DNA from: an uncultured delta proteobacterium
Lineage (GTDB): Bacteria > Myxococcota > Myxococcia > Myxococcales > Anaeromyxobacteraceae
DNA: 64,000 nucleotides
Assembly: GCA_963828255.1 (NCBI GenBank)
Contig: CAWHDZ010000026.1
Location: forward strand, 49,509 to 113,508
Reading direction: 5' to 3'
Below are positions 1 to 64,000 of the stretch, in pieces. A model generated the notes under the pieces. That model saw only the letters and a program-made list of their open reading frames with translations, had not been told where the DNA came from and ran no database searches. A program made the translations under genes and the position numbers. Position 1 is the stretch's first letter; every line of letters starts with the position of its first letter.

Positions 1-93
1 GGGGCCCAGGCGGGCCTGGAGGAAGCGCCCCAGCAGCGCCGCCGAGGCGCAGCCGTCGAAGCAGTTGGCGTGGTAAAGAATGCGGGCGTCCAT
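1..93 (-). CDS. DHH-family phosphoesterase, N-terminal part (runs off window)
   Basis: Manual minus-strand translation from ATG at 93: [31 protein letters not shown]; YHxxCxDG resembles the first motif of DHH-family proteins. Confidence 0.6.
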
Positions 94-197
94 GCGGCGG
101 GTCGGATCTAAGGGTTGCGGCAGGGCCCCGTCAACGAAAGCATCCACCCCCCCCTTCCGGTCGACGCGGCGAGGGGTGCGCGCTACACTCCGCGGCG

Positions 198-1159
<962 letters not shown>

Positions 1160-1163
<4 letters not shown>

Positions 1164-2059
1164 GCCCGCGCCCCCCCGACGAGGTCCGCGGCTCCACGCA
1201 GACCCAGGTGGTGATCCTGACCGGCGTCTCGGGGTCGGGGAAGACCACCGCGCTGCGCGCCCTCGAGGACGGCGGCTTCTACTGCGTCGACAACTTCCCC
1301 ATCGTCTTCCTCGAGAAGCTGCTCGAGCTCTCCGGCCACACCGCCGGCGAGGTCTCCCGCATCGGCCTGGTGGTGGACGCTCGCGAGCAGCGCTTCCTGG
1401 CCGACGCCCCCCGGATCGTCGAGGACCTGCGCCGCAAGGGGGCCGACGTCACCGTCCTCTTCTTCGACTCCTCCGACGAGTCGCTCATCCGCCGCTACTC
1501 GGAGACCCGCCGCCGCCACCCGCTGGCCGGGGGCTCGGGCAGCGTCCCGGAGGGCATCGCCGCCGAGCGCAAGGCGCTCGAGCCCCTGCGCGCCGTGGCC
1601 GACGAGGTGGTGGACACCACGCGGCTCAACGTCCACGAGCTGAAGCGGCTTGTGCACAACCGCTTCGTGGGCGCCGGCGCCGACGCCATGGGCGTGACCC
1701 TGGTCTCCTTCGGGTTCCGCACCGGCATCCCCGCCCACGCCGACCTGGTCCTCGACGTGCGCTTCCTGCCCAACCCCTACTTCGTCCCCGAGCTGAAGCC
1801 CTTCCCGGGCACCGAGCCCAGGGTGCGCGACTTCGTCCTCGGGCAGGAGGACGCGCAGCGCTTCCTGGAGAAGGCCGAGGACCTGGCCGGATTCCTCATC
1901 CCCCGCTACCGCGCCGAGGGGAAGACCTACCTGACCGTGGCCATCGGGTGCACCGGCGGGCGCCACCGCTCGGTGGCCATCGCGACCGAGCTGGCGGCCC
2001 GAATGGGCAAGCGCGGGATCCCGGTCCGGGTCTGGCACCGCGACGTTGACAAGGAGTGA
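1160..2059 (+). CDS. rapZ: RNase adapter RapZ/YvcJ-family P-loop protein
   Basis: [52 protein letters not shown] start overlaps hprK stop (GTGA). Confidence 0.95.
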
Positions 2060-2065
2060 ACGATC

Positions 2066-2506
2066 ATGATCGGGGTGGTGATCGCGACGCACGGCAGGCT
2101 CGCGGAGGAGGCCCTGGCCTGCGCCGAGGGGATCGTCGGGGTGCTGCAGCGCGCCCGCGCCGTCTCGGTCTCCTCGGCCCTGCCGCTCGACGCCGCACGC
2201 GAGGCCATCGCCGCCGCCATCCGCGACGTGGAAGAAGGGGACGGGGTGCTCATCCTCACCGACATGCTGGGGGGAACGCCGGCCAACCTGGCGCTGGGCT
2301 TCCTCGGCGACCGCGTCGACGTCATCACCGGCGTGAACCTCCCCATGCTGCTCAAGCTCTCCACCTGCCGGACCCCCGAGGCCACGCTCCCCGACGTGGC
2401 CCGCCTCATCTGCGCCTACGGCCAGAAGAACGTCACGCTGGCGAGCGACCTGCTCCGGCCCAGGGGCGCCGCCGGCCCTGCGCCGGGGGGCGGAGGATCG
2501 GCATGA
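2066..2506 (+). CDS. PTS mannose/fructose-class EIIA
   Basis: VVIATHG phospho-His motif, LTDMLGGTPAN, GVNLPML. Confidence 0.92.
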   Translation: MIGVVIATHGRLAEEALACAEGIVGVLQRARAVSVSSALPLDAAREAIAAAIRDVEEGDGVLILTDMLGGTPANLALGFLGDRVDVITGVNLPMLLKLSTCRTPEATLPDVARLICAYGQKNVTLASDLLRPRGAAGPAPGGGGSA

Positions 2507-2997
2507 TCGCGCTCGTCCGCATCGACGAGCGGCTGGTCCACGGGCAGGTGCTCGTGGGCTGGGTCCCGCACCTCGGCGCGCGGCGGGTGGTGGTCGCGGA
2601 CGACGAGGCGGCCCGCAGCCCGCTGGCCCGGGCGGCCATGTCGCTGGCGCTCCCCCCTGGAGTGGAGGCGTCGGTGGATGCGCTGGGCGCGGTGGACTGG
2701 GAGGCGCTCGGGCGCTCCCCCGACCCGGTGCTGGTGGTGCTCCGCGACGTGGCCCTGGCCGAGCGGGCGCTCGCCGCCGGGCTCACCCCCGGGCGGGTCG
2801 CCGTCCTGAACGTCGGGAACGTCCACTACGCCGAGGGGCGGCGGCAGGTGACGCCGTCGGTCTTCCTCTCCGGGGCCGAGGTGGAGGGGCTGCGCCGGCT
2901 CGCCGCCGCCGGCTTCCGGGTCGAGATCCGGGCGGTCCCCCTCGACGCCCCCATCGACCTGGCCGAGATCGAGCGGCGCTGGGCCGCCGCCGGCTGA
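2503..2997 (+). CDS. PTS mannose/sorbose-class EIIB
   Basis: RIDERLVHGQV motif, LNVGNVH; ATGA overlap with EIIA. Confidence 0.92.
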   Translation: MIALVRIDERLVHGQVLVGWVPHLGARRVVVADDEAARSPLARAAMSLALPPGVEASVDALGAVDWEALGRSPDPVLVVLRDVALAERALAAGLTPGRVAVLNVGNVHYAEGRRQVTPSVFLSGAEVEGLRRLAAAGFRVEIRAVPLDAPIDLAEIERRWAAAG

Positions 2998-3012
2998 TAG
3001 GATCGGGAAAGC

Positions 3013-3708
3013 GTGGACTACCTCGTCGTCGCCGTGGTCGCCGGGCTCGCGGCGGTGGAGCGAAAGGGCTTCCTCCAGGCCATGCTCTCCCGCCCGGTGG
3101 CGCTCGCCCCCATCGTCGGGTTCGCCCTCGGCGACCTCCCGGGCGGCCTCCTGCTCGGCCCGCCGCTGGAGCTGCTCTGGCTGGGGGCGGTGAACATGGG
3201 CGCGTCGCTGCCGCCCAACGAGGCCCTCGCCACCACGGCCATCACCGGCGGTGCGGTGCTGGCCGGCGGGGCGCTCGGCACCGGGGTCACCCCCGCGGTG
3301 GCGGTGCTCGCGGTGGCGGCGGCGGGGATGATGGCCACGCTGGGGCGCACCACCGACCGGGCCATCGAGGAGTGGAACGTGCGGCTGGCCGCCCGGGCCG
3401 AGCTCCTGCTCGGGCGCGGGTTCCCCGCCGCCGCGATGCGCGAGAACCTCTACGGGCTGGCCGCGCCCTTCGCCGTGTCGGCGCTGCTCGCCCCCGCGGC
3501 CGCGGCGCTCGTGGCGCTCGTCGTCCCCGCCGTCCTGCGCGGGTTCCCCACCCTGAACGCCCCGCTCGGCTGGGGGTGGGCGGCGCTCCTGGGGCTGGCC
3601 GCCGCCGCCGGCGCGCGGGCCTTCCGCAGCGCGCGGGGCATCGGCCTCTTCGCCGGGGCCGCAGCGGTCACCCTCGCGGTGGGCTGGCTCCTGGGAGGGA
3701 CCCGGTGA
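3013..3708 (+). CDS. PTS mannose-class EIIC
   Basis: Hydrophobic protein with SRPV..., LELLWLG..MGASLPPN; operon position. Confidence 0.85.
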   Translation: MDYLVVAVVAGLAAVERKGFLQAMLSRPVALAPIVGFALGDLPGGLLLGPPLELLWLGAVNMGASLPPNEALATTAITGGAVLAGGALGTGVTPAVAVLAVAAAGMMATLGRTTDRAIEEWNVRLAARAELLLGRGFPAAAMRENLYGLAAPFAVSALLAPAAAALVALVVPAVLRGFPTLNAPLGWGWAALLGLAAAAGARAFRSARGIGLFAGAAAVTLAVGWLLGGTR

Positions 3709-4466
3709 GCGTTCCCCCCGTCACCCTCCGTCGCGTCTTCTGGCGCTGCCTGTTCCTCCAGGCAGCCTGGAACCGGCGCGGCATGCAGAACCTGGGCTTC
3801 GCCTACGCCATCGACCCGGCGCTGCGACGTCTCTACGCCGATCCCGCCAAGCGCAACGAGGCGCTGCGGCGTCACCTGGCCACGTTCAACTGCCACCCCT
3901 ACACGGCGGCCGCGATCGTCGGCGGGGCCATCCACCACGAGGAGCGGGTCGCGGCGGGCCAGGAGCCGCCCGGCGCGCCGCTCGCCTACAAGCAGGTGCT
4001 GCAGGGTCCGCTGGCCGCGGTGGGCGACGGCTTCTTCTGGTCCGGGCTCCGGCCGTTCTTCGGCGCGCTGGCGGCGGTGGGGACCCTGGCGCTGGGCTGG
4101 CCGGCGCTGGTGGCCGCGCTCGTCCTCTACAACGCGGTCCACCTCTGGCTGCGCTGGACCCTCTTCCGCGCCGGGTACCGCTCCGGCGACGAGGTGGTGG
4201 TGCGGCTCGCCGCGCTCTCGCTTCCCGCATGGGCCTCGCGCCTGCGCGACTGGGGCGCGGTGCTCTGCGGCGTGGCGGCGGGGGCAGGGGCGCTCTCCGC
4301 GGTGGGGCGGATCTCGCCCTGGGCCGGGGTGCTGGCGATCGCCGCGGCGGTGGCGGGCATCGTGGCCCTCGGGCTGCGGGCGCGGCTCCTGCCCACGGCC
4401 TACGCGGTGATGGCGGCGGGTTCGGCGGTGGGAGCGGCGACGCAGGTCTTCCGGGGAGGAAGATAG
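3705..4466 (+). CDS. PTS mannose-class EIID
   Basis: LQAAWNRRGMQNLGFAYAI, FNCHPY, GPLAAVGDGFFW. Confidence 0.9.
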   Translation: MSVPPVTLRRVFWRCLFLQAAWNRRGMQNLGFAYAIDPALRRLYADPAKRNEALRRHLATFNCHPYTAAAIVGGAIHHEERVAAGQEPPGAPLAYKQVLQGPLAAVGDGFFWSGLRPFFGALAAVGTLALGWPALVAALVLYNAVHLWLRWTLFRAGYRSGDEVVVRLAALSLPAWASRLRDWGAVLCGVAAGAGALSAVGRISPWAGVLAIAAAVAGIVALGLRARLLPTAYAVMAAGSAVGAATQVFRGGR

Positions 4467-4469
4467 GAC

Positions 4470-4742
4470 ATGCACCGGATCGAGAGGACCTTCACCATCG
4501 TCAACTCGCTCGGGCTGCACGCGCGCCCCGCCGCGATGATCGTGCAGGCGGCCAACAAGTTCCGCTGCGACATCCAGTTCGAGAAGGACGGCCTGCAGAT
4601 CAACGCCAAGAGCATCATGGGCGTGCTCACGCTGGCGGCCGGGAAGGGCTCCTCGGTGGTGGTGGTCTGCGAGGGCGAGGACGCCGAGGCGGCGCTGGCG
4701 ACGCTGGCCAAGGTCTTCGAGTCGGGCTTCGGGGAGCGCTGA
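4470..4742 (+). CDS. ptsH: Phosphocarrier protein HPr
   Basis: GLHARPAA (His15) and NAKSIMGVL (Ser46). Confidence 0.97.
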   Translation: MHRIERTFTIVNSLGLHARPAAMIVQAANKFRCDIQFEKDGLQINAKSIMGVLTLAAGKGSSVVVVCEGEDAEAALATLAKVFESGFGER

Positions 4743-4744
4743 CC

Positions 4745-6517
4745 ATGGCCTCGACCACGCTCCAGGGGCTTCCGGCCTCCCCCGGCATCGCGGTCGGGCG
4801 CTGCTGGACGGTGGACCGGCGCAAGGTCCGCACGCCGCGCCGCAACATCTCCGCCGAGGAGGTGGAGGCCGAGCTGGCCCGCCTGGAGGCGGCCATCGAG
4901 CTCTCGGTACGCCAGCTCGACGGCGTCAAGGCGCGGATGGAGAGCGCCGACGGGACCGAGCACCTGGCCATCCTCGAGGTCCACCGCGCCATGCTGCGCG
5001 ACCCCTCGCTCGTGGACGAGTCGCGCCGGCTGGTTCGCGAGGAGCGGGTCAACGTCGAGTGGGCGGTGAAGCGGACCATCCGCAAGATCAAGGGAGCCTT
5101 CTCCGAGGACGACGAGTTCTTCCGCGAGCGGCGCTCCGACGTCGACTACGTGGGCGAGCGCATCGTGAAGAACCTGCTCGGCCAGGGGGTGGACGTCGTC
5201 GAGACCCCGCCGCCCGGCTCCATCGTGGTGGCCCGCGACCTCTCCCCCGCCGACACCGCCATCCTCTTCCACGATCGCAAGGTGGCCGGGCTGGTCACCG
5301 ACGCCGGCGGCATCACCAGCCACACCGCCATCGTGGCCCGCGCGCTGGAGATCCCGGCCGTGGTCGGCGCCGGGAAGGCCACCACGACCGCCGAGCGGGG
5401 CGACTGGATCGTCGTGGACGGCGGCCGCGGCCTGGTGGTGGTGAACCCCAGCGCCGGGGAGCGGGCCGACTACGAGGCGGCGCGCATCCGCCAGATGGAG
5501 CGCGAGGCCGAGCTGGCCCGCCTGAAGGACCTCCCGGCCGAGACCGTGGACGGGGTCCGGCTCCGCATGCTCGGCAACATCGAGTTCGGCGAGGAGGTTC
5601 CCGGGCTCCTCTCCCATGGTGGCGAGGGGGTCGGGCTCTACCGCACCGAGTTCCTCTTCATGGGGCGCACCGAGCTGCCCACCGAGGAGGACCACTACCG
5701 CGACTACCGCAACATCCTCGAGGCCATGGGCGGCCGTCCGGTCACCGTGCGCACCTTCGACCTGGGCGGAGACAAGCTCCCCTCGGGCCAGAGGGACCAC
5801 TCGGAGAACCCGGCGCTGGGGTTGCGGGCGGTCCGCTACTGCCTGCGCCACCCCGACCTCTTCCACGCCCAGCTGCGCGCCGCGGTGCGCGCCGCCGCCC
5901 ACGGGAACTTGAGGCTCATGTTCCCCATGGTGAGCGGCGTGGCCGAGGTGCGCGCCGCCAAGTGGATGCTCACCGAGGCCTTCGAGGAGGTGGTGGCCCA
6001 GGGGCTCGAGGCCCGCATGCCGCCGGTGGGGATCATGGTGGAGCTGCCCGCCGCGGCGGTGGTGGCCGACCGGCTGGCCCAGGAGGTGGACTTCCTCTCC
6101 ATCGGCACGAACGACCTGATCCAGTACACCATCGGCGTGGACCGCCAGAACAAGGACGTGGCCTACCTCTACCAGCCGCTCCACCTGGCCGTGCTGCGCA
6201 TGCTGCGCTCCATCACCGACGCGGCCCGGGCCGCCGGCAGGCCCGTCTCCATGTGCGGGGAGATGGCCGGCGAGCCGCTCTACACGCTGGTGCTCCTCGG
6301 CCTGGGCCTCGACGAGCTCTCCATGAACGGCCCCTCCATCCCGCTCGTGAAGCGGGTGATCCGCAGCGCCTCGGCGCGCGAGGGGCGAGAGCTGCTCGAC
6401 CGCATCCTGGGGCTCAACGCCGCCGACGACATCGAGCGAGAGGTCCGCGCCGAGATGACCCGGCGCTTCCCCGGGCTGCTCGAGGGCGACGCCGCGGTGG
6501 GGCCGGTCAGCGGGTGA
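4745..6517 (+). CDS. ptsI: PEP-protein phosphotransferase (Enzyme I)
   Basis: GGITSHTAIVAR, GVGLYRTEFLF, ENPALGLR, SIGTNDLIQY, MCGEMAG. Confidence 0.97.
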   Translation: MASTTLQGLPASPGIAVGRCWTVDRRKVRTPRRNISAEEVEAELARLEAAIELSVRQLDGVKARMESADGTEHLAILEVHRAMLRDPSLVDESRRLVREERVNVEWAVKRTIRKIKGAFSEDDEFFRERRSDVDYVGERIVKNLLGQGVDVVETPPPGSIVVARDLSPADTAILFHDRKVAGLVTDAGGITSHTAIVARALEIPAVVGAGKATTTAERGDWIVVDGGRGLVVVNPSAGERADYEAARIRQMEREAELARLKDLPAETVDGVRLRMLGNIEFGEEVPGLLSHGGEGVGLYRTEFLFMGRTELPTEEDHYRDYRNILEAMGGRPVTVRTFDLGGDKLPSGQRDHSENPALGLRAVRYCLRHPDLFHAQLRAAVRAAAHGNLRLMFPMVSGVAEVRAAKWMLTEAFEEVVAQGLEARMPPVGIMVELPAAAVVADRLAQEVDFLSIGTNDLIQYTIGVDRQNKDVAYLYQPLHLAVLRMLRSITDAARAAGRPVSMCGEMAGEPLYTLVLLGLGLDELSMNGPSIPLVKRVIRSASAREGRELLDRILGLNAADDIEREVRAEMTRRFPGLLEGDAAVGPVSG

Positions 6518-6549
6518 TCCCCGCCCCATCCTCCGGGTCGCCGGCGTCC

Positions 6550-6579
6550 TTGACACGTCCGTTCCAGCGGACGTAAGAC
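6550..6579 (+). promoter_or_regulatory. Candidate sigma70 promoter of metK with a palindrome in the spacer
   Basis: TTGACA(6550-55)-18 nt-TAAGAC; ACGTCCG/CGGACGT inverted repeat 6555-6574. Confidence 0.45.
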
Positions 6580-6603
6580 AGCCACCCTTCCCCCGGGAGA
6601 ACC

Positions 6604-7761
6604 ATGCAGAAAGACTTCCTCTTCACCTCCGAGTCGGTGACCGAGGGCCATCCGGACAAGATGGCCGACCAGATCTCCGACGCCGTCCTCGACGCCGTCC
6701 TGGCCCGCGACCCCAAGGGACGGGTGGCCTGCGAGACCCTGCTCAAGACCGGCTACGTCATGATCGCCGGCGAGATCACCACCAAGGCCCACGTCGACTA
6801 CCAGAAGCTGGCCCGCGACACGGTGAAGAGGATTGGATACACGCACAGTGACATGGGCTTCGACGGCCACACCTGCGCGGTGCTGGTCGCGGTGGACCAG
6901 CAGTCGCCCGACATCGGGCAGGGAGTGGACACCGGCGGCGCCGGCGACCAGGGGATGATGTTCGGCTACGCCTGCGACGAGACGCCCGAGCTCATGCCGG
7001 CGCCCATCCAGTACGCCCACCACCTCACCCGCGAGCTCTCCCGCGCGCGCCGCCGCGGCCTCGACTTCCTGCGCCCCGACGGCAAGGCGCAGGTGAGCGT
7101 CGAGTACCGGGACGGCAAGGTGGCGCGCATCGACACGGTGGTGGTCTCCAGCCAGCACTCCGACGCGGTCTCGAACAAGACCCTCCACGCCGCCGTGCGC
7201 GAGGAGGTCATCGCCCGGGCGCTTCCGAAGAAGCTCGTCGACCGCAAGACCCGGATCTTCATCAACCCCACCGGCCGCTTCGTCGTGGGCGGACCCATGG
7301 GCGACACCGGCGTCACCGGCCGCAAGATCATCGTGGATACCTACGGCGGCATGGGGCGTCACGGCGGCGGGGCGTTCAGCGGCAAGGACCCCTCCAAGGT
7401 CGATCGCTCGGCCGCCTACATGGGGCGCTACATCGCCAAGAACGTGGTGGCGGCCGGCCTGGCCACCCGCTGCGAGGTGCAGGTGGCCTACGCCATCGGC
7501 GTGGCCGAGCCGGTCTCGGTGATGGTGGAGACCTTCGGGACCTCCACCGTCTCCGAGGAGGCGATCGCCGCTGCGGTCCGCGAGGTCTTCGGCCTCACCC
7601 CCGGCGAGATCATCCGGGGCCTCGACCTGCTCCGCCCCATCTACCAGGCCACCGCCGCCTACGGCCACTTCGGCCGCGAGGAGAAGGCCTTCACCTGGGA
7701 GCGCACCGACAAGAAGGGCGCGCTCCAGGCCGCCGTCGGGCGCAAGGGCAAGCGCAGCTAG
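6604..7761 (+). CDS. metK: S-adenosylmethionine synthetase
   Basis: [35 protein letters not shown]. Confidence 0.98.
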
Positions 7762-7788
7762 CCCGTTCTGGGGATCCGGGGAGCCGGC

Positions 7789-8661
7789 ATGGGACCTCTC
7801 GCCGCCCTCCTCCTCGGGATCGTCCAGGCGATCACCGAGTTCCTTCCGGTCAGCTCCACCGCCCACCTGCTGCTGGTCGGCGAGCTGCTCGGCGAGAGCC
7901 TGGGCGACGACAGGTTCCGGGCCTTCGTCACCATCATCCAGACCGGCACCACGCTGGCGGTGCTGGTCTACTTCCGGCAGGACCTCGGGCGCATCACCGC
8001 GGCCTTCGTGCGCGGGCTCCGCGAGGGCCGGCCGCTCGGCACCTTCGAGGCGCGCCTGGCCTGGTACATCGCGCTCGGCACGGTCCCGGCGGCGGTGCTG
8101 GGCAAGCTCCTCGAGCGCCCCATCGAGGCGCTCGGCAACGGGGTCATCGCCTTCTCCCTCGTCTTCTGGGGCGTGGTCATGGCGCTCGCGGAGCGCTTCG
8201 CCTCCCACCGGCGCACCATGGAGGACGTCACGGCCCGCTCGGCGCTGGCCATCGGCATCGGCCAGGCGCTGGCGCTCGTGCCCGGGACGTCCCGTTCGGG
8301 GAGCACCATCACCACCGGGATGCTGCTCGGCTTCTCGCGCGAGGCCGCTGCCCGCTTCAGCTTCCTCCTCTCGGTCCCCATCATCCTGGGCGCCGGTGTC
8401 TACAAGCTCGCCAAGGCGCTGCCGGTCCTGCGCGACCAACCCTCCTGGCGCTCCGCCACGCTGATCGGGACGGCGGTCTCGGCGGTGGCGGGGTACCTGG
8501 TCATCGGCTGGCTGCTGCGCTACCTGCGCACGCGCACCACCTACCTGTTCGTGGCCTGGAGGATCGTGCTGGGCGTGCTGGTGGCCGTCCTGCTCTGGCA
8601 GGGCCTCCTCCCGGCCGAGGACGCGCCGGTTCCTCCTCCCCCGGCCGCCCGGATCCGATGA
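7789..8661 (+). CDS. uppP: Undecaprenyl-diphosphate phosphatase (BacA/UppP)
   Basis: [30 protein letters not shown]. Confidence 0.95.
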   Translation: MGPLAALLLGIVQAITEFLPVSSTAHLLLVGELLGESLGDDRFRAFVTIIQTGTTLAVLVYFRQDLGRITAAFVRGLREGRPLGTFEARLAWYIALGTVPAAVLGKLLERPIEALGNGVIAFSLVFWGVVMALAERFASHRRTMEDVTARSALAIGIGQALALVPGTSRSGSTITTGMLLGFSREAAARFSFLLSVPIILGAGVYKLAKALPVLRDQPSWRSATLIGTAVSAVAGYLVIGWLLRYLRTRTTYLFVAWRIVLGVLVAVLLWQGLLPAEDAPVPPPPAARIR

Positions 8662-9254
8662 CCATCGAGGCGCTCCGGAGGGCGCTCGCCGGGCGCCCGT
8701 TCACGCTCCTCGACGTCGTCGCGCTCGAGCCGGCCTACCGCCATTCCATCGGAAAGCTCGCCGGGGCGGCAGTGCTGGTGCCGATCTTCACCCGCGACGG
8801 CGAGCCCCACGTCCTCATGACGCGACGGCGCGACGACCTCCGGCTCCACCCCGGCCAGATCTCCTTCCCCGGAGGGCGGATCGATCCGACCGACAGGGAC
8901 GCCCAGGCCGCCGCGCTCCGCGAGGCCGAGGAGGAGATCGGCCTCGCTCCCGCCGACGTGGAGGTGCTGGGAAGGCTCGGCGAGGCGCTGGTGGTGACGT
9001 CCGGGTTCCGCTTGACGCCCTGGGTGGGCCTCGTGCCATATCCGTACCCGTACGTCGCCCAGCCCGACGAGGTGGCCGGGCTGGTCGAGTTCTCCGTCGC
9101 CGACCTCCTCGCGCCGGGAAGTCATCGGGTCGAGGCCCGGGAGGCGTTCGGCATGGCGCACGAGGTCCACACCTTCGACGTCGGCGGGGAGGTCGTATGG
9201 GGCGCCACCGCGTGCATCCTCCACGAGCTCCTCGCCGTCTGGAGATCCGCATGA
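8658..9254 (+). CDS. Nudix hydrolase, CoA-pyrophosphatase (NudL/PCD1) type
   Basis: HPGQISFPGG..ALREAEEEIG Nudix box; VWGATA. Confidence 0.9.
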   Translation: MTIEALRRALAGRPFTLLDVVALEPAYRHSIGKLAGAAVLVPIFTRDGEPHVLMTRRRDDLRLHPGQISFPGGRIDPTDRDAQAAALREAEEEIGLAPADVEVLGRLGEALVVTSGFRLTPWVGLVPYPYPYVAQPDEVAGLVEFSVADLLAPGSHRVEAREAFGMAHEVHTFDVGGEVVWGATACILHELLAVWRSA

Positions 9255-10339
9255 AGCTCTTTCCCGTGGTGATGGCCGGCGGCAGCGGAACCCGGTTCTG
9301 GCCGCTCAGCCGCAAGAACCGCCCCAAGCAGTTCCTGCCCCTCGACGGCGACGAGCCGATGCTTGCCGCCACGGTCGAAAGGTTGCCCCCGCTGGCGCGC
9401 ATCCAGGACACCTTCGTGGTCTGCGGACCGAACCACGCCGCCGCGGCGCGCCGCATCCTGCGCAAGCTCCCCAAGGACAACCTCATCGTCGAGCCCTGCC
9501 CGCGCAACACCGCTCCCTGCATCGGCCTGGCCGCGCTGCACGTCACGCGGCGCGATCCCAAGGGGGTGATGATCATGCTTCCGGCCGACCACCACGTGGC
9601 CCGCCCCGAGGCCATGCGCGAGGCGCTCGCCGCCGGTGCGCAGCTGGCCTTCGAGGGGGCGGTGGCCACCATCGGCATCCGCCCCGACCGGCCCGAGACC
9701 GGCTACGGCTACCTCAAGGTGGGCGCCCGGCTGAAGGCGGTCGGGCGCGGCAAGAAGGCCTTCCACCCGTCGCGGGTGGAGCGCTTCGTCGAGAAGCCCG
9801 ACGTGGTCACGGCCTCGCGCTACCTGGCCGAGGGGGGCTACCTCTGGAACTCGGGCATCTTCCTCTTCCGGGCCGACGTCATCCTCGAGGAGATCCGGCG
9901 GGCCATGCCGGTGCTCGGCGAGCAGCTGGCGGTCATCGAGAAGGCGCTCGGCACCCCCTCCTACGGCCGCACGCTGGCCCGGGTCTTCCCGGCCGCCCCC
10001 TCCATCTCCATCGACTACGGCGTCATGGAGAAGAGCCAGCGCATCGCGGTGGTCCCGGCCGAGTTCGGCTGGAGCGACGTGGGGAGCTTCGCGGCCCTCT
10101 CGGAGGTGCGCGAGCTCGACGACCTCGGCAACGTGCTGCAGGGCGACGCCATCGTCATCGACGGCCACGACAACGTGGTGCTCGGGCACGGCAAGCGCCC
10201 GATCGCGGTGGTCGGGGTGGACGGGCTGGTCGTGGTCGACGCCGGCGACGCGGTCCTGGTGGTGCGCAAGGAGAAGGCCCAGGACGTGCGCAAGGCGGTC
10301 GAGGAGCTCAAGCGGCGCGGGCGCGGTTCGCTCCTCTAG
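9251..10339 (+). CDS. manC: Mannose-1-phosphate guanylyltransferase
   Basis: MAGGSGTRFWPLSR..PKQFL, RNTAPCI, PADH, FVEKP, WNSGIF, SIDYGVMEK, WSDVG. Confidence 0.93.
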   Translation: MKLFPVVMAGGSGTRFWPLSRKNRPKQFLPLDGDEPMLAATVERLPPLARIQDTFVVCGPNHAAAARRILRKLPKDNLIVEPCPRNTAPCIGLAALHVTRRDPKGVMIMLPADHHVARPEAMREALAAGAQLAFEGAVATIGIRPDRPETGYGYLKVGARLKAVGRGKKAFHPSRVERFVEKPDVVTASRYLAEGGYLWNSGIFLFRADVILEEIRRAMPVLGEQLAVIEKALGTPSYGRTLARVFPAAPSISIDYGVMEKSQRIAVVPAEFGWSDVGSFAALSEVRELDDLGNVLQGDAIVIDGHDNVVLGHGKRPIAVVGVDGLVVVDAGDAVLVVRKEKAQDVRKAVEELKRRGRGSLL

Positions 10340-10370
10340 GCGGTCGGCGCCGGGCGCGAAGGGGGACGAC

Positions 10371-11741
10371 ATGGCGGCCATCTCGAAGACGATCTTCCGC
10401 GAGTACGACATCCGCGGGCTGGTGGACCAGGACCTCACCGAGGACGCGGTGCTCCTCGTGGGGCGCGCGCTCGGCGCCGAGGTGCGCGAGCAGGGCGGCC
10501 GCCGGGTGGTCATGGGGCGCGACTGCCGGGAGAGCGGTCCACGCTTCGCGAGGGCGATGGCGGCGGGGCTGAACGCGGCCGGCGTGGACGTGACCGATCT
10601 GGGGGTGGTGCCCACGCCGCTCACCTACTTCGCCGCGGCCACCCTTCCGGTGGACGGCCTGGTGATGATCACCGGCTCCCACAACCCGCCCGAGTACAAC
10701 GGCCTCAAGGTCGGGGTGGGGAAGAACACGCTCCACGGCGACGGCATCCAGGCGCTCCTCCGGCGCATCACCGCGGACCGCTTCACGAGCGGGGAGGGCA
10801 AGGTCGAGGCCCACGACATCGTCACGCCCTACCTGGCCTACGTCCGCGGCAATCTGAAGCTCGGCCCCCGCAAGCTCAAGGTGGTGGTGGACGCCGGGAA
10901 CGGCACCGGCGGCGTCATCGCCGTGCCGCTCTTCCGCTCGCTGGGCGTCGAGGTGGTGCCGCTCTTCGAGGAGATGGACGGGCGCTTCCCGAACCACCAC
11001 CCGGACCCGACGGTGGAGAAGAACCTCGCGTTCCTCAAGGCCAAGGTGCTCGAGACCGGCGCCGACCTGGGGGTGGCCTACGACGGCGACGCCGACCGGG
11101 TGGGGGCCGTGGACGAGAAGGGAACGGTGCTGTGGGGCGACCAGCTCATGATCCTCTTCTCGCGGGCGGTGCTGGCCGAGAACCCCGGCGCGGCCATCGT
11201 CGGCGAGGTGAAGTGCTCGAAGACCCTCTACGACGACATCGCCGCCCGCGGCGGCCGGGGCATCATGTGGAAGGCCGGCCACAGCCTCATCAAGGCCAAG
11301 ATGAAGGAGGAGGGGGCGCTGCTCGCCGGGGAGATGAGCGGGCACATCTTCTTCGCCCACCGCTGGTTCGGCTTCGACGACGGCATCTACTCGTCGGGCC
11401 GGCTGCTCGAGCTGGTCTCGCGCACCGACCGGCCGGTCTCGACGCTCCTCGCCGACGTGCCGAGGACCTTCTCGACGCCGGAGATCCGCTACGACTGCCC
11501 GGAGGAGATCAAGTTCGAGCTGGTCCGCCTGGCGCAGGAGTGGTTCGCCTCCCGGCACGAGGCGGTGACCATCGACGGGGTCCGCGTGATCTTTTCCGAC
11601 GGGTGGGGCCTGGTCCGCGCCTCCAACACCCAGCCGCTCCTCGTCCTCCGCTTCGAGGCCCTGACGGCCGGGAGGCTGGCCGAGATCCAGGCGCTGGTGA
11701 CCTCGAAGGTGGATGAGCTGAAACGGCGTCTCGGCGCGTAG
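10371..11741 (+). CDS. Phosphomannomutase/phosphoglucomutase (AlgC/ManB type)
   Basis: FREYDIRG, TGSHNP, DGDADR, GEMSGH, RASNTQP. Confidence 0.95.
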   Translation: MAAISKTIFREYDIRGLVDQDLTEDAVLLVGRALGAEVREQGGRRVVMGRDCRESGPRFARAMAAGLNAAGVDVTDLGVVPTPLTYFAAATLPVDGLVMITGSHNPPEYNGLKVGVGKNTLHGDGIQALLRRITADRFTSGEGKVEAHDIVTPYLAYVRGNLKLGPRKLKVVVDAGNGTGGVIAVPLFRSLGVEVVPLFEEMDGRFPNHHPDPTVEKNLAFLKAKVLETGADLGVAYDGDADRVGAVDEKGTVLWGDQLMILFSRAVLAENPGAAIVGEVKCSKTLYDDIAARGGRGIMWKAGHSLIKAKMKEEGALLAGEMSGHIFFAHRWFGFDDGIYSSGRLLELVSRTDRPVSTLLADVPRTFSTPEIRYDCPEEIKFELVRLAQEWFASRHEAVTIDGVRVIFSDGWGLVRASNTQPLLVLRFEALTAGRLAEIQALVTSKVDELKRRLGA

Positions 11742-11954
11742 CGCCGGGACGCAATGCCCGACGAAAGCCAAGCCCAGCAGCTTTTCCATGACATTGACGG
11801 CGAGTGAACACGCACTCAAGGTCATCGTTCACGCTTCGAGATTGACCCTCGGACCGATCGTCACGCCGCCTTCCCCGCTCGGCCCGGCACGATCCAACCG
11901 GGTACATCGCCACCGATCTCCGGCGGTCACCGCAAGAAAATGTCGGCCGTATCC

Positions 11955-11983
11955 TTGCAAGGTCGATCTGCGTTCGCTAATCT
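11955..11983 (+). promoter_or_regulatory. Candidate sigma70 promoter for the micro-ORF/rqcH unit
   Basis: TTGCAA(11955-60)-17 nt-TAATCT(11978-83) in an AT-richer intergenic region. Confidence 0.6.
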
Positions 11984-12039
11984 GCACTCGTCTTCGTAGT
12001 GCGTCGTTGGTAGTTGACCAACTGTCAGGGAGGTAACAC

Positions 12040-12114
12040 ATGGCTGCCAAGAAGAAGGCTGTGAAGAAGGCTCCGGCGAAGAAGAAGGCTGTGAAGAAGG
12101 CCAAGAAGAAGTAA
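12040..12114 (+). CDS. 24-aa Lys/Ala-rich micro-protein MAAKKKAVKKAPAKKKAVKKAKKK (histone-H1-like/leader peptide)
   Basis: Not in ORF track; AGGGAGGT Shine-Dalgarno just upstream of ATG; all Lys codons AAG; upstream promoter; downstream hairpins. Confidence 0.75.
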   Translation: MAAKKKAVKKAPAKKKAVKKAKKK

Positions 12115-12126
12115 CGATGCCTTCGT

Positions 12127-12176
12127 GGCGCGAGGAGACTCGCGCCGGGTCTTGCGGCCGCCTCCGGGCGGCCGCA
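12127..12176 (+). terminator. Twin GC-rich hairpins between micro-ORF and rqcH (terminator, attenuator or stabiliser)
   Basis: GGCGCGAG-gaga-CTCGCGCC (12127-46) and TGCGGCCGCC-tccg-GGCGGCCGCA (12153-76); only a weak T-run follows. Confidence 0.5.
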
Positions 12177-12192
12177 GCCGTTTCGGGCTCCC

Positions 12193-13656
12193 GTGTCCCT
12201 GCGCTCCGGCGAGATCGCGCTCCTCATCGAGGAGCTCCGCCCCCTGGTGGGGTCGCGCGTCGACGCGGTGCGGGTTCACTCCGAGCGGCTCGTCACCCTG
12301 GAACTGCGCGGTCCGGCCGGCGACGCCACCCTGCTCCTCTCCGCCGAGCCGGACCTCACCCGCCTCCACGCCGCCACCTGGCGCCCCCCGTCCCATCCCG
12401 AGCCGCTGGCCTTCCAGGTCGCGCTGCGCCGCGAGATCAGTGGCGCCCGGCTCGCGTCCATCGAGGCTCCCGGCGGGGATCGGCTGGTGGCATTGCGTTT
12501 CGAGCGCCCGGCCGGCCCCGTGTCGCTCCTGGCCGAGCTGACCGGGCGGAACGGAAACCTCCTCCTCGTGGACGGAGCCGGCGTCGTCCGGGCCATGGCA
12601 GGCCGGAACCTCTCCCAGCGCCGGGCGCTCCTGCCGGGCGCCCCGTACCTCCCGCCGGAGGCCCGGGAGGGGGACGGCGAGGCGCCCCGCTTCGCGCCGG
12701 TGGAGGGCGCGCCGTTTCCCGTCTCCGCCGCGGTCGAGGCCTTCTACCGGAGGCTCGAGGAGGAGCGCGCCCTCTCGGCCGCACGCCGCCGCCTGCGCGA
12801 GCCGCTGCGGGCGGGGGTGGCCCGGTCGCGCCGGGCGCTCGAGAAGCTCGCCGACGAGGCGGCGCGCGTACCCGCGGCCGAGGCCGACCGGCGCGCCGCC
12901 GACCTCCTCAAGCAGAACCTCCGCGCGGTCCCGCGCGGAGCCCGGGAGGTCGCCGTCACCGAGTGGACCGAGGACGGCCCCATCCACGTGACGCTGGCCA
13001 TCGACCCGGCGCTCACGCCGCGCGCCAACATGGAGCGCTTCTACCGGCGCTACCGGCGCATCGCCGAGAGCGCCGCCCGGGTCGAGGCCCGCGTCGGCGA
13101 GGTGAGGGCGAGGCTCGCGGCCACCGAGGCGCTGCTCGCCGAGCTCGAATCCGCCCCGCCCGAGGCGCTGCCGCGGCTCGAGCGGGAGGCACGCAAGGTC
13201 GGCGCCGCACCGCGCGTGCAGCGCCCGCCCCGCCGGCGCGACGAGAAGCCGGCCGCTCCCTACCGGACCTTCCGGTCGGCAGCCGGCCTCCTCGTCCTGG
13301 TGGGGCGCGGCGCCGCCGAGAACGATCAGCTGACCGTGCGGGTGGCCAAGGGAAACGACGTCTGGCTTCACGCCCGCGGCCGCACCGGCGCCCACGTCGT
13401 CCTGCGGCTCCCCAAGGGGCGAGCCCCCGATCAGGAGAGCCTGCTCGACGCGGCCCACCTGGCCGCCCACTTCAGCGACGCCCGGGGGGAGGCCGCTCCC
13501 GAGGTGGTCTACACGCGCGTGAAGCACGTCCGGAAGGTGAAGGGGGCCGCCCCCGGGGCCGTGACCTACAGCCAGGAGAAGGGGATGGCGCTGCGGGTGG
13601 AGCCGTCGCGCCTCACGCGGCTCCTCCTGGGGGAGTCCGACGGGGAGCCTTCGTGA
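12193..13656 (+). CDS. rqcH: Ribosome quality control factor RqcH/Rqc2 (NFACT, FbpA family)
   Basis: NFACT-N with DR motif (GGDRLVALRF) and ELTGRNGNLLL; coiled coil; NFACT-R GRGAAENDQLT..WLHARGRTGAHV. Confidence 0.88.
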   Translation: MSLRSGEIALLIEELRPLVGSRVDAVRVHSERLVTLELRGPAGDATLLLSAEPDLTRLHAATWRPPSHPEPLAFQVALRREISGARLASIEAPGGDRLVALRFERPAGPVSLLAELTGRNGNLLLVDGAGVVRAMAGRNLSQRRALLPGAPYLPPEAREGDGEAPRFAPVEGAPFPVSAAVEAFYRRLEEERALSAARRRLREPLRAGVARSRRALEKLADEAARVPAAEADRRAADLLKQNLRAVPRGAREVAVTEWTEDGPIHVTLAIDPALTPRANMERFYRRYRRIAESAARVEARVGEVRARLAATEALLAELESAPPEALPRLEREARKVGAAPRVQRPPRRRDEKPAAPYRTFRSAAGLLVLVGRGAAENDQLTVRVAKGNDVWLHARGRTGAHVVLRLPKGRAPDQESLLDAAHLAAHFSDARGEAAPEVVYTRVKHVRKVKGAAPGAVTYSQEKGMALRVEPSRLTRLLLGESDGEPS

Positions 13657-14405
13657 GCGCGGCCAGGGGTCAGCTCGATCTCTCCTTCGACGCCCGCGAG
13701 GCGGGGAGGACGGACCGCGTCGCCGCCGCCGAGCGGCTGGCCGACGAGGTGGCCGCCCGCATCGGCGAGCCTGTCCGGCTCGTGGTGCACGACAACCGGC
13801 ACACCATGGTCTCCTTCCGCCGCGAGCGGACGGCCATCCAGCTCCGCGTCCACCACCTCTTCCTGGGCTGCCCTCCCGAGGTGACCGAGGCGCTGGCCGG
13901 GTTCGTCCGGCCGGAGCGGCGCGCCAGCCGCCGGGAAGCCTCGCGCGTCATCGACGGGTGGGTGCGGATCCACCGGGAGCGGATCTCCCCGCCGCGCACC
14001 GGGCGGCTCCATGCGCGCGGGCGGGTCCACGATCTGCAGGCCATCCTCGATCGCCTCAACGCCGATCACTTCGGCGGGTCGGTCGAGGCCAGGATCGGCT
14101 GGGGGCGGAGCGGGGCCCTGCCCGGGCGCACCTCCATCCGCACCGGGGTGTACCTGCACGCCGCCCGCGCCATCCGCATCCACCCCGCGCTCGACCGGGA
14201 GGAGGTGCCGGTCTTCTACGTGGAGTTCGTGGTCTTCCACGAGATGCTTCACCAGGTGGTCCCGCCGGCCGAGCGGGGGGGGCGCCGGAGCATCCACGGC
14301 CGGGAGTTCCGGCGGCGGGAGCGGTCCTTTCCCGGGCAGGCCCGTGCGGCCGCCTGGGAGAAGGAGAACGTGCACCTCCTGCTGGCAAAACCGGGACGAC
14401 GGTAG
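13653..14405 (+). CDS. SprT/YgjP-like HExxH zinc metalloprotein
   Basis: IRIHPALD..FVVFHEMLH..HGREFRRRE; GTGA overlap with rqcH. Confidence 0.75.
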   Translation: MSAARGQLDLSFDAREAGRTDRVAAAERLADEVAARIGEPVRLVVHDNRHTMVSFRRERTAIQLRVHHLFLGCPPEVTEALAGFVRPERRASRREASRVIDGWVRIHRERISPPRTGRLHARGRVHDLQAILDRLNADHFGGSVEARIGWGRSGALPGRTSIRTGVYLHAARAIRIHPALDREEVPVFYVEFVVFHEMLHQVVPPAERGGRRSIHGREFRRRERSFPGQARAAAWEKENVHLLLAKPGRR

Positions 14406-16670
14406 TCAGGCGGCCGTCGCCGGCTCGCGCCGCAGTCTCCGGCTGCGCATCCAGAGCGCGCCCACGAGAAGCGCGAGCGTCCCGAGCGACACCGCCGCGC
14501 CCATCGTCACCCAGCGGTTCCGGTAGGTGAGGCGAAGCTCGTGGGTGCCGGCCGGGACCGGCACCGCCTGGAAGGCGAAGTCGGCGCGGAGGATGGGCGC
14601 GGGCTCGCCGTCCACGGTGGCCGTCCAGCCCGGGTAGAAGGGATCGAGGATCACCGCCAGACCGTCGCGCGGCGCCACCACCGTGGCCTGCAGCGACGGG
14701 CCGTCCACCCGGATCCCCTCGGCTGCCACCGGCCCCTCGGGTGGGCCCGGCGGCGGGAGCCCCGGCGGCGGCTCGGCGAGCACGGCCCGGTCGCCGGCGG
14801 CGGCGCGGAGCAGCGGCCCGGTGACCTCGACGTCGGGCGCCACCTCCCACGACCCGGTCCAGAAGACCCGCGGCAGGGCCGGCGCGTGGAAGCCGATCAT
14901 GCGGTTCTCCCATTCCCGCCTCCCGATGAAGAAGTCGTGGAGGCCGCGCTGGGGCCGATCCGAGATCACGAGGGGAGTTGCGAGGAGCGGCCAGAGCCGC
15001 GACCGGGGGTCCGCCGACGGGAAGGTGGCGTCCCCGTCCATGGCGCCGAGCCGCACCACCTCGTCGCGTCTCGTCCCCTCGAGCAGTTCCCGGACACGCT
15101 GGATCGACATGGGGCCGTAGCCCATCGTCCCCTCCCACCCGTTGCGGAGCGGAGCGTTGATGGAGGCGCCCCACTTCGCCACGACGCCCACGCGCCGAGG
15201 CGCCGGCGCCGCTGGCACCAAGGGGGAGAAGTCGGCCAGCCCCGGTCGCTCGGTCACGGCCGGCGAGAAGTCGTTGAACCGGGAGAAGAGGTACCAGGGC
15301 TCGTAGAAGGCCAGCGCCACCATGGCGCCGCCGGCCAGGGCTCCGCGCACCCCGCGCCAGGCCGCGGCCACCCAGAGCGCCCCGAGCCCCGCCATCACCA
15401 GGGCGAACCAGGCGGTCCTCCGGGTCGCCGCCGGGTCGAAGGGGAAGCCTGGAAGCCGGGGGAGGAGGAGCGCCAGCGCGGCGACCACGGCCAGGACCGA
15501 AAGGCTCCGGGCCAGCCGGGCGCGCGTCGGGTCGCGGCGCAGGGCCTCGAGCCCCTCGGCGGCGAGCAGCGCCACGGCGAAGGCGGTGACGAGCAGCCCG
15601 CGGGTCGGGACCCGGAAGCTGCCGTAGCCGGGGAGGATCTTGTAGAGCAGCCAGTGCAGGTGGAGCGGAGCGCGTTCCCCCAGCGCGAGCCAGGGACCGA
15701 GCAGCGCCAGCACCGCGAAGAGGATCACGCCCCGCCGCCGCGCCGGGGCGGCCGCGCAGAGCGCCAGCGCCGGGATCCCCACGTACCCGGTGGCCTCCCA
15801 GAGGTTGAGCCCCCAGCGCCCGTCCCCGTAGGCATGGGGGAGCACGTAGAGCGCCAGACCCCAGGCGTCGGGCCAGCGCCAGCTGGTGACGAAGGAGTAG
15901 TCCACCACCACCGAGCGCGGACCCATGCGGGCGAGCTCCAGCGTGGGGAGGACCAGCACCGAGGCGAGGACGAAGCCGATGGGCACGATGGCCACCGCCC
16001 AGGCGGCGTCGGCGCGGCGCGTGGGCCAGAGGTCCACCGCGATGCGGAGCGCGTAGAGCCCGGCCACGATGCACCCGAAGTGGGCCATCTGGGGGGAGCC
16101 GCCCAGCCAGGCGAGCGCGGTGGCGACGGCGGCGAGGAGGAGGAAGCGGGAGCGGCGCTGCGCCGCGAATCCCTCCAGCCCGGCCAGCATCCAGGGCCAG
16201 AAGGCCGTGGTGGCGGCGAAGTTCCAGTGGATGACGTGGACGGTCTGCTTGGCGCCGAGGGCGAAGAGGACCGCGGCGAGCAGCCCCGAGGCCGGGGCGA
16301 GGCCGCGCAGCCGCATCCAGGCCGCCATGCCCCAGCCGGCGATGGTGAGGTGGAGCAGCGTCGCGATGGTGAGCGCGCGGGGCGCGTCCCAGGGGAGGGT
16401 GAGCCAGGTGGTGGGGGCGAAGACCGCCGCCTGCGGATCCGCGACCAGCGGGTAGCCCATGTAGAAGCCACGCTGCCAGAGCGGCAGCTCGCCTTGCCGG
16501 AGGGCGGTGGCCACCGCCTCCCGCACCCCGAAGAAGAAGTAGCGGAGGTCGGAGCCGGAGAAGGCCATCCCCGGCCGGGCCGCCGTCCAGTGGAAGGCCA
16601 CCACCAGCACCGGGACAACCGCGAAGACGCCCCACCACGCCCACTCCCGCCGCCTCCCATCCGACGTCAC
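14406..16670 (-). CDS. YfhO-family multi-pass membrane protein (GT-C fold)
   Basis: GELPLW..MGYPLVADPQ N-terminus, many TM segments, C-terminal DPFYPGWTATVDG..VPVPAGTHELRLTY. Confidence 0.82.
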   Translation of the reverse strand: MTSDGRRREWAWWGVFAVVPVLVVAFHWTAARPGMAFSGSDLRYFFFGVREAVATALRQGELPLWQRGFYMGYPLVADPQAAVFAPTTWLTLPWDAPRALTIATLLHLTIAGWGMAAWMRLRGLAPASGLLAAVLFALGAKQTVHVIHWNFAATTAFWPWMLAGLEGFAAQRRSRFLLLAAVATALAWLGGSPQMAHFGCIVAGLYALRIAVDLWPTRRADAAWAVAIVPIGFVLASVLVLPTLELARMGPRSVVVDYSFVTSWRWPDAWGLALYVLPHAYGDGRWGLNLWEATGYVGIPALALCAAAPARRRGVILFAVLALLGPWLALGERAPLHLHWLLYKILPGYGSFRVPTRGLLVTAFAVALLAAEGLEALRRDPTRARLARSLSVLAVVAALALLLPRLPGFPFDPAATRRTAWFALVMAGLGALWVAAAWRGVRGALAGGAMVALAFYEPWYLFSRFNDFSPAVTERPGLADFSPLVPAAPAPRRVGVVAKWGASINAPLRNGWEGTMGYGPMSIQRVRELLEGTRRDEVVRLGAMDGDATFPSADPRSRLWPLLATPLVISDRPQRGLHDFFIGRREWENRMIGFHAPALPRVFWTGSWEVAPDVEVTGPLLRAAAGDRAVLAEPPPGLPPPGPPEGPVAAEGIRVDGPSLQATVVAPRDGLAVILDPFYPGWTATVDGEPAPILRADFAFQAVPVPAGTHELRLTYRNRWVTMGAAVSLGTLALLVGALWMRSRRLRREPATAA

Positions 16671-17848
16671 GCCGCGACCTCCCTCGCCGCGCCGCCGGCG
16701 GGACGACCGGTGGCGCGCAGCTGGACCACGAGCCAGGCCGCGAAGGCGGCGTAGACGGCGGTGCGAAGAAGCTCCTCCGCGTAGTACCAGCCGTCGAAGA
16801 ACGAGAAGGTGCCGCGCCCGGAGCGGACCTCGAACGCCAGGTGGTGGTCCACCACCGAGATCGCGGCGAGCGCGACGAAGAGCCAGCCCGGCCCGGCCAC
16901 CAGCGCGCCGGCCGCGAAGGCGTAGAGGGCGTACTGCGGGCTCCACACCTTGTTGGTGGCAACCCAGGCGACGAGCACGAGCGCGGTGCCGAGCCGGACG
17001 GCCCGGACCCGGGAGGCGGGGGCGGAGCGGTAGGCCATTGCAGCCGCGGCGACGGCCGCGGCAAGAACGATCGCCCCGGCGATCAGGTTCAGCGCCGCCG
17101 GATCCTTCACCCGGAGCACCTCCCACACCGAGTTCTCCGCCGACCGTGCGCCGTTGAAGCGCCAGAACCAGGCCCAGTTCCCCGGCGCGGAGAGCGCCAC
17201 CGGAAGGTTCACGAGCAGCGTCACGGCCAGGAACGCTCCCCCGGCCCGCGCCAGTTCCCCGAACCGCCTGCGCCCGGCGAGTTCCCCGATCGCCGCCGGA
17301 AGGAGCGCCACGGGCCAGAGCTTGGCAGAGACCCCCAGCGCCGACAGCAGCCCCGCCGCCGCCGGCCGCTCCCGCTCCGCCGCCAGCACCGCGGCGAGGA
17401 GGAGCGCGATGGGGATGAGATCCCAGTTGAGCGCACCGAAGTAGGCGATGGCCGGGGTCCCAGCGAGCCACCATGGGCTCGCGCCGGGGAGGCGCCGCAG
17501 GAGGGCGACGGCCGCGAGCAGGCAGAGCCAGAGTCCCACGACGCTCACCGTGAAGTGCACGATCTGTCCCCCCGGCAGGAAGGACGGGGCCCAGAGGGCC
17601 GCCCCGAGCAGCACCGGGTACTCGATGCGGTCCTCCACGTAGGGCAGCGGCCTTCCCCCGTGAAGGTAGCGGTCGCCGGTCATGGCGAGCAGGTCGGAGT
17701 AGGCGTGGGTCCGGAAGGCCCAGGGGCGGTAGGCGACGCCCGGGTGCTCGACTCCGCGCACGAGGAAAGCCCACCCCAGAGCCATCCAGGCGGTGGCGAC
17801 GAGATAGGGGGCGGCGCTGCGGAGGCGATCTCTGCCGGACTGCGACAT
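16667..17848 (-). CDS. GT87/DUF2029-like polyprenyl-phosphate-sugar-dependent glycosyltransferase (GT-C)
   Basis: YSDL, IEYPVL, NWDL, GVSAKLWP, NKVWSPQY motifs; multi-TM. Confidence 0.8.
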   Translation of the reverse strand: MSQSGRDRLRSAAPYLVATAWMALGWAFLVRGVEHPGVAYRPWAFRTHAYSDLLAMTGDRYLHGGRPLPYVEDRIEYPVLLGAALWAPSFLPGGQIVHFTVSVVGLWLCLLAAVALLRRLPGASPWWLAGTPAIAYFGALNWDLIPIALLLAAVLAAERERPAAAGLLSALGVSAKLWPVALLPAAIGELAGRRRFGELARAGGAFLAVTLLVNLPVALSAPGNWAWFWRFNGARSAENSVWEVLRVKDPAALNLIAGAIVLAAAVAAAAMAYRSAPASRVRAVRLGTALVLVAWVATNKVWSPQYALYAFAAGALVAGPGWLFVALAAISVVDHHLAFEVRSGRGTFSFFDGWYYAEELLRTAVYAAFAAWLVVQLRATGRPAGGAAREVAA

Positions 17849-17898
17849 CGGAGGCGGGATGATTAGCAGGGAGACCGGCGGCGGTCTACCATGCCTGG

Positions 17899-18531
17899 GT
17901 GAGCACGCTCGAGCGCGTGGTGGCGGCCCTCGCCGAGGCGCTCGCGCGGACCGGCCCGGCGGCGCCGGCCATCCTCTTCCTGGGAAGCCTGGTCGAGTAC
18001 GTCTTTCCGCCGTTCCCGGGGGACACGCTGGTCGTGCTGGGAGCCTGGTACGCGGTGAACGGCAAGATCTCCTGGCCGGTGGCCTTTGGCGCGACGACGG
18101 CCGGGGCGGTGGTCGGGGCCTGGATCGACTACCGCATCGGGGCGGCGCTGGGCAGGGCGCTCGAGCGCGGCGCGGCGCGTCGGGGCCCGGTCACGCTGGA
18201 GCACGTGCGGAAGGTCGAGGCGGGCTACGCACGGTGGGGGGCGTGGTTCCTGCTCGCCAACCGCTTCCTTCCCGGGGTCCGGGCCTTCCTCTTCGTGGGC
18301 GCGGGGGCGGCGCGCCTGCCGGTGGGAAAGGTCCTCCTCTGGGGCGGCGTCTCGGCGGCGGTGTGGAACGGGCTTCTCCTCCTGGTGGGCGCCTTCCTGG
18401 TCCGGAACCTCGACGAGTTCGTGCGCCTGCTCCAGCGCTACACCGTGGCGGCCTGGGTGGGGATGGCGGTGGTGGCGGCGGCGCTCCTCGCGTGGTTCGC
18501 CGTCGGCGCGATCCGGAGGAGGAAGGGATGA
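17899..18531 (+). CDS. DedA-family membrane protein
   Basis: EYVFPPFPGDTLVV, RFLPGVRA. Confidence 0.9.
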   Translation: MSTLERVVAALAEALARTGPAAPAILFLGSLVEYVFPPFPGDTLVVLGAWYAVNGKISWPVAFGATTAGAVVGAWIDYRIGAALGRALERGAARRGPVTLEHVRKVEAGYARWGAWFLLANRFLPGVRAFLFVGAGAARLPVGKVLLWGGVSAAVWNGLLLLVGAFLVRNLDEFVRLLQRYTVAAWVGMAVVAAALLAWFAVGAIRRRKG

Positions 18532-19523
18532 GCCCTCTCCTGCTCGCGCTGCTCGCGCTGCTGCCGGACGCTGCCTCGCGCCTCTACCGGGTCGAGATCG
18601 GTGGCCAGGCGGTGGGGATGGCGACGCTCTCGGTGCGTTGCGATCGGGCCCGCTGCACCGGACTCTTCGAGACGTCGTTCCGGCTTCCCGAGGCGGGCGG
18701 AGGCGGGGTGGCGCGACGGAAGGTGAAGGTGACCACCGACCGCCAGGGGATGCTCCTCGACGCCGAGGCGGGAGGGAAGCGCAGGAAGGGCGCGGGCGAC
18801 GGGGTGGCCTCGATCCTGGCGGAGGCCCTGCTCGCCGGGGCGGCGGAGGGGGAGCGCCGCTGCCTCGACGTGGAGGACGCCGAGACCGGCCGGCCGGGGA
18901 GGGCCTGCGCCACCCGGCGCGGTGCGTGGCTCGCGGGGGAGGTCCTGGGGGAGCCGGTTCGCTTCCGCGCAGCCGCGGGAGGACTTCCCGACGAGGTGCT
19001 GCTCCCCGCGCAGGAGACCCGCTTCGTGGCCGACCCGGCTGCGGCGGTCCCTCCGCGGGCGCCGGCCACCTTCGGGAGCGCGGTGCCGGCCCCGCCCGGC
19101 GCCGAGCTCGAGCGGTCGCTGCTCTTCTGCGGGCTCGCCCCGGAGCCCGAGGATCCCGCGCCGCCTCCGGCCGGGCTGCCGCGCGACTTCCCGGAGCGGG
19201 GCAACTGCCAGCAGATGTCGGAGGCCTACCTGCGCTCCGCCCGGGAGGACGGCCTCGACGGCCGCCTCGTCGTCGGCGTGGCCTGGGACGGGCGGCGCTT
19301 CGTCTGGCACGAATGGGTGGAGGTGGCGGCGGCGCGGCGCTGGACCGCGGTGGACCCGAGCTTCCGCCAGCTTCCCGCCCAGGCGCCGCGCTTCGCCGTG
19401 GCGCGGTTCGCTCCGGGTGACGAGGCCGGCCGGGCCGAGGCGGGGAGGAAGGTGCTCTCGTGCTGGGGAAAGGCGAGGGTCACCACGGCGCCGTCTACCC
19501 CCACGGCGCCGTCTACGCAGTAG
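18528..19523 (+). CDS. Exported transglutaminase-like (Cys-His-Asp) protein
   Basis: Signal-like N-terminus; GNC.., HEWVEV, WTAVDPS triad spacing. Confidence 0.7.
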   Translation: MSPLLLALLALLPDAASRLYRVEIGGQAVGMATLSVRCDRARCTGLFETSFRLPEAGGGGVARRKVKVTTDRQGMLLDAEAGGKRRKGAGDGVASILAEALLAGAAEGERRCLDVEDAETGRPGRACATRRGAWLAGEVLGEPVRFRAAAGGLPDEVLLPAQETRFVADPAAAVPPRAPATFGSAVPAPPGAELERSLLFCGLAPEPEDPAPPPAGLPRDFPERGNCQQMSEAYLRSAREDGLDGRLVVGVAWDGRRFVWHEWVEVAAARRWTAVDPSFRQLPAQAPRFAVARFAPGDEAGRAEAGRKVLSCWGKARVTTAPSTPTAPSTQ

Positions 19524-19530
19524 ACGGCGC
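19483..19530. repeat. 16-bp direct repeat plus 11-bp inverted repeat at a convergent junction
   Basis: CCACGGCGCCGTCTAC at 19483 and 19501; GCGCCGTCTAC-gca-GTAGACGGCGC 19506-19530. Confidence 0.8.
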
Positions 19531-20411
19531 AGGTCTCGCGCACGACCGGGTTCCTCGGAGTGAACAGAATCCATGTGGGCGTCGCCGTAGACCTGGCGCG
19601 CGGCTTCCCCGTTGTGGACGTCGCAGAGGACCCTGCAGTTCTCGACCGTGGACGGCCCGCCCCTCCCGCGCGGCACCACGTGGTCGATCTCCAGCCTCAC
19701 CTCCGAGCCGCAGACCCCACCCGAATCGAGCTTCCACTGGCACTTGCCCTCGTCCCGCTTGCGAACCTCCCGTTTCACCCTGGGCGGAACGCTGGCCCGC
19801 CTCAGCTTCGCGACCAGCGCCCTCGACACGGTGACGTGGATCCGGCTCACCGTGGAGGTGAGCGGCTCGACCACGGTCCTCGCCGGTCCCCGCGCTGGTA
19901 CTGGCGCAAGGTCCGGAGCAGTCGCCGAAAGTTCACTCGGATGAACCGGGAAAGTCGTTGATTTCACTGGGCCCGGGATCTCGGTGACCACCGTCCTCCT
20001 CGGCACGACGGCCGCAGGCATGATCTCCACCGCGACCTGCTTCGCCTCCTGCTTCGAGCAGTGGAAGGACTTCGGCAGCACCTCGGCCCGGTTCGCCTCG
20101 GTCATGACCTTCGCCAGCTGGACGATGCTGGTCAGGCACAGCCGCCCGTCCCTCAGCGGATCCACGACCTCGGGGAACCGGCCGACGAGCCTGGCCGCCA
20201 CCTTCCGGTAGTGGGCCGCTCCCCGGGACACCTTCAACTCCCGGAGCAAGTAGTCGAAGAGGTTGGCGAAGCCCAGCCTCCTGTACGCCCCGGCCCGGTC
20301 GAACTCCGAGAGGGCGACGAGGAAGTCTGCGAGCGCGACGCGCTCTCGGCGGAGAAGGTCGGCGAGATGGCCGGAGGATTCGCGGGCCTGGACGAGGTTC
20401 GTGTCGTTCAT
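19520..20411 (-). pseudogene. HNH endonuclease with helical (DUF222-like) N-terminus, probably internally deleted and 3'-frameshifted
   Basis: RDEGKCQW..CGS..LEIDHVVPRGRGGPSTVENCRVLCDVHN; after YGDAHMD the frame runs about 1.1 kb antisense into upstream genes. Confidence 0.7.
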
Positions 20412-20707
20412 GAATCCACTGTCTCACGGGAATTTGCGCCCTCCCCAGACGCACGAGGAAGGCCGCTGACGCGACCTCCCGCGCGAAGATCTCGAACCCC
20501 GCCACCAATCCCGATCGTCGCTCCACGGCGCGATGCGGTCGCCACGGGCGCCTTCCATGCGCGACGAGTTGCCGGAACGTGAAATCATCGCGGAACGCGT
20601 CAAGCGCTTTCCGCGCACGCCCCATCTGCCCGATGGTCCGCGAAACGGACGGTCGCCTGTTTCGCGGCGCCGCCCCCCGGTGTCCGTCCCCCGTGGAGAA
20701 TGGAGCG

Positions 20708-21019
20708 ATGGACGCGTTTCACCTCCTCGAACCGAAGCGCAACCGGCCCATCGACCCCGGCCTGCTCTCCGACATCCTCCGGAGTGCAGGGATCGGCAAG
20801 GGCGGTCCGCACATCCGCTGCCCCCTCTGCCGCTGGCGGCCCGGGCCGGACGACCGGTGGCTGTGCGGCTGCGGAGAGGTCTGGAACACCTTCCGGACCG
20901 GCGGCGAGTGTCCAGCCTGCCTCCACCAGTGGACCAAGACCAGCTGCCTGGCCTGCCACCGCTGGTCGCCGCACCAGGCCTGGTACGAACGCGCTCCCGA
21001 CCCGGGCGCCGGGGCCTGA
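20708..21019 (+). CDS. Small Cys-rich putative zinc-binding protein
   Basis: CPLC..CGC..CPAC..CLAC..H; GGAG RBS. Confidence 0.7.
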   Translation: MDAFHLLEPKRNRPIDPGLLSDILRSAGIGKGGPHIRCPLCRWRPGPDDRWLCGCGEVWNTFRTGGECPACLHQWTKTSCLACHRWSPHQAWYERAPDPGAGA

Positions 21020-21032
21020 GGGAGCGCACCCG

Positions 21033-21926
21033 ATGCCGGTCCTCGTCGAGATGACGTCCATCGTCGGGCCAGCGGAGATCCTGCGCCACGCCCTCGGGGC
21101 CGGCGGCCACTCCCCGGCGGACGACGGCGCGCTCGTCGCGGTCCCGTTTCGCGGCCACGCCCCGATGCGCGAGGCGCTTCGCCGGCTCGAGCGCGAGGGG
21201 CACGCTCCCTCGCGAGCCGCCGAGCCCGGCGACGTCGCCCTCGTGGACCAGGTCCAGGGACCGGGGCTCTGGTGGCCGTGGCTCGAGCTGGCGGTCGTCG
21301 AGGCGCCCGGTGGCGGCCGTGTCCTGGCGGCACGACGGACCGGCGACGCGCGCGACGAGGTCACGGTCCCGCCGGGGTGGAGCTTCCGGGGAAGCGCGAG
21401 CGCGACGTGGGGCGTGGGGGATCTCTCCGTCGCCGATCGGCCGCTCCGGCACGTCCGGAGAAAGGAGGAGCTCGACCTCTACGCCGACCGGTGGACCGGC
21501 GAGGAGGTGAGGCTCCGGCGGGAGCACGCCCGGGTTCGCGTTTCCGTGCGCGCACCGGGGGGAGGGGGCGGCCAGGTGGGCGCGGAGCTGGTCTCCCGGT
21601 GGGAGGAGATCGAGGTCGGCCTCATGTTCCGCGACGCCCTCGGTCCGGACGAGGGGATGCTCTTCCGGTTCGGCGAACCGCGCCTCCAGGCATTCTGGAT
21701 GAAGAACACCCGGGTCCCGCTCGACATCCTGTTCCTCGACGGGGCCGGCAAGGTCGTGAACGTCGCCGAGCGGGCCGAGCCGCTGCGGGCGGCGAAGCAC
21801 CGATCGGCCGTTCCGGTCCCGGACGTGCTGGAGGTGCCGGGCGGATGGTGCGCGGCGCACGGCGTCGGCGCGGGATCGAGGGTGACGGTGCTGGACCCGG
21901 CGCCGGCTCCCGGGCCCCGCTCCTGA
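21033..21926 (+). CDS. Unknown N-terminal domain fused to DUF192-like domain
   Basis: C-terminal GLMFRDALGPDEGMLF..FWMKNTRVPLDILF..VLEVPGG. Confidence 0.75.
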   Translation: MPVLVEMTSIVGPAEILRHALGAGGHSPADDGALVAVPFRGHAPMREALRRLEREGHAPSRAAEPGDVALVDQVQGPGLWWPWLELAVVEAPGGGRVLAARRTGDARDEVTVPPGWSFRGSASATWGVGDLSVADRPLRHVRRKEELDLYADRWTGEEVRLRREHARVRVSVRAPGGGGGQVGAELVSRWEEIEVGLMFRDALGPDEGMLFRFGEPRLQAFWMKNTRVPLDILFLDGAGKVVNVAERAEPLRAAKHRSAVPVPDVLEVPGGWCAAHGVGAGSRVTVLDPAPAPGPRS

Positions 21927-21936
21927 CGGGCGCAGC

Positions 21937-23088
21937 CTACGGCTGCATCCTTCCGTGAAGGAACCGCACCAGCGCCTCGGTTTTCGGCACCATCGACGAG
22001 AGCTCGATGAACTCCTCGTGCGTGTGGAAGCCCGCGCCGCGCGGCCCCAGCCCGTCGATCGACGGTACCCCCGCCGCGCCGGTGACCGCCGCGTCCGATC
22101 CGCCGCCGGAGAGGGGCGCCTCGCCGGAGCCCAGGCCAGCCAGCCGCTGGCATTCTCCGTACTCCGCCGCGAGCGCCGCCGAGGCCTCGGTCCGCACCAG
22201 CGAGGGCCGGCTGCCGGGGCGCAGCACCTCGATGCGCGTCCCGGGGACCGCCACCTCCAGTGCCGCCTGCGCGATGCTCGAGAGCGTGTCCGCGGCGTCG
22301 CCCGGCGCGAGGAAGCGCACGTCCACCTCGCACCGCGCCTCGGCCGGAACCGTGTTGCGCGTCGCCCCCCCCTCGAACCGCCCGACGCTGACCGTGACTC
22401 CGCGTGAATAGTCGGTGAGCCCCTGGATCCGGTCCACGAAGCGGGAGAGCGCCCAGACCGCGTTCTTCCCCTTCTCGTGATCGCCGCCGGCGTGGGCGGC
22501 GACCCCGTGGGCCCGCGCGTCGAGCGAGGCGACCCCCTTTCTGCGGGTCACGATGAGGTCCCCGCCTCGACCCGATTCGAGCCCGAGCGCCGCCGCCGCG
22601 CCGCGCACCTTCGAGACGGTGATCGGCTGCGAGGTGGGCGAGCCCACCTCCTCGTCGGCCACGACGATGCCGTGTACCGCGACCCGGTCCAGCAAGCCCG
22701 CCTCGCGCAGCGCCCGCAGCGCGAAGATCCCCACCACGAGCCCCCCCTTCATGTCGAGGACGCCCGGTCCGAGCGCCCGCTCACCTTCGACCCGGTAGCC
22801 CTCGAAGGTGCCCGGGGGGAAGACCGTGTCGCAGTGGCCGATGAGGAAGGTGAACGGCCCGGGGGCCGGGCCGGCGAAGGAGAGGTGGTCGCCGAAGGCG
22901 CCGCCGGGGATCCGCTCCACCGCGACGCCGCTCGAGCGGAGCTCGCCCTCGACCACCGAGGCCACCGCGTTCACGCCCGGCACGTTTCGCGTGAAGGAGT
23001 TCTGGTCCACCAGGCGGCGCAGCAGCGCCTCCATCGCGGGGCGCTCCGCGGAGAGCCACGACACGGCCTTCTCGAGCGAGGGATCCAC
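21937..23088 (-). CDS. M20-family metallopeptidase/amidohydrolase (carboxypeptidase G2/ArgE-like)
   Basis: GHCDTVF, GPGVLDMKGG, DEEVGS, GGSDA, DGLGPRGAGFH; GGAGG RBS before GTG 23088. Confidence 0.88.
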   Translation of the reverse strand: MDPSLEKAVSWLSAERPAMEALLRRLVDQNSFTRNVPGVNAVASVVEGELRSSGVAVERIPGGAFGDHLSFAGPAPGPFTFLIGHCDTVFPPGTFEGYRVEGERALGPGVLDMKGGLVVGIFALRALREAGLLDRVAVHGIVVADEEVGSPTSQPITVSKVRGAAAALGLESGRGGDLIVTRRKGVASLDARAHGVAAHAGGDHEKGKNAVWALSRFVDRIQGLTDYSRGVTVSVGRFEGGATRNTVPAEARCEVDVRFLAPGDAADTLSSIAQAALEVAVPGTRIEVLRPGSRPSLVRTEASAALAAEYGECQRLAGLGSGEAPLSGGGSDAAVTGAAGVPSIDGLGPRGAGFHTHEEFIELSSMVPKTEALVRFLHGRMQP

Positions 23089-23146
23089 TTCGTCCACCTC
23101 CAAGGGGCCGCGTGCCAGCGCGCCCGGGCGGGTATATGGTTTCATC

Positions 23147-24211
23147 ATGGCAGGACGCAAGCGCTTCAGGGCCGCGGTGATCGGTGGCTCGGGCTACGGC
23201 GGCGCCGAGATGATCCGGCGCCTCCTTCTCCACCCCGACGTCGAGCTCTGCCGGGTGGCGTCGGTGGACTTCGTGGGGGAGCCGCTCGGGGCGGCCCACC
23301 CGTCGCTCGAGGGGCGCTCCGACCTGGTCTTCGAGAACGTCGCGCCGGCGGCCGCCGCCGAGGGGATGGACGTCGTCCTCCTCGGCCTGCCTCACAAGGT
23401 CACCGCCCAGAAGGTTCCGGAGATCGCGGCGTTGCCCGGGGTGAAGGTGGTGGACATGTCCGGCGACTTCCGGCTCCAGGACGTCGCCGCCTACGAGAGG
23501 TACTACGGGCAGCCCCACCCCCATCCGGAGCTGCTCCCCGGATTCGTCTACGGCCTGCCCGAGCTGAACCGCGAGCGCATCCGCCTCGCCCGCTTCGTGG
23601 CCTCGCCCGGCTGCTTCGCCACCTCCATCGAGCTGGGGCTCCTGCCCCTGGCCCGCGCCGGGCTCCTCGAGGGCGTGGTCCACGTCCAGGGCATCACCGG
23701 AAGCTCCGGGTCCGGCGTGGCCCCGCAGGCCACCACCCACCACCCGGTCCGGGCCGGGAACCTCCGGGCGTACAAGCCCCTCTGGCACCAGCACGTCCCG
23801 GAGGTGGAGGAGACGCTGGCCGCCGCCGGGGCGCGCGACCTCCAGCTGCGCTTCGTGCCGGTCTCGGCGCCGCTGGTGCGCGGGATCCTCACCACCTCCT
23901 TCCTGGAGCTCCCCGAGGAGTGGACCGGGGAGCGGCTCGCGTCGCTCTACCGCGACGCCTTCGCGGGGGAGCCGTTCGTGCGGGTCCCGGCGCGGCGGCT
24001 TCCGGAGGTGGCGGCGGTCTCCGGCTCCAACTTCGCCGAGGTGGGCGTGGCGGCCGGGCCGGCCTGGCGCGGGTGGAGGACGGTGACGGTGGTCTCGGCC
24101 ATCGACAACCTCATCAAGGGCGGGGCCGGGCAGGCCATCCAGAACATGAACCTCGTGCTCGGTCTCGACGAGAGCTGCTCGCTCGGGGACCCAGGCCCCT
24201 GGCCCCCGTGA
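23147..24211 (+). CDS. argC: N-acetyl-gamma-glutamyl-phosphate reductase
   Basis: GGSGYGG, DMSGDFRL, YGLPEL, ASPGCFAT, DNLIKGGAGQAIQNMN. Confidence 0.93.
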   Translation: MAGRKRFRAAVIGGSGYGGAEMIRRLLLHPDVELCRVASVDFVGEPLGAAHPSLEGRSDLVFENVAPAAAAEGMDVVLLGLPHKVTAQKVPEIAALPGVKVVDMSGDFRLQDVAAYERYYGQPHPHPELLPGFVYGLPELNRERIRLARFVASPGCFATSIELGLLPLARAGLLEGVVHVQGITGSSGSGVAPQATTHHPVRAGNLRAYKPLWHQHVPEVEETLAAAGARDLQLRFVPVSAPLVRGILTTSFLELPEEWTGERLASLYRDAFAGEPFVRVPARRLPEVAAVSGSNFAEVGVAAGPAWRGWRTVTVVSAIDNLIKGGAGQAIQNMNLVLGLDESCSLGDPGPWPP

Positions 24212-24219
24212 GGAAGATC

Positions 24220-25713
24220 ATGACCATTCACCCCTGGTCAATGCTGGCCGCCGCCGTCGTCGCCGCGCTGCTGGCCTCCCCGGCCCTCGCCCAGGGTCCA
24301 GCCCCGGAAGGCGGACCCCTGAAGGTGGACCTGCCGCCCATCGCGACGCGCCCCACCGGGATCCGGCTGCCCGGCAAGGTGATCTGGTTCGACCTGCTCT
24401 CCTCCGATCCTGGCAAGGTCATGCCCTTCTACGAGGGAGTGCTGGGCTGGACCATGGGGGACCGGGGCGGCTACGCCGTCGCAAGGGACGGGGACGTCCC
24501 CGTGGCGGGGATCCTCCGCATGCCGGCCCCGGCTGAGGGGACTGCTGCGCCGCAGTCGCGCTGGATGCCGCTCGTCTCCGTGCCCGACGTCGCGGCCGCG
24601 GTGGATGCGGTGAAGAAGGCGGGAGGGAGCGTGCTGGAGGGGCCGGGCAGCCTGGGCCGGCGAGGGGCCTACGTGGCCGTGGCCGACCCGCGGGGCGCGC
24701 AGTTCGTCCTCGTGACGGCGACAGGCGGCGATCCGGTGGACGCCGACGCACCGCCGCCGGGGTGGATCTGGGCCGAGCTCTGGACCGACGACCCCAAGGG
24801 TTCGGCGAAGTTCTACAAGGCGGCGGTGGGCTACGAGACCTGGCAGGTGGGGGCCGGGAAGCAGGCCACCTGGATCTTCGCCTCGGGAGGGCGTCCCCGG
24901 GCCCGCGCCGCGCGCATGCCCTTCGAGAAGGTCCCGCCCCAGTGGCTGCCCTACGTGGTGGTGGCGGATCTGAAGCTCGCGCTCTCGCGGGTGGCCGAGT
25001 ACGGCGGCCAGGTGCTGCGCAGGCCGGGCGCGAAGGGGGCGCAGTTCGCGGTGGTCTCCGACCCCGGGGGCGCGGTCTTCATCCTGGAGCAGCGCCCCGA
25101 GCAGCCGGCCGAGGACCTCGCGAAGACGTCCGGCGCGGCAGCGGGCGGCGCGGCCACCGCGGCCGCCGCGGCGCCCATCCCTCCGGCTCCGCCTCCCGAT
25201 GCCCCTGCCGACGCCTACGGACTCGACGCCGCCCAGCAGAAGGCCGAGCAGGAGGCCGCGGCCCAGGCCGTCCTCGCCCAGCCCGGGCAGATCACCGCCA
25301 TGCCGTCCGGCGACCTCGGTGCGGAGGTGGTCGTCGCGGTTCCTCAACCCTTCGTCAACGTCTGGATCGCCCCGCCGGCCTGGGGGCCCTACTGGGGAGG
25401 CGCGGGCTGGGGCTTTCCCCCCGGCTGGATCGGGGCGCCCTGGTGGGGAATGCCTCCGGTCTGGGGCCCGGGCTTTCCGCCTCCCTACCGTCCCGGCGGC
25501 GGCGGTTACTACCCGGGATACCGGCCACCTCCCCGCCCGGGCGGAGGCTCCGGCCCCCGGCCGCCCCCTCCGGGCTACCGTGCCCCGGCGCCTTCCCCGC
25601 GCGGTGGCGTGTCGGCCCCGGCTCCGTCCACGCGCTCCGCGCCTGCACCGTCGGTTCGCCCCTCGGCGCCCTCCGCTCCCCGCCCCGCACCCGCCGCACC
25701 CCGTCCCCGCTAG
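24220..25713 (+). CDS. Exported tandem VOC/glyoxalase-domain protein with Pro/Gly/Trp-rich tail
   Basis: Signal peptide (ALA-Q); PGKVIWFDLL..FYEGVLGW..DPRGAQF repeated; low-complexity C-terminus. Confidence 0.75.
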   Translation: MTIHPWSMLAAAVVAALLASPALAQGPAPEGGPLKVDLPPIATRPTGIRLPGKVIWFDLLSSDPGKVMPFYEGVLGWTMGDRGGYAVARDGDVPVAGILRMPAPAEGTAAPQSRWMPLVSVPDVAAAVDAVKKAGGSVLEGPGSLGRRGAYVAVADPRGAQFVLVTATGGDPVDADAPPPGWIWAELWTDDPKGSAKFYKAAVGYETWQVGAGKQATWIFASGGRPRARAARMPFEKVPPQWLPYVVVADLKLALSRVAEYGGQVLRRPGAKGAQFAVVSDPGGAVFILEQRPEQPAEDLAKTSGAAAGGAATAAAAAPIPPAPPPDAPADAYGLDAAQQKAEQEAAAQAVLAQPGQITAMPSGDLGAEVVVAVPQPFVNVWIAPPAWGPYWGGAGWGFPPGWIGAPWWGMPPVWGPGFPPPYRPGGGGYYPGYRPPPRPGGGSGPRPPPPGYRAPAPSPRGGVSAPAPSTRSAPAPSVRPSAPSAPRPAPAAPRPR

Positions 25714-25722
25714 GAGAAGCCC

Positions 25723-26541
25723 TTGAAGACCGTGGTCGTGAAGATCGGCGGCGAGATCACCGCCACGCCGGAGATGGATGCCGTCGCCCAGGACGTCCGC
25801 GCCCTTCTCGAGGAGGGGCACCGGGTCAGCATCGTCCACGGTGGCGGGCCCCAGGCCACGGCGCTCCAGAAGAAGCTCGGGCTCGAGACCCGGATGGTGG
25901 CGGGGAAGCGCTTCACCGACCCGGAGACGCTCGAGGTCATGAAGTACGCGGTGGCTGGCAAGGTGAACGTGGACGTCTGCGCCCGCCTCCTCGCCAACGG
26001 GGTGCTGGGCGTCGGCCTCCACGGGGCCAGCGGCCACGTCATCGCCGCCCGCCGCCGCCCGCCGCGCGTGCTGACCGGGGCCGGCCCCGACCCGGTGGAT
26101 CTCGGCCTGGTGGGGGACGTGGTGGGCTTCAACCTCCCCTTCCTCGGCGACCTCTGGGCCCGCGGCTACGTGCCGGTGCTGGCCTGCCTGGGCTGCGACC
26201 GGGAGGGGCAGCCGCTCAACATCAACGGCGACACGGTGGCGAGCCAGCTGGCCGGCGCGCTGCGGGCCGACGCGCTCGTGCTGGTCACCTCGGCGCCCGG
26301 CGTGCTGCGCGACGTGAAGGATCCCGGAAGCCGCATCCCCCGGATCACCCATGGTGACTTCACCCGGGGTGTCGCGGACGGGTCGATCTCCGGCGGGATG
26401 ATCCCCAAGCTGGAGGAGTCCTTCGAGGTGCTGAAGGACGGGGCCCGATCGGTGGTCATCGTGGGGCGCCTCGCCCCGGGCGACCTGCGCCGCGCCGTCC
26501 TCGAGCCGGGGAGCGTGGGGACCGTGCTCGTCGAGGGGTAG
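25723..26541 (+). CDS. argB: Acetylglutamate kinase
   Basis: VVKIGG, VHGGGPQ, NINGD, GGMIPKL. Confidence 0.92.
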   Translation: MKTVVVKIGGEITATPEMDAVAQDVRALLEEGHRVSIVHGGGPQATALQKKLGLETRMVAGKRFTDPETLEVMKYAVAGKVNVDVCARLLANGVLGVGLHGASGHVIAARRRPPRVLTGAGPDPVDLGLVGDVVGFNLPFLGDLWARGYVPVLACLGCDREGQPLNINGDTVASQLAGALRADALVLVTSAPGVLRDVKDPGSRIPRITHGDFTRGVADGSISGGMIPKLEESFEVLKDGARSVVIVGRLAPGDLRRAVLEPGSVGTVLVEG

Positions 26542-26545
26542 CCCC

Positions 26546-27796
26546 TCAAGAACGCACGTCCCGCTCCTCCTCCGGCTTCACCCTCCGGAAATCGCGCCAG
26601 AGCAGGAGGTCGTAGAGGATCTTCAGGCCCCCGGCCACGAAGAAGGGCACGCTGGCCAGCGCCGGCACGGCGAAGAGCGGTCCGGCCAGGAGCGGCGCCA
26701 CCGAGGATCCGATGGTCCGGGCCATGCCGGTGACCCCGGCCGCCGCCGACCGCTCGTCGGGCGCCACCACCGCCATGGTGTAGGACTGGCGCGTCGGCAC
26801 GTCCATCTGGGAGATGGAGAAGCGAAGCAGCAGCACGCCGATGGCGAGCGGCAGGGTGGGCATGAGGGGCACGAGCACGAGGAGGACGTTGGAGGGCAGG
26901 TGGGTGAACACCATGGTGTTCAGCAGGCCGAAGCGGTTCGCCAGCCACCCGGCCGAGAGCGCCGAGATCCCCGCCAGCACGTTGGCCCCGAAGAAGATGG
27001 CGCCCAGCGTGGCCTCGTCGGCCCCGAACCGCGCGTGGAACCACCAGGCCACGAAGCTCTGCACCACGAAGCCGCCGGCGAGGGCGTCGAGCGCGAAGAG
27101 GGACGAGAGCCGGAAGACCACCTTCCTCGATCCGCGCAGCCCGAGCCCGGGCTCGAGGAACGAGGGACGGCGGTCCCGGCGCTCCGTCGGCGGTGGTTCC
27201 ACGGCGGGGCCGAGCCGCGTGAAGAGCAGGAGCAGCGCGGCGCCCAGCACCGCGTATCCCAGGACCACGGCGCGGTTGGCGGCGAGCGGCGTCGCGCCGC
27301 CCGCCTGGAGCCCCTGCGAGAGGAGCCCGCCGGCCAGCGATCCGAGCGCGGTGGCGAAGGAGCCGACCAGCGCGTACCAGGAGAAGACCTGCGTGCGCCG
27401 CTCGCCCGGGACGGCCTGCGCCAGGGCCGCCTGCTCGATGGCCAGGAACGGGCCGACCTCGTTGCCGGCCGGGCTGATGATCCCGATGGTGGCGGCGAGG
27501 AGGAGCACCCAGAAGGAGGAGGTGGCGGCGAAGAGGAGGCCGGCGAGGACCATCATGGCCGCGCCGAGGAGCAGCATCCGCCGGCGCCCGATGCGATCGG
27601 CGTGGGTGGTGATCCAGAGGGAGAGGACGGTGTCGCCGAGGAGGGTCAGCGAGAGCAGCAGCCCGATGCGCCCCTCGGAGAGGCCGGCCTCGGAGAGGTA
27701 GAGGACCAGCACCACCGCCAGGAAGCCGTAGGAGAAGAGGCGCAGGCTGCGGGTGGTGAAGAGCAGCACGACGTCGCGGGAGGGGCGGGTGGCCAC
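26546..27796 (-). CDS. MFS transporter
   Basis: ADRIGRRR motif A, about 12 TM, SQMDVPTRQSY. Confidence 0.9.
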   Translation of the reverse strand: MATRPSRDVVLLFTTRSLRLFSYGFLAVVLVLYLSEAGLSEGRIGLLLSLTLLGDTVLSLWITTHADRIGRRRMLLLGAAMMVLAGLLFAATSSFWVLLLAATIGIISPAGNEVGPFLAIEQAALAQAVPGERRTQVFSWYALVGSFATALGSLAGGLLSQGLQAGGATPLAANRAVVLGYAVLGAALLLLFTRLGPAVEPPPTERRDRRPSFLEPGLGLRGSRKVVFRLSSLFALDALAGGFVVQSFVAWWFHARFGADEATLGAIFFGANVLAGISALSAGWLANRFGLLNTMVFTHLPSNVLLVLVPLMPTLPLAIGVLLLRFSISQMDVPTRQSYTMAVVAPDERSAAAGVTGMARTIGSSVAPLLAGPLFAVPALASVPFFVAGGLKILYDLLLWRDFRRVKPEEERDVRS

Positions 27797-27839
27797 GCCC
27801 CGGTTATATGCGGCGACGGACCCGTCGAGGAGGTACACC

Positions 27840-28239
27840 GTGCCCGAGTCCCCCGGCTTCGTCGCCTTCGCCGTCGAGCTGCTCTCCCGCGTCGGCCCGG
27901 TGCGTGCCCGCGCCATGTTCGGCGGCCACGGCGTCTACTGCGGAGATCTCGATGATCGGCCTGGTGGACGACGACGAGATCTTCCTCAAGACCGACGGGG
28001 AGACCCGGCCGCGTTTCGAGGGGGCGGGGTGCCGGCAGTGGGTCTTCACCGGCGGCGGCAAGGAGATGAGGTCGAGCTACTTCCGGCCGCCCGACGAGGC
28101 CCACGAGTCGCCCGAGGACATGGAACCGTGGGGACGGCTTGCGCTCGAGGCGGCGCGGAGGACGGCGAAGGCGAAGAGGGCAAAGACATCGAAAAGAAAA
28201 GGGAAAATAGCGAACAAGTCGATCCGGAAACGTCCTTGA
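27840..28239 (+). pseudogene. TfoX/Sxy N-terminal-domain protein, frameshifted near 27950
   Basis: VRARAMFGGHGVYCGDL in one frame continues as MIGLVDDDEIFLKTD..SYFRPP..WGRLALEAA in the next (one extra base). Confidence 0.75.
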
Positions 28240-28264
28240 CGGACAACCATACGACCAGTACGGC

Positions 28265-28470
28265 TATCCACTCGTGGACGTCTCCGAGCGCGACGCGCTC
28301 TACCGCGCCATGGAGGAACCGTAGGTGTTCGTCGTCGACACCAACGTGCTCGTCTACGCGGCGAACGCCGGCTCCCCATTTCACCCTGCGTGAAAGTAGG
28401 CCCTCGAGTCGTGGCGGCGCGCGCCGGGCGCCTGGTACGGCACCTGGGCCTTCGTGGAGTCGCTGCTCGC
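28265..28470 (+). pseudogene. Degraded vapBC toxin-antitoxin remnant
   Basis: Antitoxin-like tail YPLVDVSERDALYRAMEEP*, then GTG 28325 MFVVDTNVLVYAAN (PIN motif) with in-frame TGA and TAG, then ALESWRRAPGAWYGTWAFVESLL. Confidence 0.7.
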
Positions 28471-28475
28471 CCCCC

Positions 28476-29507
28476 TCACGCGAACGGCACCACGTCCACC
28501 GCGTCCCCCGCCGAGACGCCCAGGAGCCGGGCGGCCTCCCCGGGGATCCGCACCCGCCCGCCCGCCACCCGCGCCCGCGTCCGCACGGCCCGGAAGCGAT
28601 CCGGCCCGGAGGAGCGCACCACCCCCGCGAGCACCTCGGGATCGCGCCGCGAGGCCTCGAGCGGCTCCCCCGCCAGCTCGAGCCGGCGGTGCGCGCGCAC
28701 CAGGGAGATCTCGGCCAGCTTCGCCTCGTAGTGCGGGCCGCCGTCGAAGGGGTCGATGCGGTCCACGTGGCGGAAGCCGATGCGGGCCAGCATCCGGCGC
28801 GCCCCCTCGGTGCTCCGCCCCACCTTCCCGAGCGCCTTCTGGACCCGGGGCGGGAGCAGGGTCGCGTAGAACTCGCCCCCCGGGAAGAGCTGCTGGATGA
28901 ACTCCTTGCCGCGGCGCGAGAGCTTGTCGGCGTCCTGGTAGTCGAGCCCCGTGAAGCGCCGGCCGAAGCTCTCCCAGAAGGCGCTTCGGCCGTCCTTCGC
29001 GAGCGGCGGCATGAGCTCGGCGAGCACCGTGTCCCGGAAGCGGTCGGGGAACATGGCCATGAAGAGGAAGCGCACCAGCGAGAGCTGCTTTCCGGGCCGG
29101 TCGGGGCCGCGCCGCGACCGTGGGTCCACGACCAAGCCTCCGATCTCGGTGGGTCCGTCGAAGTGGAAGCCGATGGAGAGCACCCGGTGCCGGAAGTGGC
29201 GGTCCAGGGTGGAGGAGTAGCTCTCACGCTCGGTGACATCGAGGAAGGTGCAAGGGGACGCGCGGGTGCCGTGCTGGGCGATCACCATCGAGGTGCCCAG
29301 CACCCGGCCGCGGCGCGGGTCCTCGAGCACGAAGACGTAGCTGCGGCGCAGCGGGTCGGCGATGCGCCCGGCGAAGCTCCGCACCGACCGCTCGATGATG
29401 CCCGAGAGCGCCCGCTCGTCGGCCGGCAGGTTCACCGAGTTGAGCACCCGGGCCAGCGCCTTCAGCCGGGGCAGGTCGGACTTCCGGACGTCGCGGAGCA
29501 CGAGCAC
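28476..29507 (-). CDS. astA: Arginine N-succinyltransferase family protein
   Basis: [54 protein letters not shown]. Confidence 0.85.
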
Positions 29508-29551
29508 GGCCGGAGATTGGCACGGGCCGGTGCGCGTGTCATGAAGGGCGC

Positions 29552-29995
29552 ATGCGATCGGTGGTGCAGCGGGTGTCGCGGGGAGTGGTGCGGGTGGACC
29601 GGCAGGTGGTGGGCGAGGTGGGGCGCGGCCTGGTGGTCCTCCTCGGTGTGGCGGACGGGGACTCCTCCGAGGACGCCGGCTGGACGGCCGACAAGCTGGC
29701 CCAGCTGCGCATCTTCGAGGACGAGGCCGGCAAGATGAACCGGTCGGTCAGGGACGTGGGCGGCTCGGTGCTCCTCGTCTCCCAGTTCACGCTGCTCGGC
29801 GACGCCCGCAAGGGCAACCGCCCCAGCTTCACCGGGGCCGCCCCGCCGGAGACGGCGAACGCCCTCTACGAGCAGGTGGCCGGACTGCTGCGCGCCCGCG
29901 GCCTCACGGTCGCGACCGGGGTCTTCCGGGCCCACATGGAGGTGGAGCTCGTCAACGACGGGCCGGTGACCCTGCTCCTCGACTCGCGGCGCTGA
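29552..29995 (+). CDS. dtd: D-aminoacyl-tRNA deacylase
   Basis: [25 protein letters not shown]. Confidence 0.96.
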
Positions 29996-30059
29996 TCGGT
30001 CCGCGGTATCCTCTCACCGACCGTGCGGCCCGACCGGCCGCCCACGAGCGAGGTGACCT

Positions 30060-30404
30060 GTGGCCGACTGCCTCTTCTGCAAGATCGCGCGCAAGGAGGT
30101 CCCCGCCAGCCTCCTCTACGAGGACGAGGACGCGCTGGCCTTCGAGGACATCAACCCGCAGGCCCCGGTCCACGTGCTGGTGGTCCCCAGGCGGCACATC
30201 CCGACGCTGAACGACCTCACTCCGGCCGACGACGCGCTGGTCGGCAAGCTGGCCCGCATCTCCGCGACCATCGCCCGGGATCGGGGCATCGCCGAGGCCG
30301 GCTGGCGCAGCGTGGTCAACGTGAACCGGGAGGGAGGCCAGCTCATCTTCCACGTCCACATGCATTGCATGGGCGGACGACCGATGTTCTGGCCACCTGG
30401 CTAG
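30060..30404 (+). CDS. Histidine triad (HIT) nucleotide-binding protein
   Basis: CLFCKI, DINPQAPVH, HVHMH, WPPG. Confidence 0.94.
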   Translation: MADCLFCKIARKEVPASLLYEDEDALAFEDINPQAPVHVLVVPRRHIPTLNDLTPADDALVGKLARISATIARDRGIAEAGWRSVVNVNREGGQLIFHVHMHCMGGRPMFWPPG

Positions 30405-30493
30405 CGCCCGGGGTGTCAAGGCCCCCCGGTCCGAATTTCGTGCCGCGGTGCGGCTTGAAGATGGGGGCGGTCATCTGGGATCACAGGTGTCCC

Positions 30494-31261
30494 ATGCCGC
30501 TCCTGCGCGTGAACAACCTGATACTCCATTTCCGAGGGGTGACGGCCCTCTCGGACGTCAGCTTCGAGGTTCGCCGCGGTGCGTTGCACGCGGTGATCGG
30601 CCCCAACGGCGCCGGAAAGACCAGTCTCCTCAACTGCATCAGCGGGGTCTACCGCCCCCAGCGCGGCAGCATCGCCTTCGACGGCGCCGACGTCTCGAAG
30701 CTCTCCCCGGCCACGCGGACCAAGCTGGGGATCGCCCGGACGTTCCAGAACATCGCCCTCTTCCGGGGAATGACCGTCCTCGACAACCTGCTCATCGGGC
30801 GCCACGTCCACCAGAAGGAGGGCGTGCTGGCCGGCGGGGCCTACTACGGGCCGGCCCGCCGGGAGGAGATCGCCAACCGGGAGATCGTCGAGGACATCAT
30901 CGAGTTCCTCGAGATCCAGCACATCCGCAAGAAGACCGTGGGCACGCTGGCCTACGGCCTGCAGAAGCGGGTCGAGCTGGCCCGGGCGCTGGCCCTCGAG
31001 CCCCGCCTCCTGCTCCTCGACGAGCCCATGGCCGGGATGAACGCCGAGGAGAAGGAGGACATGGCCCGCTTCATCCTCGACATCAACGAGGACCGGGGGA
31101 CCACCATGATCATGATCGAGCACGACATGGGCGTGGTGATGGACGTCTCGCACCGGGTCACGGTCCTCTCCTTCGGGGAGAAGATCGCCGACGGGACGCC
31201 CGAGGAGGTCCAGGGCGATGCGGCCGTCCAGGAAGCCTACCTCGGCCAGGCGCACGGATAG
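30494..31261 (+). CDS. Liv-type ABC ATPase (LivG-like)
   Basis: GPNGAGKT, ARTFQN, LLLDEP, IEHDM. Confidence 0.92.
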   Translation: MPLLRVNNLILHFRGVTALSDVSFEVRRGALHAVIGPNGAGKTSLLNCISGVYRPQRGSIAFDGADVSKLSPATRTKLGIARTFQNIALFRGMTVLDNLLIGRHVHQKEGVLAGGAYYGPARREEIANREIVEDIIEFLEIQHIRKKTVGTLAYGLQKRVELARALALEPRLLLLDEPMAGMNAEEKEDMARFILDINEDRGTTMIMIEHDMGVVMDVSHRVTVLSFGEKIADGTPEEVQGDAAVQEAYLGQAHG

Positions 31262-31276
31262 GCGAGGGGACGACGC

Positions 31277-33214
31277 GTGGCCGACATCCTCGATCAGCTC
31301 CTGGGCAACGACACCTTCCCGAAGCTCCTGGTCCGCAACGCCGGGCTGTACCCCGACAGGGTGGCCATGCGCGAGAAGGAGTTCGGGATCTGGCAGCCGT
31401 TCACCTGGGGTGAATACCACGAGCACGTCCGCGACTTCTCGATGGGGCTGGTGGCCCTGGGCATGCAGCCCGGCGACAAGGTGGCCATCATCGGGGACAA
31501 CCGGCCGGAGTGGGTGTGGGCCGAGGTGGCCGCCCAGGGCGCCGGTGGCGCGTCGGTGGGGCTCTACCAGGACTCCAACCTCACCGAGGTGGCCTTCGTC
31601 ATCGACCACTGCGACGCCACCTTCGTGGTGGCCGAGGACCAGGAGCAGGTCGACAAGATCCTCGACATGCTCGACAAGCTGCCCAAGGTGCGGAACGTCG
31701 TCTACACCGACCCGCGCGGCCTCCGGAAGTACGAGCACGAGAAGCTCCTCTCCTTCGAGTCGGTCGAGGAGAAGGGGCGCGAGTTCCTCGCGCACCACCC
31801 CGGCGCCTGGGAGGAGCACGTCCGGCGCGGCCGGGTCGAGGACGTGGCCATCATCAGCTACACCTCGGGCACCACCGGGTTTCCCAAGGGGGCGATGCTC
31901 TCCTTCCGGAACCTGCTCTCCATGGCGCTCTCCCTCAACTCGGTGGACCCCAAGCTCCCCGAGGACGAGTTCGTCTCCTTCCTCCCGCTGGCCTGGATCG
32001 GCGAGCAGATGATGTCGCTCTCCTCGGCGCTGGCGGTGGGCTTCACGACGAACTTCCCCGAGCAGCCCGAGACGGTGATGGAGAACATCCGGGAGATCGG
32101 TCCCCACGTGATGTTCGCGCCCCCGCGCATCTGGGAGAACCTGACCTCCACGGTCCAGGTGAAGATCATGGACACCACCCCGTTCAAGCGCTTCATGTAC
32201 GAGCGCTGGATGCCGGTGGGGCGCAGGGTGGCCGACCTGCGCTTCCAGAAGAAGCCCATCCCGGCCGGCCTGGCCTTCCTGCACCGGCTCGGCCACTGGG
32301 CGCTCTTCCGCGCCCTCAAGGACCGGCTCGGCTTCACCCACCTGCGCAGCGCCTCCACCGGCGGCGCGGCGCTGGGCCCCGACGTCTTCCGCTTCTTCCA
32401 CGCCATGGACGTGCCCCTCAAGCAGATCTACGGGCAGACCGAGATCAGCGGCATCTCCTGCATCCACCGCGACGACGACATCCAGTTCCACACCGTGGGT
32501 GTCCCCATTCCCGGCACCGAGGTGAAGATCTCCGGCACGGGGGAGATCCTCTCCCGCAGCGAGGCCATCTTCCTCGGCTACTACAAGAACGACGAGGCCA
32601 CCGCCTCCACCGTCTCCGACGGCTGGCTCCACTCCGGCGACGCCGGCTACCTGGCCGAGAACGGCCACCTGGTGGTCATCGACCGCATCAAGGACGTGAT
32701 GCAGCTGGCCGACGGCACCCAGTACTCCCCCCAGTTCATCGAGAACCGGCTCAAGTTCTCACCCTTCGTGAAGGAGGCGGTGGTGGTGGGCAAGGGGCGC
32801 CCCTACCTCACCGCCATGCTCAACATCGACATGGGCGTGGTGGGGAAGTGGGCCGAGAAGAACAAGATCTCCTACACCACCTACACCGACCTCTCCGCCA
32901 AGCCCGAGGTCTACGACCTGGTGCAGAAGGAGGTCGACCAGGTCAACGAGACGCTCCCGGCCGCGGCCAGCATCCGCAAGTTCGTGCTGCTCTACAAGGA
33001 GCTCGACGCCGACGACGAGGAGCTGACCCGCACCCGAAAGGTGCGGCGCGGCTTCGTCGAGGAGCGCTACAAGGTGGTCATCGACGCCCTCTACGGCGAG
33101 GCCGGCGAGGTGGACATCGACACCACCATCAAGTTCCAGGACGGCAAGACCACCCGCATCCAGACCACGCTCCTCGTCCGCCGGCTGCGCGAGCCGGCCG
33201 GGAAGGCCGCCTGA
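31277..33214 (+). CDS. Long-chain acyl-CoA synthetase-like AMP-binding protein
   Basis: YTSGTTGFPKG, YGQTE, WLHSGDAG, IDRIKD, ELTRTRKVRR. Confidence 0.92.
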   Translation: MADILDQLLGNDTFPKLLVRNAGLYPDRVAMREKEFGIWQPFTWGEYHEHVRDFSMGLVALGMQPGDKVAIIGDNRPEWVWAEVAAQGAGGASVGLYQDSNLTEVAFVIDHCDATFVVAEDQEQVDKILDMLDKLPKVRNVVYTDPRGLRKYEHEKLLSFESVEEKGREFLAHHPGAWEEHVRRGRVEDVAIISYTSGTTGFPKGAMLSFRNLLSMALSLNSVDPKLPEDEFVSFLPLAWIGEQMMSLSSALAVGFTTNFPEQPETVMENIREIGPHVMFAPPRIWENLTSTVQVKIMDTTPFKRFMYERWMPVGRRVADLRFQKKPIPAGLAFLHRLGHWALFRALKDRLGFTHLRSASTGGAALGPDVFRFFHAMDVPLKQIYGQTEISGISCIHRDDDIQFHTVGVPIPGTEVKISGTGEILSRSEAIFLGYYKNDEATASTVSDGWLHSGDAGYLAENGHLVVIDRIKDVMQLADGTQYSPQFIENRLKFSPFVKEAVVVGKGRPYLTAMLNIDMGVVGKWAEKNKISYTTYTDLSAKPEVYDLVQKEVDQVNETLPAAASIRKFVLLYKELDADDEELTRTRKVRRGFVEERYKVVIDALYGEAGEVDIDTTIKFQDGKTTRIQTTLLVRRLREPAGKAA

Positions 33215-34101
33215 TGGAATTCTTCCTCCAGCTCGTGCTCAACGGGATCGTGGTGGGGAGCATCTACTCCCTGGTCGGCCTGGGCTTCGTGGTCATCTAC
33301 AAGTCCACCAGCGTGCTCAACTTCGCCCAGGGCGAGTTCCTGGTGCTGGGCGCCTACGTCTGCCTCACCCTCACGGTGCAGCACCAGGTCCCCTTCTTCT
33401 GGTCCTTCCTCATCACGCTGGTCTTCTCGGCGCTGCTCGGCATCCTCACCGAGCGTCTCATCCTGCGCCCCATGATCGGCGAGCCGGTCATCTCGCTCAT
33501 CATGGTGACGCTGGGGCTCTCCTCGCTCCTCAAGGCCATCATCCAGGGCATCTGGGGCACCGACCTGCGCCCCTTCCCCGACATCTTCCCGGCCGAGCCG
33601 GTGCAGATCGGCCCGCTGCCGGTCTCGCAGGGCTACCTCATCAGCCTGGTGAGCGTGATCATCCTGCTCGTCATCTTCACGCTCTTCTTCAAGTTCACCC
33701 GGGCCGGCGTGGCCATGCGCGCCACCGCCTTCTCCCAGCAAGTTTCGCTCTCGATGGGCATCTCGGTGAAGCGCATCTTCGCGCTGGCATGGTCCATCGC
33801 CGCGGTGGTCTCGGCCATCGGCGGGGTGCTGCTGGCCGGGATCCGGGGCGGCCTCGACGGGGCCATGGCGTTCTTCGGCCTCAAGGTCATCCCGGTGGTG
33901 ATCCTGGGCGGCCTCGACTCCGTCGCCGGCGCAATCGTGGGCGGCCCCATCATGGGCATCCTGGAGAACCTGGCGGGCGGCTACCTGGATCCGCTGGTGG
34001 GAGGCGGGGCCAAGGAGGTCGCGCCCTTCTTCATCCTGGTGCTCATCCTCAGCATCAAGCCATACGGGCTCTTCGGCAAGGTCAAGATCGAGCGGGTCTA
34101 G
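33214..34101 (+). CDS. Liv-type ABC permease (LivH-like)
   Basis: GSIYSL..NFAQGE, GVAMRA, ILGGLDS. Confidence 0.92.
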   Translation: MEFFLQLVLNGIVVGSIYSLVGLGFVVIYKSTSVLNFAQGEFLVLGAYVCLTLTVQHQVPFFWSFLITLVFSALLGILTERLILRPMIGEPVISLIMVTLGLSSLLKAIIQGIWGTDLRPFPDIFPAEPVQIGPLPVSQGYLISLVSVIILLVIFTLFFKFTRAGVAMRATAFSQQVSLSMGISVKRIFALAWSIAAVVSAIGGVLLAGIRGGLDGAMAFFGLKVIPVVILGGLDSVAGAIVGGPIMGILENLAGGYLDPLVGGGAKEVAPFFILVLILSIKPYGLFGKVKIERV

Positions 34102-34111
34102 GAGAGCACGG

Positions 34112-35155
34112 ATGCGCTGTGGGGACTTTCGCCAGAGCTACGCCGAGGACATGGCCCTCTTCGACTCGCCGTTGCCGCGGGTCCTGCTCACCGGCCTGCT
34201 GCTCTTCCTGCTGGTGCTGCCGCAGTTCGCCACCACCTACTGGCTCGACGTCCTGAACCGCATCTTCATCGCCATCATCGGGGCCATGGGGCTGAACGTG
34301 GTCACCGGCTTCACCGGCCTCATCTCGCTGGGAACCGCGGCCTTCCTGGCGGTGGGCGGATACGCCACGGCGGCCATGGCCGGCAAGGCCGGCCTCCCCT
34401 TCGTGGTGGTGATCCCGCTCTCCGGGCTCATCACCGCCGCGGTGGGACTGGTCTTCGGCATCCCGTCCCTGCGGCTCAAGGGGCTCTACCTCGCGGTGGC
34501 CACGCTGGCCGCCCACTACATGGTCGAGTTCACCGTCACCCACTGGGAGCACATGACCGGCGGGGTGAACGGCATCTCCATCCCGGCCGCGCAGTTCGCC
34601 GGGATCGAGCTCAAGGACGATCGGGGGATCTACTACCTGGTCTTCCCGATCATGGTCGGGCTGCTCTTCTTCACGAAGAACCTCTTCCGCACCAAGGTGG
34701 GCAAGGCCTTCGTGGCCATCCGCGACCAGGACATCTCCGCGGAGGTCATGGGGGTGGACGTCTTCCGCTACAAGCTGCTGGCCTTCGCGGTCTCCAGCTT
34801 CCTCATCGGCGTGGCCGGATCGCTGCTCGCCTACCAGGGGCGCATCATCAGCCCGGAGAACTTCCCCATCACGCTGGCCATCGACTACCTGGGCATGATC
34901 ATCATCGGCGGCCTGGGCTCGGTGCTGGGCTCCATCTTCGGCGCCATCTTCATCACGCTGCTGCCCGAGATCCTCCGCCTGGCCACCGACGCGCTCGGCA
35001 ACCACTGGCCCGGGCTCATGGTCATCGTGGCCCCCATCAAGACCGGCGTCTTCGGCCTGGTGGTGATCCTCTTCCTGATCTTCGAGCCGGACGGCATGGC
35101 CGCCCGGTGGCACCACATCAAGGCGTACTGGAAGCTGTATCCGTTCTCGTACTAG
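34112..35155 (+). CDS. Liv-type ABC permease (LivM-like)
   Basis: LNVVTGFTGLISLG, LRLKGLYLAVAT, AFVAIRD, IIGGLGS. Confidence 0.92.
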   Translation: MRCGDFRQSYAEDMALFDSPLPRVLLTGLLLFLLVLPQFATTYWLDVLNRIFIAIIGAMGLNVVTGFTGLISLGTAAFLAVGGYATAAMAGKAGLPFVVVIPLSGLITAAVGLVFGIPSLRLKGLYLAVATLAAHYMVEFTVTHWEHMTGGVNGISIPAAQFAGIELKDDRGIYYLVFPIMVGLLFFTKNLFRTKVGKAFVAIRDQDISAEVMGVDVFRYKLLAFAVSSFLIGVAGSLLAYQGRIISPENFPITLAIDYLGMIIIGGLGSVLGSIFGAIFITLLPEILRLATDALGNHWPGLMVIVAPIKTGVFGLVVILFLIFEPDGMAARWHHIKAYWKLYPFSY

Positions 35156-35207
35156 CAGCCCGGCAGCGAGCCCCGCGCAGTTGACCGTCAGTGACACAGG
35201 AGATGAC

Positions 35208-36407
35208 ATGACCCCACGCAAGACCCTCGGAACCATCGTCGCCGCAGCCCTTCTCGCCCTCGCGCCCTCCTGGGCCTCCGCCCAGCAGGAGATCAAGGTC
35301 GGTGGGATCTTCGACCTCACCGGCGTCACCTCGGACGTCGGCAAGCCCTTCGCCCAGGGCGTGCAGGACGCCGTGGCCTGGGTGAACGACAACGGCGGCA
35401 TCAACGGCAAGAAGATCAAGCTCATCGGCGCCGACTACGCCTACAAGATCGACCAGGCCCGCGCCCTCTACAAGAAGCTCGTCAACGACGACAAGGTCAT
35501 CATGATCCAGGGCTGGGGCACCGGCGACACCGAGGCGCTCAAGGACTTCGTGGGCCAGGACAAGGTGCCGTACTTCTCGGCCTCCTTCTCGGCCCCGCTC
35601 TCCGATCCGGCCAAGTTCCCCTACAACTTCTTCGTGGCCCCCACCTACTCCGACCAGCTGCGCTCCTGGCTCGACTGGGTGAAGCAGGACTACGCCAAGG
35701 CGGGAGGCAAGGGGAAGGCCAAGGTGGCCTTCATGTACGGCGACAACGCCTACGGCAAGTCCCCCATCGCCGCCGGAAGGAAGTACGCGGCCGAGATCGG
35801 CATCGACGTGGTCGACGAGGCCATCCTGCCCGGCAACCTCCAGGACGCCACCAGCCAGCTGCTCACCATGAAGCAGAAGGGGGTGGAGTACGCCTACATC
35901 AACGTGACCACCACGGGCGTGTCACTGGTGCTCCGCGACGCCAAGAAGCTCGGCATGACCGTCAAGTTCGGCTCGAACCCCTACGGCTTCTCCGAGTCGC
36001 TGGTGAAGCTGGCGGGGCCGCTCGCCGAGGGCGTCACCGGCGTCATGCCTCACGCGCCCTACGGGACGCCGGTTCCCGGGATGGCGAACGTGGTCGCCAT
36101 GCACGACAAGCTGCGCTCCGGCGAGATCGGCGACGCACTGTACGTGCGCGGCTACACCTACGTGATGGTCTGGTCGGAGGCGCTCAAGCGCGCCGACAAG
36201 GCTGGCCAGCTCAACGGCCCGGGCGTGAAGGCGGCCACCGAGACGCTGGCCGACTTCTCCACCGGCGGCCTCTCCCAGTCGGTGACCTACACCCCCACCG
36301 ACCACCGCCCCACCATGACCACGAGCATCTACCAGGTCCAGGGCGGCAAGCTGGTGAAGATCGGCGACTACATCATGCCGCGCACCAAGGAGTGGCTGGG
36401 GTTGTAG
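35208..36407 (+). CDS. Liv-type ABC periplasmic substrate-binding protein
   Basis: Signal peptide; DLTG..GGINGKKI; AGGAG RBS. Confidence 0.9.
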   Translation: MTPRKTLGTIVAAALLALAPSWASAQQEIKVGGIFDLTGVTSDVGKPFAQGVQDAVAWVNDNGGINGKKIKLIGADYAYKIDQARALYKKLVNDDKVIMIQGWGTGDTEALKDFVGQDKVPYFSASFSAPLSDPAKFPYNFFVAPTYSDQLRSWLDWVKQDYAKAGGKGKAKVAFMYGDNAYGKSPIAAGRKYAAEIGIDVVDEAILPGNLQDATSQLLTMKQKGVEYAYINVTTTGVSLVLRDAKKLGMTVKFGSNPYGFSESLVKLAGPLAEGVTGVMPHAPYGTPVPGMANVVAMHDKLRSGEIGDALYVRGYTYVMVWSEALKRADKAGQLNGPGVKAATETLADFSTGGLSQSVTYTPTDHRPTMTTSIYQVQGGKLVKIGDYIMPRTKEWLGL

Positions 36408-36436
36408 ACGAGTGACGTAGGCGATCGATGAAGCTT

Positions 36437-36464
36437 GCGGGCGGGACCGAACGGTCCCGCCCGC
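36437..36464 (+). terminator. Perfect 13-bp inverted repeat after the binding-protein gene
   Basis: GCGGGCGGGACCG-aa-CGGTCCCGCCCGC; no U-tract, so possibly an mRNA stabiliser. Confidence 0.6.
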
Positions 36465-36480
36465 TGCTAAGGGGTGAAGA

Positions 36481-37275
36481 ATGCTCGAGCTGAAGAACGT
36501 CGAGGTCATCTACGACGACGTGATCCTGGTGCTGAAGGGGCTCTCCCTCTCGGTGCCGGAGGGGAAGATCGTCGCGCTCCTCGGCTCGAACGGCGCCGGC
36601 AAGTCCACCACCCTGAAGGCCATCTCCGGCCTCCTGCGCAGCGAGGAGGGGGAGGTCACCGACGGCGGCATCTTCTTCGAGGGGCAGCCGATGCACGAGC
36701 TCCCCCCGGAGACGGTCGTCCGGCGCGGGATCTTCCAGGTCATGGAGGGACGCCGGGTCTTCGAGGACCTCACCGTCGAGGAGAACATCGACATGGGGGG
36801 CTACATCCGCAACGACCGGGCCGGCCTGAGGGCCGACAAGGAGGCCTGCTACGAGTTCTTCCCCCGCCTCAAGGAGCGGCGGAAGAAGCTGGCCGGCTAC
36901 CTCTCCGGGGGCGAGCAGCAGATGCTCGCCATCAGCCGCGCCCTCATGGCGCGCCCCAAGCTCATGATGCTCGACGAGCCCTCGCTGGGGCTCGCCCCCC
37001 TGCTGGTCGCCGAGATCTTCCGGATCATCAAGCGCATCAACGAGGAGCGGAAGACCACCATCCTGCTCGTCGAGCAGAACGCCAACCTGGCGCTGTCCAT
37101 CGCCGACTACGGCTACATCATGGAGAGCGGGCGGGTGGTCCTCGACGGCGATCCGACGAAGCTCCGCTCCAACGAGGACGTGAAGGAGTTCTACCTGGGC
37201 GGCGGCGGCGAGGGCGGCAAGAAGAGCTACAAGAACCTCAAGTTCTACAAGCGAAGGAAGCGGTGGTTGTCATAG
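36481..37275 (+). CDS. Liv-type ABC ATPase (LivF-like)
   Basis: GSNGAGKST, LSGGEQQM, LDEPSLGLAP, VEQN. Confidence 0.92.
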   Translation: MLELKNVEVIYDDVILVLKGLSLSVPEGKIVALLGSNGAGKSTTLKAISGLLRSEEGEVTDGGIFFEGQPMHELPPETVVRRGIFQVMEGRRVFEDLTVEENIDMGGYIRNDRAGLRADKEACYEFFPRLKERRKKLAGYLSGGEQQMLAISRALMARPKLMMLDEPSLGLAPLLVAEIFRIIKRINEERKTTILLVEQNANLALSIADYGYIMESGRVVLDGDPTKLRSNEDVKEFYLGGGGEGGKKSYKNLKFYKRRKRWLS

Positions 37276-37336
37276 CAAGGCCGTCAGGCCGCGCAGGAAC
37301 CACATCACGAATCCTCCACATCCCCGGAAGGATCGC

Positions 37337-38605
37337 ATGCCCCCCCTCCGCCCTTCCCGCATCCACGATCCCGCTGTCGAGTCCCAGTCCCCCGAGGCCC
37401 GCCGCGCCCAGCAGGGCGAGCGGCTCCGCCGCACCGTGGCCCACGCCTTCGCCCGCGCTCCCCGCGCGCGCCGCACCCTCGAGGCCGCCGGCATCGACCC
37501 GGCCTCCGTCCACGGCCTCGACGACCTCCTGCGCATCCCGGTGACCCGCAAGGATGCGCTCCCCGCCGCCCAGGCCGAGGAGCCGCCCTTCGCCGGTCTC
37601 ACCGCGGTGGACCCGGGCCAGCTGGCCCGCATCTTCATGTCGCCCGGCCCCATCTACGACCCGCAGGGCGCCCACGACGACTTCTGGCGCTTCCGCCACG
37701 CGCTCGCCTCGGCCGGATTCCGCGCCGGCGACGTGGCCCACAACTCGGCCTCCTACCACCTGACCCCGCTCGGCTTCATGCTCGACGCCGGCGCCCGGGC
37801 CCTGGGCTGCGCGGTGATCCCAGCGGGCGTCGGCCAGACCGAACTTCAAGTAAAGGTCGCGGCCCATGTGCGGGCCACCGCCTACCTCGGCCTCCCCAGC
37901 TTCCTGCACGCCCTGCTCACGAAGGCACGCGAGCTCGGAACGCCGCTGGCGCTCGAGGCGGCCTTCGTCATCGCCGAGATGCTGCCCGAGTCGCTGCGCA
38001 GCGAGATCCAGGACGGGTTCGGTGTCCGGGTCCTGCAGGGCTACGGAACGGCCGATCTGGGATGCCTGGCCTACGAGTGCCCGGAGAAGGGGGGCTGGCA
38101 CGTGCACCCCGAGGCCGTCGTCGAGGTGCTCGACCTCGAGACCGGGAAGCCCGCCGGGCCCGGCCAGCCGGGCGAGGTGGTGGGGACCCTCTTCGACGTG
38201 GCCTATCCGCTGCTCCGCTTCGGGACCGGAGACCTCTCCTCGCTGGGGCCGGAGGAGGCTTGCGGCTGCGGACGCACCACGCAGAAGCTGCTCGGCCTGC
38301 TCGGCCGGGTGGGGGACGGGGTCAAGGTGAAGGGGATGTTCATCCGCGCCGGGCAGATCGACGGCGTGATGAAGCGCTTCGCCGAGGTGACGAATTGGCA
38401 GGCGGTGGTGACCCGGGACGCCCACCTCGACCGGCTCGAGTACGTGGTCGAGCTCTCCGCCCCCGACGCCGGCGGCGCGCTGGGGGCGCGCCTGGCCGAG
38501 GCGCTGCGCGACGAGGTCAAGGTGAAGGGCGACGTCCGGGGCGCCGCGGCGGGCGCGATCCCGCCGGGGGCGAAGCGAATCGACGACCGGCGCGTCTGGA
38601 AGTAA
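37337..38605 (+). CDS. Phenylacetate-CoA ligase (PaaK)-family protein
   Basis: PVTRKD, MSPGPIY, YGTADLG, LRFGTGD, VKGMFI. Confidence 0.82.
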   Translation: MPPLRPSRIHDPAVESQSPEARRAQQGERLRRTVAHAFARAPRARRTLEAAGIDPASVHGLDDLLRIPVTRKDALPAAQAEEPPFAGLTAVDPGQLARIFMSPGPIYDPQGAHDDFWRFRHALASAGFRAGDVAHNSASYHLTPLGFMLDAGARALGCAVIPAGVGQTELQVKVAAHVRATAYLGLPSFLHALLTKARELGTPLALEAAFVIAEMLPESLRSEIQDGFGVRVLQGYGTADLGCLAYECPEKGGWHVHPEAVVEVLDLETGKPAGPGQPGEVVGTLFDVAYPLLRFGTGDLSSLGPEEACGCGRTTQKLLGLLGRVGDGVKVKGMFIRAGQIDGVMKRFAEVTNWQAVVTRDAHLDRLEYVVELSAPDAGGALGARLAEALRDEVKVKGDVRGAAAGAIPPGAKRIDDRRVWK

Positions 38606-38617
38606 GCTCCTCGGTCG

Positions 38618-39001
38618 ATGCGCGGCATCCGGGGCGCGACCCAGATCGAGGAGAACACCGTTCCGGCCATGGAAGAGGCCGTGGCGGAGCTCTGCGCAGC
38701 GCTCTGCGAGCGGAACGCCATCCGCCCCGAGGACATCGGCTGGGCCATCTTCACGGTGACCCACGACCTCGACGCCGACTTTCCGGCCCGCGCCGCCCGC
38801 GTCCGCAACGGCTGGCACCAGGTCCCCATGATCTGCTCGCGCGAGATCCCGGTCCCCGGGTCCCTGCCGCGGATCATCCGGGTGCTGCTCCACGTCGAGT
38901 CGATCGACCGGCCGGTGCGTCACGTCTACCTTCGCGGGGCCCGCGTGCTCCGTCCCGACCTCGCCGACCCGGAGGTCCCGCCGGCGACCGGTGGGAGGTG
39001 A
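38618..39001 (+). CDS. aroH: Chorismate mutase, AroH class
   Basis: RGIRGAT, FPARAAR, HVYLRGARVLRPDL. Confidence 0.93.
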   Translation: MRGIRGATQIEENTVPAMEEAVAELCAALCERNAIRPEDIGWAIFTVTHDLDADFPARAARVRNGWHQVPMICSREIPVPGSLPRIIRVLLHVESIDRPVRHVYLRGARVLRPDLADPEVPPATGGR

Positions 39002-39004
39002 GGC

Positions 39005-39856
39005 GTGCCCGGTGACCCCAGGCTGCCCCGCAGGGTGGGCATCGTCGGGCTCGGCCTCATGGGCGGATCGCTCGCCCGGGGGCTCAAGGCCATCGACCCC
39101 ACCGTGCACGTGGCCGCGGCCGAGTCCCGCGCCGAGGTGCGGGGGCGCGCCGTGGCCGACGGGGTGGTGGACGCGGTGCACGGGTCGCCTGGCCCCTGGC
39201 TCTTCGATCGGGAGGTCGTGGTGCTCTGCACGCCGGTGGCGGCCATCGAGGAACTGATCGGACCGGTGTCGCGGGCCATGCCCGACGGAGCGGTGCTCAC
39301 CGACGTGGGGGGCGCCAAGGAGCGGGTCTTCGAGGTGGCCCACCGGGACGGCGATCCGCGCGTCTCCTTCGTGGGGGCCCACCCCATGTTCGGCGGTCGC
39401 GGCGGCTACGAGGGGGCCAGGGCCGACCGCTGGAACGGAGGGACGGTGGCCATCTGCACCGACGGTGCGCTCCCCTCCGCGGTGGCGCGGATCACCGCGC
39501 TGCACGAGGCCCTGGGCGCGCGCACCGCCCCTTGCACCGCCGCCGAGCACGACGCCGCCGTGGCCCTGGTCTCCCACCTTCCCTACCTGCTCGCGAGCGC
39601 GCTCTCGCTGGCCGCCAAGGAGGCCGGGCCGCTGGCCCGCCTGCTCTCCGGGCCGGGGATGAACGACATGACCCGGCTGGCCGGCTTCGCCTTCGACATC
39701 CAGGGGGAGGTGGCGCGCCGCAACGCCCACGTCCCGGAGGCGGCGCGGCTGCTCGAGCGGCACCTGACGCGGATCCTGTCCGCCATCGCCGACTCCCCGG
39801 GTGCTGCCCGGGAGGCGCTCGAGGAGGCCCGCGGGGCCCGGGAGGCGCTCTTTTGA
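39005..39856 (+). CDS. tyrA: Prephenate dehydrogenase
   Basis: [34 protein letters not shown]. Confidence 0.88.
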
Positions 39857-41142
39857 AAGGCCCGGTCACCTGCCGCCGCCGCGGCCCGATCCGCGGCTCC
39901 TTCGAGGTGCCCGGCGACAAGTCGGTCTCGCACCGGTCGCTCCTCTTCGCCGCGCTGGCCGAGGGCGAGACCCGGGTGCGTGGCCTGCTCCGCGCCGAGG
40001 ACGTCCACTCCACGTGGAAGGCGGTGGAGCGCCTGGGCGCCCGGGTGCGCGAGGAGGGGGATCTCGTGGTGGTCACGCCGCCGGCCCGGCTCGGCGAGCC
40101 CGACGACGTCATCGACTGCGGCAACTCGGGCACGAGCCTGAGGCTGCTGGCCGGGGTGCTGGCCGGGGTGCCGGGGCTCTCGGTCCTGACCGGCGACGCC
40201 TCGCTGCGCCGCCGACCGGTGAAGCGGGTGGTGGAGCCGCTCCGGCGCATGGGCGGCATCCTGGAGGCCCGCGACGGCGACCGGCTCCCGCCGCTTGTCA
40301 TCCGGGGGCAGCGGCTCCGTGGGACGCGGCACGTGCTCCAGGTGGCGAGCGCCCAGGTGAAGTCGGCCATCCTGCTGGCCGGGCTCTCCGCCGAGGGGGA
40401 GACCGTGGTCGAGGAGCCGGCGCTCTCCCGCGACCACACCGAGCGCATGCTCCGGCGCATGGGCGCCGACATCACCGTGGACGGGCTGCGGGTGACCATC
40501 CGCCCCTCCGGCCTGCGCGGGGGCGAGGTGGACGTGCCCGGCGACATCTCCTCTGCGGCCTTCTTCCTCTGCGCGGCGGCCGGCCTCCCCGGCTCGGAGG
40601 TGACCGCGCTCGGCCTGGGCACCAACCCCACCCGCACCGGGGTGCTCGACGTCCTGCGCGCCATGGGCGCCGACGTCGAGGTGGCGAACGAGCGCGAGAG
40701 CGCCGGCGAGCCGCGCGCCGACGTCACGGTGCGTGGATCCCGGCTCGAGGCGGTGACCATCGAGGGGGCCATCGTGCCGCGCCTCATCGACGAGCTGCCG
40801 GTCATCATGGTCCTCGCCACCCAGGCCGAGGGGCGCACCGTCATCCGCGACGCCCGGGAGCTGCGGGTGAAGGAGTCGGACCGGCTGCTGGTCATGGGGG
40901 AGGCGCTGGCCGCCGCCGGGGCCCGCATCGAGCTCTTCGACGACGGCTGCGCCATCACCGGGCCCACCCCGCTCCACGGCACCTCGGTGCGGACCCGCAT
41001 GGACCACCGGGTGGCCATGAGCATGGCGGTGGCCCAGCTCTTCGCCGCCGGGGACGAGGTGCTCCTCGACGACGCGGCCTGCGTGGACACCAGCTTCCCG
41101 TCCTTCTTCCCGATCCTCGATCGGCTTTCGGAGGGCAGATGA
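39853..41142 (+). CDS. aroA: EPSP synthase
   Basis: [36 protein letters not shown]. Confidence 0.96.
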
Positions 41143-41978
41143 TCTCCGGGCGCACCACCCTCTTCGCGGTCATCGGCTCGCCGGTGGACCACAGCCTCTC
41201 CCCGGCCATGCAGAACGCCGCCTTCGCGGCCATCGGCTTCGACGGCGCCTACGTGGCCCTGCCGGTCTCCGCCGGCGAGCTCGCGCAGGCGGTCCAGGGC
41301 GCCCGGGCGCTCGGATTCGGCGGCCTGAACGTCACCGTCCCGCACAAGGAGGCGGTGGTGCCCCTCTGCGCCTCCCTCGACGACGTGGCGGCCCAGGTCG
41401 GGGCGGTGAACGTGCTGGCCCGCCACGCCCGCGGCTGGGCCGGCTTCAACACCGACGCACCGGCGGTGCGGGGGCTGCTCACCGACGCCGGGATCGGACC
41501 CCAGTCCCGGGCGCTGGTGCTGGGAGCCGGCGGCGCGGCCCGGGCCGCCATCTGGGCGCTCGTCGCCATGGGGGCGAACGTGCGGGTCTCGGCGAGGCGC
41601 GCCGGGAGCGCCGACGCCCTGGCCCGCGACATGACCCGCACCCTGGAGCTGCCGGAGGGGTCGATCCGCACGGTGGACTGGGAGGGCGTGGCGCCCGAGG
41701 CCATCCAGTCCGACGCCATCGTGAACGCCACCACGGTCGGCCTGGCGAGCCACGCCGGCGAGCTGCCCGCGCTGGCCTGGAAGACCGGGCAGGTGGCGCT
41801 CGACTTCGTCTACGGGGAGACCGCCTTCGCCCGCTCGGCCCGGGGCAGCGGGGCCCGGCTGGTCACCGGCGAGCAGGTGCTGGTGCGCCAGGGCGCGCTG
41901 GCCTTCAAGATCTGGCTCGGCCGCTCCGCGCCCGAGGACGTGATGGCGAAGGCCATCGTGCGGCACGGAGGGAGGTGA
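41139..41978 (+). CDS. aroE: Shikimate dehydrogenase
   Basis: [31 protein letters not shown]. Confidence 0.93.
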
Positions 41979-41980
41979 CC

Positions 41981-43126
41981 ATGGCGTTGCGCTATCTCAC
42001 GGCGGGTGAATCCCACGGGCCGGCGCTCTGCGCCATCGCCGAGGGCTTCCCGGCCGGCCTCCACCTCGACCTCGCCCGCGTGGACGCGGAGCTGGCCCGC
42101 CGCCAGAAGGGGTACGGGCGCGGCGGCCGCATGCAGATCGAGACCGACCGGGCCCAGTTCCTCTCCGGGATCCGGGGCGGGGTGACGATGGGGACCCCCA
42201 TCGCGCTCGTGGTCTGGAACAAGGACCACGAGAACTGGAAGAGCCTCATGTCGCCGGACGCGCGCGGCGGGCCGCGCTTCACCCGGCCTCGCCCCGGCCA
42301 CGCCGACCTGCCCGGCGTCCAGAAGTACGGCTTCGACGACGCCCGGGATGCACTGGAGCGGGCCAGTGCCCGGTCCACGGCCGCGACCGTCGCGCTCGGG
42401 GCGCTGGCCCGCCAGCTCCTCGGCCGCTTCGGCATCGAGGTCTCGTCCCGCGTGACCGCCATCGGCGAGCGCTCCGTCCGCGGCGACGGACCACCCACGG
42501 CGGAGGAGAAGACCGCCATCGAGGCCTCCGACGTCCGCACCGCCGACCCCGCGCTCGCCGGGGAGTGGCGCGCCATCGTCGATCGGGAGAAGGCGCGGGG
42601 TGGCTCCATCGGCGGCGCCTTCGAGATCTGGGCCACCGGGCTCCCCCCCGGCCTCGGCACCTACGCCCACCCGGATCGCCGCCTCGACGGACGGCTCGCC
42701 GGCGCGCTCTGCGCCATCCCGGCCATCCGCGCCGTGGAGCTCGGAGAGGGGACCCGGGTGGACCTCCCCGGCGACCGGTTCCACGACGCCATCCAGCACT
42801 CGGCCGAGCGGGGGTTCCACCGCGCCACCAACCGGGCCGGCGGCATCGAGGGGGGCATGACCAACGGCGAGCCGGTCTGCGTCCGGGCCTTCATGAAACC
42901 CATCCCCACCATGACCACCCCGCTCGGCACGGTGGACCTGGACACCCGCGAGCCGGCCATGGCCCGCTACGAGCGCAGCGACGTCTGCGCCGTCCCGGCC
43001 GCATCGGTGGTGGGGGAGGCGGTGGTCTGCTGGGAGCTCGCCTGCGTCTTCCTCGAGAAGTTCGGGGGGGACGCCGTCGCCGACATCGAGAAGGCGGTCA
43101 CGGCCTATGCCGCTCGGATCGGATGA
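41981..43126 (+). CDS. aroC: Chorismate synthase
   Basis: [38 protein letters not shown]. Confidence 0.96.
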
Positions 43127-43604
43127 GACCGTCTCCCTGGCGGGGATGATGGGATCGGGCAAGTCCACCGTGGCCCGCGAGCTCGGCCGCCTGCTCGGCC
43201 GGCGCGTCGTCGACACCGACCAGGAGGTCGAGCGGCGCGCCCGCCGGACGGTTGCGCAGATCTTCGCCGAGCGCGGCGAGCCCGCCTTCCGGGCGCTGGA
43301 GCGGGAGGTGGTGCGCGGTCTCTCCGGGCCGCTGGTGGTCGCGCTGGGGGGCGGCGCGTTCTGCGATTCCGGCAACGCCGAGCACCTCGTCCGGGTGGGA
43401 AGGGTGATCTTCCTCGACGTCTCCCGGGCCGAGGCGGCCCGGCGCATGGGCGAGGGGGACGACCGCCCGCTGGCGCGGCGATGGGAGGAGCTGCTGCGGG
43501 CGAGGCTTTCCCTCTACCGCCGGGCCGCCCTCGCCGTCCGGGTCGATGGCGCGACGTCCGACGCGGTGGCCCGCCGCGTGGCCGGGCTCATGGGGACTCC
43601 GTGA
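43107..43604 (+). CDS. aroK: Shikimate kinase
   Basis: [26 protein letters not shown]. Confidence 0.92.
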
Positions 43605-44677
43605 GCACGATCCTCGAGGCCCGGCAGCAGGGGCACGCCTACCAGGTGGCGGTCGGGCCGGCGGCCCGGCGCATCGCCGGGTTCACGGAGGGTCGAGACC
43701 GGGTCGCGCTCGTCACCTGCGCCCGCGTGCTCGCCACCCCGCACGGGGAGCGGTTCGCCGCCGCGCTGGCCCGGGCGGCCCCCCTCGCCGTCACCGTGAT
43801 CCTCCCCGACGGGGAGCGCGGCAAGACCCTGGCCGTCCTGGAGCGCTCGGCCACCAGGCTGATGCGCGCCGGCCTGACCCGGCGCAGCCTCCTCCTGGGG
43901 CTGGGCGGGGGGGCGGTCACCGACGCGGCCGGCTTCCTCGCGGCCGTCTTCATGCGCGGGATCGACTGGCTCGCCGTCCCCACCACGGTCCTCGCCATGG
44001 TGGACGCGGCGCTGGGGGGCAAGACCGCGGTGAACCTGCCGCTCTCCAAGAACGCGGTGGGCGCCTTCCACCCCCCGGTGGGCGTGCTCGCCGACCCGGC
44101 CTCGCTCGCCACCCTCCCTCCCCGGGAGCTGCGCAGCGGTCTCGGGGAGGTCCTGAAGTACGGATTCCTCCGGCCGGAGATCCTGCCGGGGCTCGCCGCC
44201 GAGGCCCGGGCCGGCCGGGCCGGGGAGCGCACCATCGCCTCGTGTGCGGGGGTGAAGCTCGAGATCGTGGAGCGGGACCCCCGGGAGAAGGGCGAGCGGA
44301 AGCTCCTCAACCTGGGGCACACCTTCGGCCACGGGGTCGAGGCGGCCGGAGGGTTCAGCCGCTTCACGCACGGGGAGTCGGTGGCCATCGGGATGGCCTT
44401 CGCCTTCCGGCTGGCGCGGGTGCTCGGGAGGGTGGGAACTTCCGAGGTCGAGATGGTCGAAACGGTCTTGCGTGGGGCGGGCCTTCCCGTGTCTGTCGAC
44501 CCTTCCGCTGCGCGGAAGGCTCGACTGCTCATGACCCACGACAAGAAACGCTCGGCGGCGGGGCTGCTCTGGGTGCTGCCGATTCGCCGCCCCGGCGGCT
44601 GGGCGGTAGAGTGGGACGTCGTCGCCGACCCCGCTGCAGTCCGGGAGGCGGCGCGGGAGATCGGGAGGGCGGGATGA
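43601..44677 (+). CDS. aroB: 3-dehydroquinate synthase
   Basis: DGERGKT, GGGAVTD, PTTVLAMVDAALGGKT, LNLGHTFGH, HGE. Confidence 0.94.
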   Translation: MSTILEARQQGHAYQVAVGPAARRIAGFTEGRDRVALVTCARVLATPHGERFAAALARAAPLAVTVILPDGERGKTLAVLERSATRLMRAGLTRRSLLLGLGGGAVTDAAGFLAAVFMRGIDWLAVPTTVLAMVDAALGGKTAVNLPLSKNAVGAFHPPVGVLADPASLATLPPRELRSGLGEVLKYGFLRPEILPGLAAEARAGRAGERTIASCAGVKLEIVERDPREKGERKLLNLGHTFGHGVEAAGGFSRFTHGESVAIGMAFAFRLARVLGRVGTSEVEMVETVLRGAGLPVSVDPSAARKARLLMTHDKKRSAAGLLWVLPIRRPGGWAVEWDVVADPAAVREAAREIGRAG

Positions 44678-45210
44678 TCCTGCTGTTGAACGGACCGAAC
44701 CTGAACCTGCTCGGGGAGCGGGAGCCGGTGCTCTACGGCTCCACCACCCTCCGTGACATCGAGCGCATGGTCACCGAGACCTGCGCGGCCTACGGCCGCG
44801 AGGTGCGGTGCTACCAGTCGAACCACGAGGGCGCCCTCATCGATTTCGTCCAGGAGCACCGCAAGGAGGCCCGCGGCCTGATCGTCAATCCCGGGGCCTT
44901 CACCCACTCGAGCTACGCGCTGCACGACTGCCTGAAGTCGATCTCCTTCCCGGTGGTCGAGGTGCACGTCACCAACGTCCACGCCCGCGAGGAGTGGCGG
45001 CGCCAGGACCTCATCGCACCGGCCACCCGCGGGCAGATCGTGGGGCTCGGCCCGGCCGGCTACTACTACGCCGCGGTCTGGCTCTGCAGCCAGGCCGCCG
45101 ACCCGGTCCTCGGCGAGTACGACGCCGACGCGGAGCCGGTCGAGGCCTCCCCGGACGACGTCAAGGCCGACGAGACGCCGCCCCCCGTCGGCGGCGACTA
45201 CGAGGGATAG
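44674..45210 (+). CDS. aroQ: Type II 3-dehydroquinate dehydratase with acidic C-terminal tail
   Basis: NGPNLNLLGERE..YG, QSNHEG, NPGAFTH, EVH. Confidence 0.94.
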   Translation: MILLLNGPNLNLLGEREPVLYGSTTLRDIERMVTETCAAYGREVRCYQSNHEGALIDFVQEHRKEARGLIVNPGAFTHSSYALHDCLKSISFPVVEVHVTNVHAREEWRRQDLIAPATRGQIVGLGPAGYYYAAVWLCSQAADPVLGEYDADAEPVEASPDDVKADETPPPVGGDYEG

Positions 45211-45218
45211 CGGGCCCG

Positions 45219-46223
45219 ATGCCCCGGGCGGCCGTCCTGCTGCCGGCCCGCGACGCCGCGGCCACCGTGCGCGCGGCCGCCATCTCCATCCTGCGGCAGG
45301 GATTCCGCGACCTCGCGCTCGTGGCCGTGGACGACGGCTCGACCGACGGCACCGGCGAGATCCTCGAGGCGCTCTCCCGGCGCGACCGGCGGGTCCGGGT
45401 GATCCACGGGCCGGGGGAGGGGATCGCCTCCGCCCTGAACCGGGGGCTGGCCCGCTGCGACGCAGAGGTGGTGGTGCGGATGGACGCCGACGACGTGGCT
45501 CATCCACGAAGGGTGGAAAGGCAGGTCGCGGCCCTCGAGGCGGATCCGTCGCTCGCCGCGGTGGGGTCCCGCGTCCGGCTCTTCCCGCGGGGCGACGTGG
45601 CGGGGGGGATGACCCGCTACGCCGCCTGGTTGAACGGGCTCGTGACCCCGGAGCTCGTGGCCCGGGACCTGCTCGTCGAGGCGCCCCTCGTCCACCCGGC
45701 CTCGGCCATCCGTCGCCGGGTGCTCGCCGACGCAGGGGGCTTTCGCGACGGCGACTTCCCGGAGGACTACGACCTCTGGCTGCGCCTCTCCGCCGCCGGA
45801 CACCGGCTCTCGAACCTCCCCGAGGTCCTGCTCGACTGGCGCGAGTCGCCCTCCCGGCTCACCCGGACCGACGGCCGCTACGCCATCGCCCGCCACGTGG
45901 CGCTCAAGGCGGCCTGGCTGGCCGAGGGCCCGCTCTCCGACCGCCGCGAGGTGGCGATGTGGGGCGCGGGCGAGACCGGCCGGGCCTTCGCCCGCGCGCT
46001 CTCGGGGCACGGCGTCCGCGTCGTGCTCTTCCTCGAGGTGGACCGGAAGAAGATCGGCCGGACCGTGCTCGGGACGCCGGTGGTCTCCTACGAGGAGGTG
46101 GAGCGGGCGCGCGGGCTCCCGCTCCTCGTCGCCGTCGGGGCGCCCGGGGCGCGGGAACTCATCCGCGCCGAGCTCGGCCGCAGGGGCTTCGAGGAGATCC
46201 GCGACTACCGCTGCGTGGCCTGA
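45219..46223 (+). CDS. GT2 glycosyltransferase with C-terminal Rossmann-like domain
   Basis: VDDGSTDGT, RMDADD, EDYDLWLR; WGAGETG at the C-terminus. Confidence 0.88.
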   Translation: MPRAAVLLPARDAAATVRAAAISILRQGFRDLALVAVDDGSTDGTGEILEALSRRDRRVRVIHGPGEGIASALNRGLARCDAEVVVRMDADDVAHPRRVERQVAALEADPSLAAVGSRVRLFPRGDVAGGMTRYAAWLNGLVTPELVARDLLVEAPLVHPASAIRRRVLADAGGFRDGDFPEDYDLWLRLSAAGHRLSNLPEVLLDWRESPSRLTRTDGRYAIARHVALKAAWLAEGPLSDRREVAMWGAGETGRAFARALSGHGVRVVLFLEVDRKKIGRTVLGTPVVSYEEVERARGLPLLVAVGAPGARELIRAELGRRGFEEIRDYRCVA

Positions 46224-46230
46224 TGGCGCC

Positions 46231-49200
46231 TCACCGGCTCAGTGCCGTCTTGGGCGCGAGCCGCTTCTTCATGGCCTTGGCCTCGGCGAGGCGCGGCAGG
46301 TCGGGGTCGGCGCGCTGCCAGAGCCGGAGCAGCTCGTCCACCCGCTCGCGGGCCCGTGCCCTGTCCCCAATCCGCTCGTAGGCCACCGCCAGCAGGTACA
46401 GGCCGGTCGCACGGAGGGTCGCCATGGAAGACACGAAGGGCGTGAAACCGATCGCGCGCGCCTGCTCGAGCGCGGCGATGGCGGCCTCGTTCCGTCCCCG
46501 GGCGAGCTCGACCTCGCCGAGCACGGTGAGAGCCTTGAAGCGGGCGTCGGCGTAGGGGATCCCCGGCGCGATCCGGAGCCGATCGGCCGCGGCGTCGAGG
46601 TCCCCCTTCTTCCAGGCCACGATTCCGTCGAACAGGGGGCGCACGTATGCTGGGTACTCCGACGCGTAGGGGCTCGAGAAGATCGCGGGCGCCATGGCTT
46701 CCGCTCCCGCCGGGTCACCGGAGAGCGCTCGGGCCAGGGCCAGGTCGAGCAGGAACTGTGGGCGGGTCTCCGCCCCGACTCGGTCCACGGCCTTCGCCGC
46801 GTCCCGGTAGTCCGAGGGCGAGCAGGTCGCGAAGGCGAACCCCAGCGCCCCGCTCGCGAGCTCGCGGCCACCGATCCCTGCCGCTTCCATCGACTGGATG
46901 ACCTTGCGCGCGTCCCGCAGGCGGCCCTGGTAGACGAGCAGGTCCACGAGGGTGTTGTGGAGGGCGACCCGCTCCGTCGCCACGGTCATGACCTTCGGGG
47001 GGATCCCTTCCTTCGGCGTCGCCGCGGCTCCCGGGTCAGGCGGCGGCAGGGTGTCGAGCGCCCTGCGGACGTGCGCCTCGGCCTCGTGGGCGCCCCCGTG
47101 GTAGGCGAGATAGTGGGCCAGAAACGGCGGGTAGGCGACGAGCCCGTCCTTCTCGGTGGCCTTCGCGTAGGCCAGGAGAGCCTCCTCGCGCCGGTCCACG
47201 GCCAGGAGCCCGCGCCCCACCGAGCGGTAGGCCTCGGGGGAATGGGTTCGCTCGGCCCAGCGGCGCGCCAGCGCGAGGAAATCGGTCCGGCGGTCGAGGG
47301 CGGCATAGGCGATGAGGGTGTGCTCCTCGGCCAGCGCGTACCCCGGGTCGAGCTTGAGCGCCCGCTCGAAGTAGGGGATCGCCGCCGGCCTGTCGCCGGT
47401 GTGGAAGCGGATGTCGCCCGCCCAGAAGACCGCCTCCTTGTCCTGGGGCCAGCGCTCCGCCGCCTCGTCGCGCAGGCGCAGCGCCTCGCCGTTCCGCTTC
47501 TCCCAGGTGGCCTTCCAGGCGAGCAGGGCCAGCCGCTCCTTGTCGGGGAGCCGGTCGGCGAGCCGCACCGCCGTGTCGAGGTGCTGCTGCGCGCCCTGGA
47601 GCGAGGCCTCGTCCGACCAGCCCGGCTTCACCGTCCAGGCGTCGAGGACCGCAGTCTGGTAGTGGGCCAGCGCGAACTGCGGGTCCACCTTCAGCGCCGC
47701 CGTGAGCTCGGTCCGCGCCTCGTCGAAGCGCGCCTGGTCGAGCGCCTGGCGCCCCTTGAAGTAGTGCTCGTAGGCGGCCAGGTTCGTCGTGGTCACGTCG
47801 GCGACGCCCCGGCCGCCGGCCACGTCGGCGGGGCGCTCCCGCAGCTGCTCGCGCGCCCGGGAGGAGAGCCGGTCGATCATGGCCGGGATGCTGCCCTTCC
47901 CCTTCCCGTCCTCCTTGAGCGTGAAGAGGTACTCGTCGGTGGCCGGGTCGAGCGCCCGCATCTCGATGGCGTAGACGTCGTCGAAGCGGTGGACCGTGGC
48001 GAGGAGCAGCGCCTTCACCCCCGCCGCCTTCCCCACCTCGCGCGCCAGGGACTCGTCGATGCGGTCGGGGACCTCCTTGCCCGTCTGGCGGACCAGGTCG
48101 GCGAGGCGGGACCGGGTGAGCACGGTGAGCCGCTTCGACTGCTCGAGGGAGGTGGTGAGCATCCCCGACAGGCCGTTCAGCTCCGGGTCGGAGGTGCCGT
48201 TCTGGAAGTCGGCCACCGCCACGGGGATGCGCTGGCCCGGAGCGAGATCCCTGACCTGGAGGGCGCGGGAGGCCAGGAAGGCGACGAGCGCGACCAGCCC
48301 CACCAGCGCCCCGGCCAGGACCACGCGCTTCCTGGTCCGGCCCGCCTCGGTGGCGGTCCGCTGCTCGAGGAGGGACTCGAGCACCACGGCGCCGTCGCGG
48401 GGGCGGTCGTCCCGGGAGCGGGACATCGAGCGCCGCACCAGCATCCGCACGTTGCGTGGAGCGGAGCCCGCCGGCAGCTCAGGCACCGGGCCGTCGTCGA
48501 GCGCCGTGCTCCGCCCCGACTCGACCGCGAAGGGGCGGTTGCCGGTGAGCATCTCGTGGAGCATCACGCCCAGGGCGAAGACGTCGGTGCGCTCGTCCTC
48601 CGCATCGCGCCTCCACTGCTCCGGGGCCATGTACGCAGGCGTCCCGCCCTCCGGGCCGCTGCCCGACCCGAAGACCCGGGAGAGGCCGAAGTCGAGGATC
48701 TTCACGGCCCCGTCGTCGCAGAGGAAGACGTTGGAGGGCTTGAGATCCCGGTGGAGCACGCCGGCGCGGTGGGCGTGGGCCAGGCCCCGGGCGATCTCGG
48801 TGGCCACCCGGAGCGCCTCGGGGCCGGTGAGCGCGCCGCGGTGCAGCCGCGCCTCCAGGGTCTCGCCGCGCAGGAGTTCCAGGACGAGCCAGCCCTCGCC
48901 TCCGGCGCTGCCCAGGTCGTGGACCGTGACGATGTTGGGGTGGTGGAGCGCCGCCGCCGCCTCGGCCTCGGCGCGGAGAATGCCCGGGTCCACGCCGCGC
49001 CGGGCCCGGACCACCTTCACGGCGACGAGCCGGCCGAGCTCCCGGTCCCGCGCCTCGAAGACGACGCCGAAGCCTCCCCTCCCCAGCTCGCGGAGCACCT
49101 CGAAGCGCCCCCCGATCACGGTCCCCGGGTCGATGCCGGTGCCAGGGCGCACCTCGGGGGCCTCCGCAAGTTCCTCGAGGAGCGCGGACATCGACCCGGG

Positions 49201-49242
49201 CTTCGGACCACCCGATGGCTTGGCTTCCTCGCCGGCGATCAC
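46231..49242 (-). CDS. Membrane Ser/Thr protein kinase with extracytoplasmic TPR region
   Basis: GRGGFG, VAVK, HRDLKPSN, DFG, GTPAYMAPE, one TM, TPR-like repeats; start chosen by GAGGAG RBS. Confidence 0.9.
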   Translation of the reverse strand: MIAGEEAKPSGGPKPGSMSALLEELAEAPEVRPGTGIDPGTVIGGRFEVLRELGRGGFGVVFEARDRELGRLVAVKVVRARRGVDPGILRAEAEAAAALHHPNIVTVHDLGSAGGEGWLVLELLRGETLEARLHRGALTGPEALRVATEIARGLAHAHRAGVLHRDLKPSNVFLCDDGAVKILDFGLSRVFGSGSGPEGGTPAYMAPEQWRRDAEDERTDVFALGVMLHEMLTGNRPFAVESGRSTALDDGPVPELPAGSAPRNVRMLVRRSMSRSRDDRPRDGAVVLESLLEQRTATEAGRTRKRVVLAGALVGLVALVAFLASRALQVRDLAPGQRIPVAVADFQNGTSDPELNGLSGMLTTSLEQSKRLTVLTRSRLADLVRQTGKEVPDRIDESLAREVGKAAGVKALLLATVHRFDDVYAIEMRALDPATDEYLFTLKEDGKGKGSIPAMIDRLSSRAREQLRERPADVAGGRGVADVTTTNLAAYEHYFKGRQALDQARFDEARTELTAALKVDPQFALAHYQTAVLDAWTVKPGWSDEASLQGAQQHLDTAVRLADRLPDKERLALLAWKATWEKRNGEALRLRDEAAERWPQDKEAVFWAGDIRFHTGDRPAAIPYFERALKLDPGYALAEEHTLIAYAALDRRTDFLALARRWAERTHSPEAYRSVGRGLLAVDRREEALLAYAKATEKDGLVAYPPFLAHYLAYHGGAHEAEAHVRRALDTLPPPDPGAAATPKEGIPPKVMTVATERVALHNTLVDLLVYQGRLRDARKVIQSMEAAGIGGRELASGALGFAFATCSPSDYRDAAKAVDRVGAETRPQFLLDLALARALSGDPAGAEAMAPAIFSSPYASEYPAYVRPLFDGIVAWKKGDLDAAADRLRIAPGIPYADARFKALTVLGEVELARGRNEAAIAALEQARAIGFTPFVSSMATLRATGLYLLAVAYERIGDRARARERVDELLRLWQRADPDLPRLAEAKAMKKRLAPKTALSR

Positions 49243-49347
49243 GGCACCGCCTCTCCTCGAGCAGACCTCGAGCATACGTCGAAGGGCGCGACGCAGGTAG
49301 AACGGACGGACGGGCCGGGAATTTCGCTGGTCGGGGTCCCGCAAGGG

Positions 49348-49518
49348 TCAGGAAAAAGATGTGACGGCGAGCCGGACCAGCCCCAGGCGCACCGCCAGGG
49401 CCCCGGCGATGACGACGAGCGCCACCACGACGGCCACGTCCTTCAGGCCGTCGCAGCGGCAGAGCGAGCGAAGCAGCCGTTCGGGATCGCGAAACGGCCG
49501 GACCCGGGCCAGCATCAT
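49348..49518 (-). CDS. Small single-TM hypothetical protein (56 aa)
   Basis: Purine-rich RBS GGGGAGAGG; hydrophobic VAVVVALVVIAGALAV. Confidence 0.45.
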   Translation of the reverse strand: MMLARVRPFRDPERLLRSLCRCDGLKDVAVVVALVVIAGALAVRLGLVRLAVTSFS

Positions 49519-49593
49519 GACCTCTCCCCTTTCCCCGCAGGAGAGGAGGGGCGTCCGGGCCGTTTGTGACATCCCCGGGGGAAGTCCCAGGGA

Positions 49594-51651
49594 TCAGTCG
49601 AGCTTTGGCTGCGACTTCCTGCCGGCACGGAAGAGCAGGAGCCCCAGCCCGGCGAAGCAGGCGACCCCGAGCAGGGTGAAGCCTCCGTGGCCGATGACCC
49701 GGGCGATGGCCGGCTCCATGTTCAGGTTGGAGGAGAGGAAGCGCTCCACGTTCTCGTTCACCTGGAGGAGCGCCACCACCACGCCGGTGAGGGCGCCGCC
49801 GGCGACGAGTCCGGTGGCCATGAGCGAGCCGCCCCCCAGCTCGGAGTCCTCGGCCTCCCCGCCCTTGCGCTTCGTGGACCAGTCGGCGAGCCCCTTCACC
49901 ACGCCGCCCGCGAAGATGGGGAGCGTGGTGGAGAGCGGCAGGTAGAGGCCGACGGCGAAGGAGAGGGCCTTCACGCCGCAGAGCTCCATGGTGATGGAGA
50001 AGAAGACCCCCACCAGCACGAAGACCCAGTCGAGGTTCAGGGAGAGCAGCCCCTTGATGAGCGTCGCCATGAGGGTTCCCTGCGGGGCGGGGAACTTCTC
50101 GGTGCCGATGGCGTGGGTGATGCCCTTGGCGAGCTGGTCGGCGCTCGGGGTGTCGAGCACCTTCACCGTGAGTCCGATGACGACCGCCGAGGCGATGGCG
50201 CCCACGAAGAGGGCGATCTGCTGGGCGCGCGGGGTGGCGCCGATGAGGTAGCCGGTCTTGAGATCCTGGGAGGTGGCCCCGGCGTTGGCTGCGGCGATGC
50301 ACACCATGCCGCCCACCACGAGCGCCATGGGCTCGTAGGCCGAGCCGGTCCAGCCCAGCCCCACGAAGACCATGGCGGTGGCCATGAGCGTGGCGATGGT
50401 CATGCCGGAGATGGGGTTCGACGACGAGCCGATGAGCCCGACGATGCGCGAGGAGACGGTCACGAAGATGAAGCCGAAGACGATGACCAGCACCGCCACC
50501 AGGATCTTGTTGAGGATGGTCTCGCCGGGGACGAAGGGCAGCGCCACGAGGACGATCACGAGCCCCAGGCTGCCGGCGATGACGGTGACGAAGGAGAGGT
50601 CGCGATCGGTGCGCTTGGTCTCGTGGGCGGCGGTCTTGTCGGAGAGGGAGCGGATGGAGTCGCGGAGCGACGTGTAGATGGTGGGCAGCGTCTTCACAAG
50701 CGTGATGAAGCCGCCGGCGGCCACGGCGCCTGCGCCGATCTGGCGGACGTAGGCCCGGTAGATGGCGTTGGCGGTGTTCCCGAAGGTGTGGGAGACGGGA
50801 TCCCAGCCGAAGCCGGCCGGGTTGCTGCCCACCTTGACGAGCTGGGCGTAGACGATGTCGCCCGGGACCAGGAAGCCGAGGAGCGGGATGAGTCCCAGCC
50901 AGGCGAGCACGCCGCCGGCCACCAGCACGCCGGCGATCTTGGGGCCGATGATGTAGCCCACGCCCATGTACTCCGGGGTGATCTCGCCGTTCACGGTGGC
51001 GTTGGGCAGCCACTTGTTGGTGCGGGAGGTGACCCAGGCCGGGGTCTCGGCGATGACGTGGAAGACCTTCTGGAGGATGGCGTAGGCGACCGCGATGCCC
51101 ACGCCCTGGAAGGCGGTCTTGGCGAAGTCGCCGCCCTTCTCGCCGGCGATGAGCACCGACGCGCAGGCCGCGCCCTCCGGGTACTTGAGCTCCTCGTGCT
51201 CCTTCACGATGAGCGAGCGGCGCAGCGGGATCATCATGAGGACGCCGAGGATGCCGCCCACCAGCGAGAGCGTGAAGAGCGTGGCGTAGTTGAAGTAGCC
51301 GGCCCCCACCGAGATGCCGTCCGGGCCCGTGGAGAGGAAGAGGAATCCCGGGAGGGTGAAGACCACGCCGGCCGCGATCGACTCGCCTGCCGAGCCGGCG
51401 GTCTGGATGATGTTGTTCTCGAGGATGGTGGTCTTGAGGAGCTTTCGCCCCAGCGAGATGGCGATGACCGCGATGGGGATCGAGGCCGAGACGGTGAGGC
51501 CGGCCTTGAGCGCGAGGTAGACCGTGGAAGCGCCGAAGAGGATGCCGAACAGCGCGCCGGTCACCACCGCCTTCACGGTGAACTCGGGGATGACCTGGTC
51601 GGCGGAGATGTAGGGCTTGAATCCGGCCGGGCCGGAAGTGGTGTCGCTCAT
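49594..51651 (-). CDS. OPT-family oligopeptide transporter
   Basis: [42 protein letters not shown]. Confidence 0.93.
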
Positions 51652-51762
51652 CGGCTGGGACTCCCTCCGGGAACGGCGGCAGGCCGCTCCACGGGGCGGG
51701 AAGAAAGCACGTTTCCCGGCCGGATTCCACCCGGGAGGGTCGAGTGCCCTGACCCAGGGGCA

Positions 51763-52671
51763 CTAGGATCCGGCGGGCCCGACCAGCGCGTCCCGGACGG
51801 CGGCCAGGTCGGCGGGAACCGGCGCCTCGAAGGCCGTCCGCGCACCGGTGGCGGGGTGGTCCACCTCGAGCCGCAGCGCGTGGAGCATCACCCGGGGTAC
51901 GGGGAGATCTCCCACCATGCGGGGGCCGCCGTAGCGGGAGTCCCCGAGGAGCGGCGCCCCCAGCGCGGCGAGGTGGACGCGGATCTGGTGGGTGCGCCCG
52001 GTCTCGGGCCGGGCCTCGACGAGCGCCGCGCCTCCCGGGCCGACCGCGAGCGTGCGGTAGCGGGTCGCCGCCGCGTCGCCCCCGGGAGAGACGGCGCGCC
52101 GCCCTGGCCGGAGCGGGTCCTTCCCGAGGGGGGCGTCGATGCGCCCGTCGGCCGGCGTGGGCGCTCGGGCGCACAGCGCCAGGTAGGTCTTCTCCGGGGT
52201 CCCGTCGCGGAAGGCTGCGGCGAGGACCCGCTCGGCGTCGGCGGTGCGGGCCAGGATGGTGACGCCGCTCGTCTCCCGGTCGAGCCGGTGGACGAGGCGG
52301 GCCGGGGAGCCCAGCAGCGCGGTGACGAGCTCGGGAAGGTGGCCGCGGTCGGAGGTGAGGGTGGGCTGCGACGGCACGCCGGCGGGCTTGTCCACCACCG
52401 CGACCCAGTCGTCGGCGAAGAGGAGGCGCGAACGGTCCAGCGGTGGCGCGGCGTCGGCCCCGCGCCCGGCCTCCTCCAGGTTGACCGTGACCTTGTTGCC
52501 GCGGTGCAGGATGCGCCCCGAGACCTTGATGCGCTTGCCGTCGAGGAAGACCCCGCCCCGCTCCAGGACCCGGCGGGCCTCGCCGCGGGAGATGCCGCCC
52601 CGGGCGGCGATGAAGCGGTCGATCCGCTCGCCGTCGTCGGCGGGTCCGGCGGCGAGGGTGAGGCGCTTCAC
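51763..52671 (-). CDS. RluA/RluD-family pseudouridine synthase with S4 domain
   Basis: DKPAG, HRLDRETSG, TGRTHQIRVH, LHA. Confidence 0.93.
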   Translation of the reverse strand: MKRLTLAAGPADDGERIDRFIAARGGISRGEARRVLERGGVFLDGKRIKVSGRILHRGNKVTVNLEEAGRGADAAPPLDRSRLLFADDWVAVVDKPAGVPSQPTLTSDRGHLPELVTALLGSPARLVHRLDRETSGVTILARTADAERVLAAAFRDGTPEKTYLALCARAPTPADGRIDAPLGKDPLRPGRRAVSPGGDAAATRYRTLAVGPGGAALVEARPETGRTHQIRVHLAALGAPLLGDSRYGGPRMVGDLPVPRVMLHALRLEVDHPATGARTAFEAPVPADLAAVRDALVGPAGS

Positions 52672-52687
52672 GGGTGGGCCCGGGACA

Positions 52688-52915
52688 TCAGGCCTCGGCC
52701 GACGGGCAGCCGGCGCAGCCCGCGCCCTTGGGCGCGCTGCAGGAGGCGGGCCTCCCGGCGGACTTTGCAGATCCCTTGAGCGAGAAGGCCCCCGCGCTCA
52801 TCACCTTCTTCACCGGGGAGCCGCAGGCGTCGTGGCGGCGAAGCGGGGGCGCAGACATCCGCTGGAGGGTGTCGAAGCGCCCGCACTTCGGGCAGTCGTA
52901 TTCGTAGATGGGCAT
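52688..52915 (-). CDS. FmdB-family zinc-ribbon protein
   Basis: MPIYEYDCPKCG..CGS..F.LKG..CAGCP. Confidence 0.85.
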   Translation of the reverse strand: MPIYEYDCPKCGRFDTLQRMSAPPLRRHDACGSPVKKVMSAGAFSLKGSAKSAGRPASCSAPKGAGCAGCPSAEA

Positions 52916-52972
52916 GGCGCGTGGAACGTAATCCCGCCAGCGGGGGAGTCAAGGGACGTAGAATCCGCCCCC

Positions 52973-54388
52973 ATGCACGCCCTGCTCCTCTCCCTCGCGC
53001 TCTCCGCCGCGTCCCCGCCCGCGCCCGCTCCGACCCCGCGCACCTTCCGCGTCGACGCCTTCCACACCGGCAACGCCACCGAGGAGCGCTTCGCCCTCGA
53101 CCGCCTGGTCCTGGAGCCGCTCCCCTTTCCGGGGAACCCCGACCGGCCCGTGGACGATCTCAACCTGGGCAAGTACCTCTTCGAGGTCCGCGACCTGGCC
53201 TCGAACCGGCTCCTCTACTCGCGCGGCTACGCCACCGTGTTCGGCGAGTGGGAGACCACCGCCGAGGCCAAGGAGGCGAACCGCACCTTCCACGAGTCGT
53301 TCCGCTTCCCCGCGCCGGAGCGGCCGGTGCAGCTCGTGGTCCGGAAGCGCGACCGGCGCCAGGCCTTCCGGGAGATCTGGACGCTCACCGTGGACCCGAA
53401 GGACATGTACGTGGACACCTCGCGGCCCGCGCCGGCCGGCCCGCTGGTCGAGATCCTGCGGGGCGGCCCGCCCGAGAGGAAGCTCGACCTCCTGATCCTC
53501 GGCGACGGATACACTGAAAGTGAATGCTCGATCTTCGAGGCCCAGGCCCGGAGGTTCACCGACGCCCTGCTCGCGGTGGAGCCCTTCCGGTCGCGGCGCG
53601 AGGATCTCAACGTCTGGGCGCTCTGCCCGCCGGCCCGGGAGAGCGGCGTCTCCCGCCCGTCCACCGGCATCCACCGGAACAGCCCGGTGGGCTCCGCCTA
53701 CGACGCCTTCGGATCCGAGCGCTACGTCCTGGCCCTCGACAACCGGCGCTTCCGCGAGGTGGCCTCCCAGGCCCCGTACGACTTCGTGGCCATCCTGGCC
53801 AACGCCGAGACCTACGGCGGCGGCGGGATCCAGGGGCTCTACGCCACCGTGGCGGCGGGCAGCATGTGGGCCCCCTACGTGTTCGTCCACGAGCTGGGGC
53901 ACCACATCGCCGGGCTGGCCGACGAGTACTTCACCTCCGACCCGGTCTACCTGCCGGGGGAGCGGGTCGAGCCCTGGGAGCGGAACGTCACCATCCTGCC
54001 CGATCCCACGCGACCGAAGTGGGAGGTGACGCCGGGTACGCCCACGCCCACGCCCTGGGACAAGGCCGACTACGAGGCGCGGGCCAAGGGCTTCCAGGAG
54101 AGGCGCAAGGCCATCCGCAAGCGCAACGGGCCGGAGTCGGAGATGGACGCACTCTTCATGGAGCAGAAGAAGGTCGAGACCGCGAAGCTCGCGGCCGAGC
54201 CGCACGCGCGCCAGGTGGGCGCCTTCGAGGGGGCGAACTACGAGTCCAAGGGGGCCTATCGCTCCGAGGTGGACTGCATCATGTTCTCGCGGAACGACGT
54301 GCCGTTCTGCAGCGCCTGCCGGGGCGCGCTCGACCAGATGATCGACCAGCACGCCGGTCCCGCGCCGCGGCCGGCCCCTTCACGCTGA
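52973..54388 (+). CDS. Secreted M64 (IgA peptidase-like) metallopeptidase
   Basis: Signal peptide; GDGYT, YGGGG, HELGHHIAGLADEY, CIM..FC..C. Confidence 0.88.
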   Translation: MHALLLSLALSAASPPAPAPTPRTFRVDAFHTGNATEERFALDRLVLEPLPFPGNPDRPVDDLNLGKYLFEVRDLASNRLLYSRGYATVFGEWETTAEAKEANRTFHESFRFPAPERPVQLVVRKRDRRQAFREIWTLTVDPKDMYVDTSRPAPAGPLVEILRGGPPERKLDLLILGDGYTESECSIFEAQARRFTDALLAVEPFRSRREDLNVWALCPPARESGVSRPSTGIHRNSPVGSAYDAFGSERYVLALDNRRFREVASQAPYDFVAILANAETYGGGGIQGLYATVAAGSMWAPYVFVHELGHHIAGLADEYFTSDPVYLPGERVEPWERNVTILPDPTRPKWEVTPGTPTPTPWDKADYEARAKGFQERRKAIRKRNGPESEMDALFMEQKKVETAKLAAEPHARQVGAFEGANYESKGAYRSEVDCIMFSRNDVPFCSACRGALDQMIDQHAGPAPRPAPSR

Positions 54389-54399
54389 GGCGAACGGGC

Positions 54400-55770
54400 G
54401 TGGACGCGGACGGCATCGAGGAGGTCCGGGGGGAGCTCGACGCCCTCGTCCGGGGGCTCTCCGAGGAGCGTTTCCGCCACGTGGCCGGGATCGCGCCGTC
54501 CCACGGGCTCGCGGCGATCTTCGACGCCCACGGCCTCGCCGCCCACCGCGACACGGTGGCCATGCTGCGCGAGGCGGGGGAGGGGGAGCTCGCCGCGCGG
54601 GTGGCCGGTCTCGTCGCCGAGCAGGCGGCCGTGGCCCCGGAGGAGGCCTGGCGCGCCGCCGAGGCGACGGCGACCGGCCATGGCCCCGACGGACCGATGG
54701 GGATCTCCGACGCCGCGCTCTCGCTCCTGCACGAGCGCGATCGGGACCGGCGCCGCGCCCTCGGGAGCGCCGTCTCCGAGGCGGCGCTCGCCTCCGCGTC
54801 GGGGCGCGAGGCTGCCGCGGAGGCACGGGCCGCGGCCCGCTCGTCCCTGGGCCTCACCCCGGCATGGGAGGACGTGGTCCAGGCCGACGACGTGCTCGCC
54901 GCGTCCGAGGGAGCCTACCAGGAGGTGCTCGCCTGGTTCGCGCGGCAGGATGGGCTCGAGCTCCCGCCGCGCGGCGGCCTCGACCGCACCGAGCTCCTCC
55001 ACCTGCTCGCCTTCCGCGACCACGACGGCCTCTTCCGCCCCGGGCCGCTCTCCCAGGTGGCGCTCGACGGCTTCGACGGGCTCGGCATCGACGTCCGGCG
55101 CGTCCGGCTCGACGGCGCGGCCCGCGCGGGCAAGTGGCCTGGCGCCCACGCATTCGAGGGGCGCGTGTCGCTCCGGAGGCAGGGTGGGCTCGCCGACTGG
55201 CTCGACCTGCCCGACGCGGCGGGCAGGGCCGCGGCGTCGGCGACCTCCCATCCCTCCACCCGCGACCCGTCCCTGCCTGCCACGGTCGGCGCGCTGGGGT
55301 CCTGGCTGCTGCTCGAGCCGCGCTTCCTCGAATCGGCCACGGGGCTCGACCGCAAGCGCTCGCGCGACGTGATCCGAAGGCTGGCGCTGCGCCTGCTCTT
55401 CCAGCTGCGGGCCCGCGCCGCGGCGCTGCGGGTGGCCGCCGAGGTGGAAAGGGGCACGGGCGGGCGAGCCTGGCACGAGGCCCACCGGGAGGCCCTCTCC
55501 CGGGCGGCGCAGGCGGGCTGGCCGGTCGGCTTCGCGCCCCGCGACGCGGACGCCCTGGCCCACCAGGCGTCGCTGGCCGGCGCCGCCTGGGCGGCGGCCA
55601 TCCGGCACGACCTCCGGGAGCGATTCGACGAGGACTACTGGCGCAATCCCCGGACGGCCGAGGCCCTGGCCGGCCGCGTCGCCGCCGGCAGCCCGGGCCC
55701 TGGAGCGGAGAGGCCCCCGCTCGCTCGCGCGGCGGAGGCCCTCGTGGCCCTTCTCGGTGCGGGGGGCTGA
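54400..55770 (+). CDS. M3/M32-peptidase-like helical protein lacking HExxH
   Basis: Recalled resemblance (GID..RLD...R.GK; LRERFDEDYWRNP); no HExxH present. Confidence 0.55.
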   Translation: MDADGIEEVRGELDALVRGLSEERFRHVAGIAPSHGLAAIFDAHGLAAHRDTVAMLREAGEGELAARVAGLVAEQAAVAPEEAWRAAEATATGHGPDGPMGISDAALSLLHERDRDRRRALGSAVSEAALASASGREAAAEARAAARSSLGLTPAWEDVVQADDVLAASEGAYQEVLAWFARQDGLELPPRGGLDRTELLHLLAFRDHDGLFRPGPLSQVALDGFDGLGIDVRRVRLDGAARAGKWPGAHAFEGRVSLRRQGGLADWLDLPDAAGRAAASATSHPSTRDPSLPATVGALGSWLLLEPRFLESATGLDRKRSRDVIRRLALRLLFQLRARAAALRVAAEVERGTGGRAWHEAHREALSRAAQAGWPVGFAPRDADALAHQASLAGAAWAAAIRHDLRERFDEDYWRNPRTAEALAGRVAAGSPGPGAERPPLARAAEALVALLGAGG

Positions 55771-55778
55771 GATGCGCG

Positions 55779-56105
55779 CTAGCGGTTCGGGCCCTTGCGG
55801 CGAAGCGCCCGGACGATCTTCTCCTTGGTCCGGGAGGTCGCCCGCGCGGCGGCCGGAGCCGCGCGGCGCGCCTGGTGCGCGCGGAGCTTGAGGTAGGTCT
55901 CGATCTCCAGGGCGCGAAGCTCGATGGCGAGCTCCTCGCTCTCGGTGCCCATCCACTCGATCTCGCTCTTGCGAGGGAGGGCCGCGCCGAGCCGCATGCG
56001 AAGCACCTTCTCCTCGACGGCGGCGAGGCTGCTGGCCCCGCGGCGGCGGAGCAGGGCCTGGGCGGAGGCTTCGGTGACGGTGGCCTGGGCGGTCTTCTTC
56101 CTCAT
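55779..56105 (-). CDS. Small basic hypothetical protein with sigma70 region-4-like segment
   Basis: EEKVLRMRLG resembles RpoD E.KVLRMRFG; basic C-terminus. Confidence 0.65.
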   Translation of the reverse strand: MRKKTAQATVTEASAQALLRRRGASSLAAVEEKVLRMRLGAALPRKSEIEWMGTESEELAIELRALEIETYLKLRAHQARRAAPAAARATSRTKEKIVRALRRKGPNR

Positions 56106-56170
56106 GGCCCAAATCCTAGGCAGGTCCCGGGGCCTGTCCAATTTTCGGGCTCCCGCACCGTCCCTCGAGG

Positions 56171-57148
56171 CTACTCCTCGGCGACGTCCTCGTCGCCCTC
56201 GTCCGCCGGGGGGGCCTCGGCCCCCTTCTTCCTGCCCAGGCCGGCCTGCTCGAGGGCCCGCGCCACGCCGCGCGGCTTCCGCTCGTCCGGGAGCGCGTTC
56301 CGGGGTGGCTCGACTGCCCCGACCTTCCCGCCCAGCGCGGTGAAGCGGCCGTCCACCTCGACCCGGACCCGCGCCTCCGGATCCCCTTTCACGCCGAGGA
56401 CCGCCGAGATCCGGGCCTGGAGCGGCGCCCCGGTCGCGGCGTCGAGGAGCAGTTCCCCGGACGCGTCGATGGGCTCGCGCCCGTCCAGCAGCGCGAGGCG
56501 GGCCTTGGTGGCCGCGTCGGGGCCGCCTGGAGGAGGCTCGTCCGACAGGCGGGATGGTCCCGGGGTGAAGCGGGCCAGGTCGAGGGAGAGGGCGAAGCGT
56601 CGCGCCGGGCGCCCCAGCACGCTGGCCGTCCCGGCCGGGGAGGCGACGAGCGCCGGACCGAGCAGCCCGGCCACCTCGCCGGCGAGGAGGAAGCTCTCGT
56701 CGCGGAAGCGGCGGGCGCCGCGGCCGTGGTCGGTGGGACGCTCGCGCCACTCGCCCGAGGCCGGATGGAGCGAACGGGCGTAGCTCATCCCCCTGGCCCA
56801 GATCACCCGCTTGCCGCTCTCCGAGCCCGGGCCGCGCCCCGGGTCCACGGTCCCGTCGGCGGCGAAGTCGCCGGTGGCGAGCTGGCGGACGGCGTGGCGC
56901 TCCGCCACCTCGACCTTCCGCTCGCCCTTCGCCGTGGACCAGGCCGCGGTGCCCTCCCAGGAGAAGGAGCCCAGGCGGGCCGCCACCTCGTCGGGGTCGA
57001 GGCGCAGCGCCCCGGCCGGCCGTTCCCAGTCGAAGGGGGGCGGGGGCCTCACTTCACCGACGGTGACGGCACCGCCCGTCCCCCCGCGGCTGCAGGCTCC
57101 GAGCGGGGCGAGGAGCGCGAGCAGCAGCGAGAGGGACGCCCCGCGCAC
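56171..57148 (-). CDS. Hypothetical lipoprotein
   Basis: Hydrophobic signal with LGAC lipobox; overlaps no other real gene. Confidence 0.7.
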   Translation of the reverse strand: MRGASLSLLLALLAPLGACSRGGTGGAVTVGEVRPPPPFDWERPAGALRLDPDEVAARLGSFSWEGTAAWSTAKGERKVEVAERHAVRQLATGDFAADGTVDPGRGPGSESGKRVIWARGMSYARSLHPASGEWRERPTDHGRGARRFRDESFLLAGEVAGLLGPALVASPAGTASVLGRPARRFALSLDLARFTPGPSRLSDEPPPGGPDAATKARLALLDGREPIDASGELLLDAATGAPLQARISAVLGVKGDPEARVRVEVDGRFTALGGKVGAVEPPRNALPDERKPRGVARALEQAGLGRKKGAEAPPADEGDEDVAEE

Positions 57149-57151
57149 CGG

Positions 57152-58879
57152 TCAGGTCCCCTCGCGGAGCAGGCGCGCCGCCGGGAGGATCCGCGCCGGC
57201 TCGGGCTGGCTGTCGTCGGCGCTGCGGGAGACGTCGGCCATCGAGACCCGCCCGTCCGACCAGAGGATCCGGTCGCAGCGGTGGAGCAGTTCCGGCAGCC
57301 CGGCCTGCTTCGACGCCGAGATGGCCACGCCCCCGCGGGCCGAGGCGATGGCCGCCCCCTCGCCGGGCGGCAGCCGGTCCACCTTGTTGAGGACGAGCAG
57401 GCGCGGGGTCTCGGAGAGCCCCAGCCCGCCCAGGATCTTCTCGACCGCGGCCACGTGGGCGTCGAGGCCCGGGTCGGCGGCGTCGGCGACGTGGAGCAGG
57501 AGGTCGGCGTCGTCGAGCTCCTCCAGCGTGGCCCGGAAGGCGGCGATCAGGTCCTCGGGAAGGTCGCGGATGAAGCCCACCGTGTCGGTGATGATCACCT
57601 CGCGGTCGCGGGGGAAGCGCAGCCGCCGGCTGGTCGGGTCGAGGGTGGCGAAGAGGACGTCCTCGGCCAGCACCTTCGACTCGGTGAGCGCGTTCAGCAG
57701 CGTGGACTTGCCGGCGTTGGTGTAGCCGACGATCGAGATCACCGGGAGCCCGCGCTCGTTGCGCCGCTTGCGCCGGACCTGCCGGTCCACGGAGAGGGCC
57801 TCGGTGCGCCGCGTGAGCTGGGTGATGCGGTCGCGCACCCGCCGCCGGTCGATCTCCAGCTTGGTCTCCCCCGGGCCGCGCCCGCCGATGCCGCCGGCGA
57901 GGCGCGAGAGCGAGTCGTCGCGCCCGACCAGGCGCGGGTAGAGGTACTGGAGCTGGGCCAGCTCGACCTGCAGCTTGCCGTCGGCCGACTGGGCCCGCTG
58001 CGCGAAGATGTCGAGGATGAGCTGGGTGCGGTCGAGGATCTTGAGGGCGGTGGCGTCGGCGATGTGGATGGCCTGCGAGGGCGACAGGTCGGCGTCGAAG
58101 ATGATGAGATCGGCCATGAGCTGCATGGAGCGCAGCAGGATGTCCTCGAGCTTGCCCTTGCCGATGAGCGTGCGCGGGTCGGGTTCGCGGCGCATCTGCA
58201 CCGACGCGTCGATGACCTCGACGCCGGCGGTGCGGGCCAGCTCGCGCAGCTCGAGGAGCGACGACTCGGCGTCGCCGCGGCTCTTCCCCTTGCCGCCCAC
58301 GCCGACCAGGATGGCCCGCTCTCGCCCTCCGGTGCGGCGCAGCGCGGAGGCCCGGGCGAACTCCTCCTCCAGGGCGAGGGGTCCCTCCACCGCGTCGTAG
58401 TCCAGCTCGTGGACCGACGGAGCGACCTCGTCCTTCCAGAGCGCCCCCTGGGGGTTCTCGGGGAGGAGGTGGGCCAGGTGGACCTTTCCGGGCAGGCCGT
58501 CGTCCCTCACCTCGAGCGCGGTCACCGAATCGAGCCGGAGCAGCGCCAGGTCGGTGTGGTCGTCGCGGGTGAGCGGCTCGCCGCGCAGGTGGGTGTGCAC
58601 GAGCCGGAGGCCGCGCAGACGGTGGGAGCCAGCGCGGGCCCGCCCCACGTCGGGCAGGGTGAGCTTGCCGGCGTCGCCGACCACCACCCACTGGACGTCC
58701 CCCTTCCGGTCGAGGAGGACGCCGACCTGCCGGTTCGTCTCCCGCGAAACCTCGGTGAGGTGGCGCGCCAGCTCGGGCGAGATGACCTCGCCGGCGTCGA
58801 CGCGGCGGCGGTAGGTGCGGCGCAGCGCGTGCAGCTGGCTCTGCTTCAGCCCGAGGGTGTTGCCGTGGACCTCTTCCAT
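57152..58879 (-). CDS. hflX: Ribosome-splitting GTPase HflX (long N-terminal form)
   Basis: DRTQLILDIFAQRA, GPGETKLE, GYTNAGKST, FATLDPT, DTVGF, NKVD. Confidence 0.96.
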   Translation of the reverse strand: MEEVHGNTLGLKQSQLHALRRTYRRRVDAGEVISPELARHLTEVSRETNRQVGVLLDRKGDVQWVVVGDAGKLTLPDVGRARAGSHRLRGLRLVHTHLRGEPLTRDDHTDLALLRLDSVTALEVRDDGLPGKVHLAHLLPENPQGALWKDEVAPSVHELDYDAVEGPLALEEEFARASALRRTGGRERAILVGVGGKGKSRGDAESSLLELRELARTAGVEVIDASVQMRREPDPRTLIGKGKLEDILLRSMQLMADLIIFDADLSPSQAIHIADATALKILDRTQLILDIFAQRAQSADGKLQVELAQLQYLYPRLVGRDDSLSRLAGGIGGRGPGETKLEIDRRRVRDRITQLTRRTEALSVDRQVRRKRRNERGLPVISIVGYTNAGKSTLLNALTESKVLAEDVLFATLDPTSRRLRFPRDREVIITDTVGFIRDLPEDLIAAFRATLEELDDADLLLHVADAADPGLDAHVAAVEKILGGLGLSETPRLLVLNKVDRLPPGEGAAIASARGGVAISASKQAGLPELLHRCDRILWSDGRVSMADVSRSADDSQPEPARILPAARLLREGT

Positions 58880-59019
58880 TGTAGTGGACGGAGCATAGCG
58901 GCGGCGGCCCCGGGGGGCCACCCGCACCGGGCGACCCCTTTGGACCGGATCGGGGAGGACCGGCGGGGACTACACTCACGAGCCTGGGGGGGAGAGCCTT
59001 GGTCCTGGAGGGCGCAATC

Positions 59020-59913
59020 GTGCGCGCGGTCACGCGGCTGGGGCTCGGGCTCCTGCTGCTCGGCTGTGGTCCCGTCGCGGCCCGGGCCGCCGCGGATGGA
59101 CCGGGGCCTGCGGCGGCGATCCGGATCGCCCCCCCGGCGGCCATCCTCGTGGACGGCTCTGGCGGCGAGGGGCTCGCGATCCTCGAGGTCACGGTCGTCG
59201 ATGCGGCGGGCCGTCCGGCCGACGACGTCCCGGTGGGCTCGGGAGGCCGGGGCGAGTTCCGGGAAGCCCTGCTGGTGGAGCCGGGGCTCTGGGCCGTACC
59301 GTACCGGCCCCCGTTCGTCCTCTCGGACACCACCGAGCACGTCGTGGTCAAGGCCGGCGCCGCATCCGCATCGGTGGAGCTCACGCTTCTGATCCGCCGC
59401 CCGACCGTTTCGCTGGGGGTGAAGGCTGGGGTCGCCGCCGCGGGCGGGCGCCTGGGGCCCTCGGTCGGGCTCGAGGCCGGGGTGTGGACGGTCCTCGGGA
59501 GCGCCCAGCTGGGGCTCTTGCTCGAGGGGGGCTGGTGGATGCTCTCCGGCGCCGTCACGGCCACCACCGGGGGCGTCGAGTCCTCCTACCGGTCCTCCCA
59601 GGACTACTTCCCCGTCCTGCTCTCGCTGGGGTGGCGGATCCCCGTCGCCGACGCCTGGGCGCTGTGGCTCACGGGCGGGGGAGGGGGAGCGATCGTCTCG
59701 AGCCGCGTCGAGCTCTCCGGGCAGAAAGTCTCGAGCGAGAGCGGGCTCGCGCCGGCGGTGAGCGGCTCATTCTCCGCCGGGCCGCGCCTCGGGCCGGGTT
59801 TCCTGTTCCTGGAGGCCCGCGCATCCTGGATCGGCGATCCCGGCCTCTCCACCGTGACCGGTTCGGCGGTCACCATCCTCGGCTTCGTGGGATACAGGTT
59901 CGATGTCGGCTAG
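59020..59913 (+). CDS. Exported protein: Ig-like N-domain plus probable outer-membrane beta-barrel
   Basis: Signal peptide; alternating Gly/aromatic amphipathic strands ending GFVGYRFDVG. Confidence 0.65.
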   Translation: MRAVTRLGLGLLLLGCGPVAARAAADGPGPAAAIRIAPPAAILVDGSGGEGLAILEVTVVDAAGRPADDVPVGSGGRGEFREALLVEPGLWAVPYRPPFVLSDTTEHVVVKAGAASASVELTLLIRRPTVSLGVKAGVAAAGGRLGPSVGLEAGVWTVLGSAQLGLLLEGGWWMLSGAVTATTGGVESSYRSSQDYFPVLLSLGWRIPVADAWALWLTGGGGGAIVSSRVELSGQKVSSESGLAPAVSGSFSAGPRLGPGFLFLEARASWIGDPGLSTVTGSAVTILGFVGYRFDVG

Positions 59914-62900
59914 GCGCGCCATCGGCCTGCTCGTGTCCGTCGCCGCCCTCTCCGGCTGCGGCGGCGCCGACCTGCCCGTCCCCGCTCCGGCCGCGGTCAC
60001 GCCCGCCCGGGGCTCGGCCGGACAGGCCACCCCGGTCGTCATCCAGGGCTCCGGGTTCTCCGCGCTGGTGGTCCAGTCGGCCTCCGGCGGCGCCCCTGCC
60101 GTGAACGAGACCTTCCGGGCCTGGCTCGGCGACGTCCCCCTCCAGGCGGTGCGCCGCGTGGACGATGCGACGCTCTCGGCCACCGTCCCGGCCGGATTGC
60201 CGGTGGGTCCGGGGACGCTCCGCGTGGAGGGGCCGTACGGCACCTCCGGTGAGCTGGCCGGCGCTTTCACGGTCGATGCCGCCCCCGTCGGGGCCCTCAC
60301 GGCGGCGATCTCCGCCGCGCCGGCCACGGTCACCGTGGGCCAGTCGATCACGGTCACCCTCCTGGTGCAGAACACCGGGACGGCCGGGCTGACCGGCGTC
60401 GTGCCCGGGGCGCCCTCGGTCACGGGCACGGGCACGACGGGCACCCCGGCCGGCCCGACCCCTGCCTCGCTCGCCACGCTGGCGCCCGGCGCTTCCGGCA
60501 GCTTCACCTGGACCTACCCCACCACCGGCGCAGGCGCCCTCGCCTTCGCCGGCAGCGCCGCAGCCAGCAGCGTGCCGTCGGGAGCGACCGTCTCGGCCGC
60601 CACCGCCCCGACCCTTCCCGCCCGGGTCACGGTGGAGCGCCCGGCCGCGCTCACCGCCACCCTGCCGGTCTCGGGCTCCGCCGCCGTCGGACGTGAGTTC
60701 ACCGTCTCGATGACGGTCGCCAACACGGGCGGGGCCGCGGCGAGGAACGTCGTCCCCGGAACGCCCACGCTGGCCCCGGCGGGGCTCGCCGCGCTGAAGG
60801 ACGGCACCGGGCCGGTGCCGCCCTCCGTCGCCTCCCTGGCGACGGGCGCGAGCACCACCTTCACCTGGACCTTCGTGGCCGGGACGACCCCCGGTACGGT
60901 CCGGATCTCCGCCGCCGCCAGCGGGTCCGACGCCAACTCGGGAACCGCCGTCACCTCCGCGACGGCCACCTCGGGAGACTTCACCATCGGCGCGGCCGGC
61001 ATCCAGGCCACCCTCGCCGCCGCCCGGGCCATCACCAACGTGGGCCAGCCGCTCGCACTCACCCTGAGCGTCTCCAACCCGGGGCTGGCCGCGGTGAACG
61101 GGTTCACCGTCGCCGGGCCCGTCGTGACCTCGACCGACGGCGCGACCGCGCGCGTCACGGCCGGCCCCACGCCGTCGCCGCCTGCGGTCCTGTCGCCGGG
61201 GCAGAGCGCCACGATCTCCTGGACAGTGGACCCGGCGGTGGCCGCGGGTGCGTCCACCGGGCACCTCTCCTTCCGGGTGACCGCAGGGGGCGTGGACGCC
61301 TTCTCCGGCACGCCCATCTCCGCCGAGCCGACCGCCGCCGTCACGGTGGAGACGCCCGCCGAGTTGACCGCGACGGGCCTCTCGGCGACGCCTGAGACGG
61401 TCGTGGTGGGACAGCCCGTCTCCGTGACCCTGGGGCTCGGCAAGACCGGGGCCGCCGCCGCGAGCGTCACCGACGCCACCCTCACCGGGATCACCTGCGC
61501 CACCCCGCCCGTCCTGCCGGTCGCCGTCACCGGTCCCACCACCACCCTCACCTGGTCCGGCTGCGCCGCGCCCTCGAGCCCCCAGACCCTGACCCTGGGC
61601 GCCTCCGCGACCTGGGTGGACGTGAACGTCCCGCTCACCCCGAGGACCACGAACACGGTCCTCGCCACGGTGGTGGTCCAGGCGGCGGCCGGGCTCTCGG
61701 TGGTCTTCCTGGCCCAGCCGCCGCCGGCGGTGATCGCGGGCCAGGTGCTCACGCTCACCGCCCGCGTGGCGAACACAGCCCCGGCCGGCGGGGCGGCGGC
61801 GAACGGGGTGACGGTCGCGCCCTCGGCTGCGAACGCGAGCGGCACGGCCGACGCCACCTGCCTTCCGGCCGCCCCGGGGGCGACGGCGATCGCGGCCGGG
61901 ACCGCCCAGGAGTACACCTTCGACTGCACGGTGTCGGGCGCGGGCACGCTCACGTTCACGGCAAGTGCAAGCGGCACGGCGGCGGGCACCGATGCCCCGC
62001 TCGCCGCCGCGGCCACCACGTCTCCACCGACCACGGTCCTGGCCTCGGCCGGGCTCTCGGTGGCCTTCGTGGCCCAGCCGCCGTCGCCGGTGAGCGCCGG
62101 CCAGGTGCTCACGCTCACCGCCCGCGTGGCGAACACGGCCCCGGCCGGCGGCGCGGCGGCGATCGGGGTGACGGTGGCGCCGACGTTCACCACCGTGACC
62201 GGCGACGCCGCCGCGGGCTGCGGTGCGGCCACTCCGGGGGCTACGGACATCGCGGCCGGGACCGCCCAGGAGTACACCTTCGACTGCACGGTGTCGGGCG
62301 CGGGCACGCTCACGTTCACGGCAAGTGCAGGCGGCACGGCGGCGGGCACCGATGCCCCGCTCGCCGCCGCGGCCACCACGTCTCCACCGACCACGGTCCT
62401 GGCCGCGGCCGGGCTCTCGGTGGCCTTCGTGGCCCAGCCGCCGTCGCCGGTGAGCGCCGGCCAGGTGCTCACGCTCACCGCCCGGGTCCAGAACACCGCA
62501 CCGGCAGGCGGCGAGGCGGCGAGCGACGTGACGGTGGCGCCGACGTTCACCACCGTGACCGGCGACGCCGCCGCGGGCTGCGGTGCGGCCACTCCGGGGG
62601 CTACGGACGATCGCGGCCGGGACCGCCCAGGAGTACACCTTCGACTGCGCGGTGTCGGGCGCGGGCACGCTAACGTTCACGGCGAGCGCGAGCGGCACGG
62701 CGGCGGGGACCGGGCCCCGCTCGTGCCGAGGCCACCACGTCGCCTGCGACCACGGTCCAGGCCGCGGCCGGGCTCTCGGTGGCCTTCGTGGCCCAGCCGC
62801 CGTCGCCGGTGAGCGCCGGCCAGGTGCTCACGCTCACCGCCCGGGTCCAGAACACCGCACCGGCAGGCGGCGAGGCGGCGAGCGACGTGACGGTGGCGCC

Positions 62901-63456
62901 GACGTTCACCACCGTGACCGGCGCCGCCGCGGCGACCTGCGGTGCGGCCACCCCGGGGGCGACGGCGATCGCGGCCGGTGCCACCCAGGACTACGCCTTC
63001 GACTGCGCGGTGTCGGGCGCGGGCACGCTCACGTTCACGGCGAGCGCGAGCGGCACGGCGGCGGGGACCGGGGACCCGCTCGTGGCCGAGGCCACCACGT
63101 CGCCTTCGACCACGGTCCAGGTCGCGGCGGTGGTGACTGCCGGCCTTCTCTCGTCGACGCCTGCCCCCGTGCCCGTCGACGCCACGTTCTCGATCACCCT
63201 GCTGCTCTCGAAGACCGGGGAGGCGCGGGCCACCGTGAACGCGGCATCGCTCACCGGGCCCGGGATCCGGTGCACCGATCCGCTCCTTCCCGTCACCGAC
63301 ATCCCGGGCAGCCTGGCGGTCACCTGGACGGCCTGCGATGCGTTCCCGAACGCCCGCCAGGTGCCCATCCAGGCCACGGTCACCTGGGTGGACCAGAACG
63401 ACCCGGGGCGAGAGTGGACGACCGCCCCGGTGAACGGGATCATCGACGTGCAGTGA
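59903..63456 (+). CDS. Giant Ala/Thr/Gly-rich Ig-repeat lipoprotein (IPT/CARDB-like), frameshifted in repeat 3
   Basis: LSGC lipobox; repeated V.NTG..FTWT modules; +1 indel near 62608 and about 2 bases missing near 62714-62726; coding resumes in ORF 62779-63456. Confidence 0.8.
61681..63120 (+). repeat. Four tandem ~360-bp (120-aa) intragenic repeats
   Basis: GGCCGGGCTCTCGGTGG..GCCCAGCCGCCG unit starts at about 61681, 62041, 62401 and 62760. Confidence 0.92.
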
Positions 63457-63488
63457 AGCTTGCCAGAGGGACGCCTCGCGGTACCGCG

Positions 63489-63513
63489 GCGGGAGCCGGG
63501 GCTCGGCTCCCGC
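63489..63513. terminator. Hairpin downstream of the lipoprotein gene
   Basis: GCGGGAGCCG-gggct-CGGCTCCCGC. Confidence 0.5.
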
Positions 63514-63574
63514 GCAGACCTGCGCCGTCCTCGAGCAAGCACGCCTTCAGGAAGAGATCAGCTCGCCTGCAGGC

Positions 63575-63815
63575 TCATGGCGTGAAGGCGGCCGTGACGT
63601 TTCTCGCGCCGCCCATGCTCAGGAGACAGGGCCCGGTGCCGGTGCAGGCGCCCCCCCATCCCGAGAAGGTCGAGCCGGCGCCGGCCTTCGACACCGTGAG
63701 CGTATAGAGGGTCCGGACGAAGGTCGTGGTCACCGACCTCGAGGTGGCCATGGTCACCGTGCAGGTGTTGCCTGCGGTGCTGTCGCAACCCGTGAGGAGA
63801 AGGCCAGCGCCTGCG
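63575..63815 (-). pseudogene. Remnant of divergent InlB B-repeat-like surface protein
   Basis: GCDS..GNTCTVTM..SRSVTTTF..YTLTVSKAGAG|STFSGWGGACTGTGPC.LSM..ARNVTAAF; no credible start. Confidence 0.55.
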
Positions 63816-64000
63816 TCCGTCGTCCCATGGGGAGTTCTCCGAGCCAACCGTTGGTCCAGCATCCCGACGGGCCCGGTCACGCATCGTTGCACGGGTGACT
63901 TTGGGGAATCGATCGAAATTCCCGCGGCCCCGGGATGGGATGGACCCACACAGAAACCTCCCCGCACTGTGCCCGCCTCCCGCCGTCGCGTAAGATGCCC

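Follow-up and report, generated by a model that had tools for sequence, protein, structure and literature searches.

Comparative analysis of the window, meaning the whole stretch of 64,000 nucleotides studied here, points to a 24-codon open reading frame rich in lysine and alanine (the K/A ORF), located in front of rqcH, as the probable gene of a stand-alone, minimal H1-like nucleic-acid-binding protein, whose promoter likely supplies rqcH through a leaky terminator. The ORF likely represents the short end of a myxobacterial family that resembles histone-H1-like proteins and binds DNA or RNA, and the comparison of loci indicates that the cassette formed by promoter, Shine-Dalgarno (SD) sequence, ORF and terminator is autonomous and conserved across Myxococcia. 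What is new here is a very short version of a known kind of H1-like protein; on present evidence this is not a new regulatory mechanism, and the link of the ORF to rqcH is probably passive.

The K/A ORF occupies positions 12040 to 12114 of the plus strand, on which all features described here lie, and its predicted product is a peptide of 24 residues that contains 13 Lys and is built only from M, A, K, V and P, exactly as the first-pass annotation of this DNA had described it; the computed mass, pI and net charge are 2.6 kDa, 11.1 and about +12.5, respectively. The promoter-like sequence, the 5' hairpin and the strong SD noted in that annotation are likewise all present. A predicted sigma-70/SigA-type promoter, recognised in the sequence and by a pattern conserved in relatives, consists of the -35 hexamer TTGCAA (11955 to 11960) and the -10 hexamer TAATCT (11978 to 11983) at a spacing of 17 nt, with a TSS predicted near 11990; it is followed by a 5' UTR hairpin of 6 bp (12006 to 12022), supported by sequence and folding, and by the SD AGGGAGGT (12027 to 12034), which ends 5 nt before the ATG. 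The promoter site matches 7 of the 12 consensus bases and received no call in a strict sigma-70 scan of the plus strand, the terminator scan of the same strand made no call at the window's stem and T-tail, and an Rfam search returned chance-level matches only, none near any gathering score; the case for these signals therefore rests on comparison. A looser promoter pattern of our own making (TTGnnn-16/18-YAnnnT), less strict than the scan tool, precedes each of the 55 complete orthologous ORFs, whereas base-shuffled controls give a mean of 3.2 and a maximum of 9, and the -35 hexamer reads TTGACG or TTGACA in most relatives. Moreover, the SD duplex of the K/A ORF reaches -14.6 kcal/mol in the window and a median of -9.7 kcal/mol over the 55 orthologs. 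Stems are also present in the 5' UTR of relatives, where they are non-homologous to that of the window, and the region from 11990 to 12230 has a folding z of -2.42.

The conservation of the locus was assessed with RqcH as bait in two overlapping sets, one of 30 loci including the window's own and one of 80 named GTDB loci. In the first set the K/A ORF lies directly upstream of rqcH in 27 of the 30 loci, is cut by a contig end in one more, and is missing from two. In the second, 7 loci had no upstream DNA, and the synteny search suggested in the first-pass annotation recovered a K/A ORF in the same slot in 56 of the 73 assessable loci (55 complete and one truncated), while 17 had none within 450 nt, some of these involving NFACT genes that are distant or may be paralogs, two of them from Nitrospirota. 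The length of the ORF in this slot ranges from 18 to 221 aa, with a median of 27 aa (55 loci), and in the Anaeromyxobacteraceae clade of a quick rqcH tree it is kept at 18 to 41 aa in all 32 rows; the closest named relative of the window is an uncultured Anaeromyxobacter sp. with 97% RqcH identity. A search with the start motif of the cassette gave a match, mostly once, in 86 of 151 searched genomes of the class. Among 20 chosen matches, 15 were K/A ORFs 74 to 147 nt before rqcH and 2 stood further off, making 17 stand-alone K/A ORFs near rqcH, one of them from another order, and the remaining three were basic leaders on unrelated proteins. The gene upstream of the cassette varies by lineage (PGM/PMM, ROK, MotA/ExbB, GH1, SprT-like and others, as scanned in 39 of the 55 loci), and the ORF is linked to this neighbor far less consistently than to rqcH; because the upstream neighbor changes, the cassette carries its own signals. 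With these findings, a whole class of bacteria would gain a gene that had been overlooked and that is nearly single-copy.

A different reading of the same stretch is that the unit is a small stable RNA, its ORF untranslated or its product irrelevant, as might be suggested by the hairpins with stable tetraloops at both ends and by the near invariance of the promoter and UTR DNA within the genus (0 to 7 differences in 85 nt). We regard this as extremely improbable, given that every one of the 55 complete loci retains the SD, the ATG and an in-frame stop although the ORF changes in length, that the periodicity of the amino acids is preserved while the nucleotides are not, and that Rfam holds no match of note.

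The encoded family consists of 40% K, 27% A, and 11% T and contains not a single aromatic residue among 1955 positions. Against the Pfam model HC2 (PF07382, cut-off 40), the orthologs of 200, 202, and 221 aa score 55.6, 46.4, and 52 bits, whereas none of seven tested orthologs of 41 to 86 aa reaches the cut-off. The window's 24-mer has no Pfam or NCBIfam match (in Pfam, no family at E<=1) and is probably too short for the 194-position PF07382 model. Six family members compared with NF038052 and NF038053 of NCBIfam gave at best 40 bits vs. the required 135 and 42.8 vs. 80, so that none passes. The HC2 scores may reflect composition rather than descent in such low-complexity sequence, and because profile scores can come from composition alone, the published hallmark of Hc2, a pentamer in which two residues are basic and three are A/V/T/P (PMC2848022), was tested directly. 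Of 300 gaps between basic runs, 51% show a spacing of exactly 5, compared to 12% (maximum 21%) in shuffled sequences, and 48 of 51 distinct proteins have no K/R run longer than three residues, compared to about 17 of 51 after shuffling. The spacing and the short runs therefore indicate an evenly charged H1-like polymer of 4-5 repeats rather than a long polybasic tract; in the window peptide the basic runs begin at residues 4, 9, 14, 19, and 22. As judged from these sequence measures, the family has both the pentamer hallmark of Hc2 and its evenly spread charge, and it also displays the Hc2 trait of length polymorphism by repeat number (18 to 221 aa over 55 loci). Either descent from Hc2 or convergence may account for the likeness. 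Altogether, the earlier suggestion of a histone-H1-like micro-protein gains support from the spacing of the pentamers, from the completeness of the cassette and from a length series whose longest members score as HC2.

The closest relatives in kind are Hc2 (hctB) of Chlamydia, BpH1 of Bordetella and the H1-like proteins of Burkholderia (PF07382; NF038052 and NF038053), which share with the K/A family the stand-alone character, the consecutive pentamers of two basic and three A/V/T/P residues and the variation of length by repeat number. Nevertheless, Hc2 has 165 to 237 aa and the Burkholderia proteins 149 to 231 aa (PMC2848022), whereas the K/A family has a median of 27 aa over 55 loci and a minimum of 18 aa; moreover, no profile recognises the 24-mer, and the gene stands before rqcH. 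Within the same bacterial family, CarD of Anaeromyxobacter and Vulgatibacter carries an H1-like K/A/P C-terminal tail reported to bind DNA (PMC9304148). This tail and the H1-like C-terminal domains of AlgP and PhaF are K/A/P-rich disordered tracts described as DNA-binding (PMC11894788; PMC9304148), but they are fused to folded domains, whereas the K/A ORF encodes the tract alone, as a gene of its own. The comparison also raises the question of whether the peptide could associate mainly not with chromosomal DNA but with granules of polyphosphate or PHA or some other polyanion body, since the KPAA-repeat tail of AlgP, of similar composition, has been tied to polyphosphate granule spacing (PMC11894788). 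This seems very unlikely to us: the folded N-terminal domain described for AlgP and PhaF in the same source has no counterpart in the K/A family, which also lacks aromatic residues, and none of the 39 upstream neighbors is a linked polyP or PHA gene. Under the favored reading of a minimal H1-like protein, the natural range of lengths at a single syntenic position, from 18 to 221 residues, offers a way to ask how short an H1-like polycation can be while still acting on the nucleoid.

As to codon usage, the Ala codons of the ORF had been pointed out as unusual, and the enrichment is real, with GCT used for 4 of the 7 Ala codons compared to 2.4% genome-wide. The enrichment is absent from ribosomal-protein genes, and the interpretation of GCT as a mark of high expression was rejected, as GCT accounts for only 2.1% in 25 ribosomal-protein and EF genes; codon context was rejected as a cause too, since it does not explain the enrichment. 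The Lys codons of the window ORF are all AAG, which is uninformative because of the genome's own bias (AAA 1.5%). Besides, the computed tryptic pieces of the 24-mer have only one to four residues, and the peptide would thus escape standard proteomics.

The gene at 12193 to 13656, which begins with GTG and encodes 487 aa, is rqcH according to its domains and its similarity to a solved structure. The product contains NFACT_N (PF05833, 168 bits) and NFACT-R (NFACT-R_1, PF05670, 54 bits) and aligns with Bacillus subtilis RqcH (PDB 7AS8) at E 5.9e-49, the alignment taking in the DR pair and the E-x-x-G-R stretch. Despite this likeness to RqcH/NEMF in domains and in sequence, the window protein is shorter (487 vs. 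about 570 aa), and Ala-tailing on stalled 50S subunits is a presumed function, taken from B. subtilis (PMC8012679). In the window rqcH has neither an SD nor a promoter pattern of its own. The first of these features, which had been noted as the absence of an obvious SD, holds for the window (duplex of -4.4 kcal/mol) and is lineage-specific, given that 18 of the 55 relatives reach -7 kcal/mol or better. The second extends to the relatives, with the promoter pattern occurring before rqcH in only one of 55 loci, in agreement with what the first-pass annotation had stated, and a -10-like hexamer was seen just before rqcH in only 2 of the 43 linked loci, one of which belongs to the T-tail. Where the two genes are adjacent, rqcH probably depends on read-through from the cassette.

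Between the ORF and rqcH lie the two hairpins reported earlier. Hairpin 1 (12127 to 12146), identified from the sequence and the comparison of loci, has a stem of 8 bp and a GNRA tetraloop whose letters vary among loci (GAGA, GAAA, GCAA, or GCGA), and outside the window's genus it occurs in only two close loci. Hairpin 2 (12153 to 12176) is a conserved, terminator-like stem of 10 bp with a UCCG loop of the UNCG type and a folding energy of -21.9 kcal/mol. It starts 38 nt after the stop codon in the window and 9 to 40 nt (median 27 nt) after it in relatives, and it is kept in Hyalangium copies that are separated from rqcH. The degenerate T-tail that follows (12177 to 12184) was delimited in the sequence and compared with relatives, where a run of at least three T within 15 nt of the stem occurs in 44 of 55 loci and one of at least four in 32 of 55. 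The window's tail is offset from the stem and has only three T, while the T-runs of relatives are mostly longer, and termination is therefore predicted to be leaky in the window.

We propose that a strong housekeeping promoter would give rise to a short transcript, some 190 nt long, whose end hairpins would protect it and whose strong SD would allow efficient translation. The product would likely be abundant, unstructured and strongly basic, would bind DNA or RNA non-specifically in the manner of Hc2 and BpH1, and would offset the backbone charge of nucleoid DNA, of RNA or of polyphosphate. The weak T-tail would let a minority of polymerases pass, and these would provide a low, roughly constant amount of rqcH mRNA. 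According to this proposal the gene order is conserved because rqcH depends on a borrowed promoter, with no sensing needed, and the scheme offers a first testable model for rqcH transcription in myxobacteria.

The first-pass annotation had also considered a stall- or tRNA-sensing role, according to which the ORF encodes a leader peptide and the terminator is switched by slow translation at Lys codons or by scarce Lys/Ala-tRNA, so that more polymerases read through into rqcH. The order of elements is what such a leader would have (promoter, uORF, terminator and then a gene with neither promoter pattern nor SD), and linkage to rqcH is better kept than linkage to the upstream gene. The cassette thereby resembles attenuator leaders of the trpL type, with a promoter before a short ORF with an SD and a terminator-like hairpin after it, and a translatable uORF does stand between the promoter and the putative regulated gene. 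In addition, iterated AAG lysines are described as lowering output somewhat, AAG being the less inhibitory Lys codon (PMC4363877). The cassette nevertheless differs from attenuator leaders: an antiterminator is not predicted, neither the length nor a sensing position is fixed, and adjacency to the gene is not obligatory. The window's terminator stem forms with P 0.93 to 1.0 both free of ribosomes and for each of 14 ribosome footprints modelled between the start and the stop codon, and no antiterminator was predicted in the window at any of these positions. These values are those of an equilibrium model; as long as the 3' arm is not yet made, the 5' arm pairs with varying partners. The stem is likewise found at P>=0.9 in 45 of the 55 relatives, the other 10 including two or more mis-picked stems, and under the same equilibrium model a mutually exclusive antiterminator and terminator pair was not found.

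The distances also argue against sensing. In Escherichia coli a ribosome that closely trails the polymerase has been reported to partly repress terminators within about 30 nt of the stop codon, the effect being lost at greater distances (PMC4824070); the window stem, at 38 nt, lies beyond this reach, and by the logic of that report a stalled ribosome would make termination more frequent, which is the opposite of what a stress response would need. The median stop-to-stem distance of 27 nt leaves room for some passive coupling in relatives. Moreover, basic runs are broken at three residues or fewer, poly-A runs do not exceed three in 53 of 55 loci, 0 to 16 residues follow the last basic run rather than a fixed number, and 10 of 51 orthologs end in 11 to 16 residues without a basic run. 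The narrow distribution of hairpin 1 points in the same direction.

Linkage to rqcH is not obligatory either. The cassette is intact at 0.6 to 6.0 kb from rqcH in six genomes, with other genes or coding sequence in between: at 3.1 kb in Hyalangium versicolor, at 6.0 kb in a second Hyalangium, at 2.7 and 1.1 kb in two genomes and at 2.3 and 0.6 kb in two others. In both Hyalangium genomes the genes in between, called with a heuristic of our own, include genes on the opposite strand, and the separated copies keep even the GCT bias (7 of 16 Ala). Among 10 genomes whose rqcH lacks an adjacent ORF, the cassette was recovered by its start motif in three and by a flank scan in a fourth; the start-motif patterns used found no copy in the other six. 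Similar 27-aa genes with an SD were also found in two genomes (97% and 89% complete) in which neither the rqcH query nor PF05833 gives a match over the cut-off, these genes being candidate orthologs only. Homologous ORFs unlinked to rqcH had been named beforehand as evidence against a leader role, and this is essentially what the separated, intact cassettes provide. We thus consider a leader function very unlikely; the part of the earlier proposal that stands is the probable dependence of rqcH on read-through where the genes are adjacent, and the sensing device, with its free length and tail and no predicted antiterminator, is not supported.

Linkage to rqcH is also explicable by a functional tie, and this counts against the stand-alone reading. 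The peptide might be a small basic factor that binds rRNA and works in trans on ribosomes or RQC complexes, much like eL41 or the basic tails of S4-domain RQC helpers, and be co-expressed with rqcH for this reason. Such a role would fit the position of the ORF beside rqcH in 56 of 73 loci against a changing 5' neighbor, its retention at 18 to 41 aa in all 32 Anaeromyxobacteraceae rows of the tree, and the report that Hc2 binds RNA and represses translation (PMC2848022). It is less compatible with the twelvefold range in length and the interchangeable K/A/T/P pentamers, unlike a protein with a fixed binding pocket, and with the 27-aa genes, of putative orthology, in two genomes without an rqcH match; we consider it unlikely. 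A bolder version, equally doubtful or slightly more so, is that the peptide and RqcH form one quality-control unit, in which a polycation of 18 to 28 residues would bind, in trans, rRNA or the RNA of stalled ribosomes and translation of the ORF would set the read-through into rqcH. If true, polyanion buffering of nucleoid and ribosome would be tied to ribosome rescue across myxobacteria, and 18 to 28 residues would be among the smallest H1-like proteins proposed.

A literature search, mainly of open-access main texts, found no description of the K/A gene or of rqcH regulation in myxobacteria, and no paper was found that holds both 'rqcH' and 'Myxococcus'. Regarding RNA data, contigs from a sediment metatranscriptome cover positions 12002 to 12135 (one difference) and 12106 to 12265 (three differences), the latter spanning the terminator into rqcH, which is weak support for read-through; these contigs give no strand, level or single transcript and may be DNA. 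A peak of RNA depth on the ORF (137 to 3175 vs. at most 43 elsewhere) was rejected as evidence of expression and attributed to cross-mapping, because the pieces are short, diverged and loose-ended and come from K/A-repeat genes of other organisms. An exact look-up of 20 family proteins in a collection of 15 billion found none, and a word-index homolog search with the 66-aa Archangium protein gave nothing at E<=0.001. The ESM Atlas holds this Archangium protein letter for letter, in a cluster of 76 members, mostly from Myxococcota, under an unrelated automatic name; the longer forms have thus already been called as genes, and absence from the larger collection is no sign of unannotated status.

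The stem of the terminator-like hairpin that follows the micro-ORF (window 12153-12176), a single-copy element in the window's genome, is nearly invariant in sequence across the Anaeromyxobacteraceae, with only its loop variable (alignment A2), and it barely changes over a range in which the identity of the ribosome-rescue protein RqcH, encoded downstream, falls to about 60%. Judged from the alignment, this conservation is greater than a terminator would need.

In the micro-ORF family (window 12040-12114 and the 55 orthologs preceding rqcH in relatives), GCT accounts for 12% of the alanine codons compared to 2% both genome-wide and in ribosomal genes. Codon context was considered as the cause and does not account for the enrichment.

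Directly after rqcH lies a SprT-like gene (window 13653-14405), whose profile score was just under the cut-off. In four distant loci (L071, L094, L098, and L109) the SprT-like gene is instead located divergently upstream of the micro-ORF, indicating that the trio is kept together while the gene order differs. In three other loci from relatives (L046, L021, and L023) a TAnnnT hexamer occurs 6-7 nt 5' of the rqcH start codon, a distance corresponding to the spacing of leaderless transcripts, and this placement suggests that some lineages have acquired a separate rqcH promoter.

Regarding the sequences preceding the micro-ORF, a GATC tetramer was observed within the promoter spacer in 41 of the 55 orthologs (window 11961-11977 and the orthologous promoters in L031-L110), representing a possible regulator or methylation site. 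Additionally, the orthologs of family f6 (L146-L152, L158-L161, L164, and L165) have longer 5' leaders, in which two stems precede the SD, one of them a CACTC...GAGTG pairing that recurs among these orthologs and the other GC; the two possibly form a stabilising or autoregulatory structure.

Further short lysine-rich ORFs with SD-like sites, unlinked to rqcH, were found in the window's own assembly, G000 (41, 36, 43, and 111 aa at contig positions C31:85144, C19:64782, C7:204158, and C40:141149, respectively). In the same assembly the spc-alpha ribosomal protein cluster is present twice, in versions that differ slightly from each other (C23:295-9291 and C40:264443-273491), which is in line with the assembly's contamination figure of 6.6%. 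In Myxococcaceae-like genomes (L112, L115, L120, and L155-L157), the basic MAAKK-type leader seen in the micro-ORF family is fused to unrelated folded proteins.
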